Virus record (IMG/VR): IMGVR_UViG_3300028591_003923 | Coordinates: 32,001 to 96,000 of that record | Origin: a virus | Taxonomy: Duplodnaviria > Caudoviricetes | Direction: 5' to 3' (one strand) | Length of the DNA: 64,000 nt | In this document: in pieces, positions 1 to 64,000 of the stretch | Layout: each line of letters begins with the position of its first letter | Position numbering within the stretch: position 1 is the first letter of the stretch | Position numbers and translations under genes: made by a program | Notes under the pieces: generated by a model | Seen by the model: the letters and a program-made list of their open reading frames with translations, nothing else | What the model was told of the DNA's origin: nothing | Databases searched by the model: none

Positions 1-35
1 CTTATGCTGACCACCAAAGGTAAAGGAGCAAGGAC

Positions 36-212
36 ATGAATGATGAATCTGTAGAACGGCTAATAAGAGAGTATCTAAGTAAGTGTAGAGTATGTGATGA
101 GTGCTTTGCTGAAATCTTTTGTATATTGAAAGGACTAAGGGATAGCAGGGAGCCACAAAAGCGTTGTGTGGATAACATCAAAAAGTATTTTGAGGAGCAA
201 GAGAATGACTAA
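36..212 (+). CDS. hypothetical protein (58 aa, Cys-rich)
   Basis: ATG after AAGGAG/AAGGA RBS; open frame overlaps the next start; read manually, not in ORF track. Confidence 0.55.
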   Translation: MNDESVERLIREYLSKCRVCDECFAEIFCILKGLRDSREPQKRCVDNIKKYFEEQEND

Positions 213-573
213 GATACTATGCCCAAGCGGGCTGTGGGTAAGCGAAGAGTATTGCGACAAGTGTGGACAGTGTAGACCAAACGAGAAGGTTGGACTCCCA
301 CGGAGGGAGCAAGATGACTACATAAAGAGAGAAGATGCAATGGCGGCAGTAGATAAGTGCAGACGTGATACTTTTCAACAACTTAGCGGCATGAAAGGGT
401 ACTTAAATGCGATACCTTCTGCTGATGTAGCTGAGGTAAAACACAGCGTATGGAAAGTTGCGTCAGCAGACCCTGACAAAGAGTATGAGTGTATGAGGTG
501 TAAAAAAGCTGTAGGGTGGAAATACTTATATTGCCCCAACTGCGGTGCCAGAATGGATGGAGAAGAGTTATGA
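205..573 (+). CDS. phage Zn-ribbon protein (IPSADV...YCPNCGARMD family)
   Basis: GAGGAG RBS before ATG 205; C-terminal CxxC...CPNCG; paralogs at 12971 and 13592. Confidence 0.7.
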   Translation: MTKILCPSGLWVSEEYCDKCGQCRPNEKVGLPRREQDDYIKREDAMAAVDKCRRDTFQQLSGMKGYLNAIPSADVAEVKHSVWKVASADPDKEYECMRCKKAVGWKYLYCPNCGARMDGEEL

Positions 574-740
574 GCGGAAAGGCAACTAAAGAAGAAATAG
601 ATGAGCTTGCTAAACAAATAGTAGAATCAGGACAAATTACTTTACTAGACATATACGTTGGAAAATTTTTAGCCAAGCTTAGTGCCTGGTATTGGAAAAT
701 ACGTATCACATTGGAGGACTTTATACATGGACAACGATGA
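570..740 (+). CDS. hypothetical protein
   Basis: ATGA overlap with upstream stop. Confidence 0.5.
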   Translation: MSGKATKEEIDELAKQIVESGQITLLDIYVGKFLAKLSAWYWKIRITLEDFIHGQR

Positions 741-873
741 GAATGAGAATGATTACTATGATAGTTTCATATATACTGGTGAACTTGAAAATATAATTGC
801 CTACTATATAAAGAAGTATAGTATTGATGATTTCCTAGAGTATCTTGTAGACATATTAAGATACAGAATTTGA
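727..873 (+). CDS. hypothetical acidic protein
   Basis: GGAGG RBS before ATG 727. Confidence 0.55.
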   Translation: MDNDENENDYYDSFIYTGELENIIAYYIKKYSIDDFLEYLVDILRYRI

Positions 874-910
874 AAAACTTTAAAAATTTATATATAATAT
901 ATATGTAAGT
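869..910 (+). promoter_or_regulatory. sigma-A-like early promoter, recurring phage consensus TTTGAc-N~17-TATAATATATAT(G/A)
   Basis: Same motif recurs at about 1410, 1497, 3395, 5823, 6178, 12268, 15229, 19142 (+) and about 21800, 21920, 26700, 59570 (-), each upstream of a gene block. Confidence 0.75.
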
Positions 911-941
911 TAAAAAAGAGAACAAAAAGAAAGGTTACTTT

Positions 942-1406
942 ATGGTATACACACCCAATCACAATCCAGACTATTACAAACTTAATCCTTCTATGACGAA
1001 CTGCGGTAGTTATGCCTTCAACATAGAAGAATGGTACGACCCAGAGCTGGATGAAGAATGGGGTGAAATAGAAGAATGGATAGACTATTTCCTTGATGCG
1101 GGATATGAGCTTTCAGAAGTGCCTGACTTAATCGCACGATGTTACGTTGACCAAATCCTATCCGATTTCTATGAAGATGTCCGTCTCATTGATAACGAAC
1201 ACGACGGCGCGCCGAATGAGGAAGTCATAGCGTTCCGCGTATACATAGACCTTGAAGATTTTTGGGGATTTGATTTCCATTTCAAAGTCTTTCGTGATGG
1301 CTACTGGAGAGAAAAGTGTGGTTCTCAAGACGTGACTCCATGTGATTTAGAAACATGGGGTCGGTACAATAGCTCAACTTTCTTCTTTGCAAAAAAGATA
1401 ATCTGA
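942..1406 (+). CDS. hypothetical protein, possible papain-like fold (NCxSYAF...HF...W)
   Basis: 154 aa ORF with RBS; Cys/His motif spacing only suggestive. Confidence 0.6.
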   Translation: MVYTPNHNPDYYKLNPSMTNCGSYAFNIEEWYDPELDEEWGEIEEWIDYFLDAGYELSEVPDLIARCYVDQILSDFYEDVRLIDNEHDGAPNEEVIAFRVYIDLEDFWGFDFHFKVFRDGYWREKCGSQDVTPCDLETWGRYNSSTFFFAKKII

Positions 1407-1496
1407 AAATTTGAAAAGTTCTGAAATTTTTGCTATAATATATATACAAGGTTGAAAGAGATAAGAAATTTTTGAGAAAAAATTAGTTCTGAAATT

Positions 1497-1525
1497 TTGA
1501 CAAACTTAAAAAATTCTGATATAAT
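1497..1525 (+). promoter_or_regulatory. consensus sigma-A promoter driving the ncRNA locus
   Basis: TTGACA 1497-1502, 17 bp spacer, TGn-TATAAT 1517-1525; no convincing + strand ORF for 1.4 kb downstream. Confidence 0.85.
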
Positions 1526-1628
1526 ATATATGTAAGAAAAAGAAAACAAACATTGATGCATTTCAGGAACATGTTGATGTTTAATGCGGGCGGCTTTCGT
1601 ACTCACTTCCTTTCGCCGCCCGCGCACT

Positions 1629-1700
1629 ACCAAGTGTAATCGTGCCACCAGTACGACCTGGTGAGAGTCTCAAGCCTCTGCAAAACGAGAGAGCACAGGT
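1629..1700 (+). ncRNA. twister ribozyme (type P1)
   Basis: GTG-UAA-UCGU-GC-[P3 CACCA/UGGUG]-AGA-GUCUCAAGCC-UCU-GCAAA-ACGA-GAGAG-CAC matches the twister P1/P2/P4/T1/T2 architecture; predicted cleavage U1637/A1638. Confidence 0.8.
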
Positions 1701-1704
1701 TAAA

Positions 1705-2275
1705 AAGTTAATGGTTGTGTCAAATGCAAAGAGTGCGTTATTGACTGCGGGTTAAAGGTGAGTCGTTATCACCTGAACAGCTGAGCAGAGAGGGAAATAA
1801 TCAAAGGCCAAAAGAAATACCTCGGAAGTACAGTAAAGGCACATTTACCGAAAGAGCTGTGGACGTTAACTTCTGTGAAAGGTTGGGCTGAGTGTATGAG
1901 AAAAGCTCTTGGTCCACCGTTGAATTTACCGACGTGTACCTTGAATTCTAGCTTCTATGGCGGCGGCTAGATGTGAGGATAGGTAGGTTTGACAGCTGTC
2001 ATGAATTAGGGCGAGTTACGGGCCTACAATACCGGACTGGGTGCGGGTAACATTAACCCGTCGTGCGCAAGCAATGTTAGAGCTGCCAAAGCGGTGGAAT
2101 CCGTTCGTTAGGAAGTTACGAGAGACATTCCCGTTGACGTTGCGATAGAGTCCGTGAGGTGGAACGATAGACCGCCCCTGTGTACACAACAGATGGTCTT
2201 GGGGAACACCTTTCCCCAACCAATGGCACCAATAGGAGTCGCCTTCACGCGGCGGTGCTGTTTCTACTGAGAACT
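1705..2275 (+). ncRNA. unclassified large structured RNA
   Basis: GC-richer than flanks, no credible ORF, many hairpins, long-range GTTGTGT(1714)/ACACAAC(2184) pairing, lies between twister and ROOL-like RNA. Confidence 0.55.
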
Positions 2276-2279
2276 CCTT

Positions 2280-2939
2280 ACAATTTCATAAATAAATATA
2301 CTACTTGAACTCAGTGTAGAGATGCTAAACTAGTATCGCTGAGGCGCAGGCTGACAGAGTTACCCAGGACTACGAAACAAGGATACTTGCGGATAGTTGG
2401 CTGTGGAAGCGGGGCGACCCGTGGAAAGAAGACCTGGAAGGTCAACGGCTGAAAGATGTACAGTGCGGCGCTTCGGTTATCGCAGATAAAGGTAGCATGT
2501 GGGTCGGGGATGTAATAGACGCTCCTGTGGAGAAGAATCCAAGTTAGGGACTTAGCTGGTGACTGCGTTCACACCTTGGAAATACCAATAAATTCCTTTG
2601 CCGTGAAGCGGTGAGAACCGTGTATAAGACCTGCGTGTCGCGTACGAGTAGCACAAATGGCAAGACTTGGACAGAAGGAAAATTGTACAAGTGTAATAGG
2701 TTATACACTCTTATTCTAATCCGTACAGTGTGTGAAAGTTAAAGGTAGACATTCCTTTATGGACTAATGGCTCTGCGGAGTAGTCGCTAGGGAACGGCGG
2801 CAGTAACAGTAGTTCCTGGTTATTGAGGACGGGACTTGCAACCCCGTACATGGCAGTAACTATCCATTGACTGAATATATCTGAAGGTAGCTAGAAGTAA
2901 GATGAAAGTCTCTTGTTGTATATTTATTTATGAAATTGT
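2280..2939 (+). ncRNA. ROOL-like large ncRNA
   Basis: Perfect 22 bp closing stem 2280-2301/2918-2939 enclosing ~620 nt without ORF; size, tRNA-rich Firmicutes phage context and GAGTAGCACAAA, GTGAAAG, GGTAGCT segments resemble ROOL as recalled. Confidence 0.6.
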
Positions 2940-2961
2940 TTTTTAAAGAATGGAGGCTTAT

Positions 2962-3246
2962 ATGAAAAAGGTTTATGTAAATGAGTACAATGGCGATGCA
3001 TACGAATCTGCAGAAGATTGCCTAAAGTCAGAAGAAGAATACAAAATTGAACGAGAGAAAGCTGCAGCAGCTGCCGCTAGGAAAGCAGAGTATGATGCAA
3101 GAGTAGATGCAGCTTATGATAAGGCTGAGGAAGCTTTAAATGAATATATTAGAGTACTTTCAGAAGAAACACCAATTGACGTTGATAGAGTGATGCTTGA
3201 AATGATAGCTAATGTACTGTTTAGAAAGGACGAGGACGATGACTAA
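2962..3246 (+). CDS. hypothetical coiled-coil protein
   Basis: GGAGG RBS before ATG 2962. Confidence 0.65.
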   Translation: MKKVYVNEYNGDAYESAEDCLKSEEEYKIEREKAAAAAARKAEYDARVDAAYDKAEEALNEYIRVLSEETPIDVDRVMLEMIANVLFRKDEDDD

Positions 3247-3367
3247 AGAAGAAAAGTTGCGGGTACTTAAGTTCCGTTTACATATAATTAAGGAGCGTGG
3301 CAAATCACTTGAATCTCCAGGTGTAATGCACAAGCTCGAAAGACAGATAAGAAATCTTGAGGGGTAG
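3239..3367 (+). CDS. small basic hypothetical protein (42 aa)
   Basis: Overlapping start with GAGGA RBS; followed by a terminator. Confidence 0.5.
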   Translation: MTKEEKLRVLKFRLHIIKERGKSLESPGVMHKLERQIRNLEG

Positions 3368-3391
3368 TCACTGACTATCCTTCTTTTTTTT
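3359..3391 (+). terminator. intrinsic terminator
   Basis: GGGTAGTC/GACTATCC hairpin followed by a T-run. Confidence 0.7.
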
Positions 3392-3452
3392 AAATTTGAT
3401 TTTTCCTTAAATTTCTGATATAATTGTTTTAGAAAAAAGAAAGGAGAAAACA

Positions 3453-3860
3453 ATGAATCATTTATATTTGAAGAAAATAAATGCAGATAAGATATACGCT
3501 GCAGAAATGGATGAAAAAGAAACAGCATTAGACCCGCGCAATGTAATTTGGAAGTATCAGCGCGCCATCTACGGTTTTGATGACAGAGAAACCTGGGGAT
3601 TGGACAGCTGTTTTTATGCTTGGCTTTATGAGCATATAAAAATGTATTTAGACAAAGCAAGTAAGATTGTTAATTTAGATTTTCATAAGTTTGAATATAA
3701 TGAAGAAACTTACACACAGAAAGAACTGTTAGAACAGATTTGTGAAATAATTGAGTATTATTTTTCTGACAGCTTTGATGACTGTAGTGAAGAAGATTAT
3801 GAATATGTGCATAATGTAGAAAGGATGTGGGCAGTAGTGATGCCTGCAATGTGGTGGTAG
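3453..3860 (+). CDS. hypothetical phage protein (GFDDRETWGLD motif)
   Basis: Promoter and AAGGAG RBS; 135 aa. Confidence 0.7.
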   Translation: MNHLYLKKINADKIYAAEMDEKETALDPRNVIWKYQRAIYGFDDRETWGLDSCFYAWLYEHIKMYLDKASKIVNLDFHKFEYNEETYTQKELLEQICEIIEYYFSDSFDDCSEEDYEYVHNVERMWAVVMPAMWW

Positions 3861-3863
3861 ACT

Positions 3864-4649
3864 ATGATTTTTTGCACTGGAGATACTCATCAAGGATATG
3901 ATATAGCTAAACTTAAATGCTTTGCCCAAGAGGGTGGAAAAGACTTAACCAAAAACGATTATGTAATTGTTTGTGGTGACTTTGGCTTACTTTGGAACTA
4001 CCGAGAAACAGGCGAGTATATGCCATCTAATCCCGCAGATGCTCACTGGACACGGCGCGAGCGCGAACTTTATGATTGGTATAATGAGTTGCCTTGGACT
4101 ACACTTTTCGTCTCGGGGAACCATGAGTGCTTTGATAGACTCGATAGCTATCCAATTATTGAATGGCACGGCGGCCGAGTGCAAAGAATCAGTGATTCTA
4201 TTATCCATTTAATGCGTGGTGAAATATTTGAGCTTGAGGGTAAGACGATACTAACTTTCGGCGGCGCGCAGAGTACGGATAGAGGAACGATTACTCATAC
4301 TGAAGACTTTGACGAACATAGGATATGGTGGAGACAGGAAATTCCTTCAACTGTTGAATACAATCATGCAGTAGATAATTTAAAAAAACATAATAATAAA
4401 GTAGATTATATAATAACACATGATTGTCCATTTGACATAAAGCAAGTAATTTACGCTACTACTTTTGACAGTTATGGTAATACAAATGCTAATGCAGTAT
4501 CAGCGATGATTAATTCATGGCTTTATACGGTAGACTTTACTCATTGGTACTGCGGTCACCTACATATGGATAGAGATGTAAGAAATGTTAGTGTTTTATA
4601 TCAAGATATAGTTCCATTAGTACAGGAGGATATGTATGAATCTATTTAA
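3864..4649 (+). CDS. calcineurin-like metallophosphoesterase
   Basis: GDTH, GDFG, GNHE, THxxP and GHxH motifs. Confidence 0.9.
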   Translation: MIFCTGDTHQGYDIAKLKCFAQEGGKDLTKNDYVIVCGDFGLLWNYRETGEYMPSNPADAHWTRRERELYDWYNELPWTTLFVSGNHECFDRLDSYPIIEWHGGRVQRISDSIIHLMRGEIFELEGKTILTFGGAQSTDRGTITHTEDFDEHRIWWRQEIPSTVEYNHAVDNLKKHNNKVDYIITHDCPFDIKQVIYATTFDSYGNTNANAVSAMINSWLYTVDFTHWYCGHLHMDRDVRNVSVLYQDIVPLVQEDMYESI

Positions 4650-4992
4650 GGAAACGGATGAAGTATTGGATGAAGAGGGATACGACTGGTCTGATGTTAG
4701 ATGGGTTGGTTCACCTGATATAAAATTTCCTACTGTTAATGAATTTATAAAAGTAGCTAAAGCTACTGAGTACGATGATGGATATGGCGCGCAAGAAATA
4801 CCATTTGACTTAGTTATAATGCTTAAAGATGGTACGTGGCTTGAACGTGAAGAATATGATGGTTCTGAATGGTGGGTTTATATGCATAAACCTACAGAGC
4901 CTTCTACGGTAATGAGTAAAATTGACCGATTAACCGATAATTCATGTATGTGGGAATCACTTATAGATTTTTATAAGCGTCAGCTTAGTTAG
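4636..4992 (+). CDS. conserved phage hypothetical (YDDGYGAQE...EYDGSEWW)
   Basis: GGAGG RBS, overlapping ORF. Confidence 0.7.
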   Translation: MNLFKETDEVLDEEGYDWSDVRWVGSPDIKFPTVNEFIKVAKATEYDDGYGAQEIPFDLVIMLKDGTWLEREEYDGSEWWVYMHKPTEPSTVMSKIDRLTDNSCMWESLIDFYKRQLS

Positions 4993-5124
4993 GAGAGAAA
5001 AATGTGGTTTTTAGTTGCATTTTTAATATCAATACCATTTATAATTTATTGGCTTTATACAAATGTAGACGACCATCATTGGCCTAAGGGTGGCGGTCCG
5101 AGCTGCTTTGTTTAGGAGGCGTGC

Positions 5125-5340
5125 ATGAGTCCAGAATTGAAATATCAGAAAGACGTAATTAGTTGGTTAACTGATAAATGGGACGTATATCTTGATGTAT
5201 GCGCTCATTTTGGGATACCTACGGGTTGTACTTTAGGTGCAGGACCTTCATGGGAAGAGATTTTACAGTACTTAACTGACAGAGGTTTAATAGCTGAATA
5301 TGAAAAGGAACAGGAGGAGAAAGCTAATGCCAGACATTAA
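5125..5340 (+). CDS. hypothetical protein
   Basis: AGGAGG RBS. Confidence 0.6.
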   Translation: MSPELKYQKDVISWLTDKWDVYLDVCAHFGIPTGCTLGAGPSWEEILQYLTDRGLIAEYEKEQEEKANARH

Positions 5341-5581
5341 AATGCATATTGCTAATCTTGCTGCACAGGCAAATGAAGCCATTAATAAATATGGCAGACT
5401 TGAAATGTGTAGGATAAAAAATATAATTGTTTGTGAAGATGGCCACTTACACTATGTGAAGCCACCAGAGGAATTGAATAAAGAACTGGAGCTTCAGAAA
5501 ACTAAAGTCAATATGTTATTGACTGAAATCGCGCAGGCAGTTAAGGAGAGAGATAGTGCAGAAGTTGTTGATGATGAGTAA
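5327..5581 (+). CDS. hypothetical protein
   Basis: GGAGGAG RBS before ATG 5327. Confidence 0.6.
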   Translation: MPDIKMHIANLAAQANEAINKYGRLEMCRIKNIIVCEDGHLHYVKPPEELNKELELQKTKVNMLLTEIAQAVKERDSAEVVDDE

Positions 5582-5822
5582 TGTGCCGGAGTATGGACTA
5601 TGTCAGCCGGTAGGTGCGCTTAATTTAGTTGTTCATTTACCAGGTCAGGCTTTTACAATTGCCGATTGGCCTCTCGTAGAAGGCGCGCCGGTGCAGGTCG
5701 TCGGAAATCAGGCGAATGAGATTCCTGTGTTTTATCTTGGACAGAGAACAGTAGATAGCGTTGAAGTTCAGAACAATACGGTTCATTTAAGTAAGCAAGT
5801 AGAGTACAAGATAATAAGCTAA
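5571..5822 (+). CDS. hypothetical protein
   Basis: Overlaps upstream stop; start uncertain. Confidence 0.5.
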   Translation: MMSNVPEYGLCQPVGALNLVVHLPGQAFTIADWPLVEGAPVQVVGNQANEIPVFYLGQRTVDSVEVQNNTVHLSKQVEYKIIS

Positions 5823-5884
5823 TTTGAAATTATCTTAAATTTCATATATAATATATATAGAAAATGAAAGAAAGGAGAAATAAA

Positions 5885-6181
5885 ATGGTTACTTTAAAAG
5901 ATACGTTTGAGGAAGTCGGTTCAGAAGAGTATGGACCGTGGCAGTATAAGGCTGTTGTTTACGACGAAGACGAGAAAGAGCGGAGAATTCATAAAGGAAT
6001 TTGTTTTGGTACAGACTATGCTTCAGCCGCAAAGAAAGTAGAGTCGTATTTTCAGACGGATTTAATAAGTTTAACGCTTTACCCACTTGAACCGTTTCCG
6101 ATTTATGATTTTACAGATGCATATGAATCTGAGTGGGATTTATTTACTATAACTACATGTGATAAACAAAATAAATTTTGA
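5885..6181 (+). CDS. hypothetical protein
   Basis: Own promoter and AAAGGAG RBS. Confidence 0.65.
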   Translation: MVTLKDTFEEVGSEEYGPWQYKAVVYDEDEKERRIHKGICFGTDYASAAKKVESYFQTDLISLTLYPLEPFPIYDFTDAYESEWDLFTITTCDKQNKF

Positions 6182-6381
6182 CTAAATAATAAATTTTTGA
6201 TATAATATATATGTAAGTTGAGAAAGGAAGAGAAAAAAACAGAGTAAACGCCGTTCTCAAGGACTTGAAATCGTACTCGTCTCAACTAATTATAAATACC
6301 TCCATTTAAAAAAGTCTGAACTAACATGAAATGGAGTGAAACCACATACCTGAGCATGTATTAAAACCGCTCACTAAGTGC

Positions 6382-6506
6382 CGGAATATAGTTTATGGGG
6401 AGAGAATATCGCTGTCCGTCGCAAGAGCCGTTGCGCATCGGTTTAATATACACTTGTCATCTTGCATAGGAGAGCGAAGAGACGGGTTCGACTCCCGTTG
6501 TTCCGG
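6382..6506 (+). ncRNA. tRNA-like RNA with ~60 nt insertion in the anticodon arm
   Basis: Acceptor CGGAATA/TGTTCCG, D arm, T arm ACGGG-TTCGACT-CCCGT, stem TCGCT/AGCGA enclosing a long structured insert. Confidence 0.7.
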
Positions 6507-6513
6507 AAGCTTT

Positions 6514-6587
6514 AGGCGGTTATCATAACAGTAGTGAGCCTGGCTTTGACCCAGGATGCGCAGGGGCGGCACCTGCACCGCCTGCCA
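6514..6587 (+). tRNA. tRNA-Gln(TTG), aberrant T-loop
   Basis: AGGCGGT/ACCGCCT acceptor, CCTGG-CTTTGAC-CCAGG, T-loop GGCGGCA, encoded CCA. Confidence 0.8.
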
Positions 6588-6593
6588 AATTAT

Positions 6594-6670
6594 GCGGAAT
6601 TAGCTCAGTTGGGATGAGCGCTAGTCTTACAAACTAGAGGTCACTGGTTCGATCCCAGTATTCCGTACCA
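6594..6670 (+). tRNA. tRNA-Val(TAC)
   Basis: Canonical cloverleaf, CTAGT-CTTACAA-ACTAG, CCA. Confidence 0.95.
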
Positions 6671-6780
6671 TTCAGGTCGGCAGCCTACCTTGTCCGCGGA
6701 ATTTAAAAAGACGCTGCTGCTTTGTAAGTACAATGCTAAAAACTTTCTGTTTGGACCTTGGCGTCAAAGGTCCCATATGT

Positions 6781-6857
6781 GGCGGCATAGTGCAGTCGGT
6801 TAACACGTCAGCTTTTCATGCTGAAGATGCGCGGTTCGAATCCGCGTGCCGTTACCA
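6781..6857 (+). tRNA. tRNA-Glu(TTC)
   Basis: Cloverleaf, TCAGC-TTTTCAT-GCTGA, CCA. Confidence 0.9.
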
Positions 6858-7079
6858 CAAGGAAGCAGGGTTCGTCCCCTTAAAACGCTCGCCGCTAAAG
6901 GAGCCAGATGATGCTGTGGGAACCTTGGGCATTGGAAGAATGTAAACTGTTTAAGGGCACGTGAAAGATAAATAATAAGGCGTTATAGTAGTGAGAATAG
7001 GGAATTGCGGAGCCTTATACGAAGAACGAAGGTAGCTACTAAGTACCCGTCGTGCGAGGTACTAACAGTTTATATATAT

Positions 7080-7155
7080 GGGTTGATAGCTCAGTTGGTA
7101 GAGCGCCGCACTGTTAATGCGGATGTCCTAGGTTCAAGTCCTAGTCTTCCCGCCA
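7080..7155 (+). tRNA. tRNA-Asn(GTT)
   Basis: CCGCA-CTGTTAA-TGCGG; two U.U mismatches in acceptor stem; CCA. Confidence 0.9.
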
Positions 7156-7192
7156 CTGCTCATCGGCATACCCCTTTTAGAGGTGTGCTTAT

Positions 7193-7253
7193 GGTCGGGA
7201 TGGAGACCTAAAACCCATTCCAATTGGTCGGAGCGGAGACCTAAAACCCGCTC
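7193..7253 (+). repeat. tandem pair of H-type pseudoknot motifs GGTC-N7-A-GACC-TAAAAC-N
   Basis: Two copies with covarying loop/tail pairing (GGGATGG/CCATTCC; GAGCGG/CCGCTC). Confidence 0.7.
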
Positions 7254-7258
7254 AATAT

Positions 7259-7334
7259 GTCTCGGTCGTTCAACGGTTTAGGATGATAGCCTGTCACGCT
7301 ATTGATTGGAGTTCGATTCTCCATCGAGACGCCA
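7259..7334 (+). tRNA. tRNA-Asp(GTC)
   Basis: ATAGC-CTGTCAC-GCTAT, T arm, CCA. Confidence 0.92.
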
Positions 7335-7337
7335 TAT

Positions 7338-7408
7338 GTCCACATAACTCAATGGTAGAGAAACGCCAGTTAACGGCGGATATAAGGGTTCAAGTCCCTT
7401 TGTGGGCA
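7338..7408 (+). tRNA. atypical tRNA, apparent anticodon TTA (loop AGTTAAC)
   Basis: Acceptor GTCCACA/TGTGGGC, D and T arms good; anticodon loop lacks U33. Confidence 0.65.
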
Positions 7409-7619
7409 AGCAGAAGATACTGCTTAATCAAATCGGAGGTATGGCAAGAGTATCAGAGTCCTCGTTTAAGAAAATTCATACTCATTTTCTCATACCTGCA
7501 GCAAAACGGGGTTACGCAGATGTGCGGTTGGCCGACCTTAAGGCACGGTTTATAAACCTATTATTTCCTCCAGTTCGGTAGCATCGTCGCGGAGGTAAAC
7601 CTAAGCTACCAATTTATTT

Positions 7620-7693
7620 GCGCCGCGAGCCTGACGGACGGGCGACGGACCGCAACTCCGTGAAACTTGGTTCGACTCCAAGGTGGCGCTCCA
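7620..7693 (+). tRNA. tRNA-Cys(GCA)
   Basis: ACGGA-CCGCAAC-TCCGT, U73 discriminator, CCA. Confidence 0.88.
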
Positions 7694-7713
7694 GTTAAAG
7701 AAAGGATAAACTA

Positions 7714-7992
7714 ATGGCTCAGTTGTTTAAAGTAGAAGAATGGCAAGGTGGTTCAGGCTTATGGTGGGTAGCTGATACGCACACATGGACTGGCTGGCGC
7801 GCCATAGCGGAAGACTTAGACGTTGACCGCAATGGTTTAATAGAGTTGCTTAGAACAAAGTATGGAGCTACGGTTTACGATGAAAAGAAATTCTTTTTCT
7901 TTTTTGAGAAATATAAAAATGCACATCAGTTTAAACTTGATGTGAATAGAATTGCTAGACATAAACAGTTAATGGTAGAAAAGCAATTTTGA
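7714..7992 (+). CDS. hypothetical protein within tRNA cluster
   Basis: GAAAGGA RBS, 92 aa. Confidence 0.7.
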   Translation: MAQLFKVEEWQGGSGLWWVADTHTWTGWRAIAEDLDVDRNGLIELLRTKYGATVYDEKKFFFFFEKYKNAHQFKLDVNRIARHKQLMVEKQF

Positions 7993-7995
7993 CGT

Positions 7996-8069
7996 CGCAG
8001 GGTGCAACTAAAGGTAGGTTGGCGTGGCTCATAACCACGATCGTGCAGGTTCGACTCCTGTCCCTGCAA
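7996..8069 (+). tRNA. tRNA-Met(CAT), initiator-like
   Basis: C1:A72 mismatch, CGTGG-CTCATAA-CCACG. Confidence 0.88.
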
Positions 8070-8206
8070 TTTAAAGGTCGAAAACCTACGACCACCGTTA
8101 ACACGGATTCATCTACTAAACTACCACCGGCACATCAGATAAGTATGTGATATGTGGCTTGCGGAAAACGGGATATAAAGAAGCGAAGTAAGTAGATTCC
8201 TTTCTT

Positions 8207-8416
8207 ATGGAGGAACTGTTAATGCAAAAAATTTGGGAAACGAATATCAAATGGATGCAGAAAATTGACGACTTATTAGGCCAAGCCGATGAATCAAACA
8301 AATACACTGAACTGCTCGCGCAGCTTAGTCAATATCTATGGGATTCTGCAGACCAACTTAGACATAAAGAAGTTGAAATAGACCAATTAATTCAAACACT
8401 TTCAAAGCTTCCTTAA
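8207..8416 (+). CDS. hypothetical helical protein
   Basis: ORF with GGAGG (probable start 8222). Confidence 0.55.
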   Translation: MEELLMQKIWETNIKWMQKIDDLLGQADESNKYTELLAQLSQYLWDSADQLRHKEVEIDQLIQTLSKLP

Positions 8417-8493
8417 GGGGGTATAACGGTTTCGAGCGGCGTTAAGTCCGAAGTGACCTCGTCGTGAAGTGGGTTCGACTCCCACTACTTCCA
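8417..8493 (+). ncRNA. mini-tmRNA: tRNA-like domain only
   Basis: 5' GGGGGTATAACGGTTTCGAG tmRNA-type start, G3.U70 and A73, T arm GTGGG-TTCGACT-CCCAC, short P2 CGGCG/CGTCG closing an 18 nt loop. Confidence 0.75.
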
Positions 8494-8494
8494 T

Positions 8495-8888
8495 TGTCAG
8501 TGGTGTAACGTATGCGGCGCCCGCGCTAAATACGTAGGGATTATCTTATGGGAAGGGATAAGATGGGCGCAGTTGACTTTAAACAGTCGGTAGGTTGTGA
8601 CGAATAGGAACTGCGTAAGTCGTCGGAGAGGTCCTGCCTTAGTGGACGATTTATAAGTCCGCACGTTGGATTGTTCCCGCAGCAAGAGGTAGACGACCCA
8701 TCTACAACTTTTCCGTGCGGTTATTGAACTGTAATAAAGGCTTGGGTAAGAGGACCCTGTAAGTAGTTGATAGTGGAACAATAACCTTTGATTTAATGAG
8801 TTAACTTAAGTTAGCTTTAGATGGGAGTCTTGAACAGGCTATTAGACTTAATACTCGGCCGTGGAGCGCGCATTACAAATCCCATCTT
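8495..8888 (+). ncRNA. unclassified structured RNA(s)
   Basis: No credible + ORF; many nested and crossing complementary pairs. Confidence 0.5.
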
Positions 8889-8927
8889 TTATGCGCGAGT
8901 GGTGGAATAGGCAGACACGAGGGACTT

Positions 8928-9693
8928 AAGTAATTTGAGCACTTGGGTTGGAAACTCCTAAGTGAATGCTGGCTAACTCGGAAGAAACCCCAATGGGGCG
9001 ATTCCGAACTAAATTTTTCCTTTTAGGAATACAAAAGGTAGAGCTTCCCTCTAGTTTTCCTACTTATATATAGAAAGGGAAAATGGAGGAACAAAAATGA
9101 AACAGTATACTAAAGAATGGTTAAGTGAATTATGTGCTGAAAGTTATTCGTATTCAGAAGTTTTAAGAAAGGCGGGTCGCAAGCCTGGCGGCGGTGCTAA
9201 TGAAACTTTAAAGAAAAAAATCTTAGAATATGGAATTGATACTTCGCATTTTACTGGACAGGCATGGACAAAAGCTCCAACTTATACGGCGCGGCCTGGT
9301 AGTAAAGAAAAATATTCACTTGAAGAAGTATTTAAAGAGCATAGTACCGTTTCACAAAAAGTATTGCGTGGTTATGTAGAAAGACATAATGTAATACCTT
9401 ATAAATGTGCAATTTGTGGATGTGATGGTAACTGGCAAGGTAGTACTATTGCTTTAGAACTTGACCATATTGATGGCAATAATACCAATGACGTAGTATC
9501 TAATTTACGTTATTTGTGTCCTAATTGCCATGCATTAACTGCAACATACCGTGGTAGAAATAAAGGGAAAATAAATGCGTAGAGACTATACACCAGCCTC
9601 CTAAGGATTGTGGCTTCAAGCGGCCGCAATCTACGGAGAAGAAATAGTCCAGACCACAACATTTTTATGGCTATGGTAACATAGTGTGGTAAG
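8928..9693 (+). mobile_element. group I intron (trnL-UAA type, probably IC3) carrying an HNH homing endonuclease
   Basis: Inserted after U34, ends in G; P/Q-like AACTCGGAAGAAACC and AATCC-like, R GTAGAGACTA, S ATAGTCCA elements resemble the cyanobacterial trnL intron. Confidence 0.88.
9097..9582 (+). CDS. intron-encoded HNH endonuclease
   Basis: CxxC...LELDHIDGNNTN...NLRYLCPNCH; GGAGG RBS. Confidence 0.92.
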   Translation: MKQYTKEWLSELCAESYSYSEVLRKAGRKPGGGANETLKKKILEYGIDTSHFTGQAWTKAPTYTARPGSKEKYSLEEVFKEHSTVSQKVLRGYVERHNVIPYKCAICGCDGNWQGSTIALELDHIDGNNTNDVVSNLRYLCPNCHALTATYRGRNKGKINA

Positions 9694-9858
9694 AAAATCC
9701 CTTGGCCGTTAGGTCGTGAGGGTTCAAGTCCCTCCTTGCGCACCACATATAGGGAGTAGAGTAACGGCGCCCCTTCTAATCCATATGATTTGCCTAATAT
9801 GGAAAAGAAAAGAATTGGGATATGGCAATTATCTAATAATTCACACCGCGAATCCCCT

Positions 9859-9932
9859 ATCAGCTTGGTGTAACGATAGCACAGCAGTCTCCAAAACTGC
9901 GAGTCAGGGTTTGAATCCTTGGGCTGGTGCCA
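9859..9932 (+). tRNA. tRNA-Trp(CCA)
   Basis: GCAGT-CTCCAAA-ACTGC; CCA end. Confidence 0.88.
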
Positions 9933-10136
9933 TCTACCCCAACAAGTTTATTCCATACTTAGTTGGTAAAAGAAGAGTAAGGAATACGTGTCCTACCGGT
10001 CGTTAATGTTGTGTTTACGGTGAGAACGTGTGTAGGGAAAACCGTTATATAGGATATGCAATACGCGTCCTAGGGTAAATAGGTATATCCTTCCGTAAAG
10101 TCGGACGTTGGCGCTCTACGATAGTGAGTGACATCA

Positions 10137-10211
10137 CGGAGTATGGCGCAGTTTGGCTAGCGCGTTTGCTTTGGGAGCAAAATGCCGTAGGTTCAAATCC
10201 TACTACTCCGA
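10137..10211 (+). tRNA. tRNA-Pro(TGG)
   Basis: CGGAGTA/TACTCCG, TTTGC-TTTGGGA-GCAAA. Confidence 0.93.
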
Positions 10212-10216
10212 CTTGC

Positions 10217-10289
10217 GCGCCATTAACTCAGTTGGAAGAGTAACGCACTTTTAATGCGTGAGGCCGCAGTTCGAGTCTGCTATGGCGCA
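10217..10289 (+). tRNA. tRNA-Lys(TTT)
   Basis: GCGCCAT/ATGGCGC, ACGCA-CTTTTAA-TGCGT. Confidence 0.9.
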
Positions 10290-10340
10290 TTTGACAGACA
10301 TTAATATATTTCCTTTCTTTATTAATTTTTTCTTTTCGCT

Positions 10341-10367
10341 AAGCCGCTACGTATGTAGCGGTTTTTG
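10341..10367 (+). terminator. terminator closing the tRNA cluster
   Basis: AGCCGCTAC-GTAT-GTAGCGGTT followed by Ts. Confidence 0.75.
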
Positions 10368-10524
10368 TATAAAGTGAAGTAAAATTTTAGAGTGGTGTAG
10401 GAGATTTCCTACTTTATAAATGAAGTTAATTGAATATAAGTCTCGCTTTAGAGTGAAGACTTTTTATATATATCTCTTGGGCGGTTCGTATGAATTCGCC
10501 CATTTTTATTGGGAGGAATTAAAT

Positions 10525-12228
10525 ATGGCTGAATATTTATTGACTCCAGAGGAGTACCAAAATTTTGCAGATGAAAGCCAAGTTTTAATTGATACTTTAA
10601 CCACTATTTTTAATCAAAATTCTGAAACGGAAGTATTAGTGCAGTCGTGTATTAATAAGTTGAATACATTTTTAGCAATCGCTGAAGGAGAACAAAAAAA
10701 TATATGGGATAAGTTTCAGGTACATTCAGATGAGGAATTGCAATCACTTTTTCAAAATTTTTATCAAAATAGTGGATTAACTGCGTGGACAGGGGTTAAT
10801 TTAGAACAAAACTTTTTACAAGCATATCGTATTATGGTAGATAAAAATTTACGTGAAATGCAACAATATATAGATACCGTACTACTTCCTGCTATTGTTC
10901 AAGATATTACTACTGAAGGATTAGAAGTTACGGAACAAACGGTAGGAAAATTATTAAATCAAAGTTTAAAAGATTTATATATTCAATTTGATTTAGGTAA
11001 TGGAAAAGTAACACGAACACGAAGTATAAGACCTGTAAATATTAGTGATGGTACTACAAAAGGAATTAAAATTTTAGCTGATAAATTAACACGAGTACAG
11101 CGTAAACGTATTAATGAGCTTAAAAACTATGCCAAAACTCATGGTAACCCTAAAACCGTAGGGAAAACTATTATTAATGGTAATAATGTTGTAATGAGCA
11201 TTCAATCAGATTGGTATGATTTAACTAAACATGGTATGACTGCTTCTGAAGCTAAAAAATTATCATCAACAGAAAGGACAAATATTAATGATTCAATTAT
11301 TAATTCAATTACGCAATATTTAGATGGAAAATATCAAGGTATTGCACGAACTTATATTAAAACGCAAGTTTTAAATAAAGACGATACTGCTTTTTTTGTA
11401 GGAAGTAATACCAATAAAATTACTGGTATTTTAGGAGAAATAGGCGCAATTATTGCAATTGGTGAATTATTGCCAGGAGTAGATATATCTAAAATTATGA
11501 ATTGGACAGCTAATCATCGTGTTGGGGGTAAAGAGTTATCAATAGATATTATTTTAAAAGATTTAGCTAATGTTCAAGTTAAAAATAGTAATCAAGATTT
11601 AAATATACCTGAGATACGTATTGATTTTGCTTCAATGCAAACTGGCACAATGTTACAACGTTTACAAATAGCTTATCCACAATATAATTTTGAAGATTTA
11701 GAAAACATTTTTGTAAGTGAAAGTTTTAATATTCCTGCAAAAAAGAAAGGTAACAAATGGACAGAAGTTTCAATTAATACTGAATATAAACGAGGTTCTT
11801 TTGCCGCTTGGGAAACGTTTAAAGATGGTTATAATAAAATGCAAAATATAATTAGCGATGTTAAAACATTATTAACGGCATTTGCTCCAGACTTTTTATA
11901 TTTATCCGGAGGTCCTGAATTTACTAGTCAATTGGCAATATTAGATCAGTCTTTATCAACTAGTACAACACAAATTACTGGGAATAATCTATATATTATA
12001 CGTAACACTCCATATACTTCATATTCTATTTTAACTAAAATAAAAAATGATTTAGAACAGTTAGAAAAAATACAACAAGAAGCCTTACATTTTCAATTAC
12101 ATAGCTCTTTAGGAACAGTAGGAAAAGGAGAAAATAAAGTTTCTTATAACTATGCGTGGTATAGAAATAATAATAAAACCACTTTAAATAGAAAAAGTGT
12201 TACTACTGCTTCTATGTTATTTGATTAA
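10525..12228 (+). CDS. large AT-rich protein with putative PD-(D/E)xK-type nuclease motif
   Basis: GGGAGG RBS before ATG 10525; GILGEI...SIDIIL...VQVKNS; own terminator 12241-12269. Confidence 0.75.
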   Translation: MAEYLLTPEEYQNFADESQVLIDTLTTIFNQNSETEVLVQSCINKLNTFLAIAEGEQKNIWDKFQVHSDEELQSLFQNFYQNSGLTAWTGVNLEQNFLQAYRIMVDKNLREMQQYIDTVLLPAIVQDITTEGLEVTEQTVGKLLNQSLKDLYIQFDLGNGKVTRTRSIRPVNISDGTTKGIKILADKLTRVQRKRINELKNYAKTHGNPKTVGKTIINGNNVVMSIQSDWYDLTKHGMTASEAKKLSSTERTNINDSIINSITQYLDGKYQGIARTYIKTQVLNKDDTAFFVGSNTNKITGILGEIGAIIAIGELLPGVDISKIMNWTANHRVGGKELSIDIILKDLANVQVKNSNQDLNIPEIRIDFASMQTGTMLQRLQIAYPQYNFEDLENIFVSESFNIPAKKKGNKWTEVSINTEYKRGSFAAWETFKDGYNKMQNIISDVKTLLTAFAPDFLYLSGGPEFTSQLAILDQSLSTSTTQITGNNLYIIRNTPYTSYSILTKIKNDLEQLEKIQQEALHFQLHSSLGTVGKGENKVSYNYAWYRNNNKTTLNRKSVTTASMLFD

Positions 12229-12487
12229 ATAAATAAATCTAACGGTCGTACTCCGACCGTTATTTTTTTGACTTTTTTTAAAATTTTTGTTATAATATAT
12301 ATAGAAAAAGATAGAAAGGAAATATATATATGAAATTTAGAATTATTCGTATAGTAACTGATGAAACAATAGAATTTATTGAAAAGGAAGACCTTGTCGC
12401 AGCTTGTAAGTATGTAACTAAAAACTACGACGAAGATACAGTTGATTTATTTATTGAAAATTAACATATATAGAAAGGAGAACAAAA

Positions 12488-12676
12488 ATGCGTAACCCTG
12501 AAAGAATAGATGAAGTATTACAAGCCCTCTCCGATGCATGGCATAAAGTTCCAGACTGGCGCCTTGGACAGGTACTCTGTAACTTACAGAGCGCGGCAGG
12601 TAATGACTTGTTTTATATGGAAGATGACAAGTTTATAGAGCTGTTAGAGGAATATTTTAATATGGAACATAAATAG
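12488..12676 (+). CDS. conserved phage protein (YihD/DUF1040-like MRxPxRI...PDxRLGQ)
   Basis: Motif recognition, AAGGAG RBS. Confidence 0.7.
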   Translation: MRNPERIDEVLQALSDAWHKVPDWRLGQVLCNLQSAAGNDLFYMEDDKFIELLEEYFNMEHK

Positions 12677-12679
12677 ATA

Positions 12680-12826
12680 CTTTGCGGTGGCGGAATAGGT
12701 AGACGCATGGGATGTTCAGGAGACGGGAATATGGATAAAAACATAAGGTACTGTTCCCAAGGGTTCGATTCCCAACAACCAGAGCAGACGTCGGTTCATG
12801 CATGGTGCAAATCCATGCCCGCAAAG
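12680..12826 (+). ncRNA. tRNA-like RNA with ~80-90 nt expanded anticodon domain
   Basis: CTTTGCGG/CCGCAAAG stem, Leu-type D arm GGCGGAATAGGTAGACGC, T-like arm CATGG-TGCAAAT-CCATG, internal second T-loop GGG-TTCGATT-CCC. Confidence 0.7.
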
Positions 12827-12970
12827 TTTTTAAAAGGAGTAGAAAAAGATGACATGTGATGATTGTAAATGGAAAGCAGAAAATGAATGTCCGTGGGATT
12901 TGATGTATGATAAACCGGGTGTAGATTATGCCGATGATTGTATGGATTTTAGAAGTAAAAAGGAGTAAGA

Positions 12971-13306
12971 ATGAATGACTACATAAAACGAAAGGATGCA
13001 GTTGAAAAAATAAAAGCTGATTGTGATAGATTAAATCATGTTCCAAAGCGTGTTGTTGATTTTTTCACGTTGGGTATGGAGAGCGTTCCGAGTGCTGATG
13101 TTACGCCCGTAAGACACGCATATGATATGGACGAGTACACAAGTTTATTTGAATGTTCTAATTGTGGTTGGACGTGTGATGATATGTATTGTGGAGAACC
13201 GTGTGTCGGCAATACGGTCACATACAACTACTGCCCTAATTGTGGAGCGAAAATAGACTATAAAATTGGTTATGGTGAGCGCAAGGAGCAAGAATATGAG
13301 CAATGA
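12971..13306 (+). CDS. Zn-ribbon family paralog
   Basis: VPSADV...CSNC...YCPNCGAK. Confidence 0.75.
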   Translation: MNDYIKRKDAVEKIKADCDRLNHVPKRVVDFFTLGMESVPSADVTPVRHAYDMDEYTSLFECSNCGWTCDDMYCGEPCVGNTVTYNYCPNCGAKIDYKIGYGERKEQEYEQ

Positions 13307-13392
13307 AGAGTTGATGATAGTTCTTGAATTAGTACAAACGCTGAGTTTGATTGTGATAGCAATAGTAGTAATTGTGGGATAGGAGAAGAGTC

Positions 13393-13599
13393 ATGAATAA
13401 AGATAACTTTGTTAAAAACTGTCATCTAATTGCAGAAGATGCAAAGCTGATAGACCAAGGTAAAAATGGTGAACTGTATATACCATTAAGATTTTGGAGC
13501 GAGCTAGCTGAAATACTTGTAGACCTGGGTATACAGACAGTACTGACAAAAGGACAATACCGCGTAAAAGAGTTAGATGAGGGACAAGAGAATGAGTAG
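13393..13599 (+). CDS. hypothetical protein
   Basis: AGGAG RBS before ATG 13393. Confidence 0.55.
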   Translation: MNKDNFVKNCHLIAEDAKLIDQGKNGELYIPLRFWSELAEILVDLGIQTVLTKGQYRVKELDEGQENE

Positions 13600-13858
13600 A
13601 TATGTCGACATAGAGCCTTTAGATGTTGTCGGAACAAAAGGTGTAAATAAAGATTATGTAGATGGCATGGCATATGTGCTTGATTTGCTTGATAACTTAC
13701 CTACCGCTGATGTCGCGCCTGTAAGACACGGATATTGGACAGAAGATTTAACAAACCCTTATGGAATACGTTATATATGCTCTGAATGTGGTGTAGGACG
13801 GCAGTTTAAAAGTAATTATTGTCCCAACTGTGGAGTAAGAATGGACGGAAAGGTGTAA
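13592..13858 (+). CDS. Zn-ribbon family paralog
   Basis: LPTADV...CSEC...YCPNCGVRMD. Confidence 0.75.
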   Translation: MSRYVDIEPLDVVGTKGVNKDYVDGMAYVLDLLDNLPTADVAPVRHGYWTEDLTNPYGIRYICSECGVGRQFKSNYCPNCGVRMDGKV

Positions 13859-13862
13859 AAGA

Positions 13863-14063
13863 ATGAGAATAATAGTTAATTGTCCTGATAGTACAAAAAT
13901 TATAAGTGTAGTTGCGACGGGAAGAAAAGGTTTTAATATATGGGCTAACCAGAATCTGCTTTCTGTTGAAGATGATAATGAAATAACTATTCAAGAGCCA
14001 GAAAAAGATTATGAAAAAGCTCCGATTATTTTTCCAGAACCAAGACATATACGAAGAGGATAG
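13863..14063 (+). CDS. hypothetical protein
   Basis: AAAGG RBS, in operon. Confidence 0.55.
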   Translation: MRIIVNCPDSTKIISVVATGRKGFNIWANQNLLSVEDDNEITIQEPEKDYEKAPIIFPEPRHIRRG

Positions 14064-14074
14064 GAAGTGAGAGA

Positions 14075-14470
14075 ATGAGTAAATGGGATAGAGCCATTGA
14101 GCAGATATGTGAAGGAGTAAAACCCACAATGGAGAGCAAGAGAATGAGTGATTTATTAATTAAAGGCGTGAAAATGCCGAAAACGTGCAACGAGTGTCAA
14201 AGCACTCTTGGACTGTTTTGTAATGAATGCCCGCTTTTTAAAGATTTTCCGAAGGAGTATATGGGCGAATCTGAGATATTACAACATACAAGACTTTCTG
14301 ATTGTCCACTAATTGAAGTTCCATCGCACGGTAGGTTAATTGACGCGGACAAACTAGAAAATATATTCTGGGATATTCTTAGTAAACCAAATGAATACGA
14401 TAAACCTTTACATGATATAATGCTTGAATTACAAGCCGCGCCTACAGTTATAGAAAGTGAGGAAGAGTGA
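14075..14470 (+). CDS. hypothetical Cys-rich protein (PSHGRLIDAD family)
   Basis: Paralog of 14752; start may be 14144. Confidence 0.7.
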   Translation: MSKWDRAIEQICEGVKPTMESKRMSDLLIKGVKMPKTCNECQSTLGLFCNECPLFKDFPKEYMGESEILQHTRLSDCPLIEVPSHGRLIDADKLENIFWDILSKPNEYDKPLHDIMLELQAAPTVIESEEE

Positions 14471-14751
14471 TGGGGTGGTGTTTAGGAGAAAGCGAATACA
14501 TAATATATTGTGATGAAATTCGTGGTTCAGCTACTGCGGTCACAAAAGATATAACAATAGGGGTAGACTATTATTGGTGGAATGGCATATGAACGTAATA
14601 ACAATAGTAACAAATATAATTGCATTTATTGTAGGTTGTACTTTAGTAGGTGTAGGTATAGTCGAAAGTGATAACGACGAAGAAATAAAGGGGTTGTTAA
14701 TAATGATACTTTCTACATTAATTCTTATGAACAGATAAAGCGGGGAATAAT

Positions 14752-15096
14752 ATGAGTGATTTATTAATTAAGGGCGTAGAAATGCCAAGGTGCTGCAATA
14801 ATTGTGCTTTTCATAAACAGGGAGGCACTATAAAGTCTGTAAAAAATGGCGATATAATATGTAAAATTATTGTTAAATGTGAAATATGTAAGGCAGAAGA
14901 CCCTTATATGTCGTACAGAGATGCAGACACAAAAAGACGTGATGATTGTCCACTTGTAATGATACCGTCACATGGTAGACTAATAGATGCAGATAGCCTA
15001 AAAGATAACATTAATATATACTTTTTCCCCGTAATAGGCGCCGCTATTGATAATGCACCTACGATTATAGAAGAGGAGAATAGCAATGATGATTGA
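14752..15096 (+). CDS. hypothetical Cys-rich protein (PSHGRLIDAD family)
   Basis: MSDLLIKGVxMP...DCPL...PSHGRLIDAD shared with 14075. Confidence 0.7.
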   Translation: MSDLLIKGVEMPRCCNNCAFHKQGGTIKSVKNGDIICKIIVKCEICKAEDPYMSYRDADTKRRDDCPLVMIPSHGRLIDADSLKDNINIYFFPVIGAAIDNAPTIIEEENSNDD

Positions 15097-15299
15097 GCGA
15101 ATAATTCAAGTATGGATAGGTGACCAGTTTATAGAACTACCAATTAATCTTCCTGAAAACATGAACGAAGATGACATGTACTTCGCGGCCAGCCGCTACG
15201 TAATGGATAACATGTCAATAGATTTAATTTGACAAATTTTTAAATTTCTGTTATAATATATATAGAAAATGAGAGAAGAAGTAAAGAAAGGAGAGTAAA

Positions 15300-15797
15300 A
15301 TGTCACAGTATTTAGAGTTTTATATTAGACATAACGATGATTATCTTCCAATTGCATCATATTGCGGTAGTTCCGCATATATGGAAATGTTTGATGATTA
15401 TGTTCCAAGTTATAGTGGACTTCGTACGGTCACTGAATCAATGCTGAGTTCGGTGCGCGCGGATGTTCAGCAGAAAATTAAGGAGAATGAACAGTGCATT
15501 AAAAGAGCTGAGAAACTGAAACAGGATATTCTCCAGGCTAATAACTCAATGGAAGAGAAAGTTGAATATATGGCAGGAGAAGACCAGGCTATAGAAGAAA
15601 CGGAAGATGAAAATAGGGCACTTGATAGTGTAGACCACTTCATTGATTTCCTTTATAATATACTTGAAGAAGCTGAATTCGGTGAGCATGAGGGAATACA
15701 GAAAGATAAGTATCTCTATGCGGGTGTAGAACCTGCGATTTGTAAAGACTACGATGAAATGACTCCAGAAGAAGTAAAGGAGGCGCGCGGATGGTAA
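15300..15797 (+). CDS. hypothetical coiled-coil protein
   Basis: Promoter and AAAGGAG RBS. Confidence 0.7.
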   Translation: MSQYLEFYIRHNDDYLPIASYCGSSAYMEMFDDYVPSYSGLRTVTESMLSSVRADVQQKIKENEQCIKRAEKLKQDILQANNSMEEKVEYMAGEDQAIEETEDENRALDSVDHFIDFLYNILEEAEFGEHEGIQKDKYLYAGVEPAICKDYDEMTPEEVKEARGW

Positions 15798-17005
15798 TAA
15801 ATAAAATGGACATGCACAAGAAACGTCAACGTGCACTCGCCCATGTAGAAAAAATAGCATGGATACGTCCAATAGAGGGCGCCGACAACATAGAACTTGT
15901 CGGTGTTCTTGGTTGGGTATGTATTGCTAAAATAGGTGAGTTTAAAGTTGGTGACTGGTGCGTTTATATTGAGATAGATTCTAAAGTGCCTGAAAAAGAG
16001 TGGTCTGAGTTTCTGCGCCCGAAGCACTTTAAGATTAAGACAATGAAGCTTGGTAAGTTTAAAGTTATCAGCCAGGGTATAGCACTGCCGCTCTCTACGT
16101 TTGACATAGACATACCGCAGGAAGAGGGTAAAGACGTTACGAAGCTGCTTGGGGTTAAGTATTCTGTAAGGGAAGATAACTTTAGAAAATCAGAAATAGA
16201 TAAGTATAAAGCTATGGCGCAGCGTAGACCTGACGTGTTCAAAAAACCGTGGGCGCGCAGAATGATGAAGAACCCAATTGGAAAACGTATCATGTTTTTA
16301 CTCTATGGTAAGAAACGTGATGACCAGAAAAAGTTTCCAAAGAAGTTCCAGTTCGTGCATCCGACCGATGAAGAAAGAATAGAGAACATGCCATGGATTC
16401 TTGATGACCGCGATGCTCGTTACATTAAAACAACGAAAATAGACGGTACTTCAACTACGTTCATTCTTGAAAAGAAACTGTTCGGTTACGAATTCTATGT
16501 GCTCTCGCGCAATGTACGTCAGTTCACACCAGAACAGGGCAACTATCATTCACAAGATGAAAATGTGTATTGGGAAGTTGCAGAAAAATATAACGTAAAG
16601 GATTTCCTTATGAACTTTATAAAAGGCGGTAACTACCGTTATGTAGCTCTGCAAGGAGAAACCTATGGTTGCACTGAAAAAGGTGTAAAAATACAGGGCG
16701 ACCCGCATCACATTGGTGAACTTAGATTCGCAGCCTTCAACCTCATTGATTCTAAAATTGGACGTTGGGATTCGGTAGAAGGGCGCAAATGGTGTTCTTC
16801 GTTTGGAATACCTTGGGTGCCAATTGTAGATACGAACTGCCAGGTTGAATCAGACATGGAAGCTTTCAAACTTACTGCCGATGGACCATGTGAAATACCA
16901 GGTTCAACGGGGCTGCGCGAAGGCTATGTTTATAGGAAAGTTGGTGACCCTAACTTTTCGTTTAAGAACGTGTCAAGGAAATATTTACTGAAACATGGAC
17001 AGTAG
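15791..17005 (+). CDS. ATP-dependent RNA ligase (DRB0094/Rnl5-like)
   Basis: N-terminal PIEGADNIE OB module, KIDG motif I, QGE, EGxV, FKNVSxxYL. Confidence 0.88.
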   Translation: MVINKMDMHKKRQRALAHVEKIAWIRPIEGADNIELVGVLGWVCIAKIGEFKVGDWCVYIEIDSKVPEKEWSEFLRPKHFKIKTMKLGKFKVISQGIALPLSTFDIDIPQEEGKDVTKLLGVKYSVREDNFRKSEIDKYKAMAQRRPDVFKKPWARRMMKNPIGKRIMFLLYGKKRDDQKKFPKKFQFVHPTDEERIENMPWILDDRDARYIKTTKIDGTSTTFILEKKLFGYEFYVLSRNVRQFTPEQGNYHSQDENVYWEVAEKYNVKDFLMNFIKGGNYRYVALQGETYGCTEKGVKIQGDPHHIGELRFAAFNLIDSKIGRWDSVEGRKWCSSFGIPWVPIVDTNCQVESDMEAFKLTADGPCEIPGSTGLREGYVYRKVGDPNFSFKNVSRKYLLKHGQ

Positions 17006-17023
17006 TCCATAGGGAGAATAATA

Positions 17024-17293
17024 ATGATTAATTGGAGAGATGCAAATAAGGAAAAGCCTAAGCTTCATAGAACTTCTTTTGAAGATGATGGAGAAACTAT
17101 TACATATGAAGAAAGTGATACCGTACTTATTAAGTGCGAGGTAGAAGACGAGGAAATGCCTTATAGTTTTGCCAGATATGAAATAGACCAGTTCGATGAT
17201 GGCGATAGATACTATTGGGTTGAAGAAGAAAGTGGATGGACTTATGACCTTGACGCAGTTATTGCATGGGCACCGCTAAGTGAGTTGGAGTAA
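17024..17293 (+). CDS. hypothetical (DUF551-like)
   Basis: W...P start and VIAWAPL end. Confidence 0.6.
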   Translation: MINWRDANKEKPKLHRTSFEDDGETITYEESDTVLIKCEVEDEEMPYSFARYEIDQFDDGDRYYWVEEESGWTYDLDAVIAWAPLSELE

Positions 17294-17295
17294 AT

Positions 17296-17547
17296 ATGGA
17301 ATATAAATGGATAAAACCTACAGAATCGTTGCCTCCTCTTGTACTAGATAGTGACGTGTGGCAGGTTAGTCATAATGTATTAATTTGTACTGATAGTCTA
17401 AGTGGAAATTACCGTTATGAAATTGCTTTTTGCATGCATAGTGCAGATAAAACGGTGTGGTCAGACCCAATTTCTGGCTATGTAATTAGAAATGAAAATG
17501 TACGTTATTGGCGCGAGATTGAACCCGCGCCACGAACGGACGACTAG
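17296..17547 (+). CDS. hypothetical (DUF551-like)
   Basis: KWIKPTESLP...VRYWREI. Confidence 0.6.
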   Translation: MEYKWIKPTESLPPLVLDSDVWQVSHNVLICTDSLSGNYRYEIAFCMHSADKTVWSDPISGYVIRNENVRYWREIEPAPRTDD

Positions 17548-17710
17548 GAGATATATATAAAATGAATCATATGTTTTGGATAGGTGCGCTTGTAGGTACA
17601 GTGTTTGGAATAGTAGCTACAATGGTATTTGCTTGCTGCGCTATATCGTCTCGTATGTCACGAGAAGAAGAAAAAGCTGTACTAAAGCGAGAAATGGAAA
17701 GGAATAACTA

Positions 17711-18592
17711 ATGCAGAAATTTATAATGTGTTGTGGATTGCCAGCGTCAGGAAAAACATATTGGACAGTATATAAATGCATCGTAGAAGACGAAAATTTA
17801 GCTTTGCTTTCTTCTGATGGATTTCGTGAACTGCATCCAGAGTATGATAACAATGCAATCTTTGAATTAATGCACAAATATACAATAGAAAGCTTGGAAG
17901 CAGGGAAGACTGTAATTTACGATGCAACGAACCTGGCGCGCAAGCATAGGATGGCAATTTTGACAGAGGTAAAACGTAAGTTTCCTGCTGTGTTTTGCAG
18001 TATTGAAGTGTTCATGGCACCAATAAAGGTATTAAAGGAACGCAACTCGCATAGGACTGGCGCAGAGTGCGTACCGGATGAAGTTTTTCAGAAAATGCTG
18101 TGCAGCTTTCAGTTCCCACAGTTCTTTGAAGGCTGGGATGAGATTCATATGAACGAACATAACCAGTACCAGCTTGCTGATATGGCTAATGCGACTGACT
18201 TTGACCAGATGAATCCACATCATAAGCTTACCTTATGGGACCATTCGTCGAAGGCGCGTGAAATAATGAAAGACCACTACGGTGATGCAGTTATGCAAGA
18301 GGCAGCTTTCTTTCATGACTTGGGCAAACTCTATACTCAGACATTTGATGAGAACGGGGTCGCGCACTACTACGGTCACGAAAACGCAGGAGCATATATG
18401 TATGCACTCCATGCATTTGAGCTTGGACTTTACTCATTCAACGAGATATTAGACATACTGTTTTTAATCAACTACCATATGCGTCCATATCAATGGTCAA
18501 ACCGCACATTTCAGAAAGACCTGGAGTTATTCGGTGCAGATAAAATTAAAAAGTTAAAGTTAATTCACTTCTGCGATGAAGAAGCACATTAG
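17711..18592 (+). CDS. polynucleotide kinase (AAA_33 P-loop) fused to HD phosphohydrolase
   Basis: GLPASGKT, DATN, then HH...H...HDLGK...HE HD motifs. Confidence 0.88.
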   Translation: MQKFIMCCGLPASGKTYWTVYKCIVEDENLALLSSDGFRELHPEYDNNAIFELMHKYTIESLEAGKTVIYDATNLARKHRMAILTEVKRKFPAVFCSIEVFMAPIKVLKERNSHRTGAECVPDEVFQKMLCSFQFPQFFEGWDEIHMNEHNQYQLADMANATDFDQMNPHHKLTLWDHSSKAREIMKDHYGDAVMQEAAFFHDLGKLYTQTFDENGVAHYYGHENAGAYMYALHAFELGLYSFNEILDILFLINYHMRPYQWSNRTFQKDLELFGADKIKKLKLIHFCDEEAH

Positions 18593-18601
18593 GAGGTTAC
18601 T

Positions 18602-18940
18602 ATGGCTCATCACAAGAAAAGACATCAGAGTTATCTAAACGATTATGAAATGATAGAACTTACACAGCCGCTGGCGCATAGTAAGTATATCAAACAGATT
18701 TATCGTAAGACACTTGCAGGTAAGTGGTTTCTCACCTATGAAACTAATTCAACTTACCATATCTGTCCGTATGATGGTATTTTTAGGAACTGTGAACAGT
18801 GTGGCGCAGATAGAGAAGACTTTGACGTAAACTATTGTAAAAGAAGAGCACAGTATATAGACGAAGGTGAACTGCGGGCGCGCATAAAAGATTGCAAAGA
18901 AGCTGGACTTAGCATACATTATGTAAAGGAGATAAGCTAG
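18602..18940 (+). CDS. hypothetical protein
   Basis: AGGAGG RBS. Confidence 0.65.
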   Translation: MAHHKKRHQSYLNDYEMIELTQPLAHSKYIKQIYRKTLAGKWFLTYETNSTYHICPYDGIFRNCEQCGADREDFDVNYCKRRAQYIDEGELRARIKDCKEAGLSIHYVKEIS

Positions 18941-19201
18941 TGGATAGAGAAGACAAGATACAGTTTGGACTAAATATATTATTTGTTGTTTGTGCCGTAT
19001 TGGATTACATCTACGGTTTCACTGCCATTGAAGACCCAGTAATGCGACATTTTAACAACATGATAGTGTTCTATGGTGTTATGACTTATTCTAACGTAGC
19101 ATTTTAACAACGGCGCGCAGCGTACGTTCAAAAATATCTTTTTGACTTTTTTATAAAATTCATATATAATATATATAGAAAGTAAGAAAGGAAGTAACAA
19201 A

Positions 19202-19855
19202 ATGGATGATAGATTTGAACGTGCAAAAAAGCGTATAGGAAATATCATTGCTCACTTAAAGAAAGTTGGTTGGAACTTTAAGTGGGGCTGGGATGGTCCA
19301 TGTCATGAACTACCAGATAACATTGGAGAAGCTTCCGGTGCATCACGTCAGGTTTTTTGGGATTATAACCACGAGGATTTCGTTCTCAAAGTTGGTCTTG
19401 GAAAAGGAGATGAGAAGTACTGTGAAAAGGAAGAACAGGTTTACTGTGCTGCAAAAGAGCAGGGACTGGAAAAGTATTTCGGTTGGACAGCTTATATCTG
19501 TACGATAGACGATATGGAAATCTATGCCATGGAATTTCTTGACTGCGATGAATGTAGGGTTTCTGATGACAGCTACGAGTATCACTATGAGTTATACTGT
19601 GATGAGAATGAGCTTGACCCAAACACAGACGAGGCAAGAGAACAGTGGGAAGACCTGTTAGAATCGAATTGGTCTGTAAGTGTGGATAGTTCAGATGCAG
19701 TTACGGAGTGGTTTCTTGATAGATTAGATTGGCAGGAGCATGATGAGCTTTCAATTTTTCTGAATGATTGGCAGATTAATGACTTACATGCTGCAAACAT
19801 AGGATACAGAGGGAATATGCCTGTATTTGCGGATTACGCAGGATATGGTTGGTAG
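19202..19855 (+). CDS. protein kinase-like fold protein
   Basis: GASR loop, VLK, E helix, DLHxxN catalytic loop, DYAG. Confidence 0.75.
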   Translation: MDDRFERAKKRIGNIIAHLKKVGWNFKWGWDGPCHELPDNIGEASGASRQVFWDYNHEDFVLKVGLGKGDEKYCEKEEQVYCAAKEQGLEKYFGWTAYICTIDDMEIYAMEFLDCDECRVSDDSYEYHYELYCDENELDPNTDEAREQWEDLLESNWSVSVDSSDAVTEWFLDRLDWQEHDELSIFLNDWQINDLHAANIGYRGNMPVFADYAGYGW

Positions 19856-19879
19856 ACCATAGAAAAGGAGGACAGAATT

Positions 19880-20113
19880 TTGCAGGATGAAAAAATTTAT
19901 AGAATCCTTAGAAAGCCTGAGGGTGGATATACTATTGAGTGGTCGTGGTCACATGGCGATGAATGGTATTGGTATGATGAAGCATATACACTTTGGGGAG
20001 CTAGAAGTAAGATTAGAAAATCAGAAAAAAAATTTGATGACCCATTTGTTGTAGGTGTATACAATAATAGGGGAGAAGAAATTGTTGAGGTTAATAAGCG
20101 GTTGAACTTTTAA
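19880..20113 (+). CDS. hypothetical protein (TTG start)
   Basis: AGGAGG RBS; followed by terminator 20098-20135. Confidence 0.6.
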   Translation: MQDEKIYRILRKPEGGYTIEWSWSHGDEWYWYDEAYTLWGARSKIRKSEKKFDDPFVVGVYNNRGEEIVEVNKRLNF

Positions 20114-20139
20114 AGGAAGTTCAACCGTTTTTATTATAC

Positions 20140-21290
20140 GTTGAAGGCGCGCGGTCGTAAAATTTTCCAAAAACCTGTATCAATTTTGGGAAAAATTATG
20201 GTGCGGGCGCAGAGTACGTAGATAATTTTGCAGAAAATATGGGACGGCCGCAGAGTACATAATATCGGGTACATATGGGCGTGTATAATTTTGTAGGATT
20301 TTCCAAAACGAAATATTTTCCAAAAACATAGTGGGCGCATATTTTTCCAAGAATTTCTGCGGTCTAAAATTTTCCAAAAAATTCCAAAATTCGGGTCTGA
20401 AAAAATTAAGAGAAACTTAAACTTTTTTCTACTTATAATCGTATTAAGAAAACTTATACATATAACGTATACGTATATAGTATATATATACGTATACGTT
20501 TTTCTTATACGTAAATAGGCAAACCCGCGAAGCGGGGGAATCGCGGAGGAAAGGGAACGCAAGCGGAGCGCGCGTTGCCGCATCCGTAGCAGGTTCGCTG
20601 AGTGTAGGCGCGAAGCGCCGGAACGGAAGCGAAACGCAGCTTCAACGGAAAACGTATACGTATATAGTATACGTATATAGGGTACGGTAAACCATGGATA
20701 TAAAAAATGGTCCGCGCGCAATGTACGGAAAACGGATACGCAAAAACGTATACGTATATAAGTAAGGTAAACGTATACGTATATAGGGTACGAAAATGTA
20801 GGGGAAGCGGAGGTAAGTAATTGTATAGGTTAAACGTATACAATAAACGTATACGTAAATAGGGCGTAGCGGTCTAGCTAATGCGGATAAGTAAAGCGGT
20901 GGCGTATACGGTAAAGGTAGCGGTAAACGTATACGTAAAGTAAGACTTAGTATGTTAAAGGGTGTTTAACGTACACGTCCAACGTATACGACTTATGTAC
21001 ATTAGGCTCCCATTTGTTGCCACGTGACGTGCAAGGACGGCAGATGTTGCGCATTAGGGGTCTGCAATAGGGGCAGTAGGCATAGGAACGGTATAATTCG
21101 TGGCAATAGGTGGTAGTAAGTGGAAATAAGTGAAAATAAGTGGCTGCCACAGCCATTGACAAAAATCAAATTTTTATTTAAAAAAATAAAAAATTTTTGA
21201 AAAAAACGTCCAACGTATACGAAAAACGTATACGTAAAGGGGTTCTCAACGTATAAGTTGAACGTATAAGTCCCTCTTCAGGCTTTCCGA
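20140..21290. repeat. non-coding repeat zone: TTTTCCAAAA tracts then >10 ACGTATAC(GT) palindromes; candidate origin or genome-end region
   Basis: Repeats seen directly; lies at a transcriptional convergence; ORFs here are low-complexity artefacts. Confidence 0.7.
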
Positions 21291-21356
21291 CGCTTCCGCG
21301 CCAATAAAAAAAGAACAGGTCTTCCGACCTGTCCCTTTGAAGAGGCTTTTCTTACA

Positions 21357-21698
21357 CTAGCAAGCGATGTAGCCTTTCTGCATTCCCTTGCCCTTAATTT
21401 TAACGTCCGTTACGTCCGCCTGTCCGTCCTTTACAGCCTGTCTGCACAGTGCTGAAGCCTTCTGAGTGGACACTCCCAGCTTCTCACCGACCATTGTAGC
21501 TGTCTGCGGCTCGTCAGTAAGGATTTCCGCAACAATCTTCTCAATCAGTGGAGCGTTCTCCTGAGCTTTCTTGGACACTCTCTCGCGTCTCTTAGCGTTT
21601 GCGGCGTCCATTTTCTTCAGCTCTTCACCTGCCATAGCCTGGATTTCCTCTGTCATTGTTCCGTTAACGATTGCTTCCATGAATTCTCTCTTAGTCAT
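21357..21698 (-). CDS. small winged-helix-like DNA-binding protein, paralog 1
   Basis: MTKREF...TATMVGEKLGVSTQKASALCRQ...KGY; paralogs at 25206 and 27155. Confidence 0.8.
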   Translation of the reverse strand: MTKREFMEAIVNGTMTEEIQAMAGEELKKMDAANAKRRERVSKKAQENAPLIEKIVAEILTDEPQTATMVGEKLGVSTQKASALCRQAVKDGQADVTDVKIKGKGMQKGYIAC

Positions 21699-22028
21699 TT
21701 TAATTCTCTCTTTCTCGCGTAGGTCGCGACCCAGTTACTTTGATTTTTTAGGGAGAGAAGTTACTTTTCTCTCTCACTTTCTATATATATTATATAAGAA
21801 TTTCCAGACTTTTTCAAGTTTTTACTTGTTCTTTCCAGCGCATCGGCGGAGCTGGAGTCTGGACGGGAAGAACTTTTCTATTCTTTCCTCTTTCATCTTA
21901 CATATATATTATAGCTAAAATTTAATAAATTCTCAAATTTTATTCAATTTAAAATGCGGCGCGCTCAAAATTTGATTTTTTAAGTCAAATTTCCAGGCGG
22001 CCCCGTTAAAAACTTAAAGAAATACGGG

Positions 22029-22168
22029 CGCAGCTCCGAATTTCCTCCGATGAAGAGGGACAATCGCAGCTCCCCAAGCCTCTTCAGCGCAGCTCCCTCC
22101 GTGTGGAATAATCGCAGCTCGTCCGCGGCGTGTGGACGCAGCTCCCGCGCAGCTCCTTATCGCAGCTC
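22029..22168 (+). repeat. seven direct copies of CGCAGCTC
   Basis: 22029, 22065, 22088, 22113, 22137, 22148, 22161. Confidence 0.85.
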
Positions 22169-22431
22169 CTGGACGGCCATTTATAACGGACGCTCCACGC
22201 GGCGTGGCTGCCGTCGGTGGACGCGAAACAACGACAGACTTCGTTTGTTAATTAACAAACAATCGGCGTACCGAACGGATGTTTGCTGGCAAAATCTGGA
22301 AAAGCTGGGAAAAACTGGAAATTTTTGACGTCTAAAGATTTGAATATTCTGAAAATTAGACGTATAACGTCTAAGATATGGCGTGACGTCTAAGGAAATA
22401 AAAACGGTTCATTTGAACCGTCTTTCTTTTT

Positions 22432-22647
22432 TTATATGGTGTAAAGGTCTGTTCCTTTGTATGGTTTAATTATTCCATTTTCTATCAATTCATTCCATAC
22501 CTTTTCAAGTTCTTCTTCTGTAAATGCTATATCTACATTTTTGAATCCGTTAATAAATGTTGCTTTTTTAAATGGAAGTCCTGCATGATTTGTTGTCCAT
22601 GTTATAACCGCTTTTGTAATTTTCAATTCTCTGATAATGTTAATCAT
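22432..22647 (-). CDS. hypothetical protein
   Basis: GAAAGGA RBS before ATG 22647; terminator near 22400. Confidence 0.6.
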   Translation of the reverse strand: MINIIRELKITKAVITWTTNHAGLPFKKATFINGFKNVDIAFTEEELEKVWNELIENGIIKPYKGTDLYTI

Positions 22648-22648
22648 T

Positions 22649-22855
22649 TTATTTTTTCCTTTCTGCAAGTCTGCGATTAATTTCTTTTTTAACGCTATCA
22701 TAAATATATCCACAATTATAATAATCACAACTATCATAACCCGCCATTATATCATCAAAAACTACTGCAAAGTTTTCTCCATTTTCTACGCAATGGCACA
22801 TTTCTTCTAAATCATCATCACAAATTGTAATTACTCCAGTGTATTCAAAGTCCAT
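22649..22855 (-). CDS. hypothetical acidic protein
   Basis: Promoter and AAAGGAG RBS. Confidence 0.65.
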   Translation of the reverse strand: MDFEYTGVITICDDDLEEMCHCVENGENFAVVFDDIMAGYDSCDYYNCGYIYDSVKKEINRRLAERKK

Positions 22856-22893
22856 TTTTTATTCTCCTTTCTTTTGATTACATTATTATTATA

Positions 22894-23076
22894 TCAGAAG
22901 TCTTTTAATTTGTCAAGTATTATTTGTTCTCTTTTTATGTTTTTATAAAGTCTATTTTCTTTACACCATAGACAAGAGCCATGATTTCTACAAGTACAGT
23001 CTATTGCTTTTGCTCCATAATATGGTTTTCTATGCTCTTTTTTGTGTTCAATTGCTTTGTCTAACATATCTATCAT
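22894..23076 (-). CDS. conserved small basic phage protein (CRNHGSCxWC)
   Basis: Promoter and AAGGAG RBS. Confidence 0.7.
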   Translation of the reverse strand: MIDMLDKAIEHKKEHRKPYYGAKAIDCTCRNHGSCLWCKENRLYKNIKREQIILDKLKDF

Positions 23077-23226
23077 CTCCTTACATTATTATTATATAGG
23101 AATTTTTATATATTGTCAAGTACTTTTTAAAAATATTTTGACGTCTAAGTTACATATAATTTAGACGTTTAACGTCTAAGAATGAGTACAAAAAAACGTG
23201 CTCCCATTTCGGGAGCACGCTCACCC

Positions 23227-23565
23227 TTACTTGGCACGCATCTTTTCGTCATGCTCAATTTTTTTGGCTTTCTCTTCGGCTTTCTTTTTTGCCTTGAGTT
23301 CTTTTTCCTTGAGTTTATGCTCGTAATCTTCGGCTTCGGCATAACCGTCAAATGGTTCTCTGCCTTTGTCTGCGCCAGTAGGAATTGTAATTGTAATTAC
23401 TGCCCACTTTTCGTCACCATTTTCATCAACGCAAGGGGTACAAATTGCATTAGATTTGTACTGTAAAATCTCATAATTATCTTTTGAAAAATATTCTTTG
23501 ATGAGTTCAAGAAAGCCCTGTCTGAGATTTTCATTTGCGATTTTGTTTGATACCATATATATCAC
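23227..23565 (-). CDS. hypothetical protein, PTGADKGREP family paralog 1
   Basis: Shares long identity blocks with 26325. Confidence 0.8.
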   Translation of the reverse strand: MIYMVSNKIANENLRQGFLELIKEYFSKDNYEILQYKSNAICTPCVDENGDEKWAVITITIPTGADKGREPFDGYAEAEDYEHKLKEKELKAKKKAEEKAKKIEHDEKMRAK

Positions 23566-23612
23566 TTCCTTTCAAGTATATGATACTACTTTTATAGTAT
23601 ATTGTCAAGTGT

Positions 23613-23774
23613 TTATAAATAAATTTCTTTTTCTTTTTCGTAAATTTCCATTTCTTCTACAATTATATTTCTTGAGATGCCCTCTTCGTCTGTAAAAACT
23701 TCAAAGTTTTCACAACCGTTTTTTACTGCCCATTCATATAATTCTTTAATTGTATTAATAATATGTGCCTTCAT
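23613..23774 (-). CDS. small hypothetical (53 aa)
   Basis: Promoter and AAAGGAG RBS; read manually. Confidence 0.55.
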   Translation of the reverse strand: MKAHIINTIKELYEWAVKNGCENFEVFTDEEGISRNIIVEEMEIYEKEKEIYL

Positions 23775-23958
23775 TTTTTTATTCTCCTTTCATTTTCTAT
23801 ATATATTATATAGGATAGAATTGTATTTGTCAACAACTATTTTGACGTCTAAAGAAAAATTTTTTATAACTTAGACGTTTAACGTCTAAGGCGGCCGCGC
23901 GGTTAGACGTCAAAAAAAGTATAAAATAAAAGCGGTTTTATGTAAACCGCCTTATTTT

Positions 23959-24627
23959 TTATTTAAAACATTTTCTTCTCATTTTTTTATGCTGTGCCAT
24001 ACAATGAGCGAATATCTCCTTTTCAATTAATACATCTTCAAGTCCTGTGTGACTTTCGTCAAAGTTTTCTTGTCCTGTGATATATCTATAAAGTATTTCT
24101 GCGGTTGCACGCACCTGTCCATTTTTACAAATATATCCGTTGTCTTTCGCCCATTGTTTATACATTTTTTGTTTGCATATTGTGTCCTGTGCCATTTTCA
24201 GAGTATCCCATAAAATTGTACCGTATGGGAGAAAATATCTATATTTTGATTTTGTTAAATATCTCTGTGTTGTTGCGGTTGACTTGTAGTCAAATCTTGC
24301 GTTGTGTGCAATAAGAATATTTATGTTATATTCTTTACAAATGTTATAAATATAATTTTTAATTGTTGCCCACCTTGCGACTTTGCGCTGTCCTGTTTTT
24401 ATTTGTTCTTCATAGCGTGGAATTTTTTCGGCATAATACGCTGATTTCATCAAGTCTTTCATTTTATAAAAGACTTCATAATTAACGAATGAAAAGGTGT
24501 GATATACATTTCCTTTTTTGTCTACTACCGCACCGCCTATGTCGTAAACGATAGGGTCATCCATTGAGTTGGTTGTTTCTGTATCAAATACTAAATAATA
24601 AGTTTTTCTTCTGTCAATTTTTTCCAT
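23959..24627 (-). CDS. DEDDh 3'-5' exonuclease (DnaQ-like), paralog 1
   Basis: FDTET, AHNARFD, HTGLED. Confidence 0.88.
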   Translation of the reverse strand: MEKIDRRKTYYLVFDTETTNSMDDPIVYDIGGAVVDKKGNVYHTFSFVNYEVFYKMKDLMKSAYYAEKIPRYEEQIKTGQRKVARWATIKNYIYNICKEYNINILIAHNARFDYKSTATTQRYLTKSKYRYFLPYGTILWDTLKMAQDTICKQKMYKQWAKDNGYICKNGQVRATAEILYRYITGQENFDESHTGLEDVLIEKEIFAHCMAQHKKMRRKCFK

Positions 24628-24842
24628 TATTTTTTCTTCCTTTCTGTCCTCTTCAAGGACAATATTATAATATCATATTTTGATATAGTTGTCAACATAT
24701 TTTTTGTTGATTTTGACGTCTAAGTTTTAAAAACTTAGACGTTTAACGTCTAAGAATATAAGGCGCGCCTTATCTAGAAGGCGCGAGCGTGAAGAGGATA
24801 CATGCGAGCATGAGCAAGGCGCGAGCAATTGTAATTTCCATT

Positions 24843-25022
24843 TTATTCTCCTTTTGCATTTTTTGCACTTTTAAATTTAAATCGTTCTTTAATCCAGAAC
24901 TTTTTACCACATTCAGAACATTCTACTTCTACATCGGCAGTTACAGAATCTCCTTCGTAATCATAACCCTCGATAAAGATAACTTCATAATCTTCACATT
25001 TACATTTTGGACATCTAACCAT
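24843..25022 (-). CDS. small Zn-ribbon protein (59 aa)
   Basis: CPKC...CSECG; promoter and GAAAGGAG RBS; read manually. Confidence 0.6.
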   Translation of the reverse strand: MVRCPKCKCEDYEVIFIEGYDYEGDSVTADVEVECSECGKKFWIKERFKFKSAKNAKGE

Positions 25023-25205
25023 TTTTTTTATCTCCTTTCTTATTACACTATTATAATATCATATTAATATATCTGTGTCAAATACTTTTTTATAAAATAA
25101 GAAAATTTTTGACGTCTAATGTCTGGAATTTAACTTAGACGTTTAACGTCTAAACTTTTCTCAAAAAAACGAGCACACCTTTCGGTGTACTCGCGCGGTA
25201 GAAAG

Positions 25206-25535
25206 TTACTCTGCGATGAAGTAACCCTTCTGAGTTCCCTTCCCCTTGACCTTGACGTCCGTAACCTTGACGTCCATCTGTCTGAGAAGTGCGCTCGCCT
25301 TCTGTGTTGAGATTTCAACCAACTTGGCGATTGTGCTCGCTGTCATTGGCTCTGTTGTCAGAACCTTTGCGATTTCTGCCTTGATTGGCTCGTTGGCAAG
25401 TGCTGTCTTGCTTGGACGCTCTGCTCTCTTTGCGTTGCGCCTGTCAAGAGATTCAATTTCCTTCTGTGCGAAGTCCTTCATCTCCTGTGATTCTACCATT
25501 GCGATAACGTTCTCCATGAATTCTCTCTTTGTCAT
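25206..25535 (-). CDS. small winged-helix-like DNA-binding protein, paralog 2
   Basis: MTKREF...STQKASALLRQ...VKVKGKGTQKGY. Confidence 0.8.
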   Translation of the reverse strand: MTKREFMENVIAMVESQEMKDFAQKEIESLDRRNAKRAERPSKTALANEPIKAEIAKVLTTEPMTASTIAKLVEISTQKASALLRQMDVKVTDVKVKGKGTQKGYFIAE

Positions 25536-25972
25536 TGTAAGTACCTTTCCTTTCTTTTTTTTCTTTTCTTTAACTTACATATACATTTTATCATATGTTT
25601 TTTATGTTGTCAAGGGATTTTTTAAAGTTTTCCGCAAATTCTTTAAATATTTCTGAAGCAAGATTTTTGGTTTGTCCATGCGTCTTGGTTTTCCGTTCTT
25701 TTTGCTCTCCCTTGGAACAATTATATTGTATCACGTTTCCGTGATATTGTCAAGAGGAAATTTCTTCTTTTTTGAAATAAATTTCAAAACCGACCTCCGA
25801 CCACTCTACTTCTTTCCTCTTGACAAGTATATATTACTACAACTATTATATAATGTCAACCCCTTTTAATAAAATTTTATCTATATTTTTAAAATTTTTG
25901 ACGTCTAAGATTAAAAGGAACTTTTAGACGTTTAACGTCTAAAGAAAAAAGGACGCATGCGCGTCCTCTACA

Positions 25973-26128
25973 TTAATAGTCTTTTGTTATACCTATAAGA
26001 CAAATTATTTTTTCTGATATTTCTGTCGCGGCAATTTCACAACCATCGCTATCATTAATGGCAACCATTACTTTTGCATTAGGACTATATTCTTTTAATT
26101 CTTCGATGAGTTCTGCTACTGTTATCAT
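25973..26128 (-). CDS. small hypothetical (MxTVAELIEEL family)
   Basis: Promoter, GAAGG RBS, terminator. Confidence 0.6.
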   Translation of the reverse strand: MITVAELIEELKEYSPNAKVMVAINDSDGCEIAATEISEKIICLIGITKDY

Positions 26129-26324
26129 TTTTCTACCTTCTTTCTGCTCCCCTTGGAACAATTATATTATAACACTTTCAAAGTGAATGTCAACACTTTT
26201 TAAAAATTATTTTGACGTCTAATTTATTTAATTTTGGATTAGACGTTTAACGTCTAAAGCGGACGGCCGCCTTAGACGTCAAAAAATGCTTAAAAAAAGA
26301 ACAGACTTTCGTCTGTTCTCTTTT

Positions 26325-26657
26325 TTACTTTTGTTCACGCATCTTTTTATCGTGTTCAATTTTTTTTTCTTTTTCGGCTTTCTTTTTCTCTGCCTTAATT
26401 TCCTTTTCTTTCAACTTGTGAGCATAGTCCTCTGCCTCTGCATAACCGTCATAAGGCTCGCGACCTTTATCTGCTCCCGTTGGAACTTTTACAGTGAGCA
26501 CAATCCATTTTTCGTTGTCCTCTTCATCAATTACGGGAATTGCAATCTCATTAGATTTTACCCGCAGAACCTCTTCATTTTCTTTGAAGAAATTGGTAAT
26601 AGTTTCAAGATAAGTTTCTCTTAATCTTTCGTTAAGTACTCTGTTTGAAAGTGCCAT
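26325..26657 (-). CDS. hypothetical protein, PTGADKGREP family paralog 2
   Basis: GAAAGGAG RBS before ATG 26657. Confidence 0.8.
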   Translation of the reverse strand: MALSNRVLNERLRETYLETITNFFKENEEVLRVKSNEIAIPVIDEEDNEKWIVLTVKVPTGADKGREPYDGYAEAEDYAHKLKEKEIKAEKKKAEKEKKIEHDKKMREQK

Positions 26658-26728
26658 AATTTTTTCTCCTTTCTTATTTTCTATATATATTATATCACAA
26701 ATTTTTAATTTTGTCAAATTATTTTTTC

Positions 26729-26971
26729 TTAAGAAATTATACCACCAAGAAGTTTTATAGCGAGCAAGCCACAAGTAATGGCAAGACATGAACAGTCTTT
26801 GACTTTATCCGCAAGCGGACGTTTGAGCACGAACGTGCGAGCAACCGCGCACACATTAGCGGTAAGATATATGCACTGTCCGATAATAAAGTTACTGCCT
26901 ACTGTACACTGTCCGATAATAAGACATATAAGAACAAAATAATTAAGTGTTTCAAAAATTTTTTCTTTCAT
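26729..26971 (-). CDS. small membrane protein
   Basis: Three hydrophobic segments; promoter and RBS. Confidence 0.65.
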   Translation of the reverse strand: MKEKIFETLNYFVLICLIIGQCTVGSNFIIGQCIYLTANVCAVARTFVLKRPLADKVKDCSCLAITCGLLAIKLLGGIIS

Positions 26972-27154
26972 TGTTTTACTTCCTTTCTTTTCCTTTTGTA
27001 ATTAAATTATATATTATTAAAATATGTTTGTCAAGTATTATTTTTTAAAAATGACGTCTAATGTTTTGTTAATCTTAGACGTTTAACGTCTAAACATTTC
27101 CCCAACAAAAAACCGTCACATTTCTGTGACGGTTTCCGTGACGGTTAGCAAAGT

Positions 27155-27496
27155 CTATGCAACCTTGTACCCTTTCTGAGTACCCTTACCCTTTACCTTT
27201 ACATCTGTTACAGTGAGCGTACCATCTGTAACCATCTGTCTGCAAAGAGCACTGACTTTCTGTGTGGTGAGTTCAAGACCCTTTCCGATTTCGCTTGCAA
27301 CGGTGAAGTCCTTTCCATTAAGGAAGTCAAGGATGTTTGTTTTAATTGGCTCGTTTTCAATTGCTTTCTTTGATGGCTGATTTGCTCTCTTTGCGTTTCT
27401 TGCATCAAGTTTTGCAATTGCATTTGTTGCATGTTCCATCATTTCGTCATTGATAATTCCATTCATAACGTTTTCAAAAAATTCTCTGTTTGTCAT
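27155..27496 (-). CDS. small winged-helix-like DNA-binding protein, paralog 3
   Basis: MTNREF...TTQKVSALCRQ...KGY. Confidence 0.8.
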   Translation of the reverse strand: MTNREFFENVMNGIINDEMMEHATNAIAKLDARNAKRANQPSKKAIENEPIKTNILDFLNGKDFTVASEIGKGLELTTQKVSALCRQMVTDGTLTVTDVKVKGKGTQKGYKVA

Positions 27497-27907
27497 AATT
27501 TTACCTACTTTCTTGCGTTGGTCGCAACCCTTTTTAATTTTACTTTTGGGAGTTCCTTTTGTCTCCCTTTACCTTACATTTATATTGTAGCAAACTTTTT
27601 TAAGTTTGTCAATATCTTTTTTAGATTTTTTTAAAAAAGTTTTTCGAGTGCGCACTCCATAAGTTCTGACACTTTAGTAGTCACGGATTAGTTTTTCCTC
27701 TATTCACTGGGGAGTACCCTTTTTCTCTCTCCCTTGGAACAATTATATTATATCACTTTGAATATATAAGTCAATACCTTTTTTAATTTTGAAGAGGATT
27801 TTTTGACGTCTAATTTATTTAATTTTGGGTTTAGACGTTTAACGTCTAAGTCAACCGCGCGCCTTAGACGTCAAAAATTCTAAAAAAATAAGGGGAATTT
27901 CTCCCCT

Positions 27908-28657
27908 TTATTTAATGATAATCGTATCTTTACTTTTTAATATTCGGTAACTTTTGCAAGAAATTTCCAAAAGTTTTTCTTTATCGTGTAATATTGTGAG
28001 AATTTTGGAAGTTTCTCTAACTATACTTCTTTTTATAGGATAATTTCCAAAAATTTCTGCGCCTCTGTTTAAAGTTTCAAAAAGAATTTGTGTTTCTATT
28101 AAACTATCACTTAATGCGGTATGGTCTTCGATAAAGTCTATATTATCGGAAATATATTGCATCACTGTTTCTGCGGTGGTAGAATAATTACCACTTTCTG
28201 TAAATCTTTCGTTATCTTCGCAAAACTTTTTATATTCATTATCAATAATAAATTGATGAACAAAACCCCTTATATCTTTTATTTCTACATCATCAAATGG
28301 ATTATTGCATTTAAACCAATCGCAATTGAAATCGAAAACTTTTTCATCAAACTTACAATTATAGGCAAATGCGCATTCTACTTCAAACTTTTTAAAATCT
28401 CTTATCATTTTCTGGCAAATGTAACCAAATTTTTCCATTTTGGTTTCTTTTGCTCTCATTGCTTTAACATAAATCGGTCTTTTTTCTGCGTAATATGCGG
28501 AAGCAAAGCACATTTTATTATGCCAAACTTGTTCTACAACAAAATCTTTTTGGGAAAGAATTTGTTCTGTTTCTACGTTAGCAATTACATAACCAATATT
28601 ATAACAAAAAGGTTTATCAAGTGAAGTGGTTTCTGTGTCAAAAATTACAATATTCAT
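27908..28657 (-). CDS. DEDDh 3'-5' exonuclease, paralog 2
   Basis: FDTET, AYNCKFD, HTALSD. Confidence 0.88.
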   Translation of the reverse strand: MNIVIFDTETTSLDKPFCYNIGYVIANVETEQILSQKDFVVEQVWHNKMCFASAYYAEKRPIYVKAMRAKETKMEKFGYICQKMIRDFKKFEVECAFAYNCKFDEKVFDFNCDWFKCNNPFDDVEIKDIRGFVHQFIIDNEYKKFCEDNERFTESGNYSTTAETVMQYISDNIDFIEDHTALSDSLIETQILFETLNRGAEIFGNYPIKRSIVRETSKILTILHDKEKLLEISCKSYRILKSKDTIIIK

Positions 28658-28826
28658 TCTATATTCTCCTTTCCTTTTGACTACATATATTATATAGGAT
28701 AGAAGTTACTTTGTCAAGACTTTTAGGAAAAAATCGAAAGATTTTTTGACGTCTAAACTGAAGAGGAACTTATTTTAGACGTTTAACGTCTAAGATACGT
28801 TGAGTGCGCGAACTCAACCGGCGCAC

Positions 28827-28976
28827 TCAACGAAGGAGGAAAAGGAATATATTAAAAGAACTGTATTGCGGATTTTCAGTAAGATTTTTTAGGATAATTT
28901 CTATCCAAGAAAAACCTATCCATAAAAGTAATAAACAATTTATAAGAATTATTATTTTCCAAATTATATTTTTCAT
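28827..28976 (-). CDS. small membrane peptide (49 aa)
   Basis: Promoter and AAGGGG RBS; hydrophobic; read manually. Confidence 0.5.
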   Translation of the reverse strand: MKNIIWKIIILINCLLLLWIGFSWIEIILKNLTENPQYSSFNIFLFLLR

Positions 28977-29149
28977 TTTGCCATACCCCCTTGACAATTA
29001 TATTATAACACTTTGAAGAGGAAAGTCAAGTGTTTTTTTAAAAAAGTTATAGGAATTTATTTAGACGTTAAACGTCTAAGCAAAATCTTTTCGGAAATAA
29101 TCCGAAAAGATTTTGAAAAGATGAGGTAAATAAAAGTGATTTTTTACAA

Positions 29150-29350
29150 TTAATCATTTTTTGCTTGTCTGAAGAGGCAAGACAATAGGAACATTACTAT
29201 CCATAAAAGAAGTACCCATTTCCATGTAAAAGTTATTCCAACAATTTTACACACTGCGAATACTATTAGCGCATCGATACCAAATTCTATGATATTAGCG
29301 ATAATTAATGTTGCGATTATTGCAATTATTGTTTTCCCTGTTTTATTCAT
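29150..29350 (-). CDS. small membrane protein
   Basis: Hydrophobic; promoter and AAAGGAG RBS. Confidence 0.65.
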   Translation of the reverse strand: MNKTGKTIIAIIATLIIANIIEFGIDALIVFAVCKIVGITFTWKWVLLLWIVMFLLSCLFRQAKND

Positions 29351-29513
29351 TGTTTTTACTTCCTTTCTGTTCTCCCTTGGAACAATTATATATTACCATA
29401 TCATATACGTAATGTCAATAGATAAATTAAAAAAAGATAAATTTATTTGACGTCTAAGTTTGAAGAGGGACTTAGACGTTTAACGTCTAAAATAAAAAGG
29501 TTAAAAACAACCG

Positions 29514-29966
29514 CTATGCGATTGCTTTTAACGTATCAATTATATTATTTACATTATATGCTTTACCTTTCCATTCTGTTCTGTTTTTTTCTTCGTCATC
29601 GAATAATATTCCTTGTGGTATATTTACAATACTTGACTTTGGTGTTCCATATGATACTATATGTATTTCGTCAAATGTTACGCTTTTAAGATGTTTATTT
29701 AGCCATTTAAGTTTTGCGTTTGTTACTGCTTTATCATATTCAATGTTTGAGCCTTTTGATAGCCAGCTGACTATGCCCAGCTTGTAGCCTTTACGTTGTA
29801 GCTGATTAAGCAGGCGCGCCAGGTGCGACAGGTGCAAAAGTGCAGGAGCCAGCTCGTATGGTGTAGGGTCATAGCTCCGTAACATATCAAGCCACCCTTT
29901 GACACCGTAAAGGTCAGCAATAGTGCCGTCCATATCAAAATATATTGCTTTTCCAGTTTCTTCCAT
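29514..29966 (-). CDS. HAD-superfamily phosphatase (5'-nucleotidase-like)
   Basis: FDMDGT motif I, LFDD motif IV. Confidence 0.82.
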   Translation of the reverse strand: MEETGKAIYFDMDGTIADLYGVKGWLDMLRSYDPTPYELAPALLHLSHLARLLNQLQRKGYKLGIVSWLSKGSNIEYDKAVTNAKLKWLNKHLKSVTFDEIHIVSYGTPKSSIVNIPQGILFDDEEKNRTEWKGKAYNVNNIIDTLKAIA

Positions 29967-30306
29967 TTGGTTTTCTCTCCTTTCCTTCACTGTACCTATA
30001 TTATAGCACTTCATCACGTAGAAGTAAAACGTCTAATATTAACATTAAGGCAAGTTTTTGACGTCTAAGATTTTAATCAAATACTTTAGTACTTTAAAAC
30101 TTTAACGCATTAAAGTATTAACACTTTAATGCGTTAAAGCACTAAAGTATTTTTGACGTCTAAGATTAGACGTCTGACGTCTAAGGTTTAATGCTTTAAC
30201 GCATTAAAGTATTAAAATAAGTTTGACGTCTAAGATTTTAACGCTTTAAAACTTTAGTGCATTAAAGTGCCAAAGCAAAAAAAAGAACGGACGTTTGTCC
30301 GCTCTT

Positions 30307-30585
30307 TTACCACTCCATTATTGTTTTTAACTGAGACATTATGTCACGTGCTGTATGTTGTTTGTAGGCGTTATGTGCAAGGGTATTTATATATATACCA
30401 TCGTGTTTGTTATCAGCGTGTACGCTCAGCACCTTATTATTATAGTGTACGTGTATAGCGCTGTATTTATAGCGGTCTACCCACTCACAAGTAACGTGTA
30501 CTAAGTTATACGCTCTGATGTCACATAGCATTACATAAAGCTCGTTAAGCTCGTGCTCATTATCTAATTTATTATATTTAATCAT
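30307..30585 (-). CDS. hypothetical protein
   Basis: GAGGAG RBS before ATG 30585. Confidence 0.6.
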   Translation of the reverse strand: MIKYNKLDNEHELNELYVMLCDIRAYNLVHVTCEWVDRYKYSAIHVHYNNKVLSVHADNKHDGIYINTLAHNAYKQHTARDIMSQLKTIMEW

Positions 30586-30649
30586 TTTATACTCTCCTCT
30601 CTTCTCTTCAAGCGGAGCGGAGCACGTGCTCCGCTCCATTGTATTATCA

Positions 30650-31087
30650 TTAGTGGCAAGCTTTGAACTGTTCAAGCGTTTCAAACTGTTCAAGCAAGCT
30701 TGCGAACAGTGTGCTTTTGCGTTTGCTGTTCTTGTATGACTGTATGGCTCTTACAGTCGCGCCGTTTGTAGCTCGTTTCATTCTAATTAAGCCACAAGTA
30801 TCAAGCACGTTGATAAACTGTTCTACTGTGAGCACGTGCGCACGTTCAGGCGCATTGTAGTCGGTTTTATTATCCATTGTATAGATAATATAATCATTTG
30901 AATTGATATTGTTGTTTATTTCACCGCAATTTGACTTAATCTCAATTGTTAAACCGTGATATTTTACGTCATGCTTACCTTTTGCGCTAACTCTGTTGAC
31001 ATTTCCTTTGTTTCCGTTCAAATAATGCTTTACAGCCTTTTCAAATTCTTTCCCGAAAAATCCGCTATCATTCTTTTTAATTTCCAT
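30650..31087 (-). CDS. putative PD-(D/E)xK nuclease-like protein
   Basis: GKEFE...HDVK...IEIKS motif. Confidence 0.6.
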   Translation of the reverse strand: MEIKKNDSGFFGKEFEKAVKHYLNGNKGNVNRVSAKGKHDVKYHGLTIEIKSNCGEINNNINSNDYIIYTMDNKTDYNAPERAHVLTVEQFINVLDTCGLIRMKRATNGATVRAIQSYKNSKRKSTLFASLLEQFETLEQFKACH

Positions 31088-31386
31088 TGTTTTTACCTTT
31101 CCTTTCCTTTCCTTAACTATTGCCTTGAATAGGTTAGTTTATTCAACCGGACTTATTTATTAATTTGTCTATGTCCTTTTGACAATAACAATATATCAGA
31201 TATAAAAACACTTGTAAAGCGTTTTTTAACATTTTTCTTGTTTTGACGTCTATTTTTTTTATTTTGACGGCTAAAAAATCATAAAGGGGGTATATTCTAC
31301 TACATGTAGTGGTATACCAAAAAAGCTATACCATATATAGTGATTCAAATCTTTTTGAGAAAATTATGTATATTTATACATTTTAA

Positions 31387-31459
31387 AAACGTTGAAATTT
31401 CAACGTTTCTGGAATCTATTCATTTTACAGTTTCCAAAAACGTTGAAATTTCAACGTTT
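31387..31459. repeat. two perfect 22 bp palindromes AAACGTTGAAATTTCAACGTTT
   Basis: 31387-31408 and 31438-31459, in the divergent gap before the packaging operon. Confidence 0.85.
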
Positions 31460-31610
31460 AGGGGCGGTACTATACAGGAAGTTTATACATTTTTGTGTAT
31501 AAATATACGCCGGCCTGCTACATTATCTCCACGAAATTAAAAATTCAATCCCCGAAATTTGACTTCCCCTCAGCCGTGTGCTATAATATAACTGTAGGAG
31601 GAAATGGACT

Positions 31611-32921
31611 ATGAACAGATTAAAACTAGACTTCAGCTTAGAAACAGCTGAGGAACGCAAAAACTTTATAGACACATACATTGTCCAATTCCCCGACCTT
31701 ACTCAGACAGAAGCGGAAACCATTGCGGATTATTTGCTGTGGGGCAAGGACGCACAAGGACAGCCTATAGGTGCGGGAACGGGCCTTAAAACACGATGGA
31801 CGAAAGGCGACGACATTGAATCGCTTGACGCCGTACTTGATAATCCGGCGTATACGAATGTCCAGTTCCAGCCATTCACCGAAGCCACGCCGTTAAAGGC
31901 CGAGCGCAAGGTATTTAATCGCCAGGCCGTACGTGAGGCCGCACCGGACTACCTAAGAGACTCGTTTGAGGCTTTATGGAGGAAAATTGACGAGGATGAC
32001 CTATTAATTAACTTCTACGAACTGGGCGTAGGTAAGCGGGATAAGCCACCGCGCAAGGAATTACTTGACCGATTCAGTGAGTCAGATCAGGTTGTACTTA
32101 GTCGGCGCGCAGCCGAACTTAGTCAGTTTCAGTATTTGAAGTTGAGACATGAGCTTGTGGAGTTAAGACGGGAGCAATTTACGATGAGAGATTCGTTTGT
32201 AAATACGTTAAACCCACATCAAGGACCTACGGGACTAGACCGAGTCCAACAACATTTCGGACTTGACTTGGACATACTCCCGCTAGGTACTGCGACCGGC
32301 CGAACCGGAGAATTAATTTTCAATACAAACTTTGATCCGCGCGCCCTGAACGAAGAACAACTACGTTTAATCGCTCAGTTACTTAACGAAAAACGCGAAG
32401 TTGAGCCAGGCCCAACCGTAATTGATTTCCGTGACTTAGAAACAGTTTATCAACTTTACCTTATGCGAGAGGACTGCGCGGACCAAATTGAACGCGAACA
32501 CGAAATTAACTTCGTTGAAGGCAATTTGGAAGATATATATCGTACCTTAGACTTCTACGAATCAATTGCCGATTTAACCGAAGCGCAGCATAAACTGTTA
32601 CGAATGAAGGAGGCCCACGTACACAACGCCGATATAGCCCGGGTACTAAACGAGGAATTCGGTAAGAATTATACGGCGAACTATATAAGTACAATATTCA
32701 GACAAAAAATTATTGAAAAGATTAATGCGGCCGCCCAACTTCATTTAGATTCGGTAGAAAATTGTTTCTATCCAGAGAACTTTAAACAATGTACTGAGTG
32801 TGGAAGAGTTTTACTTTTAGACGAAAGAAATTGGGTTAGAAAGAACAAATCAAAGGATGGATTTCAGAATAGATGTAAGAGATGTGATAGAAAGAAAAGG
32901 AAGAGAAAAGGAGGCGATTAA
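31611..32921 (+). CDS. putative DNA-binding regulator (C-terminal sigma-r4-like HTH plus Zn ribbon)
   Basis: LTEAQ...NADIARVL...NYIS; CTEC...CKRC; promoter at 31559-31587. Confidence 0.6.
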   Translation: MNRLKLDFSLETAEERKNFIDTYIVQFPDLTQTEAETIADYLLWGKDAQGQPIGAGTGLKTRWTKGDDIESLDAVLDNPAYTNVQFQPFTEATPLKAERKVFNRQAVREAAPDYLRDSFEALWRKIDEDDLLINFYELGVGKRDKPPRKELLDRFSESDQVVLSRRAAELSQFQYLKLRHELVELRREQFTMRDSFVNTLNPHQGPTGLDRVQQHFGLDLDILPLGTATGRTGELIFNTNFDPRALNEEQLRLIAQLLNEKREVEPGPTVIDFRDLETVYQLYLMREDCADQIEREHEINFVEGNLEDIYRTLDFYESIADLTEAQHKLLRMKEAHVHNADIARVLNEEFGKNYTANYISTIFRQKIIEKINAAAQLHLDSVENCFYPENFKQCTECGRVLLLDERNWVRKNKSKDGFQNRCKRCDRKKRKRKGGD

Positions 32922-33266
32922 GTGAGACTTTTTGGAAAGGTTGGAGATGTTAGTAAGTCTACAGAAAAGTTACTTAAGGCAATTGCCGGACTTGAGCCTG
33001 CGGAATTTATGGGCGTTTGTACAATTTTAGGGATTGACGTTTATAAGAAAGAAACCATAGAAGAAGCTATGGATGAATTAGATAAACCGAACGAGCCGAA
33101 TGTTGAAGGCGCGCCGTCAACGGACGATACCAAGATTAAACGAGTACCCAAGGATTTTAGTGAGCTTTGGAGTGAAGTTTGCGACAAGGTTAATGGATTG
33201 AATAGGACTAGAAGGAGAAATTTAGATCGTTTACTGCGCCCGATCTATAAGAAGGAGAAAAAGTAA
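32922..33266 (+). CDS. hypothetical protein (GTG start)
   Basis: GGAGG RBS, abuts neighbours. Confidence 0.65.
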   Translation: MRLFGKVGDVSKSTEKLLKAIAGLEPAEFMGVCTILGIDVYKKETIEEAMDELDKPNEPNVEGAPSTDDTKIKRVPKDFSELWSEVCDKVNGLNRTRRRNLDRLLRPIYKKEKK

Positions 33267-34262
33267 ATGGCTATTACTCCAAAGTTTGACATCGACTTTG
33301 AGAACAGGCTTTGCGAACGTTGCGGCCGGTCCAAAGATTCATTTCATTTTTTAAGAAGTAAATCGGTTTTCTTTCCGAAAGGGTACGTTAACGTGTGTAC
33401 CGAATGTTTGGGAGAGGAACTGGAACGAAATGAGTATAGTTGGGAATGTATGGACAGAATTTGTCAGTATGTGGATATTCCTTTTGAACCGACTAAATAT
33501 GAAGAGTTAAGAGCAGTAAATGACGCAGTTGACTTATTGCGCGCTTATGATACGATTTACCTAAGTAAGGAGTATGAGGGAATAGATTGGGGGAGCTATA
33601 ATAAGGCATATGAGGAATTGAAAGAAAACGATGCCTTAGCTGATGTTGTACCTATACTGCGCGATGAGGAAAGACAGAAACTTATAGAGAAATGGGGTGC
33701 AAACTATGATGATGAAGCACTTCATTATTTGGAAAATCTCTATAATGGTTTACTTTTAACTCAGAATATCAATGGCGCGCTGCAAGGCGACCAGGCAATT
33801 AAAATTTGTAAAATTTCTTATGAGATTGATAATAAGATACGAGCAGGTGAAGATTTTGATAAGTTACTTGCTTCGTATGATAAATTAGTAAAGACAGGAG
33901 AATTTACTCCGAAGAATGTGAAAAATGCTGGCGACTTTGAATCTATGGGAGAACTTTGCCGCTGGCTGGAAAAGAAGGGCTTTGTTAATCAATTCTATGA
34001 CGGAGAAACAAGAGACGTTGTAGATGAGACTATAAAGAATATACAAAGTTGGAATCAAAGATTGTATACGAATGAGTCGGGTATTGGTGATGAGATAAGT
34101 CAACGTATACAATCACTGAAAACTGCGGCCGAGCTTGAGAATTACTATGACCTTGAACAGGATACAGACTATGACGAATATGAAAATGAAGGATTTGAAG
34201 AACTGTTTAAGGAAGAAGAATTTGAAGCTAAGGTAGGGGACGGTGAGTCCGATGCAGGATAA
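33267..34262 (+). CDS. Zn-finger protein, candidate terminase small subunit
   Basis: CxxC...CxxC N-terminus; directly precedes TerL. Confidence 0.55.
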   Translation: MAITPKFDIDFENRLCERCGRSKDSFHFLRSKSVFFPKGYVNVCTECLGEELERNEYSWECMDRICQYVDIPFEPTKYEELRAVNDAVDLLRAYDTIYLSKEYEGIDWGSYNKAYEELKENDALADVVPILRDEERQKLIEKWGANYDDEALHYLENLYNGLLLTQNINGALQGDQAIKICKISYEIDNKIRAGEDFDKLLASYDKLVKTGEFTPKNVKNAGDFESMGELCRWLEKKGFVNQFYDGETRDVVDETIKNIQSWNQRLYTNESGIGDEISQRIQSLKTAAELENYYDLEQDTDYDEYENEGFEELFKEEEFEAKVGDGESDAG

Positions 34263-36063
34263 GAGAAAGAAGGTTATTTTAAGTGCGCGCCAAGAGCTTA
34301 TGCAGGATGACACGATTGAACGTGCAGAGCGCGACGGCATAGAACTTGAGAAAGGCGCAACGATTACTACGGAATATATGCAGCAACATAAGTCCATGTT
34401 AGAGAAATGGATTAATTTGTTTACTGCTTATCCAGATTACTATTTAGATATTATTAGACCTATTGATTCAGAGTTTTCGCTGTTCTTTTATCAGAGACTT
34501 ACGTTGCGCGTGCTCATGCGCTTTAAGGATGTATTTCTTACTGCGCCCCGTGCGTTTTCTAAGTCATTTTTGACAATTTTGGCGCTCTTTCTGCAGTGCG
34601 TTTTTATTCCTGGCCGTAAAGTGTTCATTTGCGCGAACACCAAACAGCAGGCAGCGCAGATTACTAAGGAAAAAATATATGAGATTTATGACCATTGGCC
34701 CTTACTTAAAAAGGAAGTGGTTGGAAATGAAATTAAAGAGTATCCGGGGAACTTCGGTAAGGACTATGTTACTTTGAGATTTTTAAATGGCTCACAGCTT
34801 GACGTAGTGCTTGCAGGTGATGCGGCCCGTGGAGGTCGTAGACATGGTGGTCTTATAGATGAGATTAGAGACGGCGATGAGGAAGCAATAAACAGTGTTG
34901 TAATTCCATTGGTTAACGTTTCTCGTAGACTTCCAAATAACGAAGTCAATCCGCACGAACCAAACCAGCAGGTTGTAGCTACAACCAGTGCGGGCGCCAA
35001 GACTTCATTCGCCTACGAACGACTTATAGATACTTTTGAAAACTCAATCATTGACCCAGACCATTCATTTATGTTTGGATGTGATTGGCGCTTGCCGGCA
35101 ATGCATGGACTTATTGATAAACAATATATTAATAAATTGAAAATGAGTCCATCGTACAATGCAGAGTCATTTGCTACAGAATATTTGAGTCTGTGGCAAG
35201 GTTCTAGCGAAGATGCTTGGTTTTCTTATGAGAAATTAAGTAAATATAGAAAAATTAAAAACCCAGAAACGCATGCAATTAATAGACCCGACTCAGAACA
35301 ATTCTACTTAATATCAGTGGACGTAGGTCGTATTTCCGACCAGACCGCAGTTTGCGTATTTAGAGTTAACGTTGTAAACGGTAAATTCTATGCGACTTTA
35401 GTTAATTTAATCGTACTTGGCCGCACGCCGCAGACGAAACCGTTTGCGCGCCAGGCAGTAGATTTAAAAAAGATTATTCGTCAATTCAATCCACGCGAAG
35501 TCGTGATTGATACTAATGGTTTAGGAGTTGGCTTAGCCGATGAAATGATTAAACCACAGTATGATGAAAATGGTGAAATACTTCCGGCTTATGGGTTTAT
35601 AAACGATGATGTTTATAAAGCTATTCAACCGAAGGATGCACCGAAAATCCTTTATGGAATTAAAGCTAATGGACCTTTGAACTCAAAGATTCATGGAAAC
35701 TGTTATTCCAGATTAACAAGCGGCATGGTTCGTTTCTTAATTAAGGAACAGGAAGCTAAAAGTGCTTTACTTGCTACTAAAGTTGGTCAACGCATGACTG
35801 TGGAACAGCGGGTAATACGTCTTATGCCTCACGAAATGACAACTAAATTATTTGAAGAAATGAGTAACTTGCGCTTGAAGAGAACTGGCGCGAGCCTTGA
35901 CATAGTACTTGAACGTATAAATTCAAGATTCCCTAAGGATAAGTATTCATCCTTCTCTTATGGGCTTTGGCGTATAAAAGAATTAGAAGAGGATTACTAT
36001 AAGCGAGGACATCGGCGTCAGGGAACCAAACGGAAGTTGGTTTTCTTTACGGGAGGAAGGTAA
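34243..36063 (+). CDS. terL: terminase large subunit
   Basis: YQR motif, PRAFSKS Walker A, RGGR...LIDE Walker B, SVDVG and VIDTNG RNase H motifs, KDKYS. Confidence 0.9.
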   Translation: MSPMQDKRKKVILSARQELMQDDTIERAERDGIELEKGATITTEYMQQHKSMLEKWINLFTAYPDYYLDIIRPIDSEFSLFFYQRLTLRVLMRFKDVFLTAPRAFSKSFLTILALFLQCVFIPGRKVFICANTKQQAAQITKEKIYEIYDHWPLLKKEVVGNEIKEYPGNFGKDYVTLRFLNGSQLDVVLAGDAARGGRRHGGLIDEIRDGDEEAINSVVIPLVNVSRRLPNNEVNPHEPNQQVVATTSAGAKTSFAYERLIDTFENSIIDPDHSFMFGCDWRLPAMHGLIDKQYINKLKMSPSYNAESFATEYLSLWQGSSEDAWFSYEKLSKYRKIKNPETHAINRPDSEQFYLISVDVGRISDQTAVCVFRVNVVNGKFYATLVNLIVLGRTPQTKPFARQAVDLKKIIRQFNPREVVIDTNGLGVGLADEMIKPQYDENGEILPAYGFINDDVYKAIQPKDAPKILYGIKANGPLNSKIHGNCYSRLTSGMVRFLIKEQEAKSALLATKVGQRMTVEQRVIRLMPHEMTTKLFEEMSNLRLKRTGASLDIVLERINSRFPKDKYSSFSYGLWRIKELEEDYYKRGHRRQGTKRKLVFFTGGR

Positions 36064-37545
36064 ATGAAAAGGAATAAAGATTTCCTAACTACTTTTACCA
36101 AGACCTATAAAAATATGGTTGCTTCTTCGGAGCATTCATATGGTTATTCGTCACACCACTTCTCCTTCCGTGGGGCAGTAAGAAGGTATTCTGAAGAAGA
36201 CATTAAGAATATACTTGATTCTGGTTCTTTAGAAGAAAAAATTAATCTATCAAGATACTTTTTTGAACAAGGCGGTTTCTATCAAAGAATTTTATTACAT
36301 TATGCTACTTTATTAAAGTATATAGGTTTATTAATTCCTAATCCTGCTTTTGGTAAAAATCTCTCCGAAAATTTTATTCAAAAGAAGTACTTTAATGCAA
36401 TGAGTTTTATAGATTCCGCGAAGCTGCCCGCACTTTTCACGAGTATTGCTATTCGTGCATTGCGCGACGGCTGTTATTATGGTATTATTCAAGGTATCAA
36501 TAATGACGGAGTATCTATTTTAGATTTACCTACAACATATTGTAGGACTAGATTTAAGAACTATGATGGTGCTGATGTAATTGAATTTAATGTCACTTAT
36601 TTCAATACTATCACCGATGTTGATGAACGCAGAAGCGCTTTGTCGCTGTATCCAAAGGAAGTAGTAAACTGGTATAGAAGATATAGGAATGGTAAAGTAT
36701 CAGACCCATGGGTATTTATTGACCCAGGTGTAGGTATTTGTATACCTATACTGGACGGTAATCCTGTGTTTTTAGATATAATTCCTGCCGCGATTGATTA
36801 TGACCAAGCAAGAGGTATTAATAAAAAGCGAGATTTAGAAGAAATCAAAAAGATTATCGTACAAAAAATACCTCATTTACAAGATGGTGGTTTATTATTT
36901 GAGCCAGATGAAGCCGAAGTAATGCACAAGGGCGCAGTTGACATGATGGCGGGTGATGAGAATGTCTCTGTTCTTACCACTTATGCGGATGTTGATAGTG
37001 TCGTGTCAAAAACTTCAAACGAGAACTCAACTGCGAGTGTTGATAAGGAATTGAGTAACATTTATTCCGTTGCTGGCGCCAGCCCGCAATTGTTTGGAAC
37101 AGACTCTAACTTATCACTTGAGACTTCTATCAATAATGATATGGCGTTTATGATGATCTTTGCTCATAAATTAGATAATTATATTACATATATAGTTAAT
37201 TCTAAATTCGGCAATTCTAATATTTCGTTTAAGTATACCATTTTACCTATAACTTATTATAATGAGTCAAAGTATATAGACACTACTCTTAAAATGGCTA
37301 ATTCTGGTTATAGTTTTATATTACCGGCGTTAGCACTTGGCTTATCACAAAAAGAGCTTGGGAATATTAAAGATTTAGAAAATGACGTTTTAAATTTGAA
37401 AGAAAAATTAATTCCGTTAAGTACATCGTACACGGAATCAGGCAATTCGCCTGGACGTCCAGAAAAACCTTTAGAAGAGAAAAGTGCAAAGACAATTGCT
37501 AATGAAAAATCGTTAGATAACGGAGGTTCTAGTGCCAATGGATAA
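36064..37545 (+). CDS. portal protein
   Basis: Follows TerL, ~490 aa, C-terminal GRP tail. Confidence 0.75.
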   Translation: MKRNKDFLTTFTKTYKNMVASSEHSYGYSSHHFSFRGAVRRYSEEDIKNILDSGSLEEKINLSRYFFEQGGFYQRILLHYATLLKYIGLLIPNPAFGKNLSENFIQKKYFNAMSFIDSAKLPALFTSIAIRALRDGCYYGIIQGINNDGVSILDLPTTYCRTRFKNYDGADVIEFNVTYFNTITDVDERRSALSLYPKEVVNWYRRYRNGKVSDPWVFIDPGVGICIPILDGNPVFLDIIPAAIDYDQARGINKKRDLEEIKKIIVQKIPHLQDGGLLFEPDEAEVMHKGAVDMMAGDENVSVLTTYADVDSVVSKTSNENSTASVDKELSNIYSVAGASPQLFGTDSNLSLETSINNDMAFMMIFAHKLDNYITYIVNSKFGNSNISFKYTILPITYYNESKYIDTTLKMANSGYSFILPALALGLSQKELGNIKDLENDVLNLKEKLIPLSTSYTESGNSPGRPEKPLEEKSAKTIANEKSLDNGGSSANG

Positions 37546-38962
37546 AAAAGATTTAACAACTTTTTCTCTTTCTGTTTATGGCGATGTAACCGCTGTTAGT
37601 GAAGTGTTATCTAAAGCAAGATGCCGAATCTTTTATAAGTATGGAAATAGAAATGGTACTTATATAACGGACGAATTTGCCGAACAGTTGATTTCTACTT
37701 TGCCTTACGTGCCGGTAAAGGGAATCTATGATAGTATGGAGCAAGATTTTACTGACCATGGACATGAGCGCTATGAGGGTAGAATTTATGGTATCGTACC
37801 AGAGAATCCTAATTTTGCTTGGGAAAAACACGTAGATGACGACGGAGTAGAAAGAGAGTATGCTTGTACAGATGTATATCTGTTTACAGGTATTTATAAA
37901 AAGGAAGCTCTGGATGTTATTTCAAAGGCTCAATCTATGGAGTTATTTGCGGACTCTATTAAAGGTGACTGGAAATATATTGACGGAAAGCGTTATTATG
38001 TTTTTACAGAAGGTAGGTTTTTAGGTTTACAAGCATTAGGTGATGATTACGAGCCTTGCTTTGAAGGCGCCGCCTTCTACACCTTAATGGATTCAATTGA
38101 TTCAGTAATGACACAGATTGAAAAATATGAAAAGCAACTAGAGTCACAAGGAGGACAAACAATGAATTTTAAACTTTCTGATAATCAGAAATATAATATG
38201 ATTTGGACTCTTCTTAATACAAGATTCAATGAAGAAAACGATTACGTAATGGATTATTCTATCTGTGAAGTTTATGATGATTATGCACTTGTGTATAATT
38301 TTGAAACTCAGGGATATGAAAGAGTTCATTATACAAAAGACGATAAGACCGATTCATTAGAACTCGGTGAAAGAGAAGTCGCTTATATCGTTGATGTAAA
38401 TGAAGAGGAAAAGCGCGCATTAGACGTTCTTCATGAAATGAACAACAGCACATATGAAAAAGTTGATACTATGGTATCTGACTTACAAGGTGAAGTTGCT
38501 TCACTGAAAGAAAATGTTTCTTCGCTTGAAGAAAATGTTAATGATTTTACTCAGAAAAATGAAGAGCAGAGCGCGACAATTTCTACTTTAGAACAGGAGA
38601 AAGCAGACTTACAGAACGAACTGAACGAAAAGACTGAGGCTTATACTAACGCGCAGACTCAAATTGAAGAGCTTACAACTGAGAAAGAAGAGTTAGAAAC
38701 TTATAAAGCAAATATTGTGCATGAGCAAAAGGAAGCAATTCTGGCGCAGTATAATAATTTACTGAATGAGGAAACACTTAATTCTTACAATGAAAAGCTT
38801 GATGATATGACAAGTGATCAGTTAGAAAGAGAATTAGCTTACGCTTTAGTTCAATCTAAGCCTACACTGTTCTCAAAGAATGATGAAAACCACAACTTTG
38901 CCCCGAAAGATGATAAAGCTGAAGAGGGCATTACTGGTATTCTGAATAGATATAAGAAATAA
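37532..38962 (+). CDS. prohead protease / scaffold fusion
   Basis: NRNG, H, QSMEL, LG..EPCFE protease motifs; C-terminal coiled coil. Confidence 0.75.
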   Translation: MPMDKKDLTTFSLSVYGDVTAVSEVLSKARCRIFYKYGNRNGTYITDEFAEQLISTLPYVPVKGIYDSMEQDFTDHGHERYEGRIYGIVPENPNFAWEKHVDDDGVEREYACTDVYLFTGIYKKEALDVISKAQSMELFADSIKGDWKYIDGKRYYVFTEGRFLGLQALGDDYEPCFEGAAFYTLMDSIDSVMTQIEKYEKQLESQGGQTMNFKLSDNQKYNMIWTLLNTRFNEENDYVMDYSICEVYDDYALVYNFETQGYERVHYTKDDKTDSLELGEREVAYIVDVNEEEKRALDVLHEMNNSTYEKVDTMVSDLQGEVASLKENVSSLEENVNDFTQKNEEQSATISTLEQEKADLQNELNEKTEAYTNAQTQIEELTTEKEELETYKANIVHEQKEAILAQYNNLLNEETLNSYNEKLDDMTSDQLERELAYALVQSKPTLFSKNDENHNFAPKDDKAEEGITGILNRYKK

Positions 38963-38978
38963 TAACGGAGGAATTATT

Positions 38979-39560
38979 ATGGCTTTACAAAGATTAGTAA
39001 TTGACGGTTTTGGTCAATGCGAATTAAATAATGCAGCCTTCCGTAGAGATGGTAGAATTGAAGCTCAGTGCGAGCTTGATGCTACTGATTTTGCTACGGA
39101 TGTTGCAGAAAATGGTATGCTTTTAGCCGTTGATAAGATCAATAAGACTATTAAGTATGCTGTTGACGGTTCACTGCCAATTGCTCTTAATTATTCTGCA
39201 GAACATATGTATGATGATAGAGCTAATGGACTGAAGGATTTTTCACTCAAGAGAGGAGAATTTTATCCAAGAGTTGGATATCTTGCAGTTGGTGATTTAT
39301 TTACTACAAACTGCATTTGCTATGATGATGAGGAATTTGAAGCTGTTACCACACAAGGAGAAGAGGCTACAGCAGAGGAAGTATTTATTGAAGCACTTGA
39401 AGATGTAGCTACGACACAACTTTATGGTGGAATTAGTGCAGAAGGAGCTATTAAAGTTTCTGCTACTAAGCCGACAGTTGGTCCTGTTTTAGCAGTAGTA
39501 AAGAAAACGACAATGCCGGATGGACAACTTGCAGTTCAGTTCCAAGTATATGAAGCATAA
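38979..39560 (+). CDS. head decoration / capsid-associated protein
   Basis: Position between scaffold and capsid; ENGML motif. Confidence 0.6.
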   Translation: MALQRLVIDGFGQCELNNAAFRRDGRIEAQCELDATDFATDVAENGMLLAVDKINKTIKYAVDGSLPIALNYSAEHMYDDRANGLKDFSLKRGEFYPRVGYLAVGDLFTTNCICYDDEEFEAVTTQGEEATAEEVFIEALEDVATTQLYGGISAEGAIKVSATKPTVGPVLAVVKKTTMPDGQLAVQFQVYEA

Positions 39561-39571
39561 GGGGAGGTTTA

Positions 39572-40600
39572 GTGATGACTTTAGAAGAACTTAAAAAATT
39601 AGCTATTTATGCAGCTAAGAATGAAGCGCCTGCTAACTTCTCTGTTGACAATGTTGATGCTGCACTGGCAGATGGACTGAGAGATTTAGCAGGTTCTATA
39701 AATCAATTTATGAAAAATAGATATGATATTTATGATATCATTATTACAGCAGTAGACGAAGTCGTTCCTAAGAACGTTATAGATGCTGTTAGTATTTTTG
39801 CTGAAGTACAGCAAGTTCCACAGGGACAGAAAGCTATCTTTAAGCAGAAGGTTGGAAAGTTAAGAGCAAAGCAATTTCTTACACAAGTAGGACTTAGCGG
39901 AGTTTATGAAACATTTAGACTTGACAACAAGACTTTTGAACTTGGTGGACATGCAGTCGGCGGAGCTACAACTCTTGATTTTGAGAGAATGCTTGATGGC
40001 GCTGAAATTATGTCTGAATATGTTGATGTTCTGACAGAAGGTCAGACAGAAGCAGTTTATAGGGAGATTCAAAAGGCTCTGCGCGCGGCTCTGAATGATA
40101 AACCTAATACAAACAAGGTTATACAAAACGGTTTTGATGCTGATAAGATGTTTAAACTTTGTAGTGTTGTTAAAGCTTATGGTAATGGCGCAGTTATTTT
40201 TGCACCGCCAGAGTTCGTAGGAGCTATGGGACCAGATGCCATCGTTCCAGTTGGAACAAATTATCAAGGTATTTATCATCCACAGGATATTGATAGAATC
40301 CACAACGAGGGATACATTAATATCTTCAGAGGAACTCCTATTGTTCAGATTCCGCAGTCATATGTTGATGAGAACAATGTAGCTACTTACATTGACCCAC
40401 AATTAGCATACGTGCTTCCAACAGGTGGAGATAGAGTAGTTAAGGTAGTTCTTGAAGGAAATACACAGATTTACGATTGGACAAATAAGGATAACTCACT
40501 TGAGATTGACACATATAGAAAGCTCGGTGTTGCTATTCTTACACAACACAACTGGGGAATTTATCAGAATACTGGTATTACTCAGACTTACCAAGAGTAA
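39572..40600 (+). CDS. major capsid protein
   Basis: Position, 342 aa, FRGTPIV, strong terminator 40615-40650. Confidence 0.75.
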   Translation: MMTLEELKKLAIYAAKNEAPANFSVDNVDAALADGLRDLAGSINQFMKNRYDIYDIIITAVDEVVPKNVIDAVSIFAEVQQVPQGQKAIFKQKVGKLRAKQFLTQVGLSGVYETFRLDNKTFELGGHAVGGATTLDFERMLDGAEIMSEYVDVLTEGQTEAVYREIQKALRAALNDKPNTNKVIQNGFDADKMFKLCSVVKAYGNGAVIFAPPEFVGAMGPDAIVPVGTNYQGIYHPQDIDRIHNEGYINIFRGTPIVQIPQSYVDENNVATYIDPQLAYVLPTGGDRVVKVVLEGNTQIYDWTNKDNSLEIDTYRKLGVAILTQHNWGIYQNTGITQTYQE

Positions 40601-40676
40601 TTGATATTATTAATGGGGAGGAGGGGGTACACCTCCTCCCTTAATTTTTATTTTAGGCGTATAAAGGAGAATTAAA

Positions 40677-41159
40677 ATGAAGGTTAAAGTTAAAAGTTTA
40701 GTTAGTGGCACCGTTGGTGTGAAAGATGTTGATTTAAGAATCAATAGAACTTGGAATAAGAAGGGCGCAGTATATGCTTTTGAATTAGAAGATTTAGAAC
40801 AACTTATGTATGATCCAGGCGTAGAATATATGTTCAGAGAAGGTATTCTTGCAGTTGTTGGACCTGATGCTGAAAAGATTAATATTCAACTTGGTTTACA
40901 AGATGAAAATGAGGCACCTAAGTTGTTTGAATTAACTGATGAGAAAATGAAAGAAATTATGAGCATGAAGATGGTTGACTTTAGAAAAGCAGTTAAAGAT
41001 TTAACTCGTGAGCAACGACATGTACTTGTAGAATACTGCATTGAAAATAAAATTAGAGATTATGATAGGGACATGTTCTTAAAGGAACTAACACATACTG
41101 ACATTTTAAAAGCCATAGAACTAAATGAATTGGATAAGGAAGAAGTAAAGGAGGCTTAA
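40677..41159 (+). CDS. hypothetical structural-module protein
   Basis: RBS, synteny. Confidence 0.6.
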   Translation: MKVKVKSLVSGTVGVKDVDLRINRTWNKKGAVYAFELEDLEQLMYDPGVEYMFREGILAVVGPDAEKINIQLGLQDENEAPKLFELTDEKMKEIMSMKMVDFRKAVKDLTREQRHVLVEYCIENKIRDYDRDMFLKELTHTDILKAIELNELDKEEVKEA

Positions 41160-41160
41160 C

Positions 41161-41589
41161 ATGACTTCCATTCAGAAAGTATATGATGCTTTTCTTTCTA
41201 AAATGTTAGAAGACGAATGGTTAAATTGGACAGAAGAAGAGATTCAAATGGATTGGCGTTCTTTACTTGATGCGGCGATTCCTTTCTTTAAGTTTCCACG
41301 GGTTGATTTAAGCATTAATGAAAATGACCAATTTGAAGGAGACTTAACTAACGTTGAAATACAAATTTTAGCTACGTATATGAAATGCGAATGGCTGAAT
41401 AGGACAATTTTAACTTGGGAAAATGTTAAGCCTTTATATGTTGAACGAGATTTTTCTCAGGCGAATTTAATTGATAAATTAAAAAGTTTATTAGAAAGAG
41501 AGGAGTATAAGGCGTTAAAATTGGAACGAGTTTACTATCGTTCACGGAGCGGCAAACCATTTGATTACAAAAAGTTAGCAGGTGATTAA
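41161..41589 (+). CDS. head-tail adaptor (putative)
   Basis: Synteny; DFSQANL motif. Confidence 0.6.
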   Translation: MTSIQKVYDAFLSKMLEDEWLNWTEEEIQMDWRSLLDAAIPFFKFPRVDLSINENDQFEGDLTNVEIQILATYMKCEWLNRTILTWENVKPLYVERDFSQANLIDKLKSLLEREEYKALKLERVYYRSRSGKPFDYKKLAGD

Positions 41590-41857
41590 TATGGAATATA
41601 CTCCGGAAGTAGAAGAAGGATATGCTAATAAGCTGAAAAATAAACTGTTTGGTTTACTTTGTGAGTATGAGAAAGGGCGTGAATGGGAGAAGTTTTTAGA
41701 TTCAATTTTAATTGAGTTAGAAGGCTTTGACGTGGATGAAAGAACGATTAATTATTATACGCTGTATCATAAGTTAGCTTCTTTAAGATATTTACGTTAT
41801 GAGTATTTTCGGAATACAATTTTTGATTGTATGACTTTACTCTCAAAGGGGGTATAA
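41582..41857 (+). CDS. hypothetical structural-module protein
   Basis: Overlapping ORF in operon. Confidence 0.6.
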   Translation: MINMEYTPEVEEGYANKLKNKLFGLLCEYEKGREWEKFLDSILIELEGFDVDERTINYYTLYHKLASLRYLRYEYFRNTIFDCMTLLSKGV

Positions 41858-41858
41858 G

Positions 41859-42590
41859 ATGGGAGAATATTATGAAGAAGTATATTTAAAGAGGTTAAAT
41901 AGATATGGAATTGACTTTCAGTCACGTCTACAGCGCCAGCGCGAAGAAAACTTTCATAGACAGCTACTTAAATCAGTTTATTATGTAAACTTTGACTACA
42001 AAGATAAACAATATGAGGGAGAATTTACTCCTTGTAAGCAGAATGAAACGAAGACAATTCATTATTTATTAACTGACGTGAATTTGAATATACCGAATGG
42101 AACTATTTTAATGATGCCGGATAAGGACGGAGAAAGAGAACCTTGGATGGTTTATTATTTGGAAGATTATGTTGCAAGCGGTTATAATAGATATTTTATG
42201 TTGAAGATGACACATTATCTTACTTGGAAAGATAGACAAGGTGTAGAACAACATGCTTGGGCTTATTTCTATGGACAAGAAGATAATATGTTAAAAGATG
42301 AATTGAAATCAAGAAGTAGAAATAAAACGCTATATACGGAAAATTTAAAGTTAAGCTTTTTCATTACGCCGGTCAATGGAAAAATAAGAAAAGATGATTA
42401 TTTTGAAGTTGGTGAAGGTGATTTGTTAGAAGCTTATGTTGTTACGGGTTATGATATACAATCTACACCTGGTGTAGAGTTCGTATCGGTTGACCCGCAA
42501 TATATTAGAGATCATTCTGCGCCACCGGAGAAGAAAGAAGACGATAAGGATGAAGATTTTTATTGGCTTAATAAGGGGGTGACAGAATGA
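41859..42590 (+). CDS. head closure protein (putative)
   Basis: Synteny, beta-rich. Confidence 0.55.
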   Translation: MGEYYEEVYLKRLNRYGIDFQSRLQRQREENFHRQLLKSVYYVNFDYKDKQYEGEFTPCKQNETKTIHYLLTDVNLNIPNGTILMMPDKDGEREPWMVYYLEDYVASGYNRYFMLKMTHYLTWKDRQGVEQHAWAYFYGQEDNMLKDELKSRSRNKTLYTENLKLSFFITPVNGKIRKDDYFEVGEGDLLEAYVVTGYDIQSTPGVEFVSVDPQYIRDHSAPPEKKEDDKDEDFYWLNKGVTE

Positions 42591-43078
42591 CGGTAAGAAA
42601 TTGTGCCGATATTGGAATTAATGCACAATATATAATTAAAAGATTGTTAGCTAATCAAAATTTACTTAAGCTTTTATATTATACGGACAAAGACCCATTG
42701 TCTCATGATGATTTAACTCAAGAACAAATACAGACTGAGATTTTTAGTAATTTTGTGAAGATAGTACCGAGAATTGGACCGAAAGAAACGGCTCACTCAA
42801 TTATTGTACTTAGAATCGCGCGAGGCCGTGGTTTAATATCAAACAAAGAATTTAAAAATGTTATGTTTAGTATAGAAACTTTTGTTCCTCAAACACAGTG
42901 GATTATTAAAGGCACAAATTTGCGCCCGTTTGCAATAATGGGTGAAGTACAAAAATCTTTAAATGGAAAGAAAATAGAAGGGTTAGGTAAAATTTCCGGC
43001 GGTGACTTTGATTTGAATTTCTTATCAGAAGAAATGACCGCATATGAACAGGATTTTGTTTTAACAAGTTATGATTAA
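42587..43078 (+). CDS. tail terminator/completion protein (putative)
   Basis: Synteny; LLKLLYY...RPF..M..I..SLNG. Confidence 0.55.
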   Translation: MTVRNCADIGINAQYIIKRLLANQNLLKLLYYTDKDPLSHDDLTQEQIQTEIFSNFVKIVPRIGPKETAHSIIVLRIARGRGLISNKEFKNVMFSIETFVPQTQWIIKGTNLRPFAIMGEVQKSLNGKKIEGLGKISGGDFDLNFLSEEMTAYEQDFVLTSYD

Positions 43079-43805
43079 TGAAAAGATTTTTCTTGGCTTT
43101 CCAATTGATTTTAGGGATGTTTGTAAAGTGTACCCTCCAACTGTGAATGATATGTGCGGCGACGAAAAGTTTGAGTATTGTCAGATGTTATTTATGATAA
43201 CACAAGAAGAACTTGAAGATGCTTATGTTAATGAAAATGTACCGGCAATTCCAACACCTTTTCAATATTTGTTAATGAACGTGCATCAAGACGACGTCGC
43301 GCGCACTAACGTTTTATATGGATTTCAGAAGCTACTGCGCGAGCCTGTAACAATAGTTCCAGAATTGGAAGTTATTATTATAGGTAAGAGTGAAGAAGAA
43401 TTAGACCCAGATAAGGACTTAGAGAATCCACGAGTAATTGATGCAAACAATTATTTTGATTTTCAAAACGTTGTAAGGGCTGTACTAGGCGCGCCAGCGG
43501 CAGAGGCGCCTGATCCAGACGAAGACCCAAGAGTTAAACGTATTAAGGCCAAAGGGCGCGCAAGGGAACGTTTAAAGGCTAAACGTGGTGGAGGAACAAA
43601 TTTTGGGACTTTGGTAGCTGCAATTTGTTGTATGGGAATAGGATTAACTCCACTTAATATCGGAGAGATAAGTTATGCGTGTGTACCATGGTTAATTGGT
43701 ATGAGTCAGCAAAAAGAAGAATATGATATTGATATTCGTGCGTTGCTGGCTGGCGCAGACAAAAAGAAAGTTAAACCAAAATATTGGATTAAGGATTTAA
43801 ATTAA
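43071..43805 (+). CDS. hypothetical tail-module protein
   Basis: Synteny. Confidence 0.55.
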   Translation: MINEKIFLGFPIDFRDVCKVYPPTVNDMCGDEKFEYCQMLFMITQEELEDAYVNENVPAIPTPFQYLLMNVHQDDVARTNVLYGFQKLLREPVTIVPELEVIIIGKSEEELDPDKDLENPRVIDANNYFDFQNVVRAVLGAPAAEAPDPDEDPRVKRIKAKGRARERLKAKRGGGTNFGTLVAAICCMGIGLTPLNIGEISYACVPWLIGMSQQKEEYDIDIRALLAGADKKKVKPKYWIKDLN

Positions 43806-43832
43806 ATATAAGAAATATAGGAGGCTATATTT

Positions 43833-44861
43833 ATGGCAAGTATTCTTGATAAATATGGAATCAAAGAGGTTGCTGACGTAGTATTCTATGAGTTAGATAG
43901 TTCAGGTGCTCCTTCTGCTCCTGCTCTTTACCTCGATTCTTTAAAGGTTTCTACAGTTGAGCAGTCTGCTGAAACTGTAGATGCTACAGGTGGTAAAGGT
44001 AACGTTAAGCTGCTTACTTGGGATACAAATAAGGAGATTACGTTAACTCTTGAAGATGCTTTATTTAGTGCTAAATCTCTTGGTATTATGTTTGGCGGTA
44101 CTATGACTGAGCCACTTGATAGTAATGGTAACTCAGCTCAGGAAGTATTAAAAACTTTAAGACCAAAAGATGTAGAAGGTATTGGATTAAAAACAGCTCC
44201 TACTACGAAAGCTTACTGGAAGTTTAATCTTAAGAATAAGGATTATTGTATTGATAAGTTAAAAGCTACTTATTTTGTATACAATACTGGTGAAACTGAA
44301 CCAAGTCCTGTCGTTCCTTCTGCTTCTATCACTACAGACGCTTTTGATTTTATGACTTTTGATTTACTGGATTGCACAGGATTAGATGCTGATGGATATG
44401 CTCAAGCTAGAGATAATACCTCTGGAGGGTATAACGGAATCGTATCAAAAGGAATCACTATTGATATTACTTCAAACTTTGATTCTAATACATATTATAT
44501 TACTGGTGATACATATGCTAGAAATTATGAATCTGGTAAAGATGAGTTCTTACAGTTCATTGTTCCGAAGGGAAAAGTTTCTGCAGAAGATGTTTCACTC
44601 ACAATGGAAGCTGATGGAGATCCAGCTACATTCTCAATGACAGTTAATTGCCTGAAAGCTAATGACGATTCAATGATTAAACTTGTTAAGTATACACTCG
44701 GTGATGAACAGGGTGCTGGTACGCTTAATAAGGGCGTAGCTTCAGTTCTTGACCAGTATAATGATACTGGAGACAAGGAAAATAATGGATATGTACCAAA
44801 TGCTTCTATAGCAACACAGAGTCTGAATGATGAGACTACTGCAACAGATTTACAAAACTAA
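43833..44861 (+). CDS. major tail tube protein
   Basis: ATGGKGN, LTMEADGDPATF tail-tube-like motifs; followed by terminator. Confidence 0.7.
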   Translation: MASILDKYGIKEVADVVFYELDSSGAPSAPALYLDSLKVSTVEQSAETVDATGGKGNVKLLTWDTNKEITLTLEDALFSAKSLGIMFGGTMTEPLDSNGNSAQEVLKTLRPKDVEGIGLKTAPTTKAYWKFNLKNKDYCIDKLKATYFVYNTGETEPSPVVPSASITTDAFDFMTFDLLDCTGLDADGYAQARDNTSGGYNGIVSKGITIDITSNFDSNTYYITGDTYARNYESGKDEFLQFIVPKGKVSAEDVSLTMEADGDPATFSMTVNCLKANDDSMIKLVKYTLGDEQGAGTLNKGVASVLDQYNDTGDKENNGYVPNASIATQSLNDETTATDLQN

Positions 44862-44924
44862 TTAGACACACTAATTTTGGCGGGGAGGCGGCAATCGCCT
44901 CCTCGTTTTTCTTAGGAGAAACAA

Positions 44925-45722
44925 ATGGATAATGAATTTGGTATGCAAGAACTGTACTTTGTGCAGCTAAAATCCACTTATCCTATGGAGATAAATGGAA
45001 AACAAATTGCCGCTGGAGAAACAATCGCGGCATTTGATAAGGTTCAAATAGCCAACTTTCAAGAAATTCATCAAGAGGTAGCCGCGCAAGGTGGTTATGA
45101 GGGACGAAAACTGGTTGTTTGGACAAGGACTAAAGGAGTAGAATTAGCCTTTACACAAGGTATATTTTCAAAAGCACAATTCGGATTACTTAATAATACG
45201 GGTTTATTAAAAATAGATAAATCCGATTTACAAATTTCACAGCGCGATTACGTAGAAGCTAACGACCAAGGAATTATTGAGCTTACGCATGAGCCTGTGG
45301 ATAACTGGATTTTCGTATATAATGCCGAGACAGGTGAAAAATTAACCGACCTGGCGCGCATTGGCGAAAAACAAATTCAGACTCCTTTAGTATATAAAGA
45401 TGTTATTGTAGATTATAATTATGAATATGATAATGGCGCAGTTGCATCTATCGTTGGAAAGGAGTTACTGGAAGGGTGTATAAGTTTGGAAGGACGCTCC
45501 AGAATTAAGGACGACGTTACAGGTACAACACATACAGCTATTATTAAAATACCACGATTAAAAATAACGTCAAACTTTAACTTACTTTTAGGAGCGAATG
45601 CCCAGCCGGTAGTTGGGAAATTCACGGGAACGGCGTTGCCGATAGAACGTGGGTATGAAAAAGAGATTTTAGAAATTTACTTCCTAGAAGATGATATAGA
45701 TAAAGATGATGAGTGGCGTTGA
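44925..45722 (+). CDS. second tail-tube-like paralog
   Basis: Aligns by eye with 43833 at both termini. Confidence 0.6.
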   Translation: MDNEFGMQELYFVQLKSTYPMEINGKQIAAGETIAAFDKVQIANFQEIHQEVAAQGGYEGRKLVVWTRTKGVELAFTQGIFSKAQFGLLNNTGLLKIDKSDLQISQRDYVEANDQGIIELTHEPVDNWIFVYNAETGEKLTDLARIGEKQIQTPLVYKDVIVDYNYEYDNGAVASIVGKELLEGCISLEGRSRIKDDVTGTTHTAIIKIPRLKITSNFNLLLGANAQPVVGKFTGTALPIERGYEKEILEIYFLEDDIDKDDEWR

Positions 45723-45759
45723 TTTTTAATCAACGTCATTTTTTATTGGAGGGAAGAAG

Positions 45760-48700
45760 ATGGCAGATAATGTAGTAGATATATTATTACGTGCAAGAAT
45801 GGAAGCTGGTGATGTAGCTTCTGGTGTTAATAGTATTCAAAAAGCTTTGAATGGGTTAACTCTGCCTAAGAATGTATCAGGAGATTTAGAAAAGCAATTT
45901 GCTAAAATAGGGCCTTTATTAAAGGATTATCAAAAACAATTAGATAAAGGTTTTAAAACATCAAAGGATTTAAAGAATTTAGAATTATTAAAAAGTAAAA
46001 TTACGGATACTTTTGGTGAAATTAAAGATAGATTACAAGATGTTAATGGACAAGAAATTCGTTTTAAAGCTGACACACAAGAGATTGCAAAATTAGAAAA
46101 AGAATTAGACGGATTACAGACTAAATTAAAAGATAAAATTGGTGGTATTTATAAAAGCAATCAAACAGATCAAAGCATTAAAACCAATATTAATAATTTA
46201 CAAAAAGCGTTAAGTGTTCAATTTAAAAGTGGTAATTTTAAATTCCCTGCATTAAAAGAATTAACTTCTGGTTTGCGTCAAGCTTTAAATACTAAAGACT
46301 TTGTTACTTTTAATAGTCAAATAGATAATATTCGAGATAAAATTAATAGTTTATCTGCAAGTAGTAAAATTAATATTGCTGATTCTTTAGGACTTAAATA
46401 TGCAGCGAATGATGCTAACGCGGCTGGAAGAGAGATTAATAAATTTTTGACTAGTATACAGGTTAATAAAACGGCTGCAAATAGTATTGAAACTTTAAGA
46501 ACTAAAATCACTGAAACAGGAAATACTTTACAGCAGCTTAAATTTGATTCAGCTACTAGAGGTGCAGAAGCATTAGGTAATACTAGCAGTGGAATTGATC
46601 AATTGATGAATTCTTTATCTGGTGCAGGGCAAAGTGCAGAACAAGCTGCAAATGGTATGTTGTCTATGCAGCAACAAGTTGATCAATTAAAGACATCTAC
46701 ACAATATTTCTTTAGTTTAAGAAATATGATTAACTTGTTAAAACAAGGCGTTTCACAAGCTGTTGATACAATTAAAGAACTTGATGCAGCAATGACGGAA
46801 ACTGCGGTTGTAGTACCAGAATGGGATGTTGGAGATATGTGGGCAAAATTGCCTGAATATACTCAAAACGCTAATAAATTGGGTGCTACTGTAGTAGATT
46901 TGTATAAAGCTACTACTTTGTATTATCAGCAGGGCCTTCGTGGAAATGAAGTTATGGATATAGCGGCAGAAACCATGAAAATGGCTCGTATCGGTGGTCT
47001 TGAAGCTGCTGATGCTACAGATAAAATGACTGCAGCTTTGCGTGGATTTAATATGGAAATTAACCAAGAATCAGCGCAAAGAATTAATGATGTTTATTCA
47101 AATTTGGCGGCGAATACTGCTTCTAATACAGAAGAACTTGGTACTGCTATGCAACGTACGGCGTCAATTGCTGCATCAGCAGGAATGAGTTTTGAGGGTA
47201 CTGCAGCGTTTTTGGCACAAGCAATTGAAACAACAAGAGAGCCTGCTGAAAATCTTGGTACTGCAATGAAGACAATTGTAGCAAGATTTACTGAACTCAA
47301 AAAAAATCCTCTTGAAATTAGTGAAGTAGATGGTGAAGAAGTTAGTTATAATAAGGTTGATACCGCATTACAATCTATAGGAGTTTCTTTAAAAGATACT
47401 AATGGTCAATTTAGAGATTTAGACCAAGTATTCTTAGATATTTCACAGCGTTGGGATAGCTTAACACAAACACAACAAAGGTATATTGCAACTCAGGCCG
47501 CAGGTTCTCGTCAGCAATCACGTTTTATTGCTATGATGAGTAACTATCAAAGAACCACTGAATTAATGGATTTTGCTAATAATTCAGAAGGAGCTTCACA
47601 AGAACAATTTGAAAAGACTATGGAATCCCTTGAAGCAAAAATGAACAAGCTTAAAAACGCTTGGGACGCCTTTTTAATGGGAATTACCGATAATCAAATT
47701 GTTAAAGGTGCGGTAGATGGTTTAACAGCATTAGTTGGTGGTGTTAATAAACTAATTGATGCTCTTAGCTTAGGTGTTGGTCCTCTTAAATCATTTATGT
47801 CATTAATGGCTGCTTTTACTGGTTTAAAAATGGGTGGTCGTTTTGTTAATTCGATGATTGGAGGACTTGGTGGATTAGTTGATCCAGCTTCTAGTTTTGG
47901 AGCCGGTTTTAAAAGTGGTATGGTGGGACGTGGTAATCCTGCTTTAGCAAGTCAAATATATAATCCTATAGTTGCTGCTATTCATGAATTAGGCGCGGCA
48001 ATGGGGCGCACCTTTGGTAATGGTAGTGGCGCGAATTCTTTATTTAATAAAACTGCGGATCAAATTAGGTATGATGCTTATAAAGCAGCACATCAAGAAT
48101 TTAAAAACATTGCTTTTAATCGTGGTGAATATGAAAATAAAAATGCTACAGTAAATGATTTAACAAAAGCATTAAGTAAGTTAGATACAAAAGATCAGAA
48201 TTTTTTAGGAAAAGCGTTTTTTAATACCACTAATGCAGCAAGACAAGCAATTTTTGGAGGTTGGAATAAAAAAGCTTATAGCTTTCATGGTCATGGAGAA
48301 GGAGAGCGAGCTTTTGGTAGAATTTCCATGCCAATGTTAAATAAGGCAGATAAAGCTATATATGCGGATGTAAAAAATAATTCGTTACCGTTATCTGAAT
48401 ATTTTAAACGAATACAAGATCCAGGAGTTATTAGACAAGCTTTAGATAATGCAAAAGCTGACACGAATAGTCCTATATATAAATTTGTTAGTAATTTAGA
48501 TAAAGGTATTACTGAACGCGTGACTCAGGCGGCTTCTTCTGTAGAAGAAAAAATTAAAAATTCTAACCTATCTGATGAAAAGAAGCAGGCTGCTTTAGAT
48601 AAATTTAAATCTGGTGATTTTAATCAAAAAGCCAGAGATGCGGAAATTGCAAGAATGCAAGCAAAAGGGATATTACCTAATGGAGAGGAAACTTTTAAAA

Positions 48701-51700
48701 ATTCTGGAGTTGGAAAGGTTTTAGATCATATTAGTGGTTTTGGCTCTTCTATGGCATCTGCAGGAATGGGCTTACGTTCGTTTGGTAGTTTGTTACAACA
48801 ATCTGCTAATCCTGCTATAGCTACTTTTGGAACTGCATTAACTACAGCTGGTAGTTTATTAAGCACTATAGGAATGGGAGTAACGGGTCTTACTTCTGCT
48901 TTTTCATCTGCTTCAGCGTCTATTTCTGCTGCTACGGGTTTAATAGGAGGAGCTGCGACAGCTTTAACCGCAGGATTATTTGCATTAGTGGGTGTAGTTG
49001 CTGCAGCAATTATTTTAGAAAATAAACGTAGAGCTGATATTAAAAAGCGTGCAGAAGAGATTACTACCAACTATAAAGATAAAACTAAGGAGACTTCTTC
49101 TAATATAAGTGATTTACAAACTTGGCAAGATGAAATGCCACGACTTGCTAAAGGTGTTGATAAAAACGGTAATAATATTAATTTAGATGCTTCTGATTAT
49201 CAACATTATTTAGAAATAGTAGATCGTATAGCAGAATTAAATCCTGAAATAGTTAAAGGATATAATGCACAAGGACATGCAATTGTTGATAATAACACTG
49301 CTTTACAGAAAACCCTAGATTTACAAAAAGATAATCAAAGATTAGCTGTTGAAGAATATACTAGTGATGATTCAATTAAAGCTTTAATAGAAGCTAGAGA
49401 TTTAAATAAAACTCTTGGTGGATATACTGGTGGTAAACGAACAGTTGGTGGTAAATATACAAAAATAAATTATCAAGATAGTATGCTTGCTCCTCAAAAA
49501 ACAATGATGGAACAGGCAAAGAAAATGGTTCAATCTTTAACTAAAGCGGGATTATCAAATGAAGATTTTAAAGATTTTGGTATAGATTTATCTGCTTTAG
49601 AACAAGGTAATCAAGCTGCAATTAGTGCTTTATCAAATAATATTGATAAGATTAAAATTCGTGCTAAAGCTAAAATGCAGGAATTTGGTGATGAGGTTTC
49701 TGATAGTACAAAAGAAGCTTTTGATAAGAGTGTAAGTGGTTTTACAAATGCTGCTAGTGACCTTGATGAAATGATTACACCACTTTATGATGCTTTATCA
49801 GCTAAAATGTCTAATTCTAATGCATTTCAAAATATTCCTGATGATATGGTTACTTATTTTAATCAGGGATTAAAAAATATTGCTGCAGATAGCAAGTTAA
49901 GTTTTGATGAAATGATGAGCGAATCTCGCGCTTTATCTAATGAATTTGTAAATTTAACTGCTAAAGGTACTGACTATGATAAAGCGATGGATAAAATCGC
50001 TAAAGCACAAGAAAAATTTGGTGAAAATTTAGATACTGCAGCATATGATAAGGCAGCAGATGATGTAGTTAAAGATTTAAATAAAATTAAAGATGGTGTT
50101 GATTCTACTTCAACTTATGGTCAAGCTTTAACAGAATTTTTAGATAATCAAATTGCTCAAGTTCGTGATTTTACCAAAGATGGTGTAGCTAATGTTGCTG
50201 AAGCATTAAATACCATGACGGATAGAATTTCTGCTGCGGAAGGTGCTTTAGAATCATTTAAAAAAGTAGAAGAAGGAAGTAATTTTTCTACTGCTGCAGA
50301 TAATTTAAAGGAAATTTATGATACTGTAACAGAAAAAGGAAGCAATGGCGAAGCTAATAAGCATGCTGCGGGGTTAGGAGATCAATCTTATTGGGCTGCC
50401 GCTGAAGCTATTTTTGGTAGAGATAACTTAAAAAGTAAAGATAAGGCTGCAGTAGATAAAATGTTTTCTGGCATCAGTAAAATGATGCAAGAAGGCGAGA
50501 CAGGGGCATTAGCTTTTCGTGATAAATGGGTTTCTGCACGAAAAGAATTAGAAAAAATTAATGGGTTAACTTTGCATGAAAGTGGCTGGTTAAAAGAAAT
50601 AGATGAAGATGTTAATCCGGAAGCTTTTAAAGAAATAGCTGATACTTTAGGTATGTCTGAAGATACATTAACAGCTATGTTAAATAAGGCTCGTCAATTT
50701 GTTAATTTGGATTTTAGTGATTTAGCAGATGTACGAAAGGGATTAGCAACTAGTGAATCTACTATTACTGGGATAGAGCCAAAGAATGGTAAAGGTAAAC
50801 GAAGTTTATATATAAAAGAAGAAGCCTTATACGCAGAGTTTGCTAATGCTGGTATTACTAATATAAATGAGCAAGAAAAATATAGAAAACGATTAGAAAG
50901 CGAGCAAAATGTAAAAACCATTACAGAAGCTGCTAAAATAGGGATTGAAGAATTTAAAGATATGGGTATTCATTCTCAAGAATCTTTAATTTCTATTTTA
51001 AATGATACGGGTCAATTTACAAAAGATGAAATACAAGAATATGCGGAAAGTTATTCAAAAGCTAAGTTTAATAAAGAAGAATTTGATAAACAATTTGCAG
51101 CAGATGAAGCTTTAAAAGACCCGGTTGCGGGCGCGCAATTAGAATCATTAAAGAGTTTGGATGCGGCAGTAGCTACTATTGTTGATATTTTAGGCAATCA
51201 AAGAATAGCAGAAGGACATTTAGATAATCCAAGAGCTGAAAAAGCTGAGAAAATGCTTTTCGGTGAAAACGGTAATGATACTGAGGCGCAACGTTTTTGG
51301 CAAGGGAAAAATGCTGAAGGTGGCCTTATTTCAAGAAATGATTATATAGCAACTGGTAAAAGTTTAGATTCTTTTATAGCTGAAACGAATGAATATCTTC
51401 AAGAATTAGAAGAAGGTAGGAAAAACGCAAAAACAGGAAAAGAAAGAGATAAATTCCGTGATGAAATAGAGCGTTTTGAATATATGCTTGAAAGAGCAAA
51501 AGTATATCGTGATGAAGCAGAAGGTAACTATCATAAAACTAATGACAAAAAAATAGCAAAAGTTAATGAAGAAACAAATGGTTTCTTAGATGGTAAAACT
51601 TGGGAAGATTTTAAAGGTAAAAAGGGAAATATATTAGATACTTTATATCAAGCTTCTCAAGAACCAATTTCTGCTGTAACCGACAGTTTGATTACTGAAT

Positions 51701-54700
51701 TGCATAATGCGGGTTTACACTTAAAAGATGCTTATGAAGCTGGTTTAATTACAGATGAAGCTTATAAAGCTTATACACAAAAAGCCAAAAAAGATAGACA
51801 AAAGAGAAATGATGCTGAACAACAAGGTAAAGACGAAGCTGATGAAGAAACTAATAAAAAAGAACAAGAAAAGCGACAAAAAGAAGCTGCAGAAAAAGCA
51901 AGAATAGCTGCAGAACAACGAGAACGTGAAAATGCTGCTAAGAATGAAAGTACAGAAACAGAAAAACAAATTCAAGAAGACTTTAAAAAGCAACAGCAAG
52001 AAGAAGCTGCAAAGAAAGCGAGAGTTGCCGCTGAACAGAGGGCAAGGGAAAATGCCGCAAAATTTACCAACACAGAAGAACAAGGTGCATTTGATCAATA
52101 TACTCCAGAAGAAGCACAAAAAGCAGGTCAAAATTTAAAGAATTGGTGGAATAATCTTTTTAAATCATTTAAAATGGACACTAGTGAAAATGCTCTTGGT
52201 TTTAGTTCAGAAGATATTGACACTAGTGGTTTAGATAGTGCTGCAGAAGGTGCGAAAGATGTGGCTGATGGCGCGAAGGCAGCGTCAGATGAATTAGAAA
52301 AGAATAAAAATTCAATTACTAATGTTGCTTCAGCTGTAACTAGTGGATTAAATTATGCTAACAAGGGGGTTAAAACTTTTGTTCAAAATGCAAAAGAAGC
52401 TTCTAGTTCTAGTTTGCAAGGAAAGCCTAAAGAAAAGGGTACTACTATTCCTGGTGTTGGATACGTTGATAAAAGTGGTAAAATAATAACTGGTAATGGT
52501 TCTAAAAAAGAAGAACCTAAAAAAGCTATACCTGAAAATCAAACTGTTACTTTAAAAATTGATGCAGACTATACTCAAGTTACCGCTGCTAAGAAAGAAA
52601 TTAATTCTACTATTAAATTAGCAAATAAAGGTGCAGAGTTAAAAGTTACTAGTACTAATGATGTTGAATCTACTCAAAAGAAAATGAGTCAGGTTCAAAA
52701 ACAAGCATCTAAAGGAGTTAAAGGTGGAAAAGTTAGTTTTTCTACTAGTGCTGATACTTCTGGAGCATACAAAGGTATAGACAGTATTGTTAATAAAGCT
52801 AATAAAACTACTGCAAAAGTAAAAGTTACTTCTGTAAAAGCAGACGGTGCTTATGATGCAATTAACGCTTTAAAGTCTTATGCTGAAAAATCTGTTTCTT
52901 TTGGTGTAAATGTTAAACCTGGGCAAAAACGTAGTTTTAGTGTCTCTGTTAAAGCAGATTATCTTGGTCAAAATAATACCGGTGCTATACCTTCACTATC
53001 AAATTTAGGTTCTGCTGCAACAGGTACTTCTAAACCAGGTACTGGTCGTTTAGGTCCTAAAGGTAGAGGTGGATTAACTCTTACTGGAGAACTTGGGTAT
53101 GAAGTAGCTTGGTTACCTCGTCAGCATCGTTCAATGATTCTTGGTGTAAATGGACCAGAAATGGTTAATTTACCAGGAGATGCAGTTGTTTGGAATCATG
53201 AACAGTCAAAACAAATTGTTAAAAAGAATCAAATTCCAAGTGGTTCGGCTGCGATTGGTGCTGGTTCGATGGATGCTACTTCCGAAGACTGGCCTGATAG
53301 TTTGGGTGAAGAGAAGAAAAAAGGTTCTAAAAAGAAAGGAAAGAATTCTAACAGTGATAAAGAAAATAAAAAGAATTCTAAGAAAACTGGTAAAGCAGTT
53401 GACCAATGGATAAAATGGGCCGGAAAGATTGGTAAAATTACTAACTGGTGGGAAAATATAAGTCGTAAAGTCGAAGGCGCGCAGCGTATAGTAGATAAGA
53501 ATCAAAAAGATTTTGAAAAAGTTCTCAAAGCCGTTGGAACCACTTTATCTTCAATTCAAGGCTCAATTGATAAATATCAAAAGAGCTTAGAGACTTCTAT
53601 TAAAGTTAACCAAGAGATTTATGATCATTATACTACGCGGTTAGAAAACTTTGATAAGAACGGCGGTAGCAGAACTAAAATTAATAAATATAATACTACT
53701 TCTGAAAAAGCTTCGCAATTAAAAGCGAGTATTGATGCAGCAGGTTCAAAAGGAAAAGTTAAATATGGCGGTAAGAAAATTTCTGTTAAATCCGCTAGAA
53801 AAAAATTAAAACAGCTTAATAATACTGCGAAAAAGCAAAAGAAAAATGCGGTAGCACCAGAAGGAGTTGCAACAGTTACTTGGGATGATACGGCAATTGT
53901 TAAAAAAGGCAGTAAAAAGAAAAAGCAAAAGGTAAAACGTAAAGCTGCTATTGACTTTTCTGAAATCGTTTATTTTGACCCTGAAACCGGAGCTTATATT
54001 GCAGATACAGATAAGATTAATAATGCTGCAAAAATTAAGAAAGGTAAGAATAAAGGAAAAGTTAATAAAAAAGAAGCTCAAGCTATTCAAAAGAAAGCTA
54101 ATGAATATATTGATACTGCTACTCAGCGTCGTAATACTGCGGAAGATAAAATTAATGCCGCGCGAGAAGCATTAAATAAGTTAGCGGATGATACATATAA
54201 TATGTTTAATCGTTGGGAAAAGAGCCTGACTGAAACATATTTAATATCTAAAAAACTTGAAGCTTTACAGAAAAAGAGCGACATTTATGACGCACAAAAA
54301 GAATATATTACTGCTAGAACATCTGCAGGATATCATACCGAAGAATCATTTGACCAATTACAAAAAGTTTTAATTGATAAACAAAATAATTTAGTTGAAC
54401 AACTTCATGCTAATGTTGATAATATTGAAGCTTCATTTTCAGCATATCAGAAATCACTTAACTTCCAAGAATATTATGATAATTTCTTAATTCCTAATTT
54501 AAAAGGAATTAATGGTGAAAGTGAAACTGCTAATAATGATATAAAAGCAGCAAAAATAGTATTCGATTTAATGAAAGAATATGGATTGAATTCTGTTGAT
54601 ACATTTGACCCAGGTAAAATTAAAGAGATATATAAACAATATGCAGAGAATGAATATAATAATGAAACTGATACAGCAGTTCAAAAAGTAATTGACCGTA

Positions 54701-56364
54701 TTGCTGAAAATCAGGGAAATTACTTGGATGCAATACAAGAATCTTATGGAACATTAACTGAAGTTTATAATACTTTAAATGAATATGAAGAATATATTAA
54801 TGATTTTGAAGAATCTTTATTAAAAGGTTTTGAAGAAGAAATTAATAAGGAAATTGATAAGCAAGAAAAACTTAATTCTGCATTGACCGACGCCTTTAAG
54901 GATTTAATAGACGAGGTTAAACGTAGGCTTGACCAGCGTCGAGAAGTAGAAGATAATGCGAAAACAGAATCTGATATTAGTAAAAAACAACAACGTTTAG
55001 CCGTTTTACGTGCGGATACTTCAGGTGGTCATGCAAGTGAAATTAGGCAATTAGAACAAGAAATTGCAGACGCACAACAACAATACGGACGCACTTTAGA
55101 AGACCAATTACTTAATAGATTACAAGAACAAGGCGATGAAGCTGCTAAGCAACGTGAACGTCAGATTAAACTTCTTGAAATCCAACGTGATTTAGCACAA
55201 GCATTAGGTACTAATTTAGAAGAAGTTAAACGATTATTAGAAAATCCTGAAGAGAACTATGAACAGATTAGACAACTGTGGTTAACTAATCAAGGTTATG
55301 ATGAAGCGCTACCAGAGAAACAAGAACAGTTGGAAAAAGATTGGCTTAATGCTTGGGATGAATATCGTGCTTCTGGAATAGCTTCAGAAGAGTTGCGAAA
55401 AGTATTAGGAAGCAATGAACTTAATTTGCCAGCAGATTATCAAACAGCAGTTCAAGATGGCATAAAAAATATTTATGAGTTATTAGATGCTTATATTAAT
55501 AAAGGAGTACCAGAAGCTGAAGTCAAAACCGATTCTGATTTTAATTTAAGTACAGCTAAGGAAAAGGGAATAAATGCTGCGAAAGCTTATGAATTGGCTC
55601 GTCAAAAAGATAAGAATATTACTTATGAAGATATTAAAAATGCGGGATATAATGCAGAAGATTTCAAAACAGCAGGAATTAGTGCACAAAATGTTTTTGA
55701 TGCTGGAACCGAATATAATACTGCCAAAGATTTATACACAACTAAAGAATTAAAAGAAGCAGGTTATACTAAAGCACAAGAATTATTAGATGCAATTACT
55801 CAAATTAAAACCGCGGCAAAGAATCGTGTTACATATTGGAATAACTATCAAAAAAATGTAGACTTATTAAAGAAAAATGGGTTATCTAAAACTCAAAAGA
55901 AAACTTATAAAGCACGTAGAGATAATTGGAAAGCTAAATATGAGGCAATTAATGATGAGATTGATAATCTAAAAGAAATAATTAATAGTCATAATGTAGT
56001 TGGAAAGCGTGTTAAAGAAGTTAAAAATGGTACAGTTACTTTTTATAAAACTGGTGGTCTTGCCACGGAAACAGGCCCAGCTTGGCTTGATGGTACTCGC
56101 GCAAAGCCTGAACTTGTACTTAATGCAACAGATACAAAGAACTTCATTGCATTAAAAGATGTACTTTCAAGTGTAATGAATGGAGTAAACAGTATGACCG
56201 ATGTGTCTGACATACAGGGCGCGCCGGTGACATACGATATCAACATTAACGTAGACCATTTAAATAACGATTATGATGTTGATAGAGTTGCTGATAGAGT
56301 TAAAAAGATTATTGTTCAAGACGCAAGCTACAGAAATGTAACTGCTGTTAGAAAATTTAGATAA
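45760..56364 (+). CDS. tail tape measure protein (3534 aa)
   Basis: TP901-type core (ELDAAMTE...AGSRQQSRFIAMM), hydrophobic Gly/Ala segments, long coiled coils, GGLA..TGPAWLDG..PE C-terminal motif. Confidence 0.88.
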   Translation: MADNVVDILLRARMEAGDVASGVNSIQKALNGLTLPKNVSGDLEKQFAKIGPLLKDYQKQLDKGFKTSKDLKNLELLKSKITDTFGEIKDRLQDVNGQEIRFKADTQEIAKLEKELDGLQTKLKDKIGGIYKSNQTDQSIKTNINNLQKALSVQFKSGNFKFPALKELTSGLRQALNTKDFVTFNSQIDNIRDKINSLSASSKINIADSLGLKYAANDANAAGREINKFLTSIQVNKTAANSIETLRTKITETGNTLQQLKFDSATRGAEALGNTSSGIDQLMNSLSGAGQSAEQAANGMLSMQQQVDQLKTSTQYFFSLRNMINLLKQGVSQAVDTIKELDAAMTETAVVVPEWDVGDMWAKLPEYTQNANKLGATVVDLYKATTLYYQQGLRGNEVMDIAAETMKMARIGGLEAADATDKMTAALRGFNMEINQESAQRINDVYSNLAANTASNTEELGTAMQRTASIAASAGMSFEGTAAFLAQAIETTREPAENLGTAMKTIVARFTELKKNPLEISEVDGEEVSYNKVDTALQSIGVSLKDTNGQFRDLDQVFLDISQRWDSLTQTQQRYIATQAAGSRQQSRFIAMMSNYQRTTELMDFANNSEGASQEQFEKTMESLEAKMNKLKNAWDAFLMGITDNQIVKGAVDGLTALVGGVNKLIDALSLGVGPLKSFMSLMAAFTGLKMGGRFVNSMIGGLGGLVDPASSFGAGFKSGMVGRGNPALASQIYNPIVAAIHELGAAMGRTFGNGSGANSLFNKTADQIRYDAYKAAHQEFKNIAFNRGEYENKNATVNDLTKALSKLDTKDQNFLGKAFFNTTNAARQAIFGGWNKKAYSFHGHGEGERAFGRISMPMLNKADKAIYADVKNNSLPLSEYFKRIQDPGVIRQALDNAKADTNSPIYKFVSNLDKGITERVTQAASSVEEKIKNSNLSDEKKQAALDKFKSGDFNQKARDAEIARMQAKGILPNGEETFKNSGVGKVLDHISGFGSSMASAGMGLRSFGSLLQQSANPAIATFGTALTTAGSLLSTIGMGVTGLTSAFSSASASISAATGLIGGAATALTAGLFALVGVVAAAIILENKRRADIKKRAEEITTNYKDKTKETSSNISDLQTWQDEMPRLAKGVDKNGNNINLDASDYQHYLEIVDRIAELNPEIVKGYNAQGHAIVDNNTALQKTLDLQKDNQRLAVEEYTSDDSIKALIEARDLNKTLGGYTGGKRTVGGKYTKINYQDSMLAPQKTMMEQAKKMVQSLTKAGLSNEDFKDFGIDLSALEQGNQAAISALSNNIDKIKIRAKAKMQEFGDEVSDSTKEAFDKSVSGFTNAASDLDEMITPLYDALSAKMSNSNAFQNIPDDMVTYFNQGLKNIAADSKLSFDEMMSESRALSNEFVNLTAKGTDYDKAMDKIAKAQEKFGENLDTAAYDKAADDVVKDLNKIKDGVDSTSTYGQALTEFLDNQIAQVRDFTKDGVANVAEALNTMTDRISAAEGALESFKKVEEGSNFSTAADNLKEIYDTVTEKGSNGEANKHAAGLGDQSYWAAAEAIFGRDNLKSKDKAAVDKMFSGISKMMQEGETGALAFRDKWVSARKELEKINGLTLHESGWLKEIDEDVNPEAFKEIADTLGMSEDTLTAMLNKARQFVNLDFSDLADVRKGLATSESTITGIEPKNGKGKRSLYIKEEALYAEFANAGITNINEQEKYRKRLESEQNVKTITEAAKIGIEEFKDMGIHSQESLISILNDTGQFTKDEIQEYAESYSKAKFNKEEFDKQFAADEALKDPVAGAQLESLKSLDAAVATIVDILGNQRIAEGHLDNPRAEKAEKMLFGENGNDTEAQRFWQGKNAEGGLISRNDYIATGKSLDSFIAETNEYLQELEEGRKNAKTGKERDKFRDEIERFEYMLERAKVYRDEAEGNYHKTNDKKIAKVNEETNGFLDGKTWEDFKGKKGNILDTLYQASQEPISAVTDSLITELHNAGLHLKDAYEAGLITDEAYKAYTQKAKKDRQKRNDAEQQGKDEADEETNKKEQEKRQKEAAEKARIAAEQRERENAAKNESTETEKQIQEDFKKQQQEEAAKKARVAAEQRARENAAKFTNTEEQGAFDQYTPEEAQKAGQNLKNWWNNLFKSFKMDTSENALGFSSEDIDTSGLDSAAEGAKDVADGAKAASDELEKNKNSITNVASAVTSGLNYANKGVKTFVQNAKEASSSSLQGKPKEKGTTIPGVGYVDKSGKIITGNGSKKEEPKKAIPENQTVTLKIDADYTQVTAAKKEINSTIKLANKGAELKVTSTNDVESTQKKMSQVQKQASKGVKGGKVSFSTSADTSGAYKGIDSIVNKANKTTAKVKVTSVKADGAYDAINALKSYAEKSVSFGVNVKPGQKRSFSVSVKADYLGQNNTGAIPSLSNLGSAATGTSKPGTGRLGPKGRGGLTLTGELGYEVAWLPRQHRSMILGVNGPEMVNLPGDAVVWNHEQSKQIVKKNQIPSGSAAIGAGSMDATSEDWPDSLGEEKKKGSKKKGKNSNSDKENKKNSKKTGKAVDQWIKWAGKIGKITNWWENISRKVEGAQRIVDKNQKDFEKVLKAVGTTLSSIQGSIDKYQKSLETSIKVNQEIYDHYTTRLENFDKNGGSRTKINKYNTTSEKASQLKASIDAAGSKGKVKYGGKKISVKSARKKLKQLNNTAKKQKKNAVAPEGVATVTWDDTAIVKKGSKKKKQKVKRKAAIDFSEIVYFDPETGAYIADTDKINNAAKIKKGKNKGKVNKKEAQAIQKKANEYIDTATQRRNTAEDKINAAREALNKLADDTYNMFNRWEKSLTETYLISKKLEALQKKSDIYDAQKEYITARTSAGYHTEESFDQLQKVLIDKQNNLVEQLHANVDNIEASFSAYQKSLNFQEYYDNFLIPNLKGINGESETANNDIKAAKIVFDLMKEYGLNSVDTFDPGKIKEIYKQYAENEYNNETDTAVQKVIDRIAENQGNYLDAIQESYGTLTEVYNTLNEYEEYINDFEESLLKGFEEEINKEIDKQEKLNSALTDAFKDLIDEVKRRLDQRREVEDNAKTESDISKKQQRLAVLRADTSGGHASEIRQLEQEIADAQQQYGRTLEDQLLNRLQEQGDEAAKQRERQIKLLEIQRDLAQALGTNLEEVKRLLENPEENYEQIRQLWLTNQGYDEALPEKQEQLEKDWLNAWDEYRASGIASEELRKVLGSNELNLPADYQTAVQDGIKNIYELLDAYINKGVPEAEVKTDSDFNLSTAKEKGINAAKAYELARQKDKNITYEDIKNAGYNAEDFKTAGISAQNVFDAGTEYNTAKDLYTTKELKEAGYTKAQELLDAITQIKTAAKNRVTYWNNYQKNVDLLKKNGLSKTQKKTYKARRDNWKAKYEAINDEIDNLKEIINSHNVVGKRVKEVKNGTVTFYKTGGLATETGPAWLDGTRAKPELVLNATDTKNFIALKDVLSSVMNGVNSMTDVSDIQGAPVTYDININVDHLNNDYDVDRVADRVKKIIVQDASYRNVTAVRKFR

Positions 56365-56404
56365 AAAAAAGAGAGGGGACAATTAAGTCCCCTCTTTTAT
56401 TATA
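56364..56404. terminator. bidirectional terminator
   Basis: A-run, AGAGGGGAC/GTCCCCTCT hairpin, T-run between convergent genes. Confidence 0.75.
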
Positions 56405-56407
56405 CTT

Positions 56408-56797
56408 TTATTCATTCATAAACGGCATAAGAGCTTCAAGCTGTTCTGGTGTGCACTGAAGATTATCTCCAAGATCTGCAAGTGTAAGATTAAGGTTATC
56501 AATCTCTACAGTCATATTCTGTAAATCTTCAAGAGCTTGATTACATTCAGAAATTTTGTCTTCCTGAATAAGAATCTGGTCACCATCTTCTGAAAACTTA
56601 ACCTGTCCTGCTTCATCCTTTTGCGCGTATTTGTCAACAATTTCTTGGAATTTAGTTGAATAGAACTCAGCTTCTTGTTCTACTGCTTTCTTAATCTTAT
56701 TAATTTTATAAGCTCCCTTCAGTGGAATAACAGTTGTACCGAAGAAGTCATCGCTATTTCTAAAATCCATAAGCTGTTCCATTGTTACTTGTGCCAT
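56408..56797 (-). CDS. hypothetical protein
   Basis: AGGAGG RBS before ATG 56797. Confidence 0.7.
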   Translation of the reverse strand: MAQVTMEQLMDFRNSDDFFGTTVIPLKGAYKINKIKKAVEQEAEFYSTKFQEIVDKYAQKDEAGQVKFSEDGDQILIQEDKISECNQALEDLQNMTVEIDNLNLTLADLGDNLQCTPEQLEALMPFMNE

Positions 56798-56813
56798 AAG
56801 TTTATTCCTCCTT

Positions 56814-57542
56814 TTATTCCCAGTTGAATACTTCAACTTTTTTCTTATGATTATCTGTTATATATTTACCAATTCCTATTGCGTCTGCAACATCATCAGA
56901 AACGGTAATATCAAACCATTGCTTTACAATGTTTTGCATTGAACGTTTTTTATCACTTCTCGTTCGTCCTTTTACGCCACAGTTGGCGCGCCATGTGCCT
57001 GGAGGACAAATGATATAATCTATCTTCTGTTCTGCACAAGCTGCCATTAAAATTCCTTGCAAACGAGCAAGTGTACGATAGGTTGTTACACCCATTGAAT
57101 TGTTATGCTGTTGTAGTTGTATATCTTCCATACCGATTATGTCTGGTTTCCAATTTTGAATAAGTTGGATAAGCCAGTTGCGGACTTCTAAATCACGGGT
57201 TATTTCTTCTTCTGCGGTTGTTTGAAAAGTTCCTGCATGAACTAGTTCACCGTTGTCAAAAATTGAATAACCTGTAATATGAGTAGCTTGGTCTAAACCA
57301 ATTACTCTTTCAACGTTGCGTCCTTTTGGTAAAACATCTGTTCCAAAATTATAGTATTTATTTTGCTCACAAATTGGACATTTCCACTTGTCTCTAATTT
57401 TTTTATATGGAGCGTAGACTTTGTGTCCTTCGTTACATATGAATTCCATATCTGTATTTAAATTTACATACTTTTCAGAGACAAGTTGCCAATTATGTTC
57501 TATCGCCGCCTTTCTTATATCATCTATATTAATTTTACTCAC
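56814..57542 (-). CDS. RuvC-like Holliday junction resolvase with N-terminal Zn ribbon
   Basis: GLDQA..TGY, MED, DDVADAIGIG; CxxGH...CPIC. Confidence 0.82.
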   Translation of the reverse strand: MSKINIDDIRKAAIEHNWQLVSEKYVNLNTDMEFICNEGHKVYAPYKKIRDKWKCPICEQNKYYNFGTDVLPKGRNVERVIGLDQATHITGYSIFDNGELVHAGTFQTTAEEEITRDLEVRNWLIQLIQNWKPDIIGMEDIQLQQHNNSMGVTTYRTLARLQGILMAACAEQKIDYIICPPGTWRANCGVKGRTRSDKKRSMQNIVKQWFDITVSDDVADAIGIGKYITDNHKKKVEVFNWE

Positions 57543-58473
57543 CGGTATGTCCGAAGCCGCCGCCTCTGTTCTCTCCTAAATTAGCTACCGAATCGACTTG
57601 TGTAAAGATTGCTGTTGGAACTTGAACAAGTCTCATCTGTGCAAAACGTTGTCCCTCGGTAATTGTATAAGCTTGACCGTGAAGTATAGATTTGATATGA
57701 ACTTCTCCGTTTTCGTCAAAGTCATAATCTATGTCTTTGAAAGGTGGCTCTATGTTTTCTACAATAACACCGATTTCATCTCTATATCCACTATCAATTA
57801 AGCCAGGGGTGTTAGCAATTCTAAGTTTTGTTTTAACTGATTGTCCTGAACGTGGCTGGATGAGAATTGCATATCCAGTAGGGATGGCCATCTTAATGCC
57901 GGTTGGAATAATAACAGTCTCACCAGGGCCAATAGTATATTCCGCTGGACTGTATATATCCAGTCCTGCGTCTCCTTCGTTTGCATATTGCGGCAGGTTG
58001 ACGTTTTCTGCGATTTCACAGGGAATAATTATCGATTCGTGTGCGCGCCCAGTAAGTTTTTGAATTTTATTGGTTAATAAAGTTATAAATTGTTTAAGTA
58101 AATCTTTTTTACTTTCTGATAAGAAATTAATTTCATCAAAGGCTTCAAGGATAGAATTCGTATCAGACATGATTTTACTATAATCGTATTCTTCTGAAAG
58201 AATTAGGGCAAATAGTTCACGTTCTGACTGTTTTTCGTTTAATGTATCAGCAAATAGTTGAAGCATTTGTGGTTTAAGTTCTTCAAACTTATCTTCTGGT
58301 AGGGCAAACAAAGATTGAAACATTTCCAAGCCGCCCATCATATCTATTGCATCTTTGTTATCTTCATAGAAGTTTAAAATGTCCTTATCTTCAGTTTCGG
58401 TTTTGGTTTCATCTACTGTTACTTCTAAATCTTTCCCGCCTTCAATAACTTCTAATTTTGGTTCATCACTCAT
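57535..58473 (-). CDS. dut: trimeric dUTPase with N-terminal extension
   Basis: AGLDI, PRSG, GLIDSGYRDEI, RFAQ, RGGGFGHTG. Confidence 0.92.
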   Translation of the reverse strand: MSDEPKLEVIEGGKDLEVTVDETKTETEDKDILNFYEDNKDAIDMMGGLEMFQSLFALPEDKFEELKPQMLQLFADTLNEKQSERELFALILSEEYDYSKIMSDTNSILEAFDEINFLSESKKDLLKQFITLLTNKIQKLTGRAHESIIIPCEIAENVNLPQYANEGDAGLDIYSPAEYTIGPGETVIIPTGIKMAIPTGYAILIQPRSGQSVKTKLRIANTPGLIDSGYRDEIGVIVENIEPPFKDIDYDFDENGEVHIKSILHGQAYTITEGQRFAQMRLVQVPTAIFTQVDSVANLGENRGGGFGHTGE

Positions 58474-58684
58474 CGTCCCATACTCCTCCGAGCACCTTAG
58501 TTACTTTTACAACCCAGGCCTCGTCTATAATCTCGCCTTTAGCTTTCTTTGTTTTATACGTATAGCCGCTTGCGCCAAGTACGTATCCATTGTCCATAGC
58601 ATCCTGACGGTAATGCTCAATCAGCGCAATGGCCTGTTCTTCACTATCTGTACGATATTCTTCAGTTTGTTTTAGAATCTTCAT
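58466..58684 (-). CDS. hypothetical protein
   Basis: AGGAG RBS, overlapping ORF. Confidence 0.65.
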   Translation of the reverse strand: MKILKQTEEYRTDSEEQAIALIEHYRQDAMDNGYVLGASGYTYKTKKAKGEIIDEAWVVKVTKVLGGVWDDE

Positions 58685-59528
58685 TGTTTTCTCCTGTAAA
58701 ATAAATTAATTCATAAGCATAAGGTAATGTTTTTATCCAATCGCAAAAGTCATGCCACTCTTGCAATTTATGGTCTTTTCTTTGGAAATACATGTTACGT
58801 AAATTTGCATATGACATTGTTACTGTACGTGTTTGAAGCCAAGCTTCAGGTAACGTCTGTACAAGTGCGCGCCAGTAACGTTTATCATTTGTTTCAAGAT
58901 ATTTATCACGTAAATTGTTACAAATTGTTAGTATATCATCTATACAATCTTCAAAAGTAAGTTCCCAATCGCCATCTATTGAGTGTCCTTCTGTAACTAT
59001 TATATCTGTATTATCAAATGCGAACATGTCTTTAGTAATTTTATTTTTGGTGAGTGTATGCATTGTAGATGTAGAATTAGCTGTTGTACCAATTTTATAT
59101 GTATCAAACTCTTTCCACCAATATAGTGGCATTGTTATATCTACTGTTACAAATATCTGACGAAGGAATTTACAATGCTCTGGACCTGACTTAATCAGAC
59201 GCTGCGCGAGGTTTAAATCATTTGGTCCAATAAAAGCAAACTGCTCAATACTATAGTCTTCATCAATAATTCCTTGTCCCCAAAGCCAATCCATATAGCG
59301 TTTCCACAGTTCTTCGTAGACGCCTTCACCTGGACCGCTTTCTATATTTCTGCTTTTGAGTTCTTGTTCTACCCAAATGTCTACTACATCTGCGCAACGG
59401 TCTACCATATGTTCTGCATTATCATATCCAAACAAACTGTCAGACCTATCCCATGAATTAAGTGGGTTTCTCATTCCTCTCAACGCATTTTCAAAGTTAA
59501 ATACCTGTGTATAAGTAAATTTGTCCAT
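58662..59528 (-). CDS. ThyX-like protein (divergent)
   Basis: H.KFLRQI, PLYWW.EFDTY, LP...Q.RT...Y..LR.MY.QR..H; next to dut; canonical RHR motif absent. Confidence 0.55.
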   Translation of the reverse strand: MDKFTYTQVFNFENALRGMRNPLNSWDRSDSLFGYDNAEHMVDRCADVVDIWVEQELKSRNIESGPGEGVYEELWKRYMDWLWGQGIIDEDYSIEQFAFIGPNDLNLAQRLIKSGPEHCKFLRQIFVTVDITMPLYWWKEFDTYKIGTTANSTSTMHTLTKNKITKDMFAFDNTDIIVTEGHSIDGDWELTFEDCIDDILTICNNLRDKYLETNDKRYWRALVQTLPEAWLQTRTVTMSYANLRNMYFQRKDHKLQEWHDFCDWIKTLPYAYELIYFTGENNEDSKTN

Positions 59529-59605
59529 ATTCTTACCTCTTTTCTTATCTTTCTATATATATTATATCATAAAAAAATTTTTTTTTCAAATTTTAAAACA
59601 AAAGG

Positions 59606-61738
59606 CTAGGACTCTTGCCTAGCCTTGAACATACGATAATTAAGAATAGTAAGTACTAATTGGTCTACAAAGAATATGAAGAACAATATAGTCCATTGGT
59701 CAAACCATCCCATTGGATATGAGAAGTTTGTTGTAAGGAAGAAAATTACTATTGAAAGTAAAGCCATTACAAAACTTAAAATACGATGTATGTGTTTTGT
59801 TTGATAATCACGTTGGTCTTGGTCTTTTTTACGATTGTATTTGACGATTACGAACGCTGCCATTATTATGATTAACAGAGTGAAAAGAAGGTTAAATAAT
59901 GCCCATTGTCTTTTCATTCCCCTGCGCGCTGCTAATGGAGGCATGCCATCTTCAAGTTCTTCAACCTCTTCTTCTAACTTATCAACCTTTTTATTATTTT
60001 CGGTTATGTAGTTTTTAGTAACGTATCTATTAATAATTGTGGTCGGGTGCACTGTACGATTAATTACAGTTGGTTTTGTAATAATGTGTTTTGTAATTAC
60101 TTTTTCATCGTAATATTTTTTAATGATTACTTTTGTTTTTGTATCGTCTTCTTCTTTTTCCTCAGGGTCATCTGGCGTTGGCTCAGGATCATCTGGTTTG
60201 TCAGGAATAATTTCTTTTTCTTCCCATGTAGCTTTGTAAGTTGCGTCTTTTGTTACATCTTCAATTTCTGGAGTCCAGCCAGTAAAGATATATGTATATT
60301 GAATTGTCGGCTGTCTATATGGAATCGGTGCTTTAATGTCTTCTGCGGCCGTACCATATTCGTAATCATCTTGTGACAGCTGCGTGTCATCGTAGTCTAC
60401 GAACTTTACTGTGTAAATATTTGTAATTAAGTTATAAACTGCGGTATAATCTTTATTTTTTGTCGCAGGAGTAATATCAGAATCCCAACCGATGAATTTG
60501 TACGTATACTGCGCGCTGGCGTCCTTGGATGGGGTTTCACCGTCGTATTTTGGTAGCTCACCGTAAGGCACCATTTTATTAGTAGAAAGTGTATCACCGT
60601 TATCATCTAACCAATTAATTGTGAAATATTTAGCGTATACATGAACATTCTTTTCGTCTTTTACAGGTTCTCTAACAATATATGAGTTAGGGATTGTAAT
60701 TATTTCGTCTTCGTTAATTGGTATTTCCTTGCCTTCGTAAAACCATTTCAATGGTTCTGGCGCCTTGTCATAAAGATTTATATTTTCATAAGTCGTAACT
60801 GTGTCTACTTTATTTTCTCTATAGTGATAATGCACATTTAATGGTGGCTGATATTCATATACGGCTGTAAATTCTATTTCTTCATTTTCACCTACGTCTG
60901 CATATGCTTTAGTAAATGTATCACCTGCATAGTATTTATCATCACCATTTTCCCAGTAAAGAAACGTATAATGTTCTGGTATGTCTGCTGGTACTTTAAA
61001 GGTGTGTTTATATTCTACAAAAGTGTTATCATTTGACCATGAGCCACTGCCGTGTGCAACATTATCAGTATAGATTACATTTAATTTTTTAATTTTTTCA
61101 ACATCATATTTTGCATTGAAATAATAATGTGTATCTTCAGTAATATCTTTAATAGTTAATGGTAATTCATTGTCCCAACCGGTAAAAGTATAAACAAAAC
61201 CATTGTGTTCAAAATGCCTATACTTTGAAATATTATCATCAAAAGCACCTGCTTTTATAGTCCAACCTACACCAGCAGACATGTTTTGTGATATAACATC
61301 TTCAACTTCTTCCGCCTGTTGATTTAAATACCTAGTATGTACCGTTGCGATTGGAACAGGGTTATATACTGCTTCATAATATATATGTGTTTCTGCTTCG
61401 TAATCTTTATTATAAATATATACTCTTTCAGTTGAAGCTACACCATCTTGTGGTGTATCTGGCCCAACCCACCTTTTAGCAAACACATATTCTCTTCCGT
61501 TTTCGGTATATTTTTTAGGGATAGTATCGGGTATTATTTTATTTATAACTTTTGAAGCACTGTCGCTATTACTTTTAACTTGTTGTGACCAAGTCTTTTC
61601 TGCATATTCTGTTGCTGAAGTTTTATATTTGAAGTGATAAGTGACGGTAAATGGATACTCTACTTCAGCAAACACTATATTAGTTGTAGATAAAACTACC
61701 AATATAGCTAATAATATTATAAAAATTCTATTCTTCAT
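59606..61738 (-). CDS. secreted, membrane-anchored surface protein with InlB B-repeat-like domains
   Basis: Signal peptide, repeated Y.F.GW motifs, PDDPEP linker, three C-terminal TM helices. Confidence 0.75.
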   Translation of the reverse strand: MKNRIFIILLAILVVLSTTNIVFAEVEYPFTVTYHFKYKTSATEYAEKTWSQQVKSNSDSASKVINKIIPDTIPKKYTENGREYVFAKRWVGPDTPQDGVASTERVYIYNKDYEAETHIYYEAVYNPVPIATVHTRYLNQQAEEVEDVISQNMSAGVGWTIKAGAFDDNISKYRHFEHNGFVYTFTGWDNELPLTIKDITEDTHYYFNAKYDVEKIKKLNVIYTDNVAHGSGSWSNDNTFVEYKHTFKVPADIPEHYTFLYWENGDDKYYAGDTFTKAYADVGENEEIEFTAVYEYQPPLNVHYHYRENKVDTVTTYENINLYDKAPEPLKWFYEGKEIPINEDEIITIPNSYIVREPVKDEKNVHVYAKYFTINWLDDNGDTLSTNKMVPYGELPKYDGETPSKDASAQYTYKFIGWDSDITPATKNKDYTAVYNLITNIYTVKFVDYDDTQLSQDDYEYGTAAEDIKAPIPYRQPTIQYTYIFTGWTPEIEDVTKDATYKATWEEKEIIPDKPDDPEPTPDDPEEKEEDDTKTKVIIKKYYDEKVITKHIITKPTVINRTVHPTTIINRYVTKNYITENNKKVDKLEEEVEELEDGMPPLAARRGMKRQWALFNLLFTLLIIIMAAFVIVKYNRKKDQDQRDYQTKHIHRILSFVMALLSIVIFFLTTNFSYPMGWFDQWTILFFIFFVDQLVLTILNYRMFKARQES

Positions 61739-61970
61739 TTTTCGTTTCTCCTTCTATATGGTTTTCAGCCTCCGCAGCTTGAAGTCCTTCAGTGTAGCCA
61801 CAAGCATGCTGCCTACGGAGTTCTTGTTTTATGTTATTTGCTATGTCTGGAAAACAGCTAGCAATTATAAACTCAAAAGTAACTTCTTTGAGTTTGGCTT
61901 TTCTGGCGGCTTGATAAACCTTTTGAAAGGTTTTAAAATCTACTGTTATTTTTGGTATTTCTGGTTCCAT
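61728..61970 (-). CDS. hypothetical protein
   Basis: In operon, GGAG RBS. Confidence 0.6.
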   Translation of the reverse strand: MEPEIPKITVDFKTFQKVYQAARKAKLKEVTFEFIIASCFPDIANNIKQELRRQHACGYTEGLQAAEAENHIEGETKNEE

Positions 61971-61971
61971 T

Positions 61972-62466
61972 TTATTTCTCCATCCATAAACCGTTTTTCT
62001 TTTCCCATATTATTTGATTAGAACTTCCACGTAGTTCAAGAGTTAAATCTTTGGCTGCTTCTACGAATGGTCCGTCAATTAATATGTCTATATCATTTAA
62101 AATTGATTGTATGTCTTTGTTCGTTTGTTGTAATAAGTCTTTCATTAAAAATCCTGTCCATAAATATATTTTAATATTTGGATAGGCGTGGCGTACGGTA
62201 CTAACAACTTCTTGCGTCATCGGCAAGTTTGGTAAAGCTAGTGGCTCGCCGCCGAGTACACAGAAGTTACGTTTGACATTGTTGGCGGCAAGCAAACCTA
62301 GAATTTGCCATTTAACGTCTGGCGTATATTCTATACCTTCATTAAAGTCCCAAGTTTCGGGGTTAAAGCATCCGGGACAACGATGTGGGCACCCCTGCAC
62401 AAAGAAAGATACACATACCCCTTCACCGTTTGAAACGTCATTAGGAATTATTTGTGCATATCTCAT
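61972..62466 (-). CDS. nrdG: anaerobic ribonucleotide reductase activating enzyme
   Basis: NGEG, GCPHRCPGCFN radical-SAM motif, GGEP, DGPF, RGSSNQ. Confidence 0.95.
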   Translation of the reverse strand: MRYAQIIPNDVSNGEGVCVSFFVQGCPHRCPGCFNPETWDFNEGIEYTPDVKWQILGLLAANNVKRNFCVLGGEPLALPNLPMTQEVVSTVRHAYPNIKIYLWTGFLMKDLLQQTNKDIQSILNDIDILIDGPFVEAAKDLTLELRGSSNQIIWEKKNGLWMEK

Positions 62467-63049
62467 GGCTCTCCTCCTTTGTTAGTGATTCTATACACAA
62501 GGCGCCCAATGAATTACCTACGACTACTAATATCCATTTGATGAGGTTAGCTAAATTGAAGTTAACCATAAGAAATGGAATATCTGCGATACAGTGTTCT
62601 GCACCTATTAAAATGAATATTGCAACTGCAAGTACGGTAATCGGTACTTGTTTTATTTTTACTGCAATATGGATAAGTGCGCCACATAGGATTCCGCAGA
62701 CTAGCATCTGTAGATAAGTCTTTTCAAACTTGTGCATACTTATATTAGCCATTAATGTATGAAATGCTGGATTAGCGATTACATAACAGGCTATCGTCGT
62801 TAGCGCGCCTGCGACGTTTGCTATCAACATTCCTGGGAAAGTAGCCGGGTCCTTCCAGAACCCGACTCTTCCTGTATATAATGGTAATTTTAACGCTATT
62901 ATTGCCAGTAAACCAAAGCTAAAAAACAAAGCTCCTATTGTTGGGTTTGCAGTTATGGAATTAATAATAACTCCGAAACCGATTAACAGACCAGCCGCAA
63001 AAGCTGTTTTATAGTTTTTTACTGTGTTTAAATCTATCTTCCACTTCAT
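62441..63049 (-). CDS. formate/nitrite transporter (FNT) family channel
   Basis: AGLLIG, LFFSFGL, LYTG, N..G, GILCG, F...GAEHCIA, GNSLG. Confidence 0.88.
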   Translation of the reverse strand: MKWKIDLNTVKNYKTAFAAGLLIGFGVIINSITANPTIGALFFSFGLLAIIALKLPLYTGRVGFWKDPATFPGMLIANVAGALTTIACYVIANPAFHTLMANISMHKFEKTYLQMLVCGILCGALIHIAVKIKQVPITVLAVAIFILIGAEHCIADIPFLMVNFNLANLIKWILVVVGNSLGALCIESLTKEESHEICTNNS

Positions 63050-64000
63050 GTTGTTTACCTATATTAAATGCTGTTTTATAATCTCCTGTTAAGTAACCTG
63101 TTACACGTCTAAGACGTTGTATGTGTGTTGAACCGCACTCTGGACATTCGTTTCCAATTTCTCCAGTCCAGCCGCACTCAAGACAAGTGTCATTAGGAAC
63201 ATTAATAGCGAAATATGGAATGTCTTTATCCATCGCATATGATACTATTTGTTCTAATGCTTTAAGGTTTTTGAGTACTGCACCTTCAAGTTCAACATAC
63301 GTAATACATCCTGCACTTGAATAACCTGTAAGCTGTGATTCTATATCAATTTTATCAAACGGTGAAATCTCTTTCCAAACTGGTACGTGCATTGAGTTCG
63401 TAAAGTAATCTCTATCACTAATGTTTGGAAGTTTTCCATAGTTGTCTTGGAATTTTTTCATCGCTGTATAACACAGGTTCTCAGCGGGTGTATAATATAC
63501 TCCGAAATTTAACTTATATTCTTGTTTAAACTGCGCGCATCTGTCTTTGAATAATTGTTCAATGCGCTTAGCCAGTTCCATTCCCTTTTCTGTAGTGTGG
63601 TCACAGCCGATAAGAATTTGAAGACATTCTGCTAAACCAAGTTGACCAATTACAATTGTACCATGCTTCAAAGCAGAACGAATACCTTCTTCTGGAACAT
63701 AACCAGCCATTGTATTATTTTCATACATAAACTTTGCAGCTGATGGGTCTTGTGAGCATATATAATTGAAACGCTCAATAAGCATATCTTTTGCTTCGTG
63801 AATTTTCTCATCAAGCAAAGTCATAAAATCTTCTACATCACCAGCTTCCATTGCAAGTGTAGGAAGAATAATAGTTACTGGACATATGTTTCCGCGCCCG
63901 TCTTTGAGTTGACCTAAACCGTTTATATCGTAGCCGTTGGCTGTACGACAACCCATTGTAGAAAAATAAGTACGTGGGTCATTACGGTCATATCCTGCAT
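63009..64000 (-). CDS. nrdD: anaerobic ribonucleoside-triphosphate reductase (5' part beyond the window)
   Basis: MGCRT, GRGN, TPAENL, YFTNS, CxxC...CPxCG, RRVTGYL glycyl-radical motif; frame open to the window edge. Confidence 0.95.
   Translation of the reverse strand, partial: AGYDRNDPRTYFSTMGCRTANGYDINGLGQLKDGRGNICPVTIILPTLAMEAGDVEDFMTLLDEKIHEAKDMLIERFNYICSQDPSAAKFMYENNTMAGYVPEEGIRSALKHGTIVIGQLGLAECLQILIGCDHTTEKGMELAKRIEQLFKDRCAQFKQEYKLNFGVYYTPAENLCYTAMKKFQDNYGKLPNISDRDYFTNSMHVPVWKEISPFDKIDIESQLTGYSSAGCITYVELEGAVLKNLKALEQIVSYAMDKDIPYFAINVPNDTCLECGWTGEIGNECPECGSTHIQRLRRVTGYLTGDYKTAFNIGKQHEVEDRFKHSKKL

Follow-up and report, generated by a model that had tools for sequence, protein, structure and literature searches.

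A type-P1 twister ribozyme with a U-A pseudoknot pair behind a conserved promoter and hairpin in a phage operon: a probable separator of hairpin RNA from exchangeable cargo

Judged by its sequence, structure and covariation, the segment 1633-1697 of the DNA analyzed here (a 64,000-nt stretch of the Caudoviricetes genome of a sheep-gut phage, positions 32,001 to 96,000 of the IMG/VR record IMGVR_UViG_3300028591_003923; hereafter, the window) is confirmed as a type-P1 twister ribozyme. It belongs to a sub-variant in which the middle pair of the pseudoknot T1 is U-A and is probably functional, serving as a general separator behind a promoter and a hairpin. The fold is conserved and covaries among relatives, and the module recurs with the same layout from locus to locus (features of the window are collected in Table 1). 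The scissile bond is predicted to be U1637/A1638, and we infer both cleavage of this bond and the chemistry of the resulting ends.

Table 1. Features of the twister locus and of related genes in the window.
Feature	Position	Strand	Remarks
Sigma-70-type promoter	1497-1525	+	TTGACA, 17 nt, TG-TATAAT; 12/12 consensus, extended -10
Predicted 5' cleavage product	1532-1637	+	~105 nt, from promoter and cut site; predicted 2',3'-cyclic phosphate end at U1637
GC hairpin	stems 1586-1594 and 1615-1623	+	20-nt loop with ACUUCCUUUC at 1605-1614
Type-P1 twister ribozyme	1633-1697 (1629-1700 with extended P1)	+	covariance model, clade and T1 covariation
Twister P1	1634-1636 with 1694-1696	+	GUG with CAC
Twister P1, possible extension	1629-1631 with 1698-1700	+	ACC with GGU
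Twister cleavage-site triplet	U1637 A1638 A1639	+	
Twister P2	1640-1643 with 1685-1688	+	UCGU with ACGA
Twister GCC element	1644-1646	+	after P2
Twister pseudoknot T2	G1644 C1645 with G1674 C1675	+	
Twister P3	1646-1651 with 1658-1663	+	
Twister P4	1664-1667 with 1676-1679	+	
Twister loop L4		+	UCUCAAGC
Twister pseudoknot T1	C1669 U1670 C1671 with G1691 A1692 G1693	+	
Twister GA	G1689 A1690	+	directly 5' of the T1 3' triplet GAG (1691-1693)
Cargo RNA	1638-2224	+	587 nt, of which the twister makes up the 5' 60 nt; ends predicted as 5'-OH and 2',3'-cyclic phosphate
HDV-like (theta-like) ribozyme candidate	2225-2278	+	predicted cut U2224/G2225; cross-locus covariation
HDV-like P1	2225-2230 with 2254-2259	+	
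HDV-like P2	2234-2239 with 2273-2278	+	
HDV-like P3 and L3	2241-2243 with 2251-2253; L3 2244-2250	+	
HDV-like P1.1 and J4/2	G2260 U2261; J4/2 from C2267	+	
ROOL RNA	2285-2931	+	RF03087, full-length, 255.8 bits, E 3.5e-57 (cut-off 99.1)
First protein gene after the RNA block	2962-3246	+	~94 aa, no Pfam family
First convincing intrinsic terminator 3' of the promoter	3359-3383	+	11-bp stem, then T8; after two small ORFs
RNA ligase	15791-17005	+	PHA02142 OB-fold and PF09414 RNA_ligase
P-loop polynucleotide-kinase-like (AAA_33) and HD phosphohydrolase fusion	17711-18592	+	candidate RNA end-healing enzyme
Ribosome-binding site with GAAAGGAAGU	19186-19195	+	
Ribosome-binding sites with GAAAGGAAGU	23564-23573, 26978-26987, 29358-29367	-	

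At its gathering thresholds, Rfam reports no twister in the window, which reflects the threshold rather than absence of the ribozyme. A permissive search of 1400-2400 with the twister-P1 model (RF03160) matched 1633-1697 on the plus strand with 52.2 bits (E 1.3e-10), under the gathering score of 67.2, in an alignment that covers positions 1-68 of the 68 of the model. When the whole genome was searched (129.5 kb; 129,514-bp virus record), the same segment was the sole match (E 4.1e-12). The core nucleotides (U1637-A1638-A1639, G1644-C1646, A1672-C1675 and G1689-A1690) are all present and are invariant in the alignment of the clade described below; C1681 replaces the consensus U, and P1 has only 3 bp beside the predicted cut. 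A hairpin at 1624-1637, which competes with the twister in the minimum-free-energy fold, is not kept in the relatives and was discarded. The sequence-only reading had recognized the core elements in their order, delimited the ribozyme to 1629-1700, and placed the cut between U1637 and A1638. The RF03160 alignment, the structure and the covariation uphold that order, the covariance-model alignment agrees with both the span and the predicted cut, and the Rfam twister-P1 search proposed there as a check indeed returned a full-length match, though one below the gathering threshold.

The main departures of the window twister from the Rfam consensus, GUCUC for GUCCC in L4 and GAGAG for GAGGG, are the two sides of a single pair, the middle one of T1, which is U-A in place of C-G (CUC:GAG instead of CCC:GGG). 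Because a covariance model cannot credit pseudoknots, it penalizes both sides of this compensated pair, which accounts for the score below the cut-off. We examined T1 with four pattern scans of the viral collection, parsing every match and retaining cores in which P2 was completely paired and P1 had 2 bp or more, two features that the patterns did not demand. The L4 triplet CCC was combined with the 3' triplet GGG in 53 distinct viral cores and CUC with GAG in 33, whereas mixed combinations were found in none (Fisher's test, 1.5e-24, a value that ignores relatedness; the cores come from several unrelated groups). The residues that we took to pair in T1 and T2, presumably as in the published twister crystal structures, are in the case of T1 supported by this perfect covariation of the middle pair; the window twister thus represents a natural variant that is common and in which T1 is intact. 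Members of the U-A clade score about 48-58.5 bits, all below 67.2, and among the U-A T1 variant twisters scored, one alone passed the Rfam cut-off (L012, 67.6 bits), so that most of these variants go unannotated.

The 33 distinct U-A phage cores are located in viral loci L007-L075 (for example, L041:6832-7000 and L032:7444-7573). U-A variant twisters other than that of the window adjoin hammerhead II, pistol and RAGATH-24 motifs. In one large U-A group, a RAGATH-24 RNA ends 8 nt 5' of the twister and would also obtain its 3' end from the twister cut, and mini-tmRNA matches lie near twisters of the U-A variant group.

Pattern scans of viral and metagenome contigs yielded 13 distinct twisters that all have a P3 and share the P2 sequence UCGY; together they constitute the clade. 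With the full fold, including T1 and T2, imposed on these 13 sequences, 94.8% of the cells are paired, compared with 26-48% in slid controls; individual helices are paired at 98-100%, except P1 (82%), and both pseudoknots at 100%. Nine pairs, distributed over P1, P2, P3 and P4, changed on both sides, as exemplified by C-G to U-A in P1, ACCAG/CUGGU versus AAGU/ACUU in P3, and AGA/UCU versus AAG/CUU in P4. In L002, a close relative with the same block, the twister differs from that of the window by C1681U, a change toward the consensus, and by C1631U in the extended P1, where the pair is kept as G.U. An exact 27-mer search of viral contigs gave no match, and neither did the clade pattern scan of the genome collection, so that no host prophage was identified. 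More distant relatives, L003-L005 (42% identity in the flanking 154-aa protein), carry a tRNA array at the place of the twister-cargo-ROOL block, and the array of L005 includes a mini-tmRNA match.

In all clade loci, the twister is accompanied by a promoter and a conserved GC hairpin, with an equivalent promoter preceding each module and the twister beginning 10-15 nt after the hairpin. In the window, the consensus promoter precedes the twister by about 100 nt, and a second, weaker promoter is found at 1411-1439; from the position of the consensus promoter, transcription would start near 1532, which together with the predicted cut would give the 5' small RNA the length of about 105 nt that had been proposed for it. 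Across the clade, the hairpin stems covary around a loop whose motif, UUCCUUUC, is the same in every locus. Furthermore, the loop sequence ACUUCCUUUC is the exact complement of the 10-mer GAAAGGAAGU, which recurs at four other places in the window (0.17 expected by chance), always with an ATG 6-8 nt downstream. Given that the loop complements a recurrent ribosome-binding site, the released 5' hairpin RNA may itself be a functional product. A second hairpin, at 10293-10335, directly after the last tRNA of the array, presents the same UUUCCUUUCUU loop; with its AT-rich stem (UUAAUA/UAUUAA) and the T-run behind it, it resembles a terminator that bears the same loop motif. A frame of 27 codons, from an ATG at about 1556 to the UAA of the twister at 1637-1639 (1556-1639), was judged a coincidence: L028 has a comparable frame, but L029 and L091 have it out of frame, and it lacks a ribosome-binding site.

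Whereas the upstream hairpin is the constant partner of the twister, the large RNAs behind the twister are variable cargo. In nine distinct loci, including the window, the twister module is followed by a cargo RNA of 222-587 nt, an HDV-like fold and, 10-35 nt later, a ROOL RNA. In L036, a 222-nt RNA ended by the HDV-like fold leads to a homologue of the window ORF 2962-3246, and in L091, a ribosome-binding site and a homologue of the same ORF follow about 70 nt after the twister, with neither cargo nor HDV-like fold nor ROOL. The 587-nt cargo shared by the window and L002 has no detectable similarity to the 222-387-nt cargos of other clade loci, and the cargos of L028, L029, L036, L081, L083, L085, L087, and L089 are mosaics of modules common to them. 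The window cargo matched no Rfam family in the permissive search of 1400-2400; compensatory changes relative to L002 (for example, GGUGA/UCACC to AACGA/UCGUU near 1756-1774) indicate that it is structured. Pairing of GUGCCA (1642-1647) with UGGCAC (2224-2229) was considered as a closing helix of the cargo and rejected, because the 3' arm spans the HDV-like cut and belongs to P1 of that element and hence is not part of a helix of the mature cargo.

The invariance of hairpin and twister, together with the exchangeability of the cargo, argues that the module is a general separator rather than a device dedicated to large RNAs. The sequence-only reading had described the twister as a built-in maturation device for the large RNAs downstream; the processing function in this proposal remains the likely one, the dedication to large RNAs does not hold, and the twister would not suffice as the sole device, since a second ribozyme (the HDV-like element, cutting at U2224/G2225) and separate trimming of the ROOL RNA at about 2291-2293 would also be needed. 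A similar revision applies to the idea that the twister heads a 1.4-kb phage non-coding transcript. The twister does lie at the head and large structured RNAs do follow, but the transcript is probably not a free-standing one: no terminator was found between the promoter and 3359-3383, and the module runs straight into a gene in L091 and L036. Most likely, the non-coding block is the long 5' part of an operon transcript.

The HDV-like fold was detected with a structural descriptor at the equivalent place in ten loci. In the cross-locus alignment, 95.1% of the positions are paired, compared with 29-52% in slid controls. Both sides changed in 10 pairs, and P1 opens with a G.U pair that is invariant in nine distinct sequences; a nested double pseudoknot with G.U at the base of P1 and the predicted cut immediately 5' of P1 is thus supported across the loci. 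The P3-L3 segment reads GCC-UCCYCGU-GGC followed by GG, which we take to resemble the genomic HDV ribozyme. On the single sequence, a loose HDV structural descriptor was not significant (18 matches in the window versus about 8.5 in shuffles), so that the element is supported by the cross-locus alignment and not by the single-sequence descriptor, and the Rfam HDV models had no match at E up to 10 in 1400-2400. For the C-N-R-A motif of J4/2, which begins with the candidate catalytic C (C2267 in the window), relatives have CUAA, CCAA or CUGA directly 5' of the 3' strand of P2; in the window, two further bases separate CUGA (2267-2270) from this strand, which makes a 6-nt J4/2, and P1.1 includes one non-pair. 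The predicted activity of the window copy, and with it release of the cargo 3' end, is less certain than in the relatives.

The ROOL RNA behind this element is closed by a 22-bp helix (2280-2301 with 2918-2939), and nine tRNAs are also detected in the window by Rfam at the curated thresholds. Among cultured phages, the sequence shared with the window is limited to a 43-nt piece of the ROOL core in Enterococcus Herelleviridae. One of these viruses, Enterococcus phage EFDG1, has a ROOL with 260.6 bits (L206 2201-2903; KP339049.1 50726-55768) that is unannotated in its record and is located inside a tRNA array, where tRNA-Ser and tRNA-Met flank it and a promoter-like sequence precedes it. This locus contains no twister or HDV-like fold; thus, bracketing by ribozymes is not universal for ROOL.

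Six metatranscriptome runs hold parts of the block, and four of these, each from another study, were aligned; the data are assembled contigs rather than raw reads and cannot map RNA ends. The contigs of the cargo begin at 1658 (from the sheep-gut run X2, with 100% identity), 1660 and 1667, that is, 20-29 nt 3' of the predicted cut and inside the ribozyme, and end at 2174 or 2187. ROOL contigs are separate from those of the cargo, start at 2279-2310, and suggest that ROOL is trimmed separately. Contig depth is zero at 1562-1615, 2210-2263 is likewise without cover, and none of the assembled contigs of the four studies joins the leader to the cargo. As a weak hint, this pattern is consistent with mature RNAs that are separate from each other and with the absence of a stable precursor linking leader and cargo. 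A 665-nt contig of run X24 (cattle gut, from a relative with about 95% identity) is a circular permutation of ROOL that joins 2928 to 2293 with an ambiguity of 2 nt, both ends being in the closing helix; it reflects either a circular form of ROOL or template switching from one true RNA end to the other. If correctly placed, the joint 2928|2293 implies a 2-nt 3' overhang, the geometry that RNase III produces. In run X2, a ROOL contig of identical sequence starts at 2291.

The following course of events is proposed for the window. Most likely, the transcript folds the twister co-transcriptionally and is cut between U1637 and A1638. The 5' product would be the ~105-nt hairpin RNA with a 2',3'-cyclic phosphate at its 3' end; the downstream RNA would begin with a 5'-OH at A1638 and retain the folded ribozyme at its 5' end. 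A second cut at U2224/G2225, made by the HDV-like ribozyme located 587 nt downstream, would then release the cargo RNA as a discrete molecule, ROOL would be trimmed separately, and the small genes would continue on the same transcript. The twister would thus be the maker of the 3' end of the hairpin RNA and of the 5' end of whatever follows. The 2',3'-cyclic phosphate and 5'-OH ends are, as stated in PMC8782182, established for both the twister and the HDV-like ribozyme classes.

That the motif has lost its activity, or resembles a twister by chance, and does not cleave, as the score under the gathering threshold and the short P1 could suggest, is very improbable in view of the E-value of 1e-10, the retention of all core nucleotides, the compensatory changes in every helix across 13 relatives, and the perfect covariation of T1 in a variant that recurs in 33 distinct phage cores. 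A real possibility, if one short of an even chance and compatible with the separator function, is that the twister mainly makes the 3' end of a trans-acting hairpin RNA that lacks a terminator of its own and acts against ribosome-binding sites or as a mimic of the 16S 3' end, the large RNAs being incidental cargo. Hairpin and twister are the only invariant pair, and L091 has both in the absence of cargo, HDV-like fold and ROOL; the stems covary around an invariant loop motif; the exact 10-nt complementarity to four ribosome-binding sites exceeds expectation; and RAGATH-24, another structured RNA, lies directly upstream of unrelated phage twisters. However, any anti-Shine-Dalgarno-like loop would match ribosome-binding sites, and the hairpin has no cover by RNA contigs, although library preparation may simply have lost so small an RNA (about 105 nt). 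Somewhat unlikely, in our judgment, is a protective function, whereby removal of the triphosphate leader leaves a 5'-OH on a compact pseudoknotted end that shields the RNA from 5'-end-dependent decay. Since the cut is at its 5' edge, the ribozyme stays on the 3' product; the module directly precedes an mRNA in L091 and L036; and bacterial twisters have been proposed to process operon transcripts, with consequences for their stability (PMC6765202). Yet the cargo contigs begin well inside the ribozyme, and the 5' end could equally be nibbled.

The fate of the ribozyme-made ends is a related matter, because the sequence-only reading had suggested that the Pnk/HD and RNA ligase of the phage could heal or join them. 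Domain matches show that both genes are indeed encoded in the window (Table 1); RtcB was not found in the phage, nor was an Rnl1-type ligase in a search made without a positive control. That these two enzymes heal the cargo ends and then ligate them, to each other in a circle or to a different RNA, appears improbable, and we regard closure of the ribozyme ends of the cargo, and perhaps of neighboring operon RNAs, into circles as equally doubtful. The presence of the two genes, the end chemistry of both ribozyme classes and the circularly permuted contig of the neighboring ROOL are in favor of such a pathway. Against it, no circular or permuted cargo contig was seen among the contigs of four studies, despite a cargo contig of 522 nt, RtcB is missing, and the 3' tail of the cargo pairs with the twister P1 at 0-4 of 8 positions in register, compared with 5-8 for the leader. 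The tail thus cannot replace the leader strand of P1, and ribozyme-templated circularization, which we also considered, was rejected as unlikely. Moreover, heal-and-seal pairs of the T4 Pnkp/Rnl1 type classically repair tRNAs cut by host anticodon nucleases, and the phage has a large tRNA array. The window genes resemble T4 Pnkp and Rnl1 in that a kinase/phosphatase and an RNA ligase would act on ends of the twister type (5'-OH and 2',3'-cyclic phosphate), and differ from them in that the kinase is fused to HD and the ligase is of PF09414 with a PHA02142 OB-fold. If circularization did occur, it would constitute a natural phage pathway for circular structured RNAs, with the permuted cattle ROOL contig as its first trace.

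The separator arrangement has an engineered counterpart. In synthetic hammerhead-RNA-HDV cassettes, an RNA whose ends are defined is cut out of a longer transcript, and the window holds what would be a natural version, with a self-cleaving ribozyme on the 5' side and an HDV-type one on the 3' side. Unlike in the cassettes, the twister stays on the released RNA, and the upstream piece is itself conserved. Among natural systems, the twister class was first described by Roth et al. 2014 (as cited in PMC6154101 and PMC6765202). With type-P1 twisters (RF03160), the ribozyme of the window shares the P1-P2-P3-P4 order, the two pseudoknots, the U-A cleavage step, the conserved GCC, AAGC and GA elements, and the association with phages, whereas the U-A middle pair of T1 sets its clade apart and places it below the Rfam cut-off. 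Phage twisters have been described as clustered with hammerhead and related motifs, and phage and bacterial twisters alike as functional orphans (PMC6765202); other phage twisters are found among hammerhead, pistol and RAGATH clusters, whereas that of the window is solitary and heads a transcript in which a conserved hairpin precedes it.

The closest published relatives of the downstream element are the theta ribozymes of gut phages (Kienbeck et al. 2024, PMC10879173), which are minimal ribozymes of the HDV-like type and process the 3' ends of tRNAs. Like these, the ribozymes of the window would be small self-cleaving end-makers built into phage non-coding transcripts, and the downstream partner has the nested double-pseudoknot plan with, in most loci, a minimal P4. 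In contrast to theta ribozymes, which were defined next to tRNAs, the locus of the window is headed by a twister and would release a hairpin RNA, a cargo RNA (222-587 nt across loci) and ROOL, rather than tRNAs. ROOL and GOLLD genes are known from phages, near tRNA arrays and possibly co-transcribed with them (Weinberg et al. 2017, PMC5737381; Kretsch et al. 2025, PMC12286853). The window likewise holds a large phage RNA, here in the same transcript as a twister; flanking ribozymes, a processing pathway or a circular form are not described in these two papers, and a link between ROOL and twisters was not found in the literature searched. Thus, the ribozyme belongs to a known class, whereas the hairpin-twister-cargo-HDV-like-ROOL layout is new for ribozyme-based RNA processing in phages.

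Collectively, these results offer the twister a concrete, albeit predicted, job, namely separation of a conserved hairpin RNA from exchangeable large-RNA cargo. In addition, the Rfam threshold for twister-P1 systematically misses the common U-A T1 variant, with the consequence that phage twisters are under-annotated. Expression and maturation of ROOL and similar giant phage RNAs are not described in PMC5737381 and PMC12286853; in the window, the twister together with the HDV-like ribozyme would release a discrete 587-nt RNA just ahead of ROOL.

Follow-up and report, generated by a model that had tools for sequence, protein, structure and literature searches.

A structured non-coding RNA upstream of ROOL in a phage genome, predicted to be excised by a twister and an HDV-like ribozyme

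ROOL and GOLLD are large, ornate phage RNAs, and recent work has shown them to assemble into cages free of protein. For two RNAs, switching of a loop palindrome between lineages has been accepted as a criterion for intermolecular kissing loops, namely for L9.3 of OLE and L21a of GOLLD (PMC12286853). Minimal HDV-like or theta ribozymes form a class of self-cleaving RNAs in which the catalytic cytosine is the first nucleotide of J4/2 and P4 is absent or minimal (PMC10879173); 526 theta ribozymes that lack an association with tRNAs were left without a function by Kienbeck et al. 2024 (PMC10879173). The locus described here lies in a stretch of 64,000 nucleotides of viral DNA, called the window below, and carries a ROOL gene preceded by a predicted RNA that we call X (A1638-U2224, + strand, ca. 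587 nt), with a twister ribozyme at its 5' side and an HDV-like ribozyme at its 3' side. We hold with moderate confidence that X is a discrete folded phage RNA that is excised by these two ribozymes, consists of a conserved module (M1) and a cargo, and likely exists as a free homodimeric particle beside ROOL.

A strong sigma-70-type promoter (TTGACA and TATAAT at a spacing of 17 nt, with a TG extension; 12/12 matches) is located at 1497-1525 on the + strand and is the probable start of a non-coding transcript of ca. 1.4 kb; similar promoters are found upstream of the same operon in related phages. At 1576-1613 (+ strand) the sequence contains a leader hairpin with a 9-bp GC stem and a CU-rich loop (CUCACUUCCUUUC), and the same hairpin, its loop being of the CUUUCCUUUC type, is kept in relatives G001, G002, G009, G011, L101 and L125. 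Located 5' of the position at which the twister would cut, the hairpin would leave within a 5' fragment of about 105 nt. The neighbour that the initial annotation had called ROOL-like is a bona fide ROOL RNA (2285-2931, + strand, outside X), which cmscan aligned to positions 1-574 of RF03087 with 255.8 bits (gathering threshold 99.1, E 3.5e-57). A U-run occurs downstream of ROOL at 2939-2944. X and ROOL are encoded on one strand with a gap of 60 nt, and no promoter-like site above scan noise was found on the + strand between them. A terminator scan from the promoter to the ROOL 3' end gave no credible site, the one terminator-like match being the P3/P1 region of the HDV-like ribozyme. The joint transcript with ROOL proposed earlier thus agrees with the common strand, the single upstream promoter and the lack of a credible terminator, whereas the flanking ribozymes predict that X is released from it.

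X is non-coding, as had been claimed: within 1649-2179 no + strand ORF reaches 40 amino acids, and the GC content of 0.43-0.53 is indeed elevated compared to the promoter region (0.25-0.31) and the neighbouring genes (ca. 0.3-0.37). Two ORFs on the - strand (2016-2219, 67 amino acids, and 2108-2248, 46 amino acids) were rejected as spurious because 1-nt indels occur inside conserved blocks between the two known sequence variants of the region. When the 67-amino-acid ORF was compared to 5.8 billion proteins, its only relative was the version of the same stretch in the sister variant L002. These two overlapping ORFs, together with several DNA palindromes such as TGACAGCTGTCA at 1990-2001, are what speaks for small coding ORFs, or for an element that acts as DNA such as an origin or operators, in place of an RNA gene. 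Such a reading is close to refuted and hardly retains any probability, as the indels break the ORFs in the sister variant, the sole database relative is the same locus, the substitutions are of a kind that maintains pairing in the + strand RNA, and + strand ribozymes and ROOL stand on either side.

Rfam was searched at gathering thresholds for the whole window and with permissive filters for 1400-2400, 1698-2224 and 2205-2295. The X core (1698-2224) matches no Rfam 15 family, GOLLD, ROOL and OLE included, and permissive scans of 1400-2400 and 1698-2224 at E<=10 revealed no GOLLD, OLE, HEARO, raiA, RNase P, tmRNA, group I or group II intron or second ROOL; the sole matches were noise (DUF3800-XI, 14.4 bits; WT1-AS_5, 10.7 bits). 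The reported lack of RNase P, tmRNA and group I/II signatures therefore holds even at E<=10. No hammerhead-type core was detected inside X by eye or by cmscan, and blastn in distant mode against a phage GenBank collection gave no match for the stretch. Folding of the single sequence lends no weight to the many hairpins noted earlier, since the folding energy is not beyond that of shuffled sequences (z -0.45 for the + strand, +0.62 for the - strand). As hairpin abundance alone is not above chance, the structural evidence comes from comparison with relatives. What had been suggested as one possibly new class of ca. 570 nt is a structured non-coding RNA without an Rfam match, though a composite one, made up of M1, cargo and an HDV-like ribozyme.

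The predicted 5' boundary of X is given by a type-P1 twister self-cleaving ribozyme at 1633-1697 (+ strand), directly upstream of the X core and outside the interval that was first annotated. It aligns to RF03160 over the full model length with 52.2 bits (E 1.3e-10), below the gathering threshold of 67.2; relatives score 50.9-57.3 bits. The low score is partly explained by a T1 pseudoknot of CUC/GAG instead of CCC/GGG and by a P1 of only 3 bp. The core is complete, with UAA, GCC, the GUCNCAAGCC loop, GAGNG and helices P2, P3 and P4. The middle pair of T1, a position that the Rfam model does not score and for which the Rfam consensus is C-G, is complementary in all 18 distinct relatives (A-U in 12, U-A in 5, G-C in 1), and P2 covaries between UCGU/ACGA and UCGC/GCGA. 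From the known twister mechanism we infer cleavage at U1637|A1638, by which the body of the ribozyme is predicted to stay on the 5' end of X. The twister pattern was absent from species-representative bacterial and archaeal genomes (GTDB 232), so that it gives no lead to a host or prophage.

The last part of the annotated RNA, 2225-2275, does not belong to X; it is part of an HDV-like ribozyme that the initial annotation had missed. This minimal, theta-type element at 2225-2278 (+ strand) is a nested double pseudoknot of P1 (2225-2230/2254-2259), P2 (2234-2239/2273-2278) and P3 (2241-2243/2251-2253), with P1 crossing P2 and P3 lying inside P1. L3 reads UUCACGC, P1.1 is formed by C2246-G2260, and P4 is lacking. 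The catalytic cytosine is C2267 in the J4/2 sequence CUGA, separated from P1.1 by only 7 nt, and a C-N-R-A motif precedes the 3' strand of P2 in the relatives. The G2225-U2259 wobble at the base of P1 occurs in 23 of 23 aligned relatives, though it was required at their selection. Cleavage is predicted at U2224|G2225, which would leave the ribozyme on the 5' end of ROOL. Covariance models cannot score pseudoknots; the Rfam models of the HDV type gave no significant match on 2205-2295, the best being the mammalian CPEB3 ribozyme (10.3 bits, E 2.5, gathering threshold 35), and this weak match shares the P1/P3 register starting at G2225.

The core GCCUYCNCGYGGCGGUGYUG is found in 26 viral loci, where it either follows immediately on a tRNA 3' end or precedes a tRNA, ROOL or a gene. 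P1, P2 and P3 are complementary in 35 distinct instances. Among the aligned relatives, covariation affects 4 of the 6 pairs of P1 and every pair that was counted in P2; since complementarity of these three helices served to choose the aligned set, the independent checks are P1.1 and J4/2. C2246-G2260 is invariant, and the adjacent P1.1 pair is C-G (11), U-A (6) or U/U (6); in all 35 instances UCC is accompanied by GG, and UUC by either GA or GU. Compared to the window, variant L002 has P2 changed from AGGAGU/ACUCCU to GGGUUA/UAACCC and P3 from GCC/GGC to ACC/GGU, and has gained a P4 hairpin.

If this ribozyme were inactive or slow, X would not be released and could, as a covalently attached domain at the 5' side of ROOL, act in cis, for instance by decorating or filling the cage. 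The short gap of 60 nt on one strand and the lack of an intervening + strand promoter-like site above noise would suit such an arrangement, as would the precedent of GOLLD, which carries covalently linked cargo, for example tRNAs, in its linker (PMC12286853). We nevertheless regard a cis-acting X as quite improbable. The HDV-like ribozyme has all features for activity, including the catalytic cytosine and the G-U wobble, and their conservation by covariation implies selection for cleavage. Base pairing between X and ROOL is not beyond shuffled controls (longest complementary run 11-13 nt, shuffled mean ca. 12.8), and both X' (a shorter form of X, see below) without ROOL and ROOL without X occur in related phages.

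Release of X as an RNA of its own remains the preferred reading. The conserved part of X is M1, a 5' module of ca. 140 nt at 1692-1837 (+ strand), whose family we define here by model R1. Members of the family have four helices in fixed order, a junction of the GAUA/GACAG type and an A-rich loop that has a palindrome at its centre, all of which are found at 1692-1837. Helix a comprises 1723-1728/1734-1739. Helix b (1745-1750/1781-1788; a 2-nt GA bulge is required in the window) surrounds helix c (1757-1761/1769-1773) and a conserved UGAACAG junction, and helix d (1790-1793/1820-1823) closes an A-rich loop of 26 nt. M1 occurs in at least nine lineages of related rumen phages, with 14 distinct sequences, and once in this phage genome. 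In a MAFFT alignment of 13 sequences that was not fitted to the structure, 78.9% of the cells are paired compared to 65.0% in shuffles. The covariation score is 0.503 compared to 0.252 for shuffled alignments, a value reached in 0 of 500 shuffles, and slid controls stay at or below 0.21. Both sides change in 15 of the 19 pairs in the unfitted alignment and in 17 of the 19 in the fitted one, counts that are not fully independent because all sequences come from one related rumen phage group. R1 scores 84.1 bits (E 2e-18) at 1692-1837 and 70-140 bits in the relatives. A loose M1 pattern was matched at 118 loci or more, mostly at random, and R1 matched none among the 80 listed; a tight pattern returned the known loci and one random match only. 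The search for homologues and covariation that had been suggested for the whole RNA thus gave strong support for M1; the cargo is known in two variants, with most predicted helices invariant.

The loop of helix d carries, always at the same position, a self-complementary sequence that differs from one lineage to the next in every case. It is GGCC at 1806-1809 (+ strand) in the window, and AACGCGUU, UCGCGA, CGUACG, UCACGUGA, GACGUC, GUAC, CAUG or CCUAGG elsewhere. The mean longest palindrome in the loop is 5.17, which 173 of 20000 shuffles reach; the 4-nt GGCC of the window is by itself not above chance. The 6-8-nt loop palindromes each occur once per RNA, and no second intramolecular partner was found for them. 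Judged by this switching, the loop of helix d is most likely a symmetric kissing-loop contact with a second X molecule, which would make X a homodimer.

M1 is followed by a lineage-specific cargo of ca. 390 nt (1838-2224, + strand), which we compared with a single other variant, L002 (86-87% identity; L138 is identical to it in this region). The block pattern of the window-type cargo retrieved only L002 from IMG/VR, a metagenome scan added only L138, and Rfam gave no match on the cargo at E<=1. The cargo comprises a variable hairpin (1876-1908), a domain closed by a predicted long-range helix (1911-1921/2090-2102), a hypervariable insert (2008-2061) and a 3'-terminal hairpin (2199-2219) that ends 5 nt ahead of the HDV-like cleavage site. 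Conserved hairpins are CUAGC..GCUAG at ca. 1938-1962 and the 12-nt palindrome UGACAGCUGUCA at 1990-2001. Substitutions between the variants cluster in hairpins and are compensatory, and single-base indels occur in conserved blocks. The hairpin directly before the conserved CGUGCGCAA is CGGGU/ACCCG in the window and GUAGG/CCUAC in L002; GGC/GCC is replaced by CGG/CCG and GGUGA/UCACC by AACGA/UCGUU, while in the long-range helix a U-A pair becomes U-G and a U-G pair U-A. As just two variants of the cargo are known, the majority of the helices predicted in it do not vary between them.

Two further structural claims of the initial annotation concern this region. The string GCGG-UGGAAU-CCGU, regarded as T-loop-like, is present at 2091-2104. 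For its 5' half, independent predictions on the two variants gave instead a long-range helix of 11 bp to 1911-1921, and folding of the window and of L002 favours this helix over a local UGGAA-type T-loop hairpin; the changes in L002 (G2091 to A, loop UGGAAU to UGGGAUA) are compatible with either structure. A helix joining the 5' and 3' ends found no support: in 12 relatives, pairing of the segment after the twister with the last 26 nt before the HDV-like site was no better than in shuffles, with z about 0.

The composition of the operon varies among related phages. The order twister-X'-HDV-like ribozyme-ROOL, with X' as the shorter form of X, is found in more than 10 loci. The twister directly precedes ROOL and X is absent in G011 and L142, which makes X dispensable; L146 has twister, X' and HDV-like ribozyme followed by a gene, and lacks ROOL. 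The occurrence of all three arrangements (twister-ROOL without X, X' with ROOL, X' without ROOL) identifies X as an independent, optional module; its family is small and was seen in a single group of rumen phages. An HDV-like ribozyme lies just 5' of ROOL in 9 of the 11 ROOL loci of this group. The region between the ribozymes measures 280-530 nt and has variable content, which in L101/L143 includes tRNAs and a tmRNA-like piece.

This variation is also what would be expected of a processing or insulating spacer, a functionless structured filler or a decaying cargo remnant, in which case the ribozymes would serve only to define the 5' end of ROOL. The large differences in length and content between the ribozymes fit such a role, as do the relatives in which the twister lies directly at ROOL or ca. 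85 nt away, and the HDV-like ribozyme stands just upstream of ROOL in those nine loci whatever comes before it. We consider a mere spacer unlikely, since M1 shows compensatory changes across lineages and keeps a loop palindrome despite its changing sequence, L146 retains twister, X' and HDV-like ribozyme where ROOL is lacking, different sequences maintain the cargo hairpins in both variants, and an ORF-free, GC-elevated state is unexpected for filler.

For X as an excised RNA, the following course is proposed. A transcript of ca. 1.4 kb from the promoter at 1497-1525 would contain both X and ROOL. Twister cleavage at U1637|A1638 would produce a 5'-hydroxyl on X and leave the twister as its 5' cap, and cleavage at U2224|G2225 by the HDV-like ribozyme would produce a 2',3'-cyclic phosphate after the terminal hairpin. 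The four helices of M1 would form, with one loop offering its lineage-specific palindrome to a second copy of X, and the cargo would keep its hairpin scaffold with the sequences replaced. X would then be neither a leader nor a piece of ROOL; most likely it acts as a free, nuclease-resistant RNA particle, homodimeric or higher, with an output rate equal to that of ROOL. The sequence comparisons show the lack of coding, the existence of an M1 family with covariation, and covariation in both ribozymes; cleavage, the chemistry of the ends, dimerisation, stability and a cellular role of whatever kind are inferred.

The phage encodes an ATP-dependent RNA ligase (15791-17005, + strand; phrog_968, E 6e-51; PF09414 RNA_ligase, PF21189) and, near it, a protein with matches to a kinase (AAA_33) and an HD domain (17711-18592); RtcB is absent from the phage. 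The two proteins possibly form an end-healing and sealing pair for 5'-hydroxyl and 2',3'-cyclic phosphate ends, and a link of either of them to X is speculation. In a far-reaching version, to which we attach little probability, X would found a class of ribozyme-excised, self-associating RNAs: the kinase/HD protein and ligase would seal the ends into a circle, or the ends would be protected otherwise, the palindrome loop of M1 would join two or more copies into an assembly of RNA alone that works alongside the ROOL cage, and the hypervariable cargo loops would set target or partner specificity.

The 5' end of ROOL in this phage group almost always lies behind a self-cleaving ribozyme, which bears on how the ends of this RNA may be made, and a second large RNA is apparently excised by a pair of ribozymes that belong to different classes. 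With respect to the orphan theta ribozymes, the one described here seems to have two tasks, the trimming of a large RNA and the formation of the 5' end of ROOL. M1, a compact module with palindrome switching of the OLE/GOLLD type, lends itself to inexpensive work on dimerisation in vitro and by cryo-EM. The prediction of ribozyme-type ends in the same genome as a possible heal-and-seal enzyme pair provides a testable link in chemistry. The reach of these points is limited by the small size of the family and its origin from uncultured phages.

Among described systems, X is most like ROOL and GOLLD (RF03087 and the GOLLD family; Weinberg et al. 2017, PMC5737381; Kretsch et al. 2025, PMC12286853), as a large, ORF-free, multi-helix phage RNA of ca. 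0.5-0.6 kb located beside tRNA islands. As in GOLLD, a conserved part is combined with a variable part, and with both GOLLD and OLE it shares loop palindromes that switch between lineages, the sign of intermolecular kissing loops. Unlike ROOL and GOLLD, X matches neither model in sequence or structure, even at E<=10, belongs to a tiny family from one rumen phage group with a putative oligomerisation, and is flanked by self-cleaving ribozymes, for which we found no report on ROOL or GOLLD in the literature searched. The 5' ribozyme resembles type-P1 twister (RF03160) in all conserved core nucleotides and in the covarying T1 pseudoknot within 1633-1697. The 3' ribozyme resembles the theta ribozymes of gut phages (Kienbeck et al. 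2024, PMC10879173) in its nested double pseudoknot, G1-U wobble, 3-bp GCC/GGC P3, HDV-like L3, catalytic cytosine as the first J4/2 nucleotide and lack of P4, and in other phages the same sequence type places the cleavage site at tRNA 3' ends. It differs from them in that the element at 2225-2278 is predicted to trim a structured RNA of ca. 590 nt, not a tRNA, while forming the 5' end of ROOL.

The RNA upstream of ROOL is a ribozyme-bracketed, uncatalogued phage RNA that is real and has more structure than the initial annotation of positions 1705-2275 supposed. This predicted RNA of ~587 nt (X, A1638-U2224, + strand) is composed of a conserved 5' module that probably dimerises (M1) and a variable cargo, and X appears to be co-transcribed with ROOL yet separable from it. 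The parent IMG/VR phage record is 129.5 kb long and rated complete; the window (its bases 32001-96000) encodes terminase, portal and structural genes and has nine or more tRNA genes arrayed between 6.6 and 10.3 kb. The relatives of this phage come from rumen-type metagenomes. Positions 1497-1525 (+ strand) form a perfect TTGACA-17-TATAAT promoter, and the proposed ROOL-like neighbour was identified by Rfam as a full-length ROOL RNA (2285-2931, + strand, 255.8 bits). The sole terminator-like site ahead of the end of ROOL belongs to a ribozyme, and the terminator reading was dropped.

The description of 1705-2275 as ORF-free and GC-elevated held: there is no + strand ORF of 40 or more amino acids, and the GC fraction is 0.43-0.53, while that of the adjoining promoter region is 0.25-0.31. 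Two - strand ORFs overlap 2016-2248 and were rejected as artefacts; a search of 5.8 billion proteins with the 67-aa ORF gave a single relative, from the corresponding stretch of the sister contig (L002), and single-base indels separate the two variants inside otherwise identical blocks. A permissive Rfam scan of 1698-2224 gave nothing reaching E = 1, in agreement with the earlier statement that RNase P, tmRNA, group I and group II signatures are missing. Single-sequence folding energy was uninformative (z -0.45 for the + strand, +0.62 for the - strand), so that the question of a structured RNA had to be settled by comparing relatives. These were gathered via the upstream gene and the terminase, by looking for ROOL in the records so obtained, and by scanning viral and metagenome contigs with a twister pattern.

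At the 5' end, a permissive Rfam scan revealed a full-length type-P1 twister (1633-1697, + strand; 52.2 bits, E 1.3e-10, below the 67.2 cut-off). Related contigs supplied 18 distinct copies, and in every one of them the T1 pseudoknot has a complementary middle pair, a feature that a covariance model cannot score (A-U 12, U-A 5, G-C 1; the Rfam consensus is C-G), and P2 covaries too. We consider this element a genuine twister. On the basis of the known twister mechanism, cleavage is predicted at U1637/A1638, with the ribozyme staying on the downstream RNA.

When the window was aligned with its relatives, each ROOL proved to have a short conserved block immediately 5' of it, with the strand order of HDV-like ribozymes: P1 5', P2 5', P3 hairpin, P1 3', a short joiner and P2 3'. 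In the window, P1 is formed by G2225-C2230/G2254-U2259 with a G-U wobble at its base, P2 by 2234-2239/2273-2278, P3 by GCC 2241-2243/GGC 2251-2253 with loop L3 UUCACGC, and P1.1 by C2246-G2260; J4/2 is CUGA (first base C2267), and P4 is lacking. Complementary P1, P2 and P3 with C-N-R-A ahead of the P2 3' strand occur in 35 distinct instances. Across 23 aligned sequences four of the six P1 pairs covary, and the second P1.1 pair, which had no role in sequence selection, is C-G in 11, U-A in 6 and U/U in 6. Between window and sister contig P2 is fully swapped (AGGAGU/ACUCCU vs GGGUUA/UAACCC), P3 is GCC/GGC vs ACC/GGU, and the sister has gained a P4 hairpin. The best Rfam match to 2225-2259 is to the mammalian CPEB3 HDV-like ribozyme; at 10.3 bits it lacks significance, but it has exactly the same register. 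Given this structure, covariation and register, cleavage is predicted at U2224/G2225. For the interval proposed initially as a single ~570-nt RNA, the reading as an uncatalogued structured RNA stands, but the 3' end of the interval is assigned to an HDV-like ribozyme. The same minimal form is known from gut phages as the theta ribozyme, of which the cleavage site G1 abuts tRNA 3' ends (PMC10879173). The core pattern was found at 26 IMG/VR loci, often directly 3' of a tRNA, otherwise before tRNAs, ROOL or genes. In each of three GC-richer phage contigs (L112, L113, L118), three HDV-like ribozymes spaced 650-1000 nt from one another lie in the 5' untranslated regions of consecutive protein genes just before the ribosome-binding site, which suggests polycistronic mRNA processed by ribozymes.

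The layout following the twister varies. ROOL follows at once in G011 and L142 and after ~85 nt in L132 and L144; in at least 10 loci a shorter relative of X (X', 280-450 nt) and an HDV-like ribozyme precede ROOL, and in L146 they precede a protein gene, without ROOL. The 527-nt form of the window recurs only in L002 and L138, which are mutually identical in this region. In L101 (4456-5318) and L143 (- strand) the twister is followed by ~300 nt of unassigned RNA, a tRNA, further unassigned RNA, a tmRNA-like tRNA-like domain with CCACCA at its end, and then ROOL. These layouts make X an optional module in its own right, rather than a piece of ROOL or a fixed leader. X-ROOL complementarity did not exceed chance. 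In G002 (L094) two HDV-like ribozymes are present (1083-1165 and 1453-1505), the first directly 3' of the leader hairpin at the place of twister and X', which suggests module loss or exchange via recombination at ribozyme boundaries. Of 11 ROOL loci in this phage group, nine carry an HDV-like ribozyme no more than ~100 nt upstream, one (G011) has a twister directly before ROOL and one has a tRNA there; the observation covers L091-L100, with L098:2130-2200 (- strand), and 2225-2278 of the window. ROOL 5' ends in this group seem to be ribozyme-made, for which we found no earlier report. In the searchable literature no report mentioning ROOL and HDV-like ribozymes together was found, and ROOL and twister share a single paper, in unrelated passages.

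Twister cleavage would also set free a ~105-nt leader RNA ending in a 2',3'-cyclic phosphate and containing a conserved hairpin (1576-1613) with a GC stem and a CU-rich loop (CUUUCCUUUC-type). The hairpin is kept at the same position in L088, L089, L090, L093, L101 and L125, and its loop resembles the 16S rRNA 3' end. The window further encodes an ATP-dependent RNA ligase (PF09414, N-terminal OB domain; 15791-17005) and, 0.7 kb away, a P-loop kinase + HD-domain protein (17711-18592), which look like an RNA end-healing and sealing pair; RtcB is absent from this phage. Possible substrates of this pair are 5'-OH and 2',3'-cyclic phosphate ends. Such phage enzymes are usually read as tRNA repair functions, and a connection to X is speculation.

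The cargo (1838-2224) occurs in two variants only, and most of its predicted helices are therefore invariant. The positions that do vary favour structure: immediately 5' of the conserved CGUGCGCAA, the window has CGGGU/ACCCG and L002 has GUAGG/CCUAC as a 5-bp hairpin, a hairpin of 3 bp with 10 nt in its loop is maintained (GGC/GCC vs CGG/CCG), and an 11-bp long-range helix (1911-1921/2090-2102), predicted independently in each variant, has two one-sided, pairing-preserving changes (U-A to U-G; U-G to U-A). This helix uses the 5' half of the string annotated as T-loop-like, which makes the T-loop reading doubtful. The suggested long-range closing pair was not borne out, a helix between the ends of X being no better than shuffled controls (12 sequences). 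A stable hairpin (2199-2219) ends X five bases upstream of the predicted cleavage site. A perfect 12-nt palindrome, UGACAGCUGUCA (1990-2001), lies in a block 100% identical between the two variants, where chance would produce ~0.13 such palindromes per 527 nt. It represents either a second site of self-pairing or a 4-bp hairpin whose loop is AGCU.

The first ~140 nt (M1, 1692-1837) are common to all X and X' RNAs. Proposed helices are a (1723-1728/1734-1739), b (1745-1750/1781-1788), which encloses helix c (1757-1761/1769-1773) and a conserved junction, and d (1790-1793/1820-1823). When 13 sequences were aligned by plain MAFFT, the proportion of paired cells was 78.9% vs 65.0% in shuffles, and the covariation score is 0.503 vs 0.252, a value reached by 0 of 500 shuffles; sliding the partners by 1-3 columns gave 0.21 or less. 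Both sides changed in 15 of 19 pairs (17 of 19 in the fitted alignment). The covariance model from the MAFFT alignment scores 70-140 bits across the family and also finds a more distant copy that follows a variant twister in L125. In that contig an M1 copy is succeeded by a tRNA-like gene (2870-3060, ending ...GGGAGUUCGAAUCUCUCUGCCGCAACCA), which contains a long insert and is adjoined 3' by an HDV-like ribozyme whose P1 has 7 bp (GAGACAC/GUGUCUU). A second conserved module, M3 (ACCAGG-loop-CUGG, AUAAGRAUGUGCGGUU, then a hairpin with loop RACCUAA), ends shorter, type-B X' RNAs (e.g. L130:1046-1200, - strand; L141, L111, L128); it occurs without M1 in L141 and between HDV-like ribozyme and ROOL in L111, L128 and G002, and is absent from X of the window.

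The helix d loop is A-rich and 21-28 nt long. Its flanks (GAAGAUA ... AAUAAUA) are conserved, and every lineage has a short self-complementary island at the centre, with a sequence that differs between lineages: GGCC in the window and L002, CCUAGG in L125, and AACGCGUU, UCGCGA, CGUACG, UCACGUGA, GACGUC, GUAC or CAUG elsewhere. Of 20000 loop shuffles, 173 reached the mean longest palindrome of 5.17. The GGCC of the window is not long enough to support a pairing argument by itself. The 6-8-nt palindromes occur once per RNA and thus have no intramolecular partner; nor can a perfect palindrome fold back when it has no loop. Kretsch et al. took palindrome switching of this kind (GGCC to GAUC or AGCU) as evidence that OLE and GOLLD make symmetric kissing-loop contacts between molecules (PMC12286853). 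From this precedent, the switching and the single occurrence per RNA, we infer that X molecules probably pair with each other through the helix d loop.

What the first reader, a model, noticed from the sequence alone, without database searches (positions are those of the whole stretch)
8417..8493. 77 nt tmRNA reduced to its tRNA-like domain, with no tag reading frame
Seen: tmRNA-type 5' end with stemless D-loop GGTTTCGA, alanine identity elements G3.U70 and A73, a T arm, and a short P2 helix capped by 18 nt where the ~270 nt mRNA/pseudoknot domain should be. Established: SmpB, AlaRS and EF-Tu recognise this domain. Inference: an SmpB decoy that blocks host trans-translation, or a tag-free ribosome-rescue RNA that spares phage proteins from degradation.
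Basis: partly seen in the sequence, partly recalled or inferred. Interest (0 to 1): 0.8.

Follow-up and report, generated by a model that had tools for sequence, protein, structure and literature searches.

The report
Phage mini-tmRNA: tRNA-like domain only
A large phage from a sheep gut sample carries a real, conserved 77-base gene for the alanine-accepting, tRNA-like end of the bacterial ribosome-rescue RNA (tmRNA) with the whole tag-coding part missing; one phage example (DS6A) is already published, so this is a new member of a known but little-studied kind that probably interferes with the host's ribosome rescue and protein tagging.

Summary
Window 8417-8493 (+) has a 7-bp acceptor stem with G3:U70 (plus G4:U69), A73, the stemless tmRNA D-loop analogue GGUUUCGA, a 6-bp P2 helix capped by 18 nt, and a T arm. 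ARAGORN and Rfam's gathering cut-off miss it. Rfam's tmRNA model aligns it end to end at 32.6-39.4 bits (cut-off 47), with 314 model positions replaced by 18 nt. A covariance model built without it or its relatives scores it 65 bits, against 17.7 or less for the window's ordinary tRNAs. The same model finds the published 'TLD only' tmRNA of mycobacteriophage DS6A at 61 bits.

It is not a deletion remnant. Four related phage records carry the same short form with compensatory changes in all three helices, and none of the records searched holds a full tmRNA.

About 75 of 119 viral pattern hits have this architecture, against 0 of 120 hits in bacterial and archaeal genomes. G1-G3, U70-C72 and A73 are invariant in 68 of 68.

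Function is inferred: Ala-charged, SmpB-binding competitor of host tmRNA, as reported for DS6A. Expression was not shown. This scan had already found the class on other DNA. Verdict: new member of a known kind.

The parts
8417..8493 (+). whole mini-tmRNA gene (tRNA-like domain only), 77 nt up to the discriminator
   Evidence: RF00023 aligns end to end at 32.6-39.4 bits. Leave-out model R2 scores 65.0 bits; R1 scores 73.5 bits. A DNA contig of another context in run X3 matches exactly 8417-8485.
8417..8423 (+). acceptor stem 5' strand GGGGGUA; G3 = 8419
   Evidence: Pairs 7/7 with 8486-8492. G1, G2 and G3 are invariant in 68/68 family members.
8428..8435 (+). tmRNA-type D-loop analogue GGUUUCGA, with no D stem
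   Evidence: Aligned to GGaUUCGA of the Rfam tmRNA consensus. It was part of the search pattern, so its invariance in the family is by construction.
8436..8465 (+). P2 helix (8436-8441 with 8460-8465) capped by an 18-nt loop (8442-8459) carrying the motif UAAGUCCGAAGUG
   Evidence: All 7 P2 pairs of the family covary and 95.5% of cells are paired. The loop motif AA..CCRAAGUG is shared with relatives G004, G005, G019 and G038.
8466..8468 (+). GAA junction, equivalent to the GAC of the tmRNA consensus G-GAC before the T arm
   Evidence: Aligned to GAC of the Rfam model. Variants GAA, GAC and UAC occur in relatives.
8469..8485 (+). T arm GUGGG-UUCGACU-CCCAC
   Evidence: Four of the 5 T-stem pairs covary in the family.
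8486..8493 (+). acceptor 3' strand UACUUCC (U70 = 8490) and discriminator A73 (8493); no CCA encoded
   Evidence: U70, C71, C72 and A73 are invariant in 68/68. Sibling strain G038 encodes CCA.
6178..6206 (+). promoter-like site TTGACT-17-TG-TATAAT that could drive the tRNA array containing the element
   Evidence: Consensus scan gives 11 of 12 matches, and no + strand terminator-like site up to 10600. This is a consensus match only, not shown to function.
6594..10289 (+). same-strand tRNA array in which the element sits (context, processing by tRNA enzymes inferred)
   Evidence: ARAGORN finds 9 tRNAs and Rfam one more. Four of these tRNA genes also lack an encoded CCA.

Best explanation
Window 8417-8493 is a working gene for a 'TLD-only' (coding-sequence-less) tmRNA of the kind first seen in mycobacteriophage DS6A.

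Proposed mechanism, all steps inferred:
1. It is transcribed with the surrounding tRNA array.
2. Host tRNA enzymes cut it out: RNase P at G1, 3' trimming after A73, then CCA addition.
3. Host alanyl-tRNA synthetase recognises it through G3:U70 and A73.
4. Host SmpB, and EF-Tu, bind its tmRNA-type elbow (GGUUUCGA with the T loop, plus the base of P2).
5. Because it has no pseudoknots, resume codon or tag frame, it cannot add a degradation tag.
6. The net effect is competition with host tmRNA for SmpB and for stalled ribosomes. This lowers ssrA tagging and proteolysis during infection.

What is shown here: the architecture, its membership in a conserved virus-specific family, and selection on its helices and alanine identity elements.
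For: Architecture and tmRNA-type alignment.

Non-circular family test: leave-out model R2 scores the element 65.0 bits, against 17.7 or less for tRNAs. It also finds DS6A's published RNA at 61.3 bits; R1 finds DS6A at 58.4 bits.

Family-wide covariation on 68 sequences:
- 98% of cells are paired
- 15 of 19 pairs change on both sides
- covariation score 0.818, against 0.12 or less when partners are slid
- the P2 helix, which was not used to select sequences, is 95.5% paired with all 7 pairs covarying
- G1:C72, G2:C71 and G3:U70 are each present in 68/68, and A73 is invariant, though none of these was in the search pattern

Lineage conservation: related rumen phages G004, G005, G019 and G038 have the same short form. 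Compensatory changes include A7:U66 to G7:C66 in the near-identical strain G038.

No full or permuted tmRNA, SmpB or tyrosine integrase was found in the 129.5-kb genome.

Virus specificity: about 75 of 119 viral pattern hits have the architecture, against 0 of 120 in bacterial and archaeal genomes.

Published precedent: a DS6A-like TLD-only molecule strongly inhibits tmRNA in E. coli, perhaps by titrating SmpB (PMC4131195 and PMC11915505, citing Mao et al. 2009).
Against: - No expression evidence. The one RNA run laid gives only contigs, and they barely touch the element.
- Charging and SmpB binding are untested.
- CCA is not encoded and the phage has no CCA-adding enzyme, so maturation depends on the unknown host.
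- The element is missing from three complete relatives (G001-G003), so it is dispensable in this lineage.
- It scores below Rfam's tmRNA gathering cut-off (39.4 against 47 bits).
- The acceptor and T-stem pairing statistics are inflated, because my filter required those helices.
- The primary paper (Mao 2009) could not be read. The inhibition result is taken from two later papers by the same group.
Confidence: 0.6

Rival explanations
1. Tag-free ribosome rescue. The Ala-charged mini-RNA, with SmpB and EF-Tu, enters stalled ribosomes and accepts the nascent chain. The chain then leaves without a degradation tag, through drop-off and peptidyl-tRNA hydrolase, a release factor-like rescue protein, or repeated rounds that add a short alanine tail. 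Phage proteins made from damaged mRNAs would be spared and ribosomes recycled.
For: This rests on the same structural evidence as the main reading. Invariant G3:U70, A73 and acceptor end in 68/68 argue that charging itself is selected. [quoted passage not shown] CDS-less tmRNAs kept together with SmpB in mitochondria are thought to help with incomplete mRNAs (PMC11915505).
Against: No message is available after transfer, so release needs an extra, unidentified step. P2 with its cap is too short to reach the decoding centre (inference from tmRNA-SmpB structures, established knowledge). No test was done here.
Confidence: 0.22
2. A tRNA-shaped RNA used outside translation. Options are a processing signal that lets RNase P and RNase Z cut the polycistronic transcript, or a decoy for host defence proteins that sense or cut tRNA-like or tmRNA-like RNAs, such as anticodon nucleases or the SmpB-like domains of CoCoNuT restriction systems.
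For: The stop codon of the upstream ORF (8414-8416) abuts G1, and the element lies in a tRNA array. The phage also carries an RNA ligase, a typical tRNA-repair counter-defence gene. SmpB-like domains occur in defence systems (PMC11090510).
Against: A mere processing signal would not need an invariant G3:U70, A73 and tmRNA-type elbow. Also, 54 of 68 family members have no tRNA gene within 500 nt, so most are not part of tRNA arrays.
Confidence: 0.1
3. A non-functional leftover: either a full phage tmRNA that lost its middle by deletion, or an attP-type fragment of the host ssrA gene picked up by an integrating phage.
For: Phage genomes do carry full tmRNAs and ssrA fragments (PMC9004378). The element is absent from some relatives.
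Against: No relative has a full tmRNA. The short form recurs with compensatory changes. Both halves of the acceptor stem are present, whereas attP sites keep only the 3' part. There is no integrase in the genome, and the family covaries strongly.
Confidence: 0.03

Closest known systems
'TLD only' / 'standard, no CDS' tmRNA of Mycobacterium phage DS6A (JN698994 28478-28557; tmRNA Website ID 11587; Mao et al. 2009; PMC4131195; PMC11915505)
   Same: It is about 80 nt and phage-encoded, with acceptor stem G3:U70 and A73, a stemless D-loop analogue, a short P2 capped by a small loop, a T arm and no tag frame. Models built without either RNA find both (65.0 and 61.3 bits).
   Different: The host phylum differs: DS6A infects an actinobacterium, whereas this phage's terminase is nearest to those of Bacillota phages. 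DS6A has GGUGGUCGA rather than GGUUUCGA, a cap of the AAACCGCACGCGG type rather than UAAGUCCGAAGUG, and stands alone between protein genes rather than in a tRNA array.
Bacterial tmRNA (SsrA), Rfam RF00023
   Same: The tRNA-like domain is the same: acceptor stem with G3:U70, GGNUUCGA elbow, the base of P2 and the T arm. It aligns to model positions 1-25 and 340-371.
   Different: It lacks the 314 model positions that hold the pseudoknots, resume codon, tag reading frame and stop codon. It is below the family's gathering score and is encoded by a virus that has no smpB.
CDS-less organellar tmRNAs (jakobid and oomycete mitochondria, RF02544; roughly 65-bp plastid forms in Mallomonadaceae, PMC11915505)
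   Same: These are natural tmRNA derivatives reduced to about the tRNA-like domain and kept alongside SmpB.
   Different: They are organellar, vertically inherited and mostly permuted two-piece genes. No sequence-level relation was tested here.
Full-length phage tmRNAs (mycobacteriophage Bxz1 group, Bacillus phage G, two-piece tmRNA of Melnitz-like marine phages; PMC4131195, PMC9004378)
   Same: They are phage-borne copies of the rescue RNA, often near tRNA genes.
   Different: Those keep a tag reading frame and are found by ARAGORN. This one has none and is missed: ARAGORN of 68 family members.
tRNA-Ala
   Same: It has the G3:U70 and A73 identity set, a 7-bp acceptor stem and a T arm.
   Different: It has no D stem and no anticodon arm. 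The Rfam tRNA model does not report it, and a genuine tRNA-Ala of relative G003 falls below the reporting threshold of R2.

Membership tests
tmRNA (RF00023) | 7-bp acceptor stem with G3:U70 and discriminator A73 | tested here: met
   G8419:U8490 and A8493, with 7/7 pairs.
tmRNA (RF00023) | Stemless D-loop analogue GGNUUCGA followed by the P2 helix, and a T arm with a UUCRANU loop | tested here: met
   GGUUUCGA at 8428-8435, P2 at 8436-8441 with 8460-8465, and T arm at 8469-8485. These align to the model consensus.
tmRNA (RF00023) | mRNA-like domain: resume codon, tag reading frame and stop | tested here: not met
   Only 18 nt lie between the P2 strands, and 314 model positions are deleted. There is no tag-like frame there or in 8494-8890.
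tmRNA (RF00023) | Pseudoknots PK1-PK4 | tested here: not met
   No sequence is available for them.
tmRNA (RF00023) | Score at or above Rfam's gathering cut-off (47 bits) | tested here: not met
   32.6 bits and 39.4 bits. Relatives G005 and G004 do pass, at 71.8 and 56.7 bits.
tmRNA (RF00023) | Charged by AlaRS; bound by SmpB and EF-Tu | not testable with these tools
   This needs biochemistry. Only the sequence determinants are present.
TLD-only (CDS-less) phage tmRNA, DS6A type | RNA of 60-90 nt consisting of the tmRNA tRNA-like domain with P2 closed by a short cap | tested here: met
   77 nt, with a 6-bp P2 and an 18-nt cap.
TLD-only (CDS-less) phage tmRNA, DS6A type | Recognised by a covariance model of the class built without it, which also recognises the published DS6A RNA | tested here: met
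   R2 scores the window 65.0 bits and DS6A 61.3 bits, with tRNAs at 20.4 or less.
TLD-only (CDS-less) phage tmRNA, DS6A type | Helices maintained by compensatory change (a functional RNA, not a remnant) | tested here: met
   Family-wide counts; compensatory changes within the lineage.
TLD-only (CDS-less) phage tmRNA, DS6A type | Inhibits host tmRNA function when expressed | not testable with these tools
   Reported for DS6A in E. coli (PMC4131195, PMC11915505). Not tested for this RNA.
canonical tRNA (RF00005) | D stem and anticodon arm | tested here: not met
   ARAGORN and the Rfam tRNA model make no call. No anticodon arm can be drawn.

The most novel reading that the evidence does not exclude
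The mini-tmRNA is not just a sponge. It is charged and used on stalled ribosomes as a tag-free rescue factor, possibly adding one or a few template-free alanines. Phages would then convert the host's 'rescue and destroy' pathway into 'rescue and keep'. The strict virus-specificity and the invariant alanine identity set would then mark a distinct viral translation-control device.
Probability: 0.2. Interest if true: 0.75.

Novelty: new member of a known kind. Interest (0 to 1): 0.45.

Why it matters
Trans-translation is the main ribosome-rescue and quality-control route in bacteria, and it is a drug target. A natural, minimal, virus-borne competitor shows which parts of tmRNA are enough to engage AlaRS, SmpB and the ribosome. 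It also suggests that many phages tune this pathway.

This instance adds three things:
- A clear case in a roughly 130-kb ruminant-gut phage lineage, with the short form kept under selection.
- A control indicating that the form is virus-specific: 0 of 120 cellular pattern hits against about 75 of 119 viral ones.
- A reminder that ARAGORN and Rfam's cut-offs miss the class, so phage annotations under-report it.

Tried and rejected
- ARAGORN and Rfam at gathering threshold give no call at 8417-8493. The first wide Rfam E-value scan saw only the T arm.
- The fold energy of the 77 nt is not better than shuffles (z -0.14), so it is uninformative.
- An exact-pattern search for this element's own P2 in viral contigs found nothing.
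- The neighbouring 602-aa protein has no close relative in viral contigs. Relatives were reached through the terminase instead.
- Sequencing runs: the source is a sheep gut sample. The single RNA run (X24) is held only as contigs, and these cover 8498-8785 but hardly the element (depth 2.46 in its bin). Nothing can be said about expression either way.
- blastn against 50,697 deposited phage genomes finds only T-arm matches to tRNAs.
- Idea of a split tmRNA whose message lies in the 390 nt downstream: there is no frame ending in a tag-like Ala-rich C-terminus. Complementarity to the cap is no longer than 8 nt, which is about what chance gives. Rejected.
- A short frame GCG GCG UUA AGU CCG AAG UGA can be read through P2 and the cap. 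Its UGA is not conserved in G004, L048 or L071. Rejected as a tag.
- SmpB, CCA-adding enzyme, tyrosine integrase and permuted tmRNA were searched in the whole 129.5-kb genome; none was found.
- The primary paper Mao et al. 2009 is not held.

Full report
**What is there**

The window is bases 32001-96000 of a 129.5-kb virus record judged complete. Its best DNA holder is a sheep gut run, which may be the very sample the record was assembled from, and partial matches (shares of 0.15-0.39) occur in other sheep, cattle and goat gut runs.

At 8417-8493 on the + strand the sequence reads as follows:
- GGGGGUA, the acceptor 5' strand
- UAAC, a linker
- GGUUUCGA, the D-loop analogue
- GCGGCG, the P2 5' strand
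- an 18-nt cap, UUAAGUCCGAAGUGACCU
- CGUCGU, the P2 3' strand
- GAA
- GUGGG-UUCGACU-CCCAC, the T arm
- UACUUCC, the acceptor 3' strand
- A, the discriminator

The acceptor stem pairs 7/7 and contains G3:U70 and also G4:U69. There is no D stem, no anticodon arm and no encoded CCA.

**Is it more than chance, and is it tmRNA-like?**

ARAGORN and Rfam at gathering threshold do not call it. Rfam's tmRNA model aligns it from model position 1 to 371, replacing 314 model positions by the 18-nt cap. That scores 32.6 bits with E 3e-12 on the short stretch, and 39.4 bits in the whole-genome search. Both are below the 47-bit cut-off.

A pattern taken only from the elbow and the T loop (GGTTTCGA, 20-50 nt, GGTTCRANTCC) hit at least 119 viral contigs. 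About 75 of these have a perfect 7-bp acceptor stem, a 5-bp T stem, 5' GGG, 3' UCCA and a length of 62-88 nt.

I built a model (R2) from 14 of them, leaving out this element, its relatives and DS6A. R2 scores the window element 65.0 bits (E about 6e-14). The best ordinary tRNA of the window reaches 17.7 bits.

**Selection on the structure**

An alignment of 68 distinct members fitted to model R1 gave these counts:
- 98% of cells are standard pairs, against 39-54% when partners are slid.
- 15 of 19 pairs show changes on both sides.
- The covariation score is 0.818, against 0.12 or less in the controls.

My filter demanded intact acceptor and T stems, so those two helices are biased. P2 was not selected for, yet it is 95.5% paired with all seven pairs covarying. 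G1:C72, G2:C71 and G3:U70 are each present in 68 of 68, and A73 is invariant, although none of these positions was in the search pattern. That points to selection for recognition by alanyl-tRNA synthetase.

**Relatives of this phage**

The terminase finds 126 related viral contigs. Whole-record searches with RF00023 and with R1 gave three results:
- The short form is present in G004, G005, G019 and the near-identical strain G038, at 61.6-74.4 bits.
- It is absent from three complete relatives (G001-G003) and from several fragments.
- None of the 10 records searched with RF00023 holds a full-length tmRNA.

The five lineage copies differ by compensatory changes in all three helices. Between the window and G038, for example, A7:U66 becomes G7:C66. 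All five keep GGGG, GGUUUCGA, the cap motif AA..CCRAAGUG, the T loop and UCCA. G038, G019 and G005 encode CCA; the window copy does not. A DNA contig from another context in run X3 matches exactly from 8417 to 8485, which fits the predicted 5' boundary.

The genome has no tyrosine integrase, so an attP-type ssrA fragment is also unlikely. It also has no full or permuted tmRNA and no smpB.

**Context**

The element lies on the same strand as a tRNA array (6594-10289), directly after the stop codon of a 69-codon ORF. A strong promoter-like site lies at 6178-6206, and no + strand terminator-like site follows before 10600; these are consensus matches only.

Six tRNA genes of the array encode CCA and four do not. 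The phage has no CCA-adding enzyme. The host must therefore add CCA to some phage tRNAs anyway, and it could do the same for this RNA.

Family-wide, only 14 of 68 members have a tRNA gene within 500 nt, and ARAGORN calls none of the 68.

**Comparison with what is known**

The tmRNA database papers list one phage example, mycobacteriophage DS6A, as 'TLD only' or 'standard, no CDS'. They state that such a molecule, chargeable or not, strongly inhibits tmRNA in E. coli, perhaps by titrating SmpB (PMC4131195; PMC11915505; both citing Mao et al. 2009, which I could not read). The 2025 database holds only 9 'standard, no CDS' sequences and 79 phage tmRNAs in all.

My models, built without DS6A, find its RNA at JN698994 28478-28557 with 58.4 and 61.3 bits. 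The window element and DS6A therefore belong to one family.

The same pattern scanned over one genome per prokaryotic species returned 120 rows. None has the mini-tmRNA architecture; the few near-misses are selenocysteine-type tRNAs. Deposited phage genomes hold no close relative at BLAST level.

This scan had already reported the class several times on other DNA. My tests agree with those notes.

**How it most likely works**

Shown:
- no message part

Inferred from established tmRNA biology:
- AlaRS reads G3:U70 and A73.
- SmpB binds the elbow and takes the place of the anticodon arm.
- EF-Tu delivers the complex to stalled ribosomes.

On this basis the RNA is matured like a tRNA, charged with alanine and bound by host SmpB. 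Because it cannot supply a resume codon, it competes with host tmRNA and lowers tagging, as reported for DS6A. I give the whole statement 0.6: identity about 0.9, mechanism about 0.5.

The main rival is genuine tag-free rescue (0.22). The strict conservation of the charging determinants favours some use of the charged form. A non-translational role as a processing signal or defence decoy gets 0.1, and a remnant gets 0.03.

**Verdict**

This is a new member of a known kind. It is of moderate interest because the published knowledge rests on a single phage, while the family is evidently large and missed by standard tools.

Noticed in passing
window 8735-8790: A core of about 50 nt (GGCTTGGGTAAGAGGACCCTGTAAGTAGTTGATAGTGGAACAATAACC) is invariant. 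In the 22 viral contigs that hold the searched 23-mer, the rest of the core is unchanged in all but two (L242, L248), and the surroundings differ between most of them. It is closed by a 4-8 bp flanking helix whose sequence covaries, for example AAAGG/CCTTT, GGCGG/CCGCC, ATTGG/CCAAT and ATATAGGG/CCCTATAT. It often lies beside tRNA genes and has very high depth in all gut runs. There is no Rfam match even at E 10, and the predicted fold is weak. It is not linked to the mini-tmRNA. It is either an unknown small RNA motif or an element that inserts into palindromes.
   Followed up: partly
window 8494-8884: An ORF-free 390-nt stretch lies between the mini-tmRNA and tRNA-Leu. Its fold z-score is only -1.1, it has no tag-like frame and no Rfam match. 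An RNA-run contig covers 8498-8785. Apart from the 50-nt core above, it is not conserved in G004 or G005.
   Followed up: partly
window 8885-8920 and 9697-9753 (intron between; ORF 9097-9582): A tRNA-Leu(UAA) gene is split in the anticodon loop by a group I intron (RF00028, 21 bits, below cut-off) that carries an HNH homing-endonuclease ORF. Exon 2 matches tRNA-Leu of cyanophages, and contigs in other runs join the exons without this intron.
   Followed up: partly
window 7338-7408: A tRNA found by Rfam (44.1 bits) but not by ARAGORN. Its anticodon loop reads AGUUAAC, that is anticodon UUA, which would read the UAA stop codon, with an unusual G at position 33. It may be a suppressor tRNA.
   Followed up: no
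window 6383-6506: An RNA of about 124 nt with a tRNA frame: acceptor CCGGAAU/GUUCCGG and T arm GACGGG-UUCGACU-CCCGUU around a long insert. ARAGORN and Rfam do not call it. It is a second anticodon-less or insert-bearing tRNA-like candidate upstream of tRNA-Val.
   Followed up: no
window 2285-2931: A ROOL RNA (RF03087, 255.8 bits) lies a few kb upstream of the tRNA array.
   Followed up: no
window 15791-17005 and 3864-4649: An RNA ligase with a PHA02142 OB-fold domain and a calcineurin-like phosphoesterase. This may be an RNA-repair set that fits a phage investing in the translation apparatus.
   Followed up: no

Follow-up and report, generated by a model that had tools for sequence, protein, structure and literature searches.

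The locus described here is an array of short gene units that are read on the - strand and occupy part of the window, the stretch of 64,000 nucleotides that was analysed. The window belongs to an uncultured sheep-gut phage of ~130 kb with a CheckV-complete genome of 129,514 bp, a lytic-type, SPbeta-distant siphovirus of ruminant-gut Clostridia. The following genes lie in and beside the array:

31611-32921, + strand: 436-aa sigma-like protein, zinc ribbon at the C-terminus, oriented divergently from the array as head of the rightward structural operon
30650-31087, - strand: 145-aa PD-(D/E)XK-fold protein, first gene of the putative leftward early region and candidate partner of the palindrome
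30307-30585, - strand: 92-aa ORFan of no recognised family, between the PD-(D/E)XK gene and the array-head cluster
29514-30017, - strand: cassette gene, HAD/NT5C-like 5'-deoxyribonucleotidase
27908-28657, - strand: cassette gene of family C (phrog_20187, DEDD-exonuclease-like), paralogue at 23959-24627
27155-27496, - strand: cassette gene of family A, MarR-like winged-helix protein, paralogues at 25206-25535 and 21357-21698
26325-26789, - strand: cassette gene of family B, paralogue at 23227-23565

Elements and units of the array

The array is characterised by a palindrome, TTAGACGT-N3-ACGTCTAA, of which 13 copies were found between positions 22356 and 30184 of the window, compared to 0.01 matches in shuffled sequences. 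This element spans 19 bp (8-N3-8) with 16 specified bases; its half-sites are exact in 26 of 26 cases, and the centre is TTA or TAA in 11 of the 13 copies, ATA in one, and CTG in another. The half-site ACGTCTAA by itself occurs 48 times in the window where 1.8 occurrences would be expected, and 45 of these fall within 22328-30233, while the complete genome contains no palindrome outside the array and only 7 isolated half-sites. In 11 units, a third half-site (TTTTGACGTCTAA on the + strand) lies on the promoter-proximal side, 11-20 bp from the palindrome, and a fourth, inverted one was found past a GC-rich linker at 23903, 26272, and 27864. The first-pass annotation had therefore been right in describing about 12 copies of an element that combines an invariant half-site with a variable spacer, does not occur elsewhere in the window, and is extended by a fourth half-site in three copies.

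Read on the - strand, each unit runs from a terminator via the palindrome, the half-site, and a TTGACA-16/17-TATAAT-like promoter to an RBS and 1-3 small genes. A predicted terminator precedes each copy, and a near-consensus host-type promoter lies downstream of the element in 11 of 13 units (promoters and terminators in this analysis are consensus matches). This layout had been recognised in the first pass and stands, except that no sigma-A promoter is recognisable downstream in unit 22328-22393 and that the third half-site is absent from unit 29061. Our scan detected 31 terminator-like sites where 5.7 were expected and seven promoters on the - strand scoring 12/12. Six strong internal promoters (26717, 22916, 27612, 25753, 25613, and 23608) have no element, so that the element marks terminator-promoter junctions instead of all promoters and appears dispensable for promoter activity. 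The elements are as follows, with gaps measured from the proximal half-site to the -35 box:

22328-22393, - strand: element 1; half-site 22328-22335, palindrome 22356-22374 with centre ATA, extra direct half-site 22386-22393
23141-23179, - strand: element 2; proximal half-site and palindrome, promoter TTGACA-17-TATAAT at 23119-23091, gap 21 bp
23845-23910, - strand: element 3; symmetric four-half-site form, promoter 23833-23805, gap 11 bp
24716-24753, - strand: element 4; promoter 24695-24667, gap 20 bp
25112-25153, - strand: element 5; promoter 25081-25053, gap 30 bp
25901-25942, - strand: element 6; promoter 25859-25831, gap 41 bp
26215-26279, - strand: element 7; four-half-site form, promoter 26193-26166, gap 21 bp
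27054-27093, - strand: element 8; promoter 27034-27006, gap 19 bp
27806-27871, - strand: element 9; four-half-site form, promoter 27774-27747, gap 31 bp
28749-28793, - strand: element 10; promoter 28717-28689, gap 31 bp
29061-29079, - strand: element 11; palindrome alone, promoter 29029-29002
29450-29490, - strand: element 12; promoter 29418-29390, gap 31 bp
30029-30275, no strand assigned: array-head cluster; six half-sites at 30029, 30061, 30156, 30166/30177 (palindrome, centre CTG), and 30226
31243-31275, - strand: two degenerate direct half-sites (TTTTGACGTCT and TTTTGACGGCT) upstream of the 145-aa gene's promoter at 31218-31190

The half-sites of the array-head cluster are interspersed with inverted repeats from a second set (CTTTAACGCATTAAAG type), and relatives have equivalent half-site clusters at the head of their arrays. 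At the opposite end, four TTTnCCAG repeats adjoin element 1 at about 22283-22325.

Helical phasing and variation among relatives

Across the window, the gap between the proximal half-site and the -35 box measures 11, 19-21, 30-31, or 41 bp and thus follows steps of ~10 bp (Rayleigh R 0.92, p about 2e-4). Only this half-site is phased, and the palindrome itself is not in phase with the promoter (R 0.07-0.19). For 23 other array-bearing contigs, a promoter was found for 147 of 194 distinct palindromes, with gaps from palindrome to -35 box of 8-10 bp (98 sites), 17-19 bp (14 sites), or 27-31 bp (24 sites) and an R of 0.84 (z about 20 even with the modal class left out). Spacing is either conserved to ≤1 bp or displaced by whole helical turns, the spacer sequences themselves are near random, and the elements face one side of the DNA helix relative to the promoters. 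The distance to the -35 box had previously been read as freely variable and held against a simple activator site, but this argument falls because the distance is actually quantised at helical repeats.

Across 232 sites, on contigs whose GC content spans 32-46%, the 16 specified bases never vary, whereas there is almost no information in the flanks, the central N3, or the spacers. Related phages display the same geometry with different palindromes at the corresponding position: TTAGACGA-N3 at 12/23/32 bp, TTAGATGT-N3 at 8-10 bp, TCGTACGT-N3 at 8 bp, AGTAGTCT-N4 at 8/18/28 bp, and TTGTTAA-N4 at 22/33/43 bp. Among close relatives, the same genes are preceded by different palindromes. Since relatives keep the layout with other palindromes, the protein binding them is probably phage-encoded and co-evolving with its site. 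Cassette order and content also vary among relatives with seams near the elements (contig-level comparison), in line with the earlier proposal that units are gained, lost, and reordered. The likeliest route of cassette shuffling would be general recombination between the repeated regulatory modules without any dedicated recombinase, as in the promoter-early stem-loop (PeSL) cassettes discussed below.

A candidate partner and competing explanations

From its predicted structure and its distribution among genomes, the 145-aa protein at the array head is the best candidate for a binder of the palindrome. The top structural matches of its model (pLDDT 91) are all PD-(D/E)XK nucleases (NhoI with Z 7.3, I-Ssp6803I with 6.2, and Hjc with 5.8), and the D..ExK motif is conserved in the family. 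Members are encoded at the array head in all genomes with TTAGACGT-like arrays, a co-occurrence that is not phylogenetically independent, and searches of 6 near-complete relatives whose operators are of other types yielded none. These include G008, the closest relative by core genes, yet with a different operator type. Among phages with an identical 16-bp site, only about 10 residues of the protein are conserved and none of these sets apart the TTAGACGA type, a pattern that fits poorly with a base-specific reader. Because the catalytic D..ExK residues are retained, the protein may cut rather than regulate, and it would not be required as a junction resolvase since the genome already encodes a RuvC-like resolvase.

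We consider it reasonably probable that the element is a cis-regulatory operator at early promoters that are switched jointly by a phage-encoded protein. The alternative that the PD-(D/E)XK protein acts on the palindromes as a site-specific endonuclease or nickase, so that breaks at cassette borders stimulate recombination or homing-like spread of cassettes or that nicks affect transcription or topology, has a small chance of being correct. It would be favoured by the nuclease fold with its intact motif, the strict co-occurrence of the gene with the TTAGACGT-like palindrome type, a cassette mosaicism with block ends close to elements (at contig level), and a RuvC-like resolvase that frees the protein from that role; however, it does not explain why the helical register with the -35 box persists as the spacer sequence drifts, and a search for C5 or N6/N4 methyltransferases that could shield the 13 sites of the phage itself found none. 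We regard it as unlikely that the elements bind no protein and are duplicated promoter-terminator modules kept by descent and concerted evolution with recombination homology as their sole role. Composite terminator-promoter modules do recur, units also share 5' leaders, relatives differ in cassette order, and PeSLs set a precedent (PMC2839356), but such a history fits poorly with 16 bases that stay invariant in 232 sites amid nearly information-free surroundings, with a spacing that is fixed or moves by whole turns, and with different palindromes at the same genes of close relatives.

A host transcription factor (e.g., of the GntR/HutC type) that makes early phage transcription sense host physiology is very unlikely. 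Two Sphaerochaetaceae genomes do have GntR+UTRA regulator genes with the identical palindrome about 30-45 bp upstream, and the phage itself encodes no GntR domain, but single genomic matches are close to chance (at least 120 found versus about 139 estimated in 596 Gb), the palindrome type follows a phage gene, and in related phages from gut samples of the same kinds this position is taken by many different palindromes. The first-pass annotation had also proposed recombination sites like those of integrons or pdif modules, and we find it highly improbable that a dedicated recombinase (integron-like, or host Xer at dif/pdif-like sites) captures or excises expression units here, even if palindromes bound the cassettes and relatives differ in cassette content. 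No recombinase had been seen in the window, and domain searches for Phage_integrase and Resolvase with positive controls were negative for tyrosine and serine recombinases throughout the complete genome as well. Without a recombinase and with cassettes that are not promoterless but bring their own promoters and terminators, the integron-like reading is unsupported; the register with the promoter is fixed, the short invariant palindrome is unlike structured attC and lacks the 6-8-bp central region and XerC/XerD arms of a dif-like site, and its change between close relatives is not expected of a host Xer site. Hardly credible, finally, is an RNA or DNA hairpin serving as secondary terminator or processing site: An 8-bp stem with a 3-nt loop could form and a few copies precede T runs that were flagged as terminator-like, but the palindrome lies between a proper intrinsic terminator and the next start site and would thus be mostly untranscribed, its stem is absolutely conserved without covariation, and it keeps register with the -35 box. 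The earlier interpretation is thus partly supported, as an operator co-ordinating an early host-takeover module fits the lock to one helical face, the invariant sequence, and the replacement palindromes at the same position.

Comparison with known systems and proposed role

Protein p4 of phage phi29 binds inverted repeats upstream of the -35 box at promoters A2c, A2b, and A3, contacts the alpha-CTD of RNA polymerase, and shuts down a strong early promoter by keeping the polymerase there, an action that depends on helical position. The proposed phage protein would similarly act on inverted repeats upstream of -35 in a manner dependent on helical position, but phi29 has a handful of sites instead of an array, and p4 is unrelated in both its fold and its site sequence. 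In the host-takeover module of Bacillus phage SPO1, small ORFan genes are grouped into many short early operons that each have a strong sigma-A promoter and a terminator of their own, as in the array. SPO1 is an unrelated phage, and we know of no common upstream palindrome described for its early promoters. Integrons share recurrent imperfect palindromes between short gene units of variable content, but this phage has no integrase, its cassettes are self-expressed and terminated, and a 19-bp invariant site contrasts with structured attC sites of 57-141 bp.

PeSL regulatory cassettes of T4-type phages (Arbiol et al. 2010, PMC2839356; Comeau et al. 2014, PMC4122927) are likewise composite modules of a terminator and a strong host-type early promoter, recur between small, mostly ORFan genes of a hyperplastic early region, and form seams at which gene units differ in presence and order among relatives. 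Besides the different lineage, an SPbeta-distant siphovirus of gut Firmicutes, the array adds an invariant 8-N3-8 palindrome and half-sites in helical register that are not described for PeSLs. In Bacillus phage SPbeta, the SPBRE operators of master repressor MrpR/YopR (Kohm et al. 2023, PMC10516654) also represent a single short conserved element at many early-gene promoters of a large Firmicute siphovirus. They had been predicted in silico as regulator sites long before the discovery of the protein, which has a tyrosine-recombinase fold without enzyme activity (PMC10516654). However, SPBRE is unrelated in sequence (a AAATACAAAAAATATGTATA-type motif in SPbeta itself) and lies over or around the promoter, whereas the array site is phased upstream of -35; with neither a YopR homologue nor an integrase in the genome, the array is not a lysogeny repressor system.

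From sequence and layout we infer the binding of a protein and its identity as well as the sign of regulation and the early timing. Under the operator model, the phage would encode a protein of which, in the simplest case, a dimer occupies the 8-N3-8 palindrome and an additional subunit the proximal half-site. Docked immediately upstream of the zone of the alpha-CTD and UP element of the host's sigma-A RNA polymerase, and always facing the same side of the helix, it would co-ordinately switch the first promoter of every early cassette. Since these promoters are already consensus, shut-off or polymerase trapping would be likelier than activation. Placed at terminator-promoter joints on one helical face, the palindrome looks like a common transcription switch site and not like an integron-like gene-capture system. 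Given that the terminator-operator-promoter module recurs about every 650 bp, we propose that it would secondarily act as a seam for general recombination at which cassettes may be duplicated, deleted, and swapped among related phages.

Composite elements of the predicted early region

The leftward, predicted early region of the phage contains a palindrome, TTAGACGT-N3-ACGTCTAA, that is present in 13 copies between 22356 and 30184 where 0.01 would be expected, with all 26 half-sites of these palindromes exact. Counted singly, half-sites number 48 in the window (1.8 expected), with 45 falling inside 22328-30233. The first-pass annotation had noticed the element in this array only, which is true of the full palindrome as far as the window goes; in the genome as a whole, nothing beyond 7 stray half-sites lies outside the array, and the element is also found in other phages. 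Read on the - strand, a unit runs from the terminator of the previous unit through the palindrome, a spacer of 11-20 bp, a third half-site (TTAGACGTCAAAA) and an A/T-rich stretch to a TTGACA-16/17-TATAAT-like promoter, followed by a ribosome-binding site and 1-3 small genes. Three units add an inverted fourth half-site on the terminator side (23903, 26272 and 27864), confirming what had been described for three copies from a first reading.

Eleven of the units each have a near-consensus sigma-A promoter, and an intrinsic terminator is found in most; terminator-like sites in the region number 31 (5.7 expected), and there are 7 perfect (12/12) promoters on the - strand. Elements precede promoters at the junctions of terminator and promoter but are missing from six near-consensus promoters inside cassettes (26717, 22916, 27612, 25753, 25613 and 23608, -), which have neither element nor terminator upstream. 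Several of these six carry a TG extension, and they equal the element-bearing promoters in strength. The early region has, by prediction, two promoter classes, and the element marks terminator-promoter junctions, not promoters as such. Half-sites also gather around the head of the array, where both of the following groups may be autoregulatory or titrating sites:

Half-site groups at the array head and the gene beside them
30029-30233: array-head cluster of six half-sites, with counterpart clusters in relatives
31243-31275: two degenerate half-sites before the 145-aa gene's own promoter
30650-31087 (-): gene of a 145-aa protein; it opens the leftward early region and has the array on one side and the divergent sigma-like gene on the other

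Further repeats were observed nearby. CTTTAACGCATTAAAG-type inverted repeats are densely packed at the array head (30073-30275), where they are interleaved with four TTTTGACGTCTAAGATT direct repeats, and this stretch could be a regulatory hub or an origin-like region. Four TTTnCCAG repeats, 9-10 bp apart (~22283-22325), adjoin the last element, which has no sigma-A promoter, and the ORF-poor stretch 21703-22103 had the highest contig depth in all four metagenomes compared; 21703-22325 may be a conserved non-coding element or RNA. Rfam returned only sub-threshold chance matches over 19000-32500 (E ≤ 0.1). Just upstream of the promoter (31559-31587) of the sigma-like gene, which is the first of the structural operon, the perfect palindrome AAACGTTGAAATTTCAACGTTT stands twice, 51 bp apart (31387-31459), and this pair could be the operator of an early-to-late switch.

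Helical register and putative operator types among relatives

The IMG/VR record of the phage comprises 129,514 bp, is rated complete by CheckV, and contains the window as its bases 32001-96000. Its large terminase shares 42% identity with the counterparts in Geobacillus virus E3 and Alicyclobacillus phage KKP_3916 and ~34% with the YonF-type terminases of SPbeta-like Bacillus phages; judged by this protein, kinship to SPbeta appears only distant. Replication and nucleotide genes include those for a RecJ-like protein, a UvrD-type helicase, DNA and RNA ligases, a dUTPase and a RuvC-like resolvase, and the size and conservation of a 1325-aa protein suggest a Pol III alpha-type polymerase. The array DNA had no megablast match among GenBank phages. 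A sheep-gut metagenome carries near-identical DNA, pieces of the array are also seen in gut runs from goat, bovine and sheep (13 studies), and motif-bearing contigs were binned, among the matches listed, with Clostridia, Eubacteriales and Acutalibacteraceae MAGs of ruminant guts.

The distance from the element to the -35 box, which the first-pass annotation had described as variable and held against a simple activator site, turned out to be quantised in steps of about 10 bp. Measured between the proximal half-site and the -35 hexamer, the gaps in the window are 21, 11, 20, 30, 41, 21, 19, 31, 31 and 31 bp (Rayleigh R 0.92 for a period of 10 bp, p about 2e-4); no register is seen in the window between palindrome and promoter or between palindrome and half-site. 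Among 23 array-bearing loci other than the window we counted 194 distinct palindromes, 147 of them with a sigma-A-type promoter within 75 bp on one side. At these 147 sites, the gap from palindrome to -35 is mostly 8-10 bp (n = 98), 17-19 bp (n = 14) or 27-31 bp (n = 24), with R 0.84 and z ~20 even without the modal class, so that with a 17-bp promoter spacer the centre of the palindrome lies near -54, -64 or -74. The distance is restricted to integral helical turns in the manner of a class-I-type or phi29 p4-type upstream site, and palindromes of other sequence keep the same register. Across 232 promoter-oriented sites, the 8+8 bases are fully informative, whereas central triplet, flanks and spacer carry next to no information. 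The spacer thus keeps its length but not its sequence, which argues for selection on geometry and against simple copying of modules.

Scanned for the exact pattern, IMG/VR yielded 12 contigs with the palindrome, and leaving the centre free added MAG contigs with arrays (among the matches listed). Relatives have up to 23 palindromes per locus, and their array contigs span 32-46% GC. Loci fetched via the protein of cassette family A, which is MarR-like, are laid out alike but carry palindromes of other sequence.

Putative operator types of relatives and their gaps
TTAGACGA-N3-TCGTCTAA (genome G006, 15 copies): 12/23/31-33 bp
TTAGATGT-N3-ACATCTAA (genome G007, 14 copies): 8-10 bp
TCGTACGT-N3: 8 bp
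AGTAGTCT-N4: 8/18-19/28 bp
TTGTTAA-N4-TTAACAA: 22/33/43 bp
GTATACGT-N3 and GGTTAGTT-N2: no promoter detected beside them

Operator type changes even between close relatives. The closest relatives in nucleotide identity, loci L167 (91% over the A-B cassette) and L168 (80%), have upstream elements unlike those of the window before the same genes, and G008, the closest complete genome in core genes (terminase 86%), has GC-rich, GGCCGGCC-containing elements instead of the palindrome. Because the palindrome differs among related phages, a conserved host factor is unlikely to bind it; by this comparison of genomes, the binder should be phage-encoded and fast-changing in specificity.

Several observations on these and other genomes are recorded here. 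G008 has ~20 consensus early promoters with UP-like A/T tracts in front at 97,700-107,200 (L258-L259); about half carry GC-rich upstream elements, most with GGCCGGCC and none of the window's type, and elsewhere this genome has six GGTTAGTT-N2-AACTAACC and four GTATACGT-N3 sites. In G001, G002 and G003 (L148-L162), which share the palindrome of the window, late genes contain many in-frame TAG codons (11-12 in the terminase and 8-9 in the portal gene of G001 and G003; 4 in total in G002), and replication genes contain none; this points to TAG recoding confined to late genes in these three genomes, and the window phage has no such breaks. Paired AACGAAC-N4-GTTCGTT palindromes in some family-A-bearing relatives (L169, L170, L211, L214, L216) resemble Firmicute LexA boxes. 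Two Sphaerochaetaceae genomes have the identical 8-N3-8 palindrome ~30-45 bp in front of GntR+UTRA regulator genes (L055:6987-7005 and L073:1654-1672), and several Arthrobacter/Paenarthrobacter species have it between genes for a PucR-type regulator and an MFS transporter (L029, L030, L033, L041); in these genomes it is probably a cellular operator whose sequence agrees by chance.

Cassette exchange and known modular systems

Judged by comparison with relatives, the cassettes are clearly plastic. The array contains paralogue families (A three times, B and C, the latter DEDD-exonuclease-like, twice each) beside lineage-specific ORFans, and the order of the 5'-deoxyribonucleotidase (HAD) cassette and of A, B and C, as well as the number of units between them, is different in every relative, with the sigma-like gene and the PD-(D/E)XK-fold 145-aa gene remaining at the head. 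Order differs also from L167 (91% nucleotide identity over one cassette) and L168, and L167 has the 62-aa cassette upstream of HAD and lacks three cassettes of the window; that order and content change among relatives had been anticipated on first reading and is borne out. By hand count over pairs below 95% identity, 5 of 7 homology-block ends fall within 45 nt of an element component. Contigs of four independent ruminant-gut runs contain single cassettes at 88-99% identity bridged by unrelated DNA; joints with a short side are unreliable in metagenome contigs and were left out as evidence of excision.

The first-pass annotation had left a choice between integron-like recombination sites and binding sites of one protein. 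Integrons have an IntI recombinase beside the array and promoterless cassettes under a common Pc promoter, and their attC sites (57-141 bp) are conserved in fold, not sequence. Cassettes that are delimited by palindromes and vary in content agree with such a system; the integron-like half of the proposal nevertheless falls on three counts, as there is no IntI-type tyrosine recombinase by the array or in the whole genome, the cassettes are self-expressed from their own promoters, and the site, a 19-bp palindrome of which 16 bases are invariant and the flanks uninformative, is not a structured attC. That no recombinase was visible in the window was correct and extends to the whole 129.5-kb genome, where neither Phage_integrase (PF00589, E ≤ 1; control positive in 14 of 14 genomes) nor the resolvase domain (PF00239) had a match, and we therefore treat the phage as lytic-type. 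Closer likeness is found in the PeSL modules of T4-type phages, promoter-terminator cassettes at which gene units differ with seams at the modules (PMC2839356): here, too, a composite of stem-loop terminator and strong host-type early promoter is repeated between small genes, most of them ORFans in paralogue families, and the plasticity of this array may correspond to cassette exchange in T4-type phages. Exchange between neighboring PeSL modules also yields mini-circles. We take cassette shuffling to be a consequence of repeated modules, not their primary function.

For the reading as operators, SPbeta offers a precedent, since its SPBRE operator is bound by MrpR, a master repressor of recombinase fold (PMC10516654). 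The upstream regions of SPbeta aimR, yopM, yopV, yonT, yonX, yorE and yonP share a AAATACAAAAAATATGTATA-type motif; the motif of the window is absent from the 100 kb of SPbeta examined save 3 stray half-sites, and no homologue of YopR (MrpR) was found in our phage at E ≤ 10. With another operator sequence and neither YopR homologue nor integrase here, SPbeta does not serve as a model for the binder.

Candidates for the binding protein

Pfam and PHROGs showed no classical repressor among ~50 proteins. Family A, with three paralogues in the window (21357-21698, 25206-25535 and 27155-27496), is a MarR-like winged helix with an N-terminal helical extension; metagenomes contain 2,606 clusters of its homologues, ZitR/AdcR is matched by the family profile (5e-5), some homologues contain PF12802, and to our knowledge it has no described function. 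As specificity determinant it was rejected, since its recognition helix (STQKASALCRQ type) is identical whatever the operator type of the phage, and one and the same operator goes with two different helix types. An 83-aa winged-helix protein of the replication module was set aside because its identity pattern does not track operator type, and a phage-encoded GntR-type binder because the phage has no GntR domain and hhalign gave family A a probability of 0.6% against a GntR regulator. Neither family A nor the 145-aa protein had a tblastn match in 50,697 GenBank phages.

The family of the 145-aa protein is the sole one we found to track operator type across these loci and genomes. It stands at the array head in G000-G005 (G000 being apparently the window phage), G006 and G007. 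Of 47 loci with TTAGACGT-like 8-N3-8 arrays, 32 have it; the others either share a contig with a gene-bearing locus (L019, L034, L093, L198) or are short fragments that may miss the array head. No member turned up in 10 loci and 6 near-complete genomes (G008 to G013) with other operator types. G008 is nearer to G000 than the carriers are, yet has neither gene nor palindrome, and the link between the two therefore seems to go beyond shared ancestry. A locus search with patterns from the PD-(D/E)XK alignment, which were too specific, found only 2 loci.

The protein has 49 homologues, no Pfam domain and a structural model (pLDDT 91.4) with a predicted restriction-endonuclease-like alpha/beta core. 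The top 15 structural matches are all PD-(D/E)XK nucleases (Z 7.3 to 4.2), led by NhoI (7.3), I-Ssp6803I (6.2) and Hjc (5.8-5.0) and including HhaI and RecU, and the Atlas lead is PDDEXK_16; Foldseek against the PDB gave nothing at E ≤ 0.001. D40 and K51 are invariant and E49 nearly so in a 36-sequence alignment (D40...E49-x-K51). In a 34-sequence set, these three residues are retained by 82-95% of TTAGACGT-type members and, for the other three palindrome types, by all members, and a diverged branch linked by profile comparison (hhalign 98.6%) keeps the motif as well. Three points count against a base-specific reader: homologues whose 16-bp site is identical have only ~10 conserved residues in common, no position that is fixed in TTAGACGT-type proteins differs in the TTAGACGA type, and an intact catalytic motif means that the protein may cut or nick. 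A search for C5 and N6/N4 methyltransferases able to shield the phage's own sites found none. We regard the 145-aa protein as the best candidate for the partner of the palindrome, though somewhat less likely than not to be it. Small ORFs between its gene and the first palindrome form no conserved family across relatives; in L013 alone, a 65-aa protein with an AbrB/SpoVT swapped-hairpin DNA-binding signature is encoded there, 45-242 bp downstream of the PD-(D/E)XK gene (-).

In the mechanism that we propose, an early phage protein would bind palindrome and half-site on the helix face that presents it to the alpha-CTD of the polymerase and the UP-like A/T tract, and would switch all junction promoters together. 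The phi29 protein p4 exerts shut-off, by polymerase trapping, at A2c. Shut-off, trapping or insulation from read-through would be favored over activation here, since the promoters are of consensus type and the unmarked internal ones as strong. The fullest version, which we consider rather unlikely, is that all early promoters in a large uncultured clade of gut phages have a PD-(D/E)XK protein, and not a helix-turn-helix repressor, as their sequence-specific master regulator (or nickase), which would dock on a co-evolving palindrome in helical register with RNA polymerase at sites that double as seams of cassette exchange and so couple regulation and shuffling.

Operator arrays and promoter-terminator cassettes are of known kinds; we found no paper describing this motif (half-site strings matched only primers in the literature), and an upstream palindrome that is helically phased, lineage-specific and linked to a nuclease-fold protein is apparently undescribed. 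An integron-like look of cassettes and palindromes can arise from PeSL-like regulatory modules without a recombinase. If the operator reading is true, one short site would be a handle on the whole early (host-takeover) program of a widespread uncultured clade of 100-135-kb ruminant/gut phages, early promoters could be marked directly from sequence, and a single switch protein would be predicted; operator specificity would diversify between close relatives, like immunity groups, in phages without integrases. If confirmed, the link to the nuclease fold would bring to two, with SPbeta MrpR as the first, the cases in which the control of phage transcription has recruited an enzyme fold or is coupled to one.
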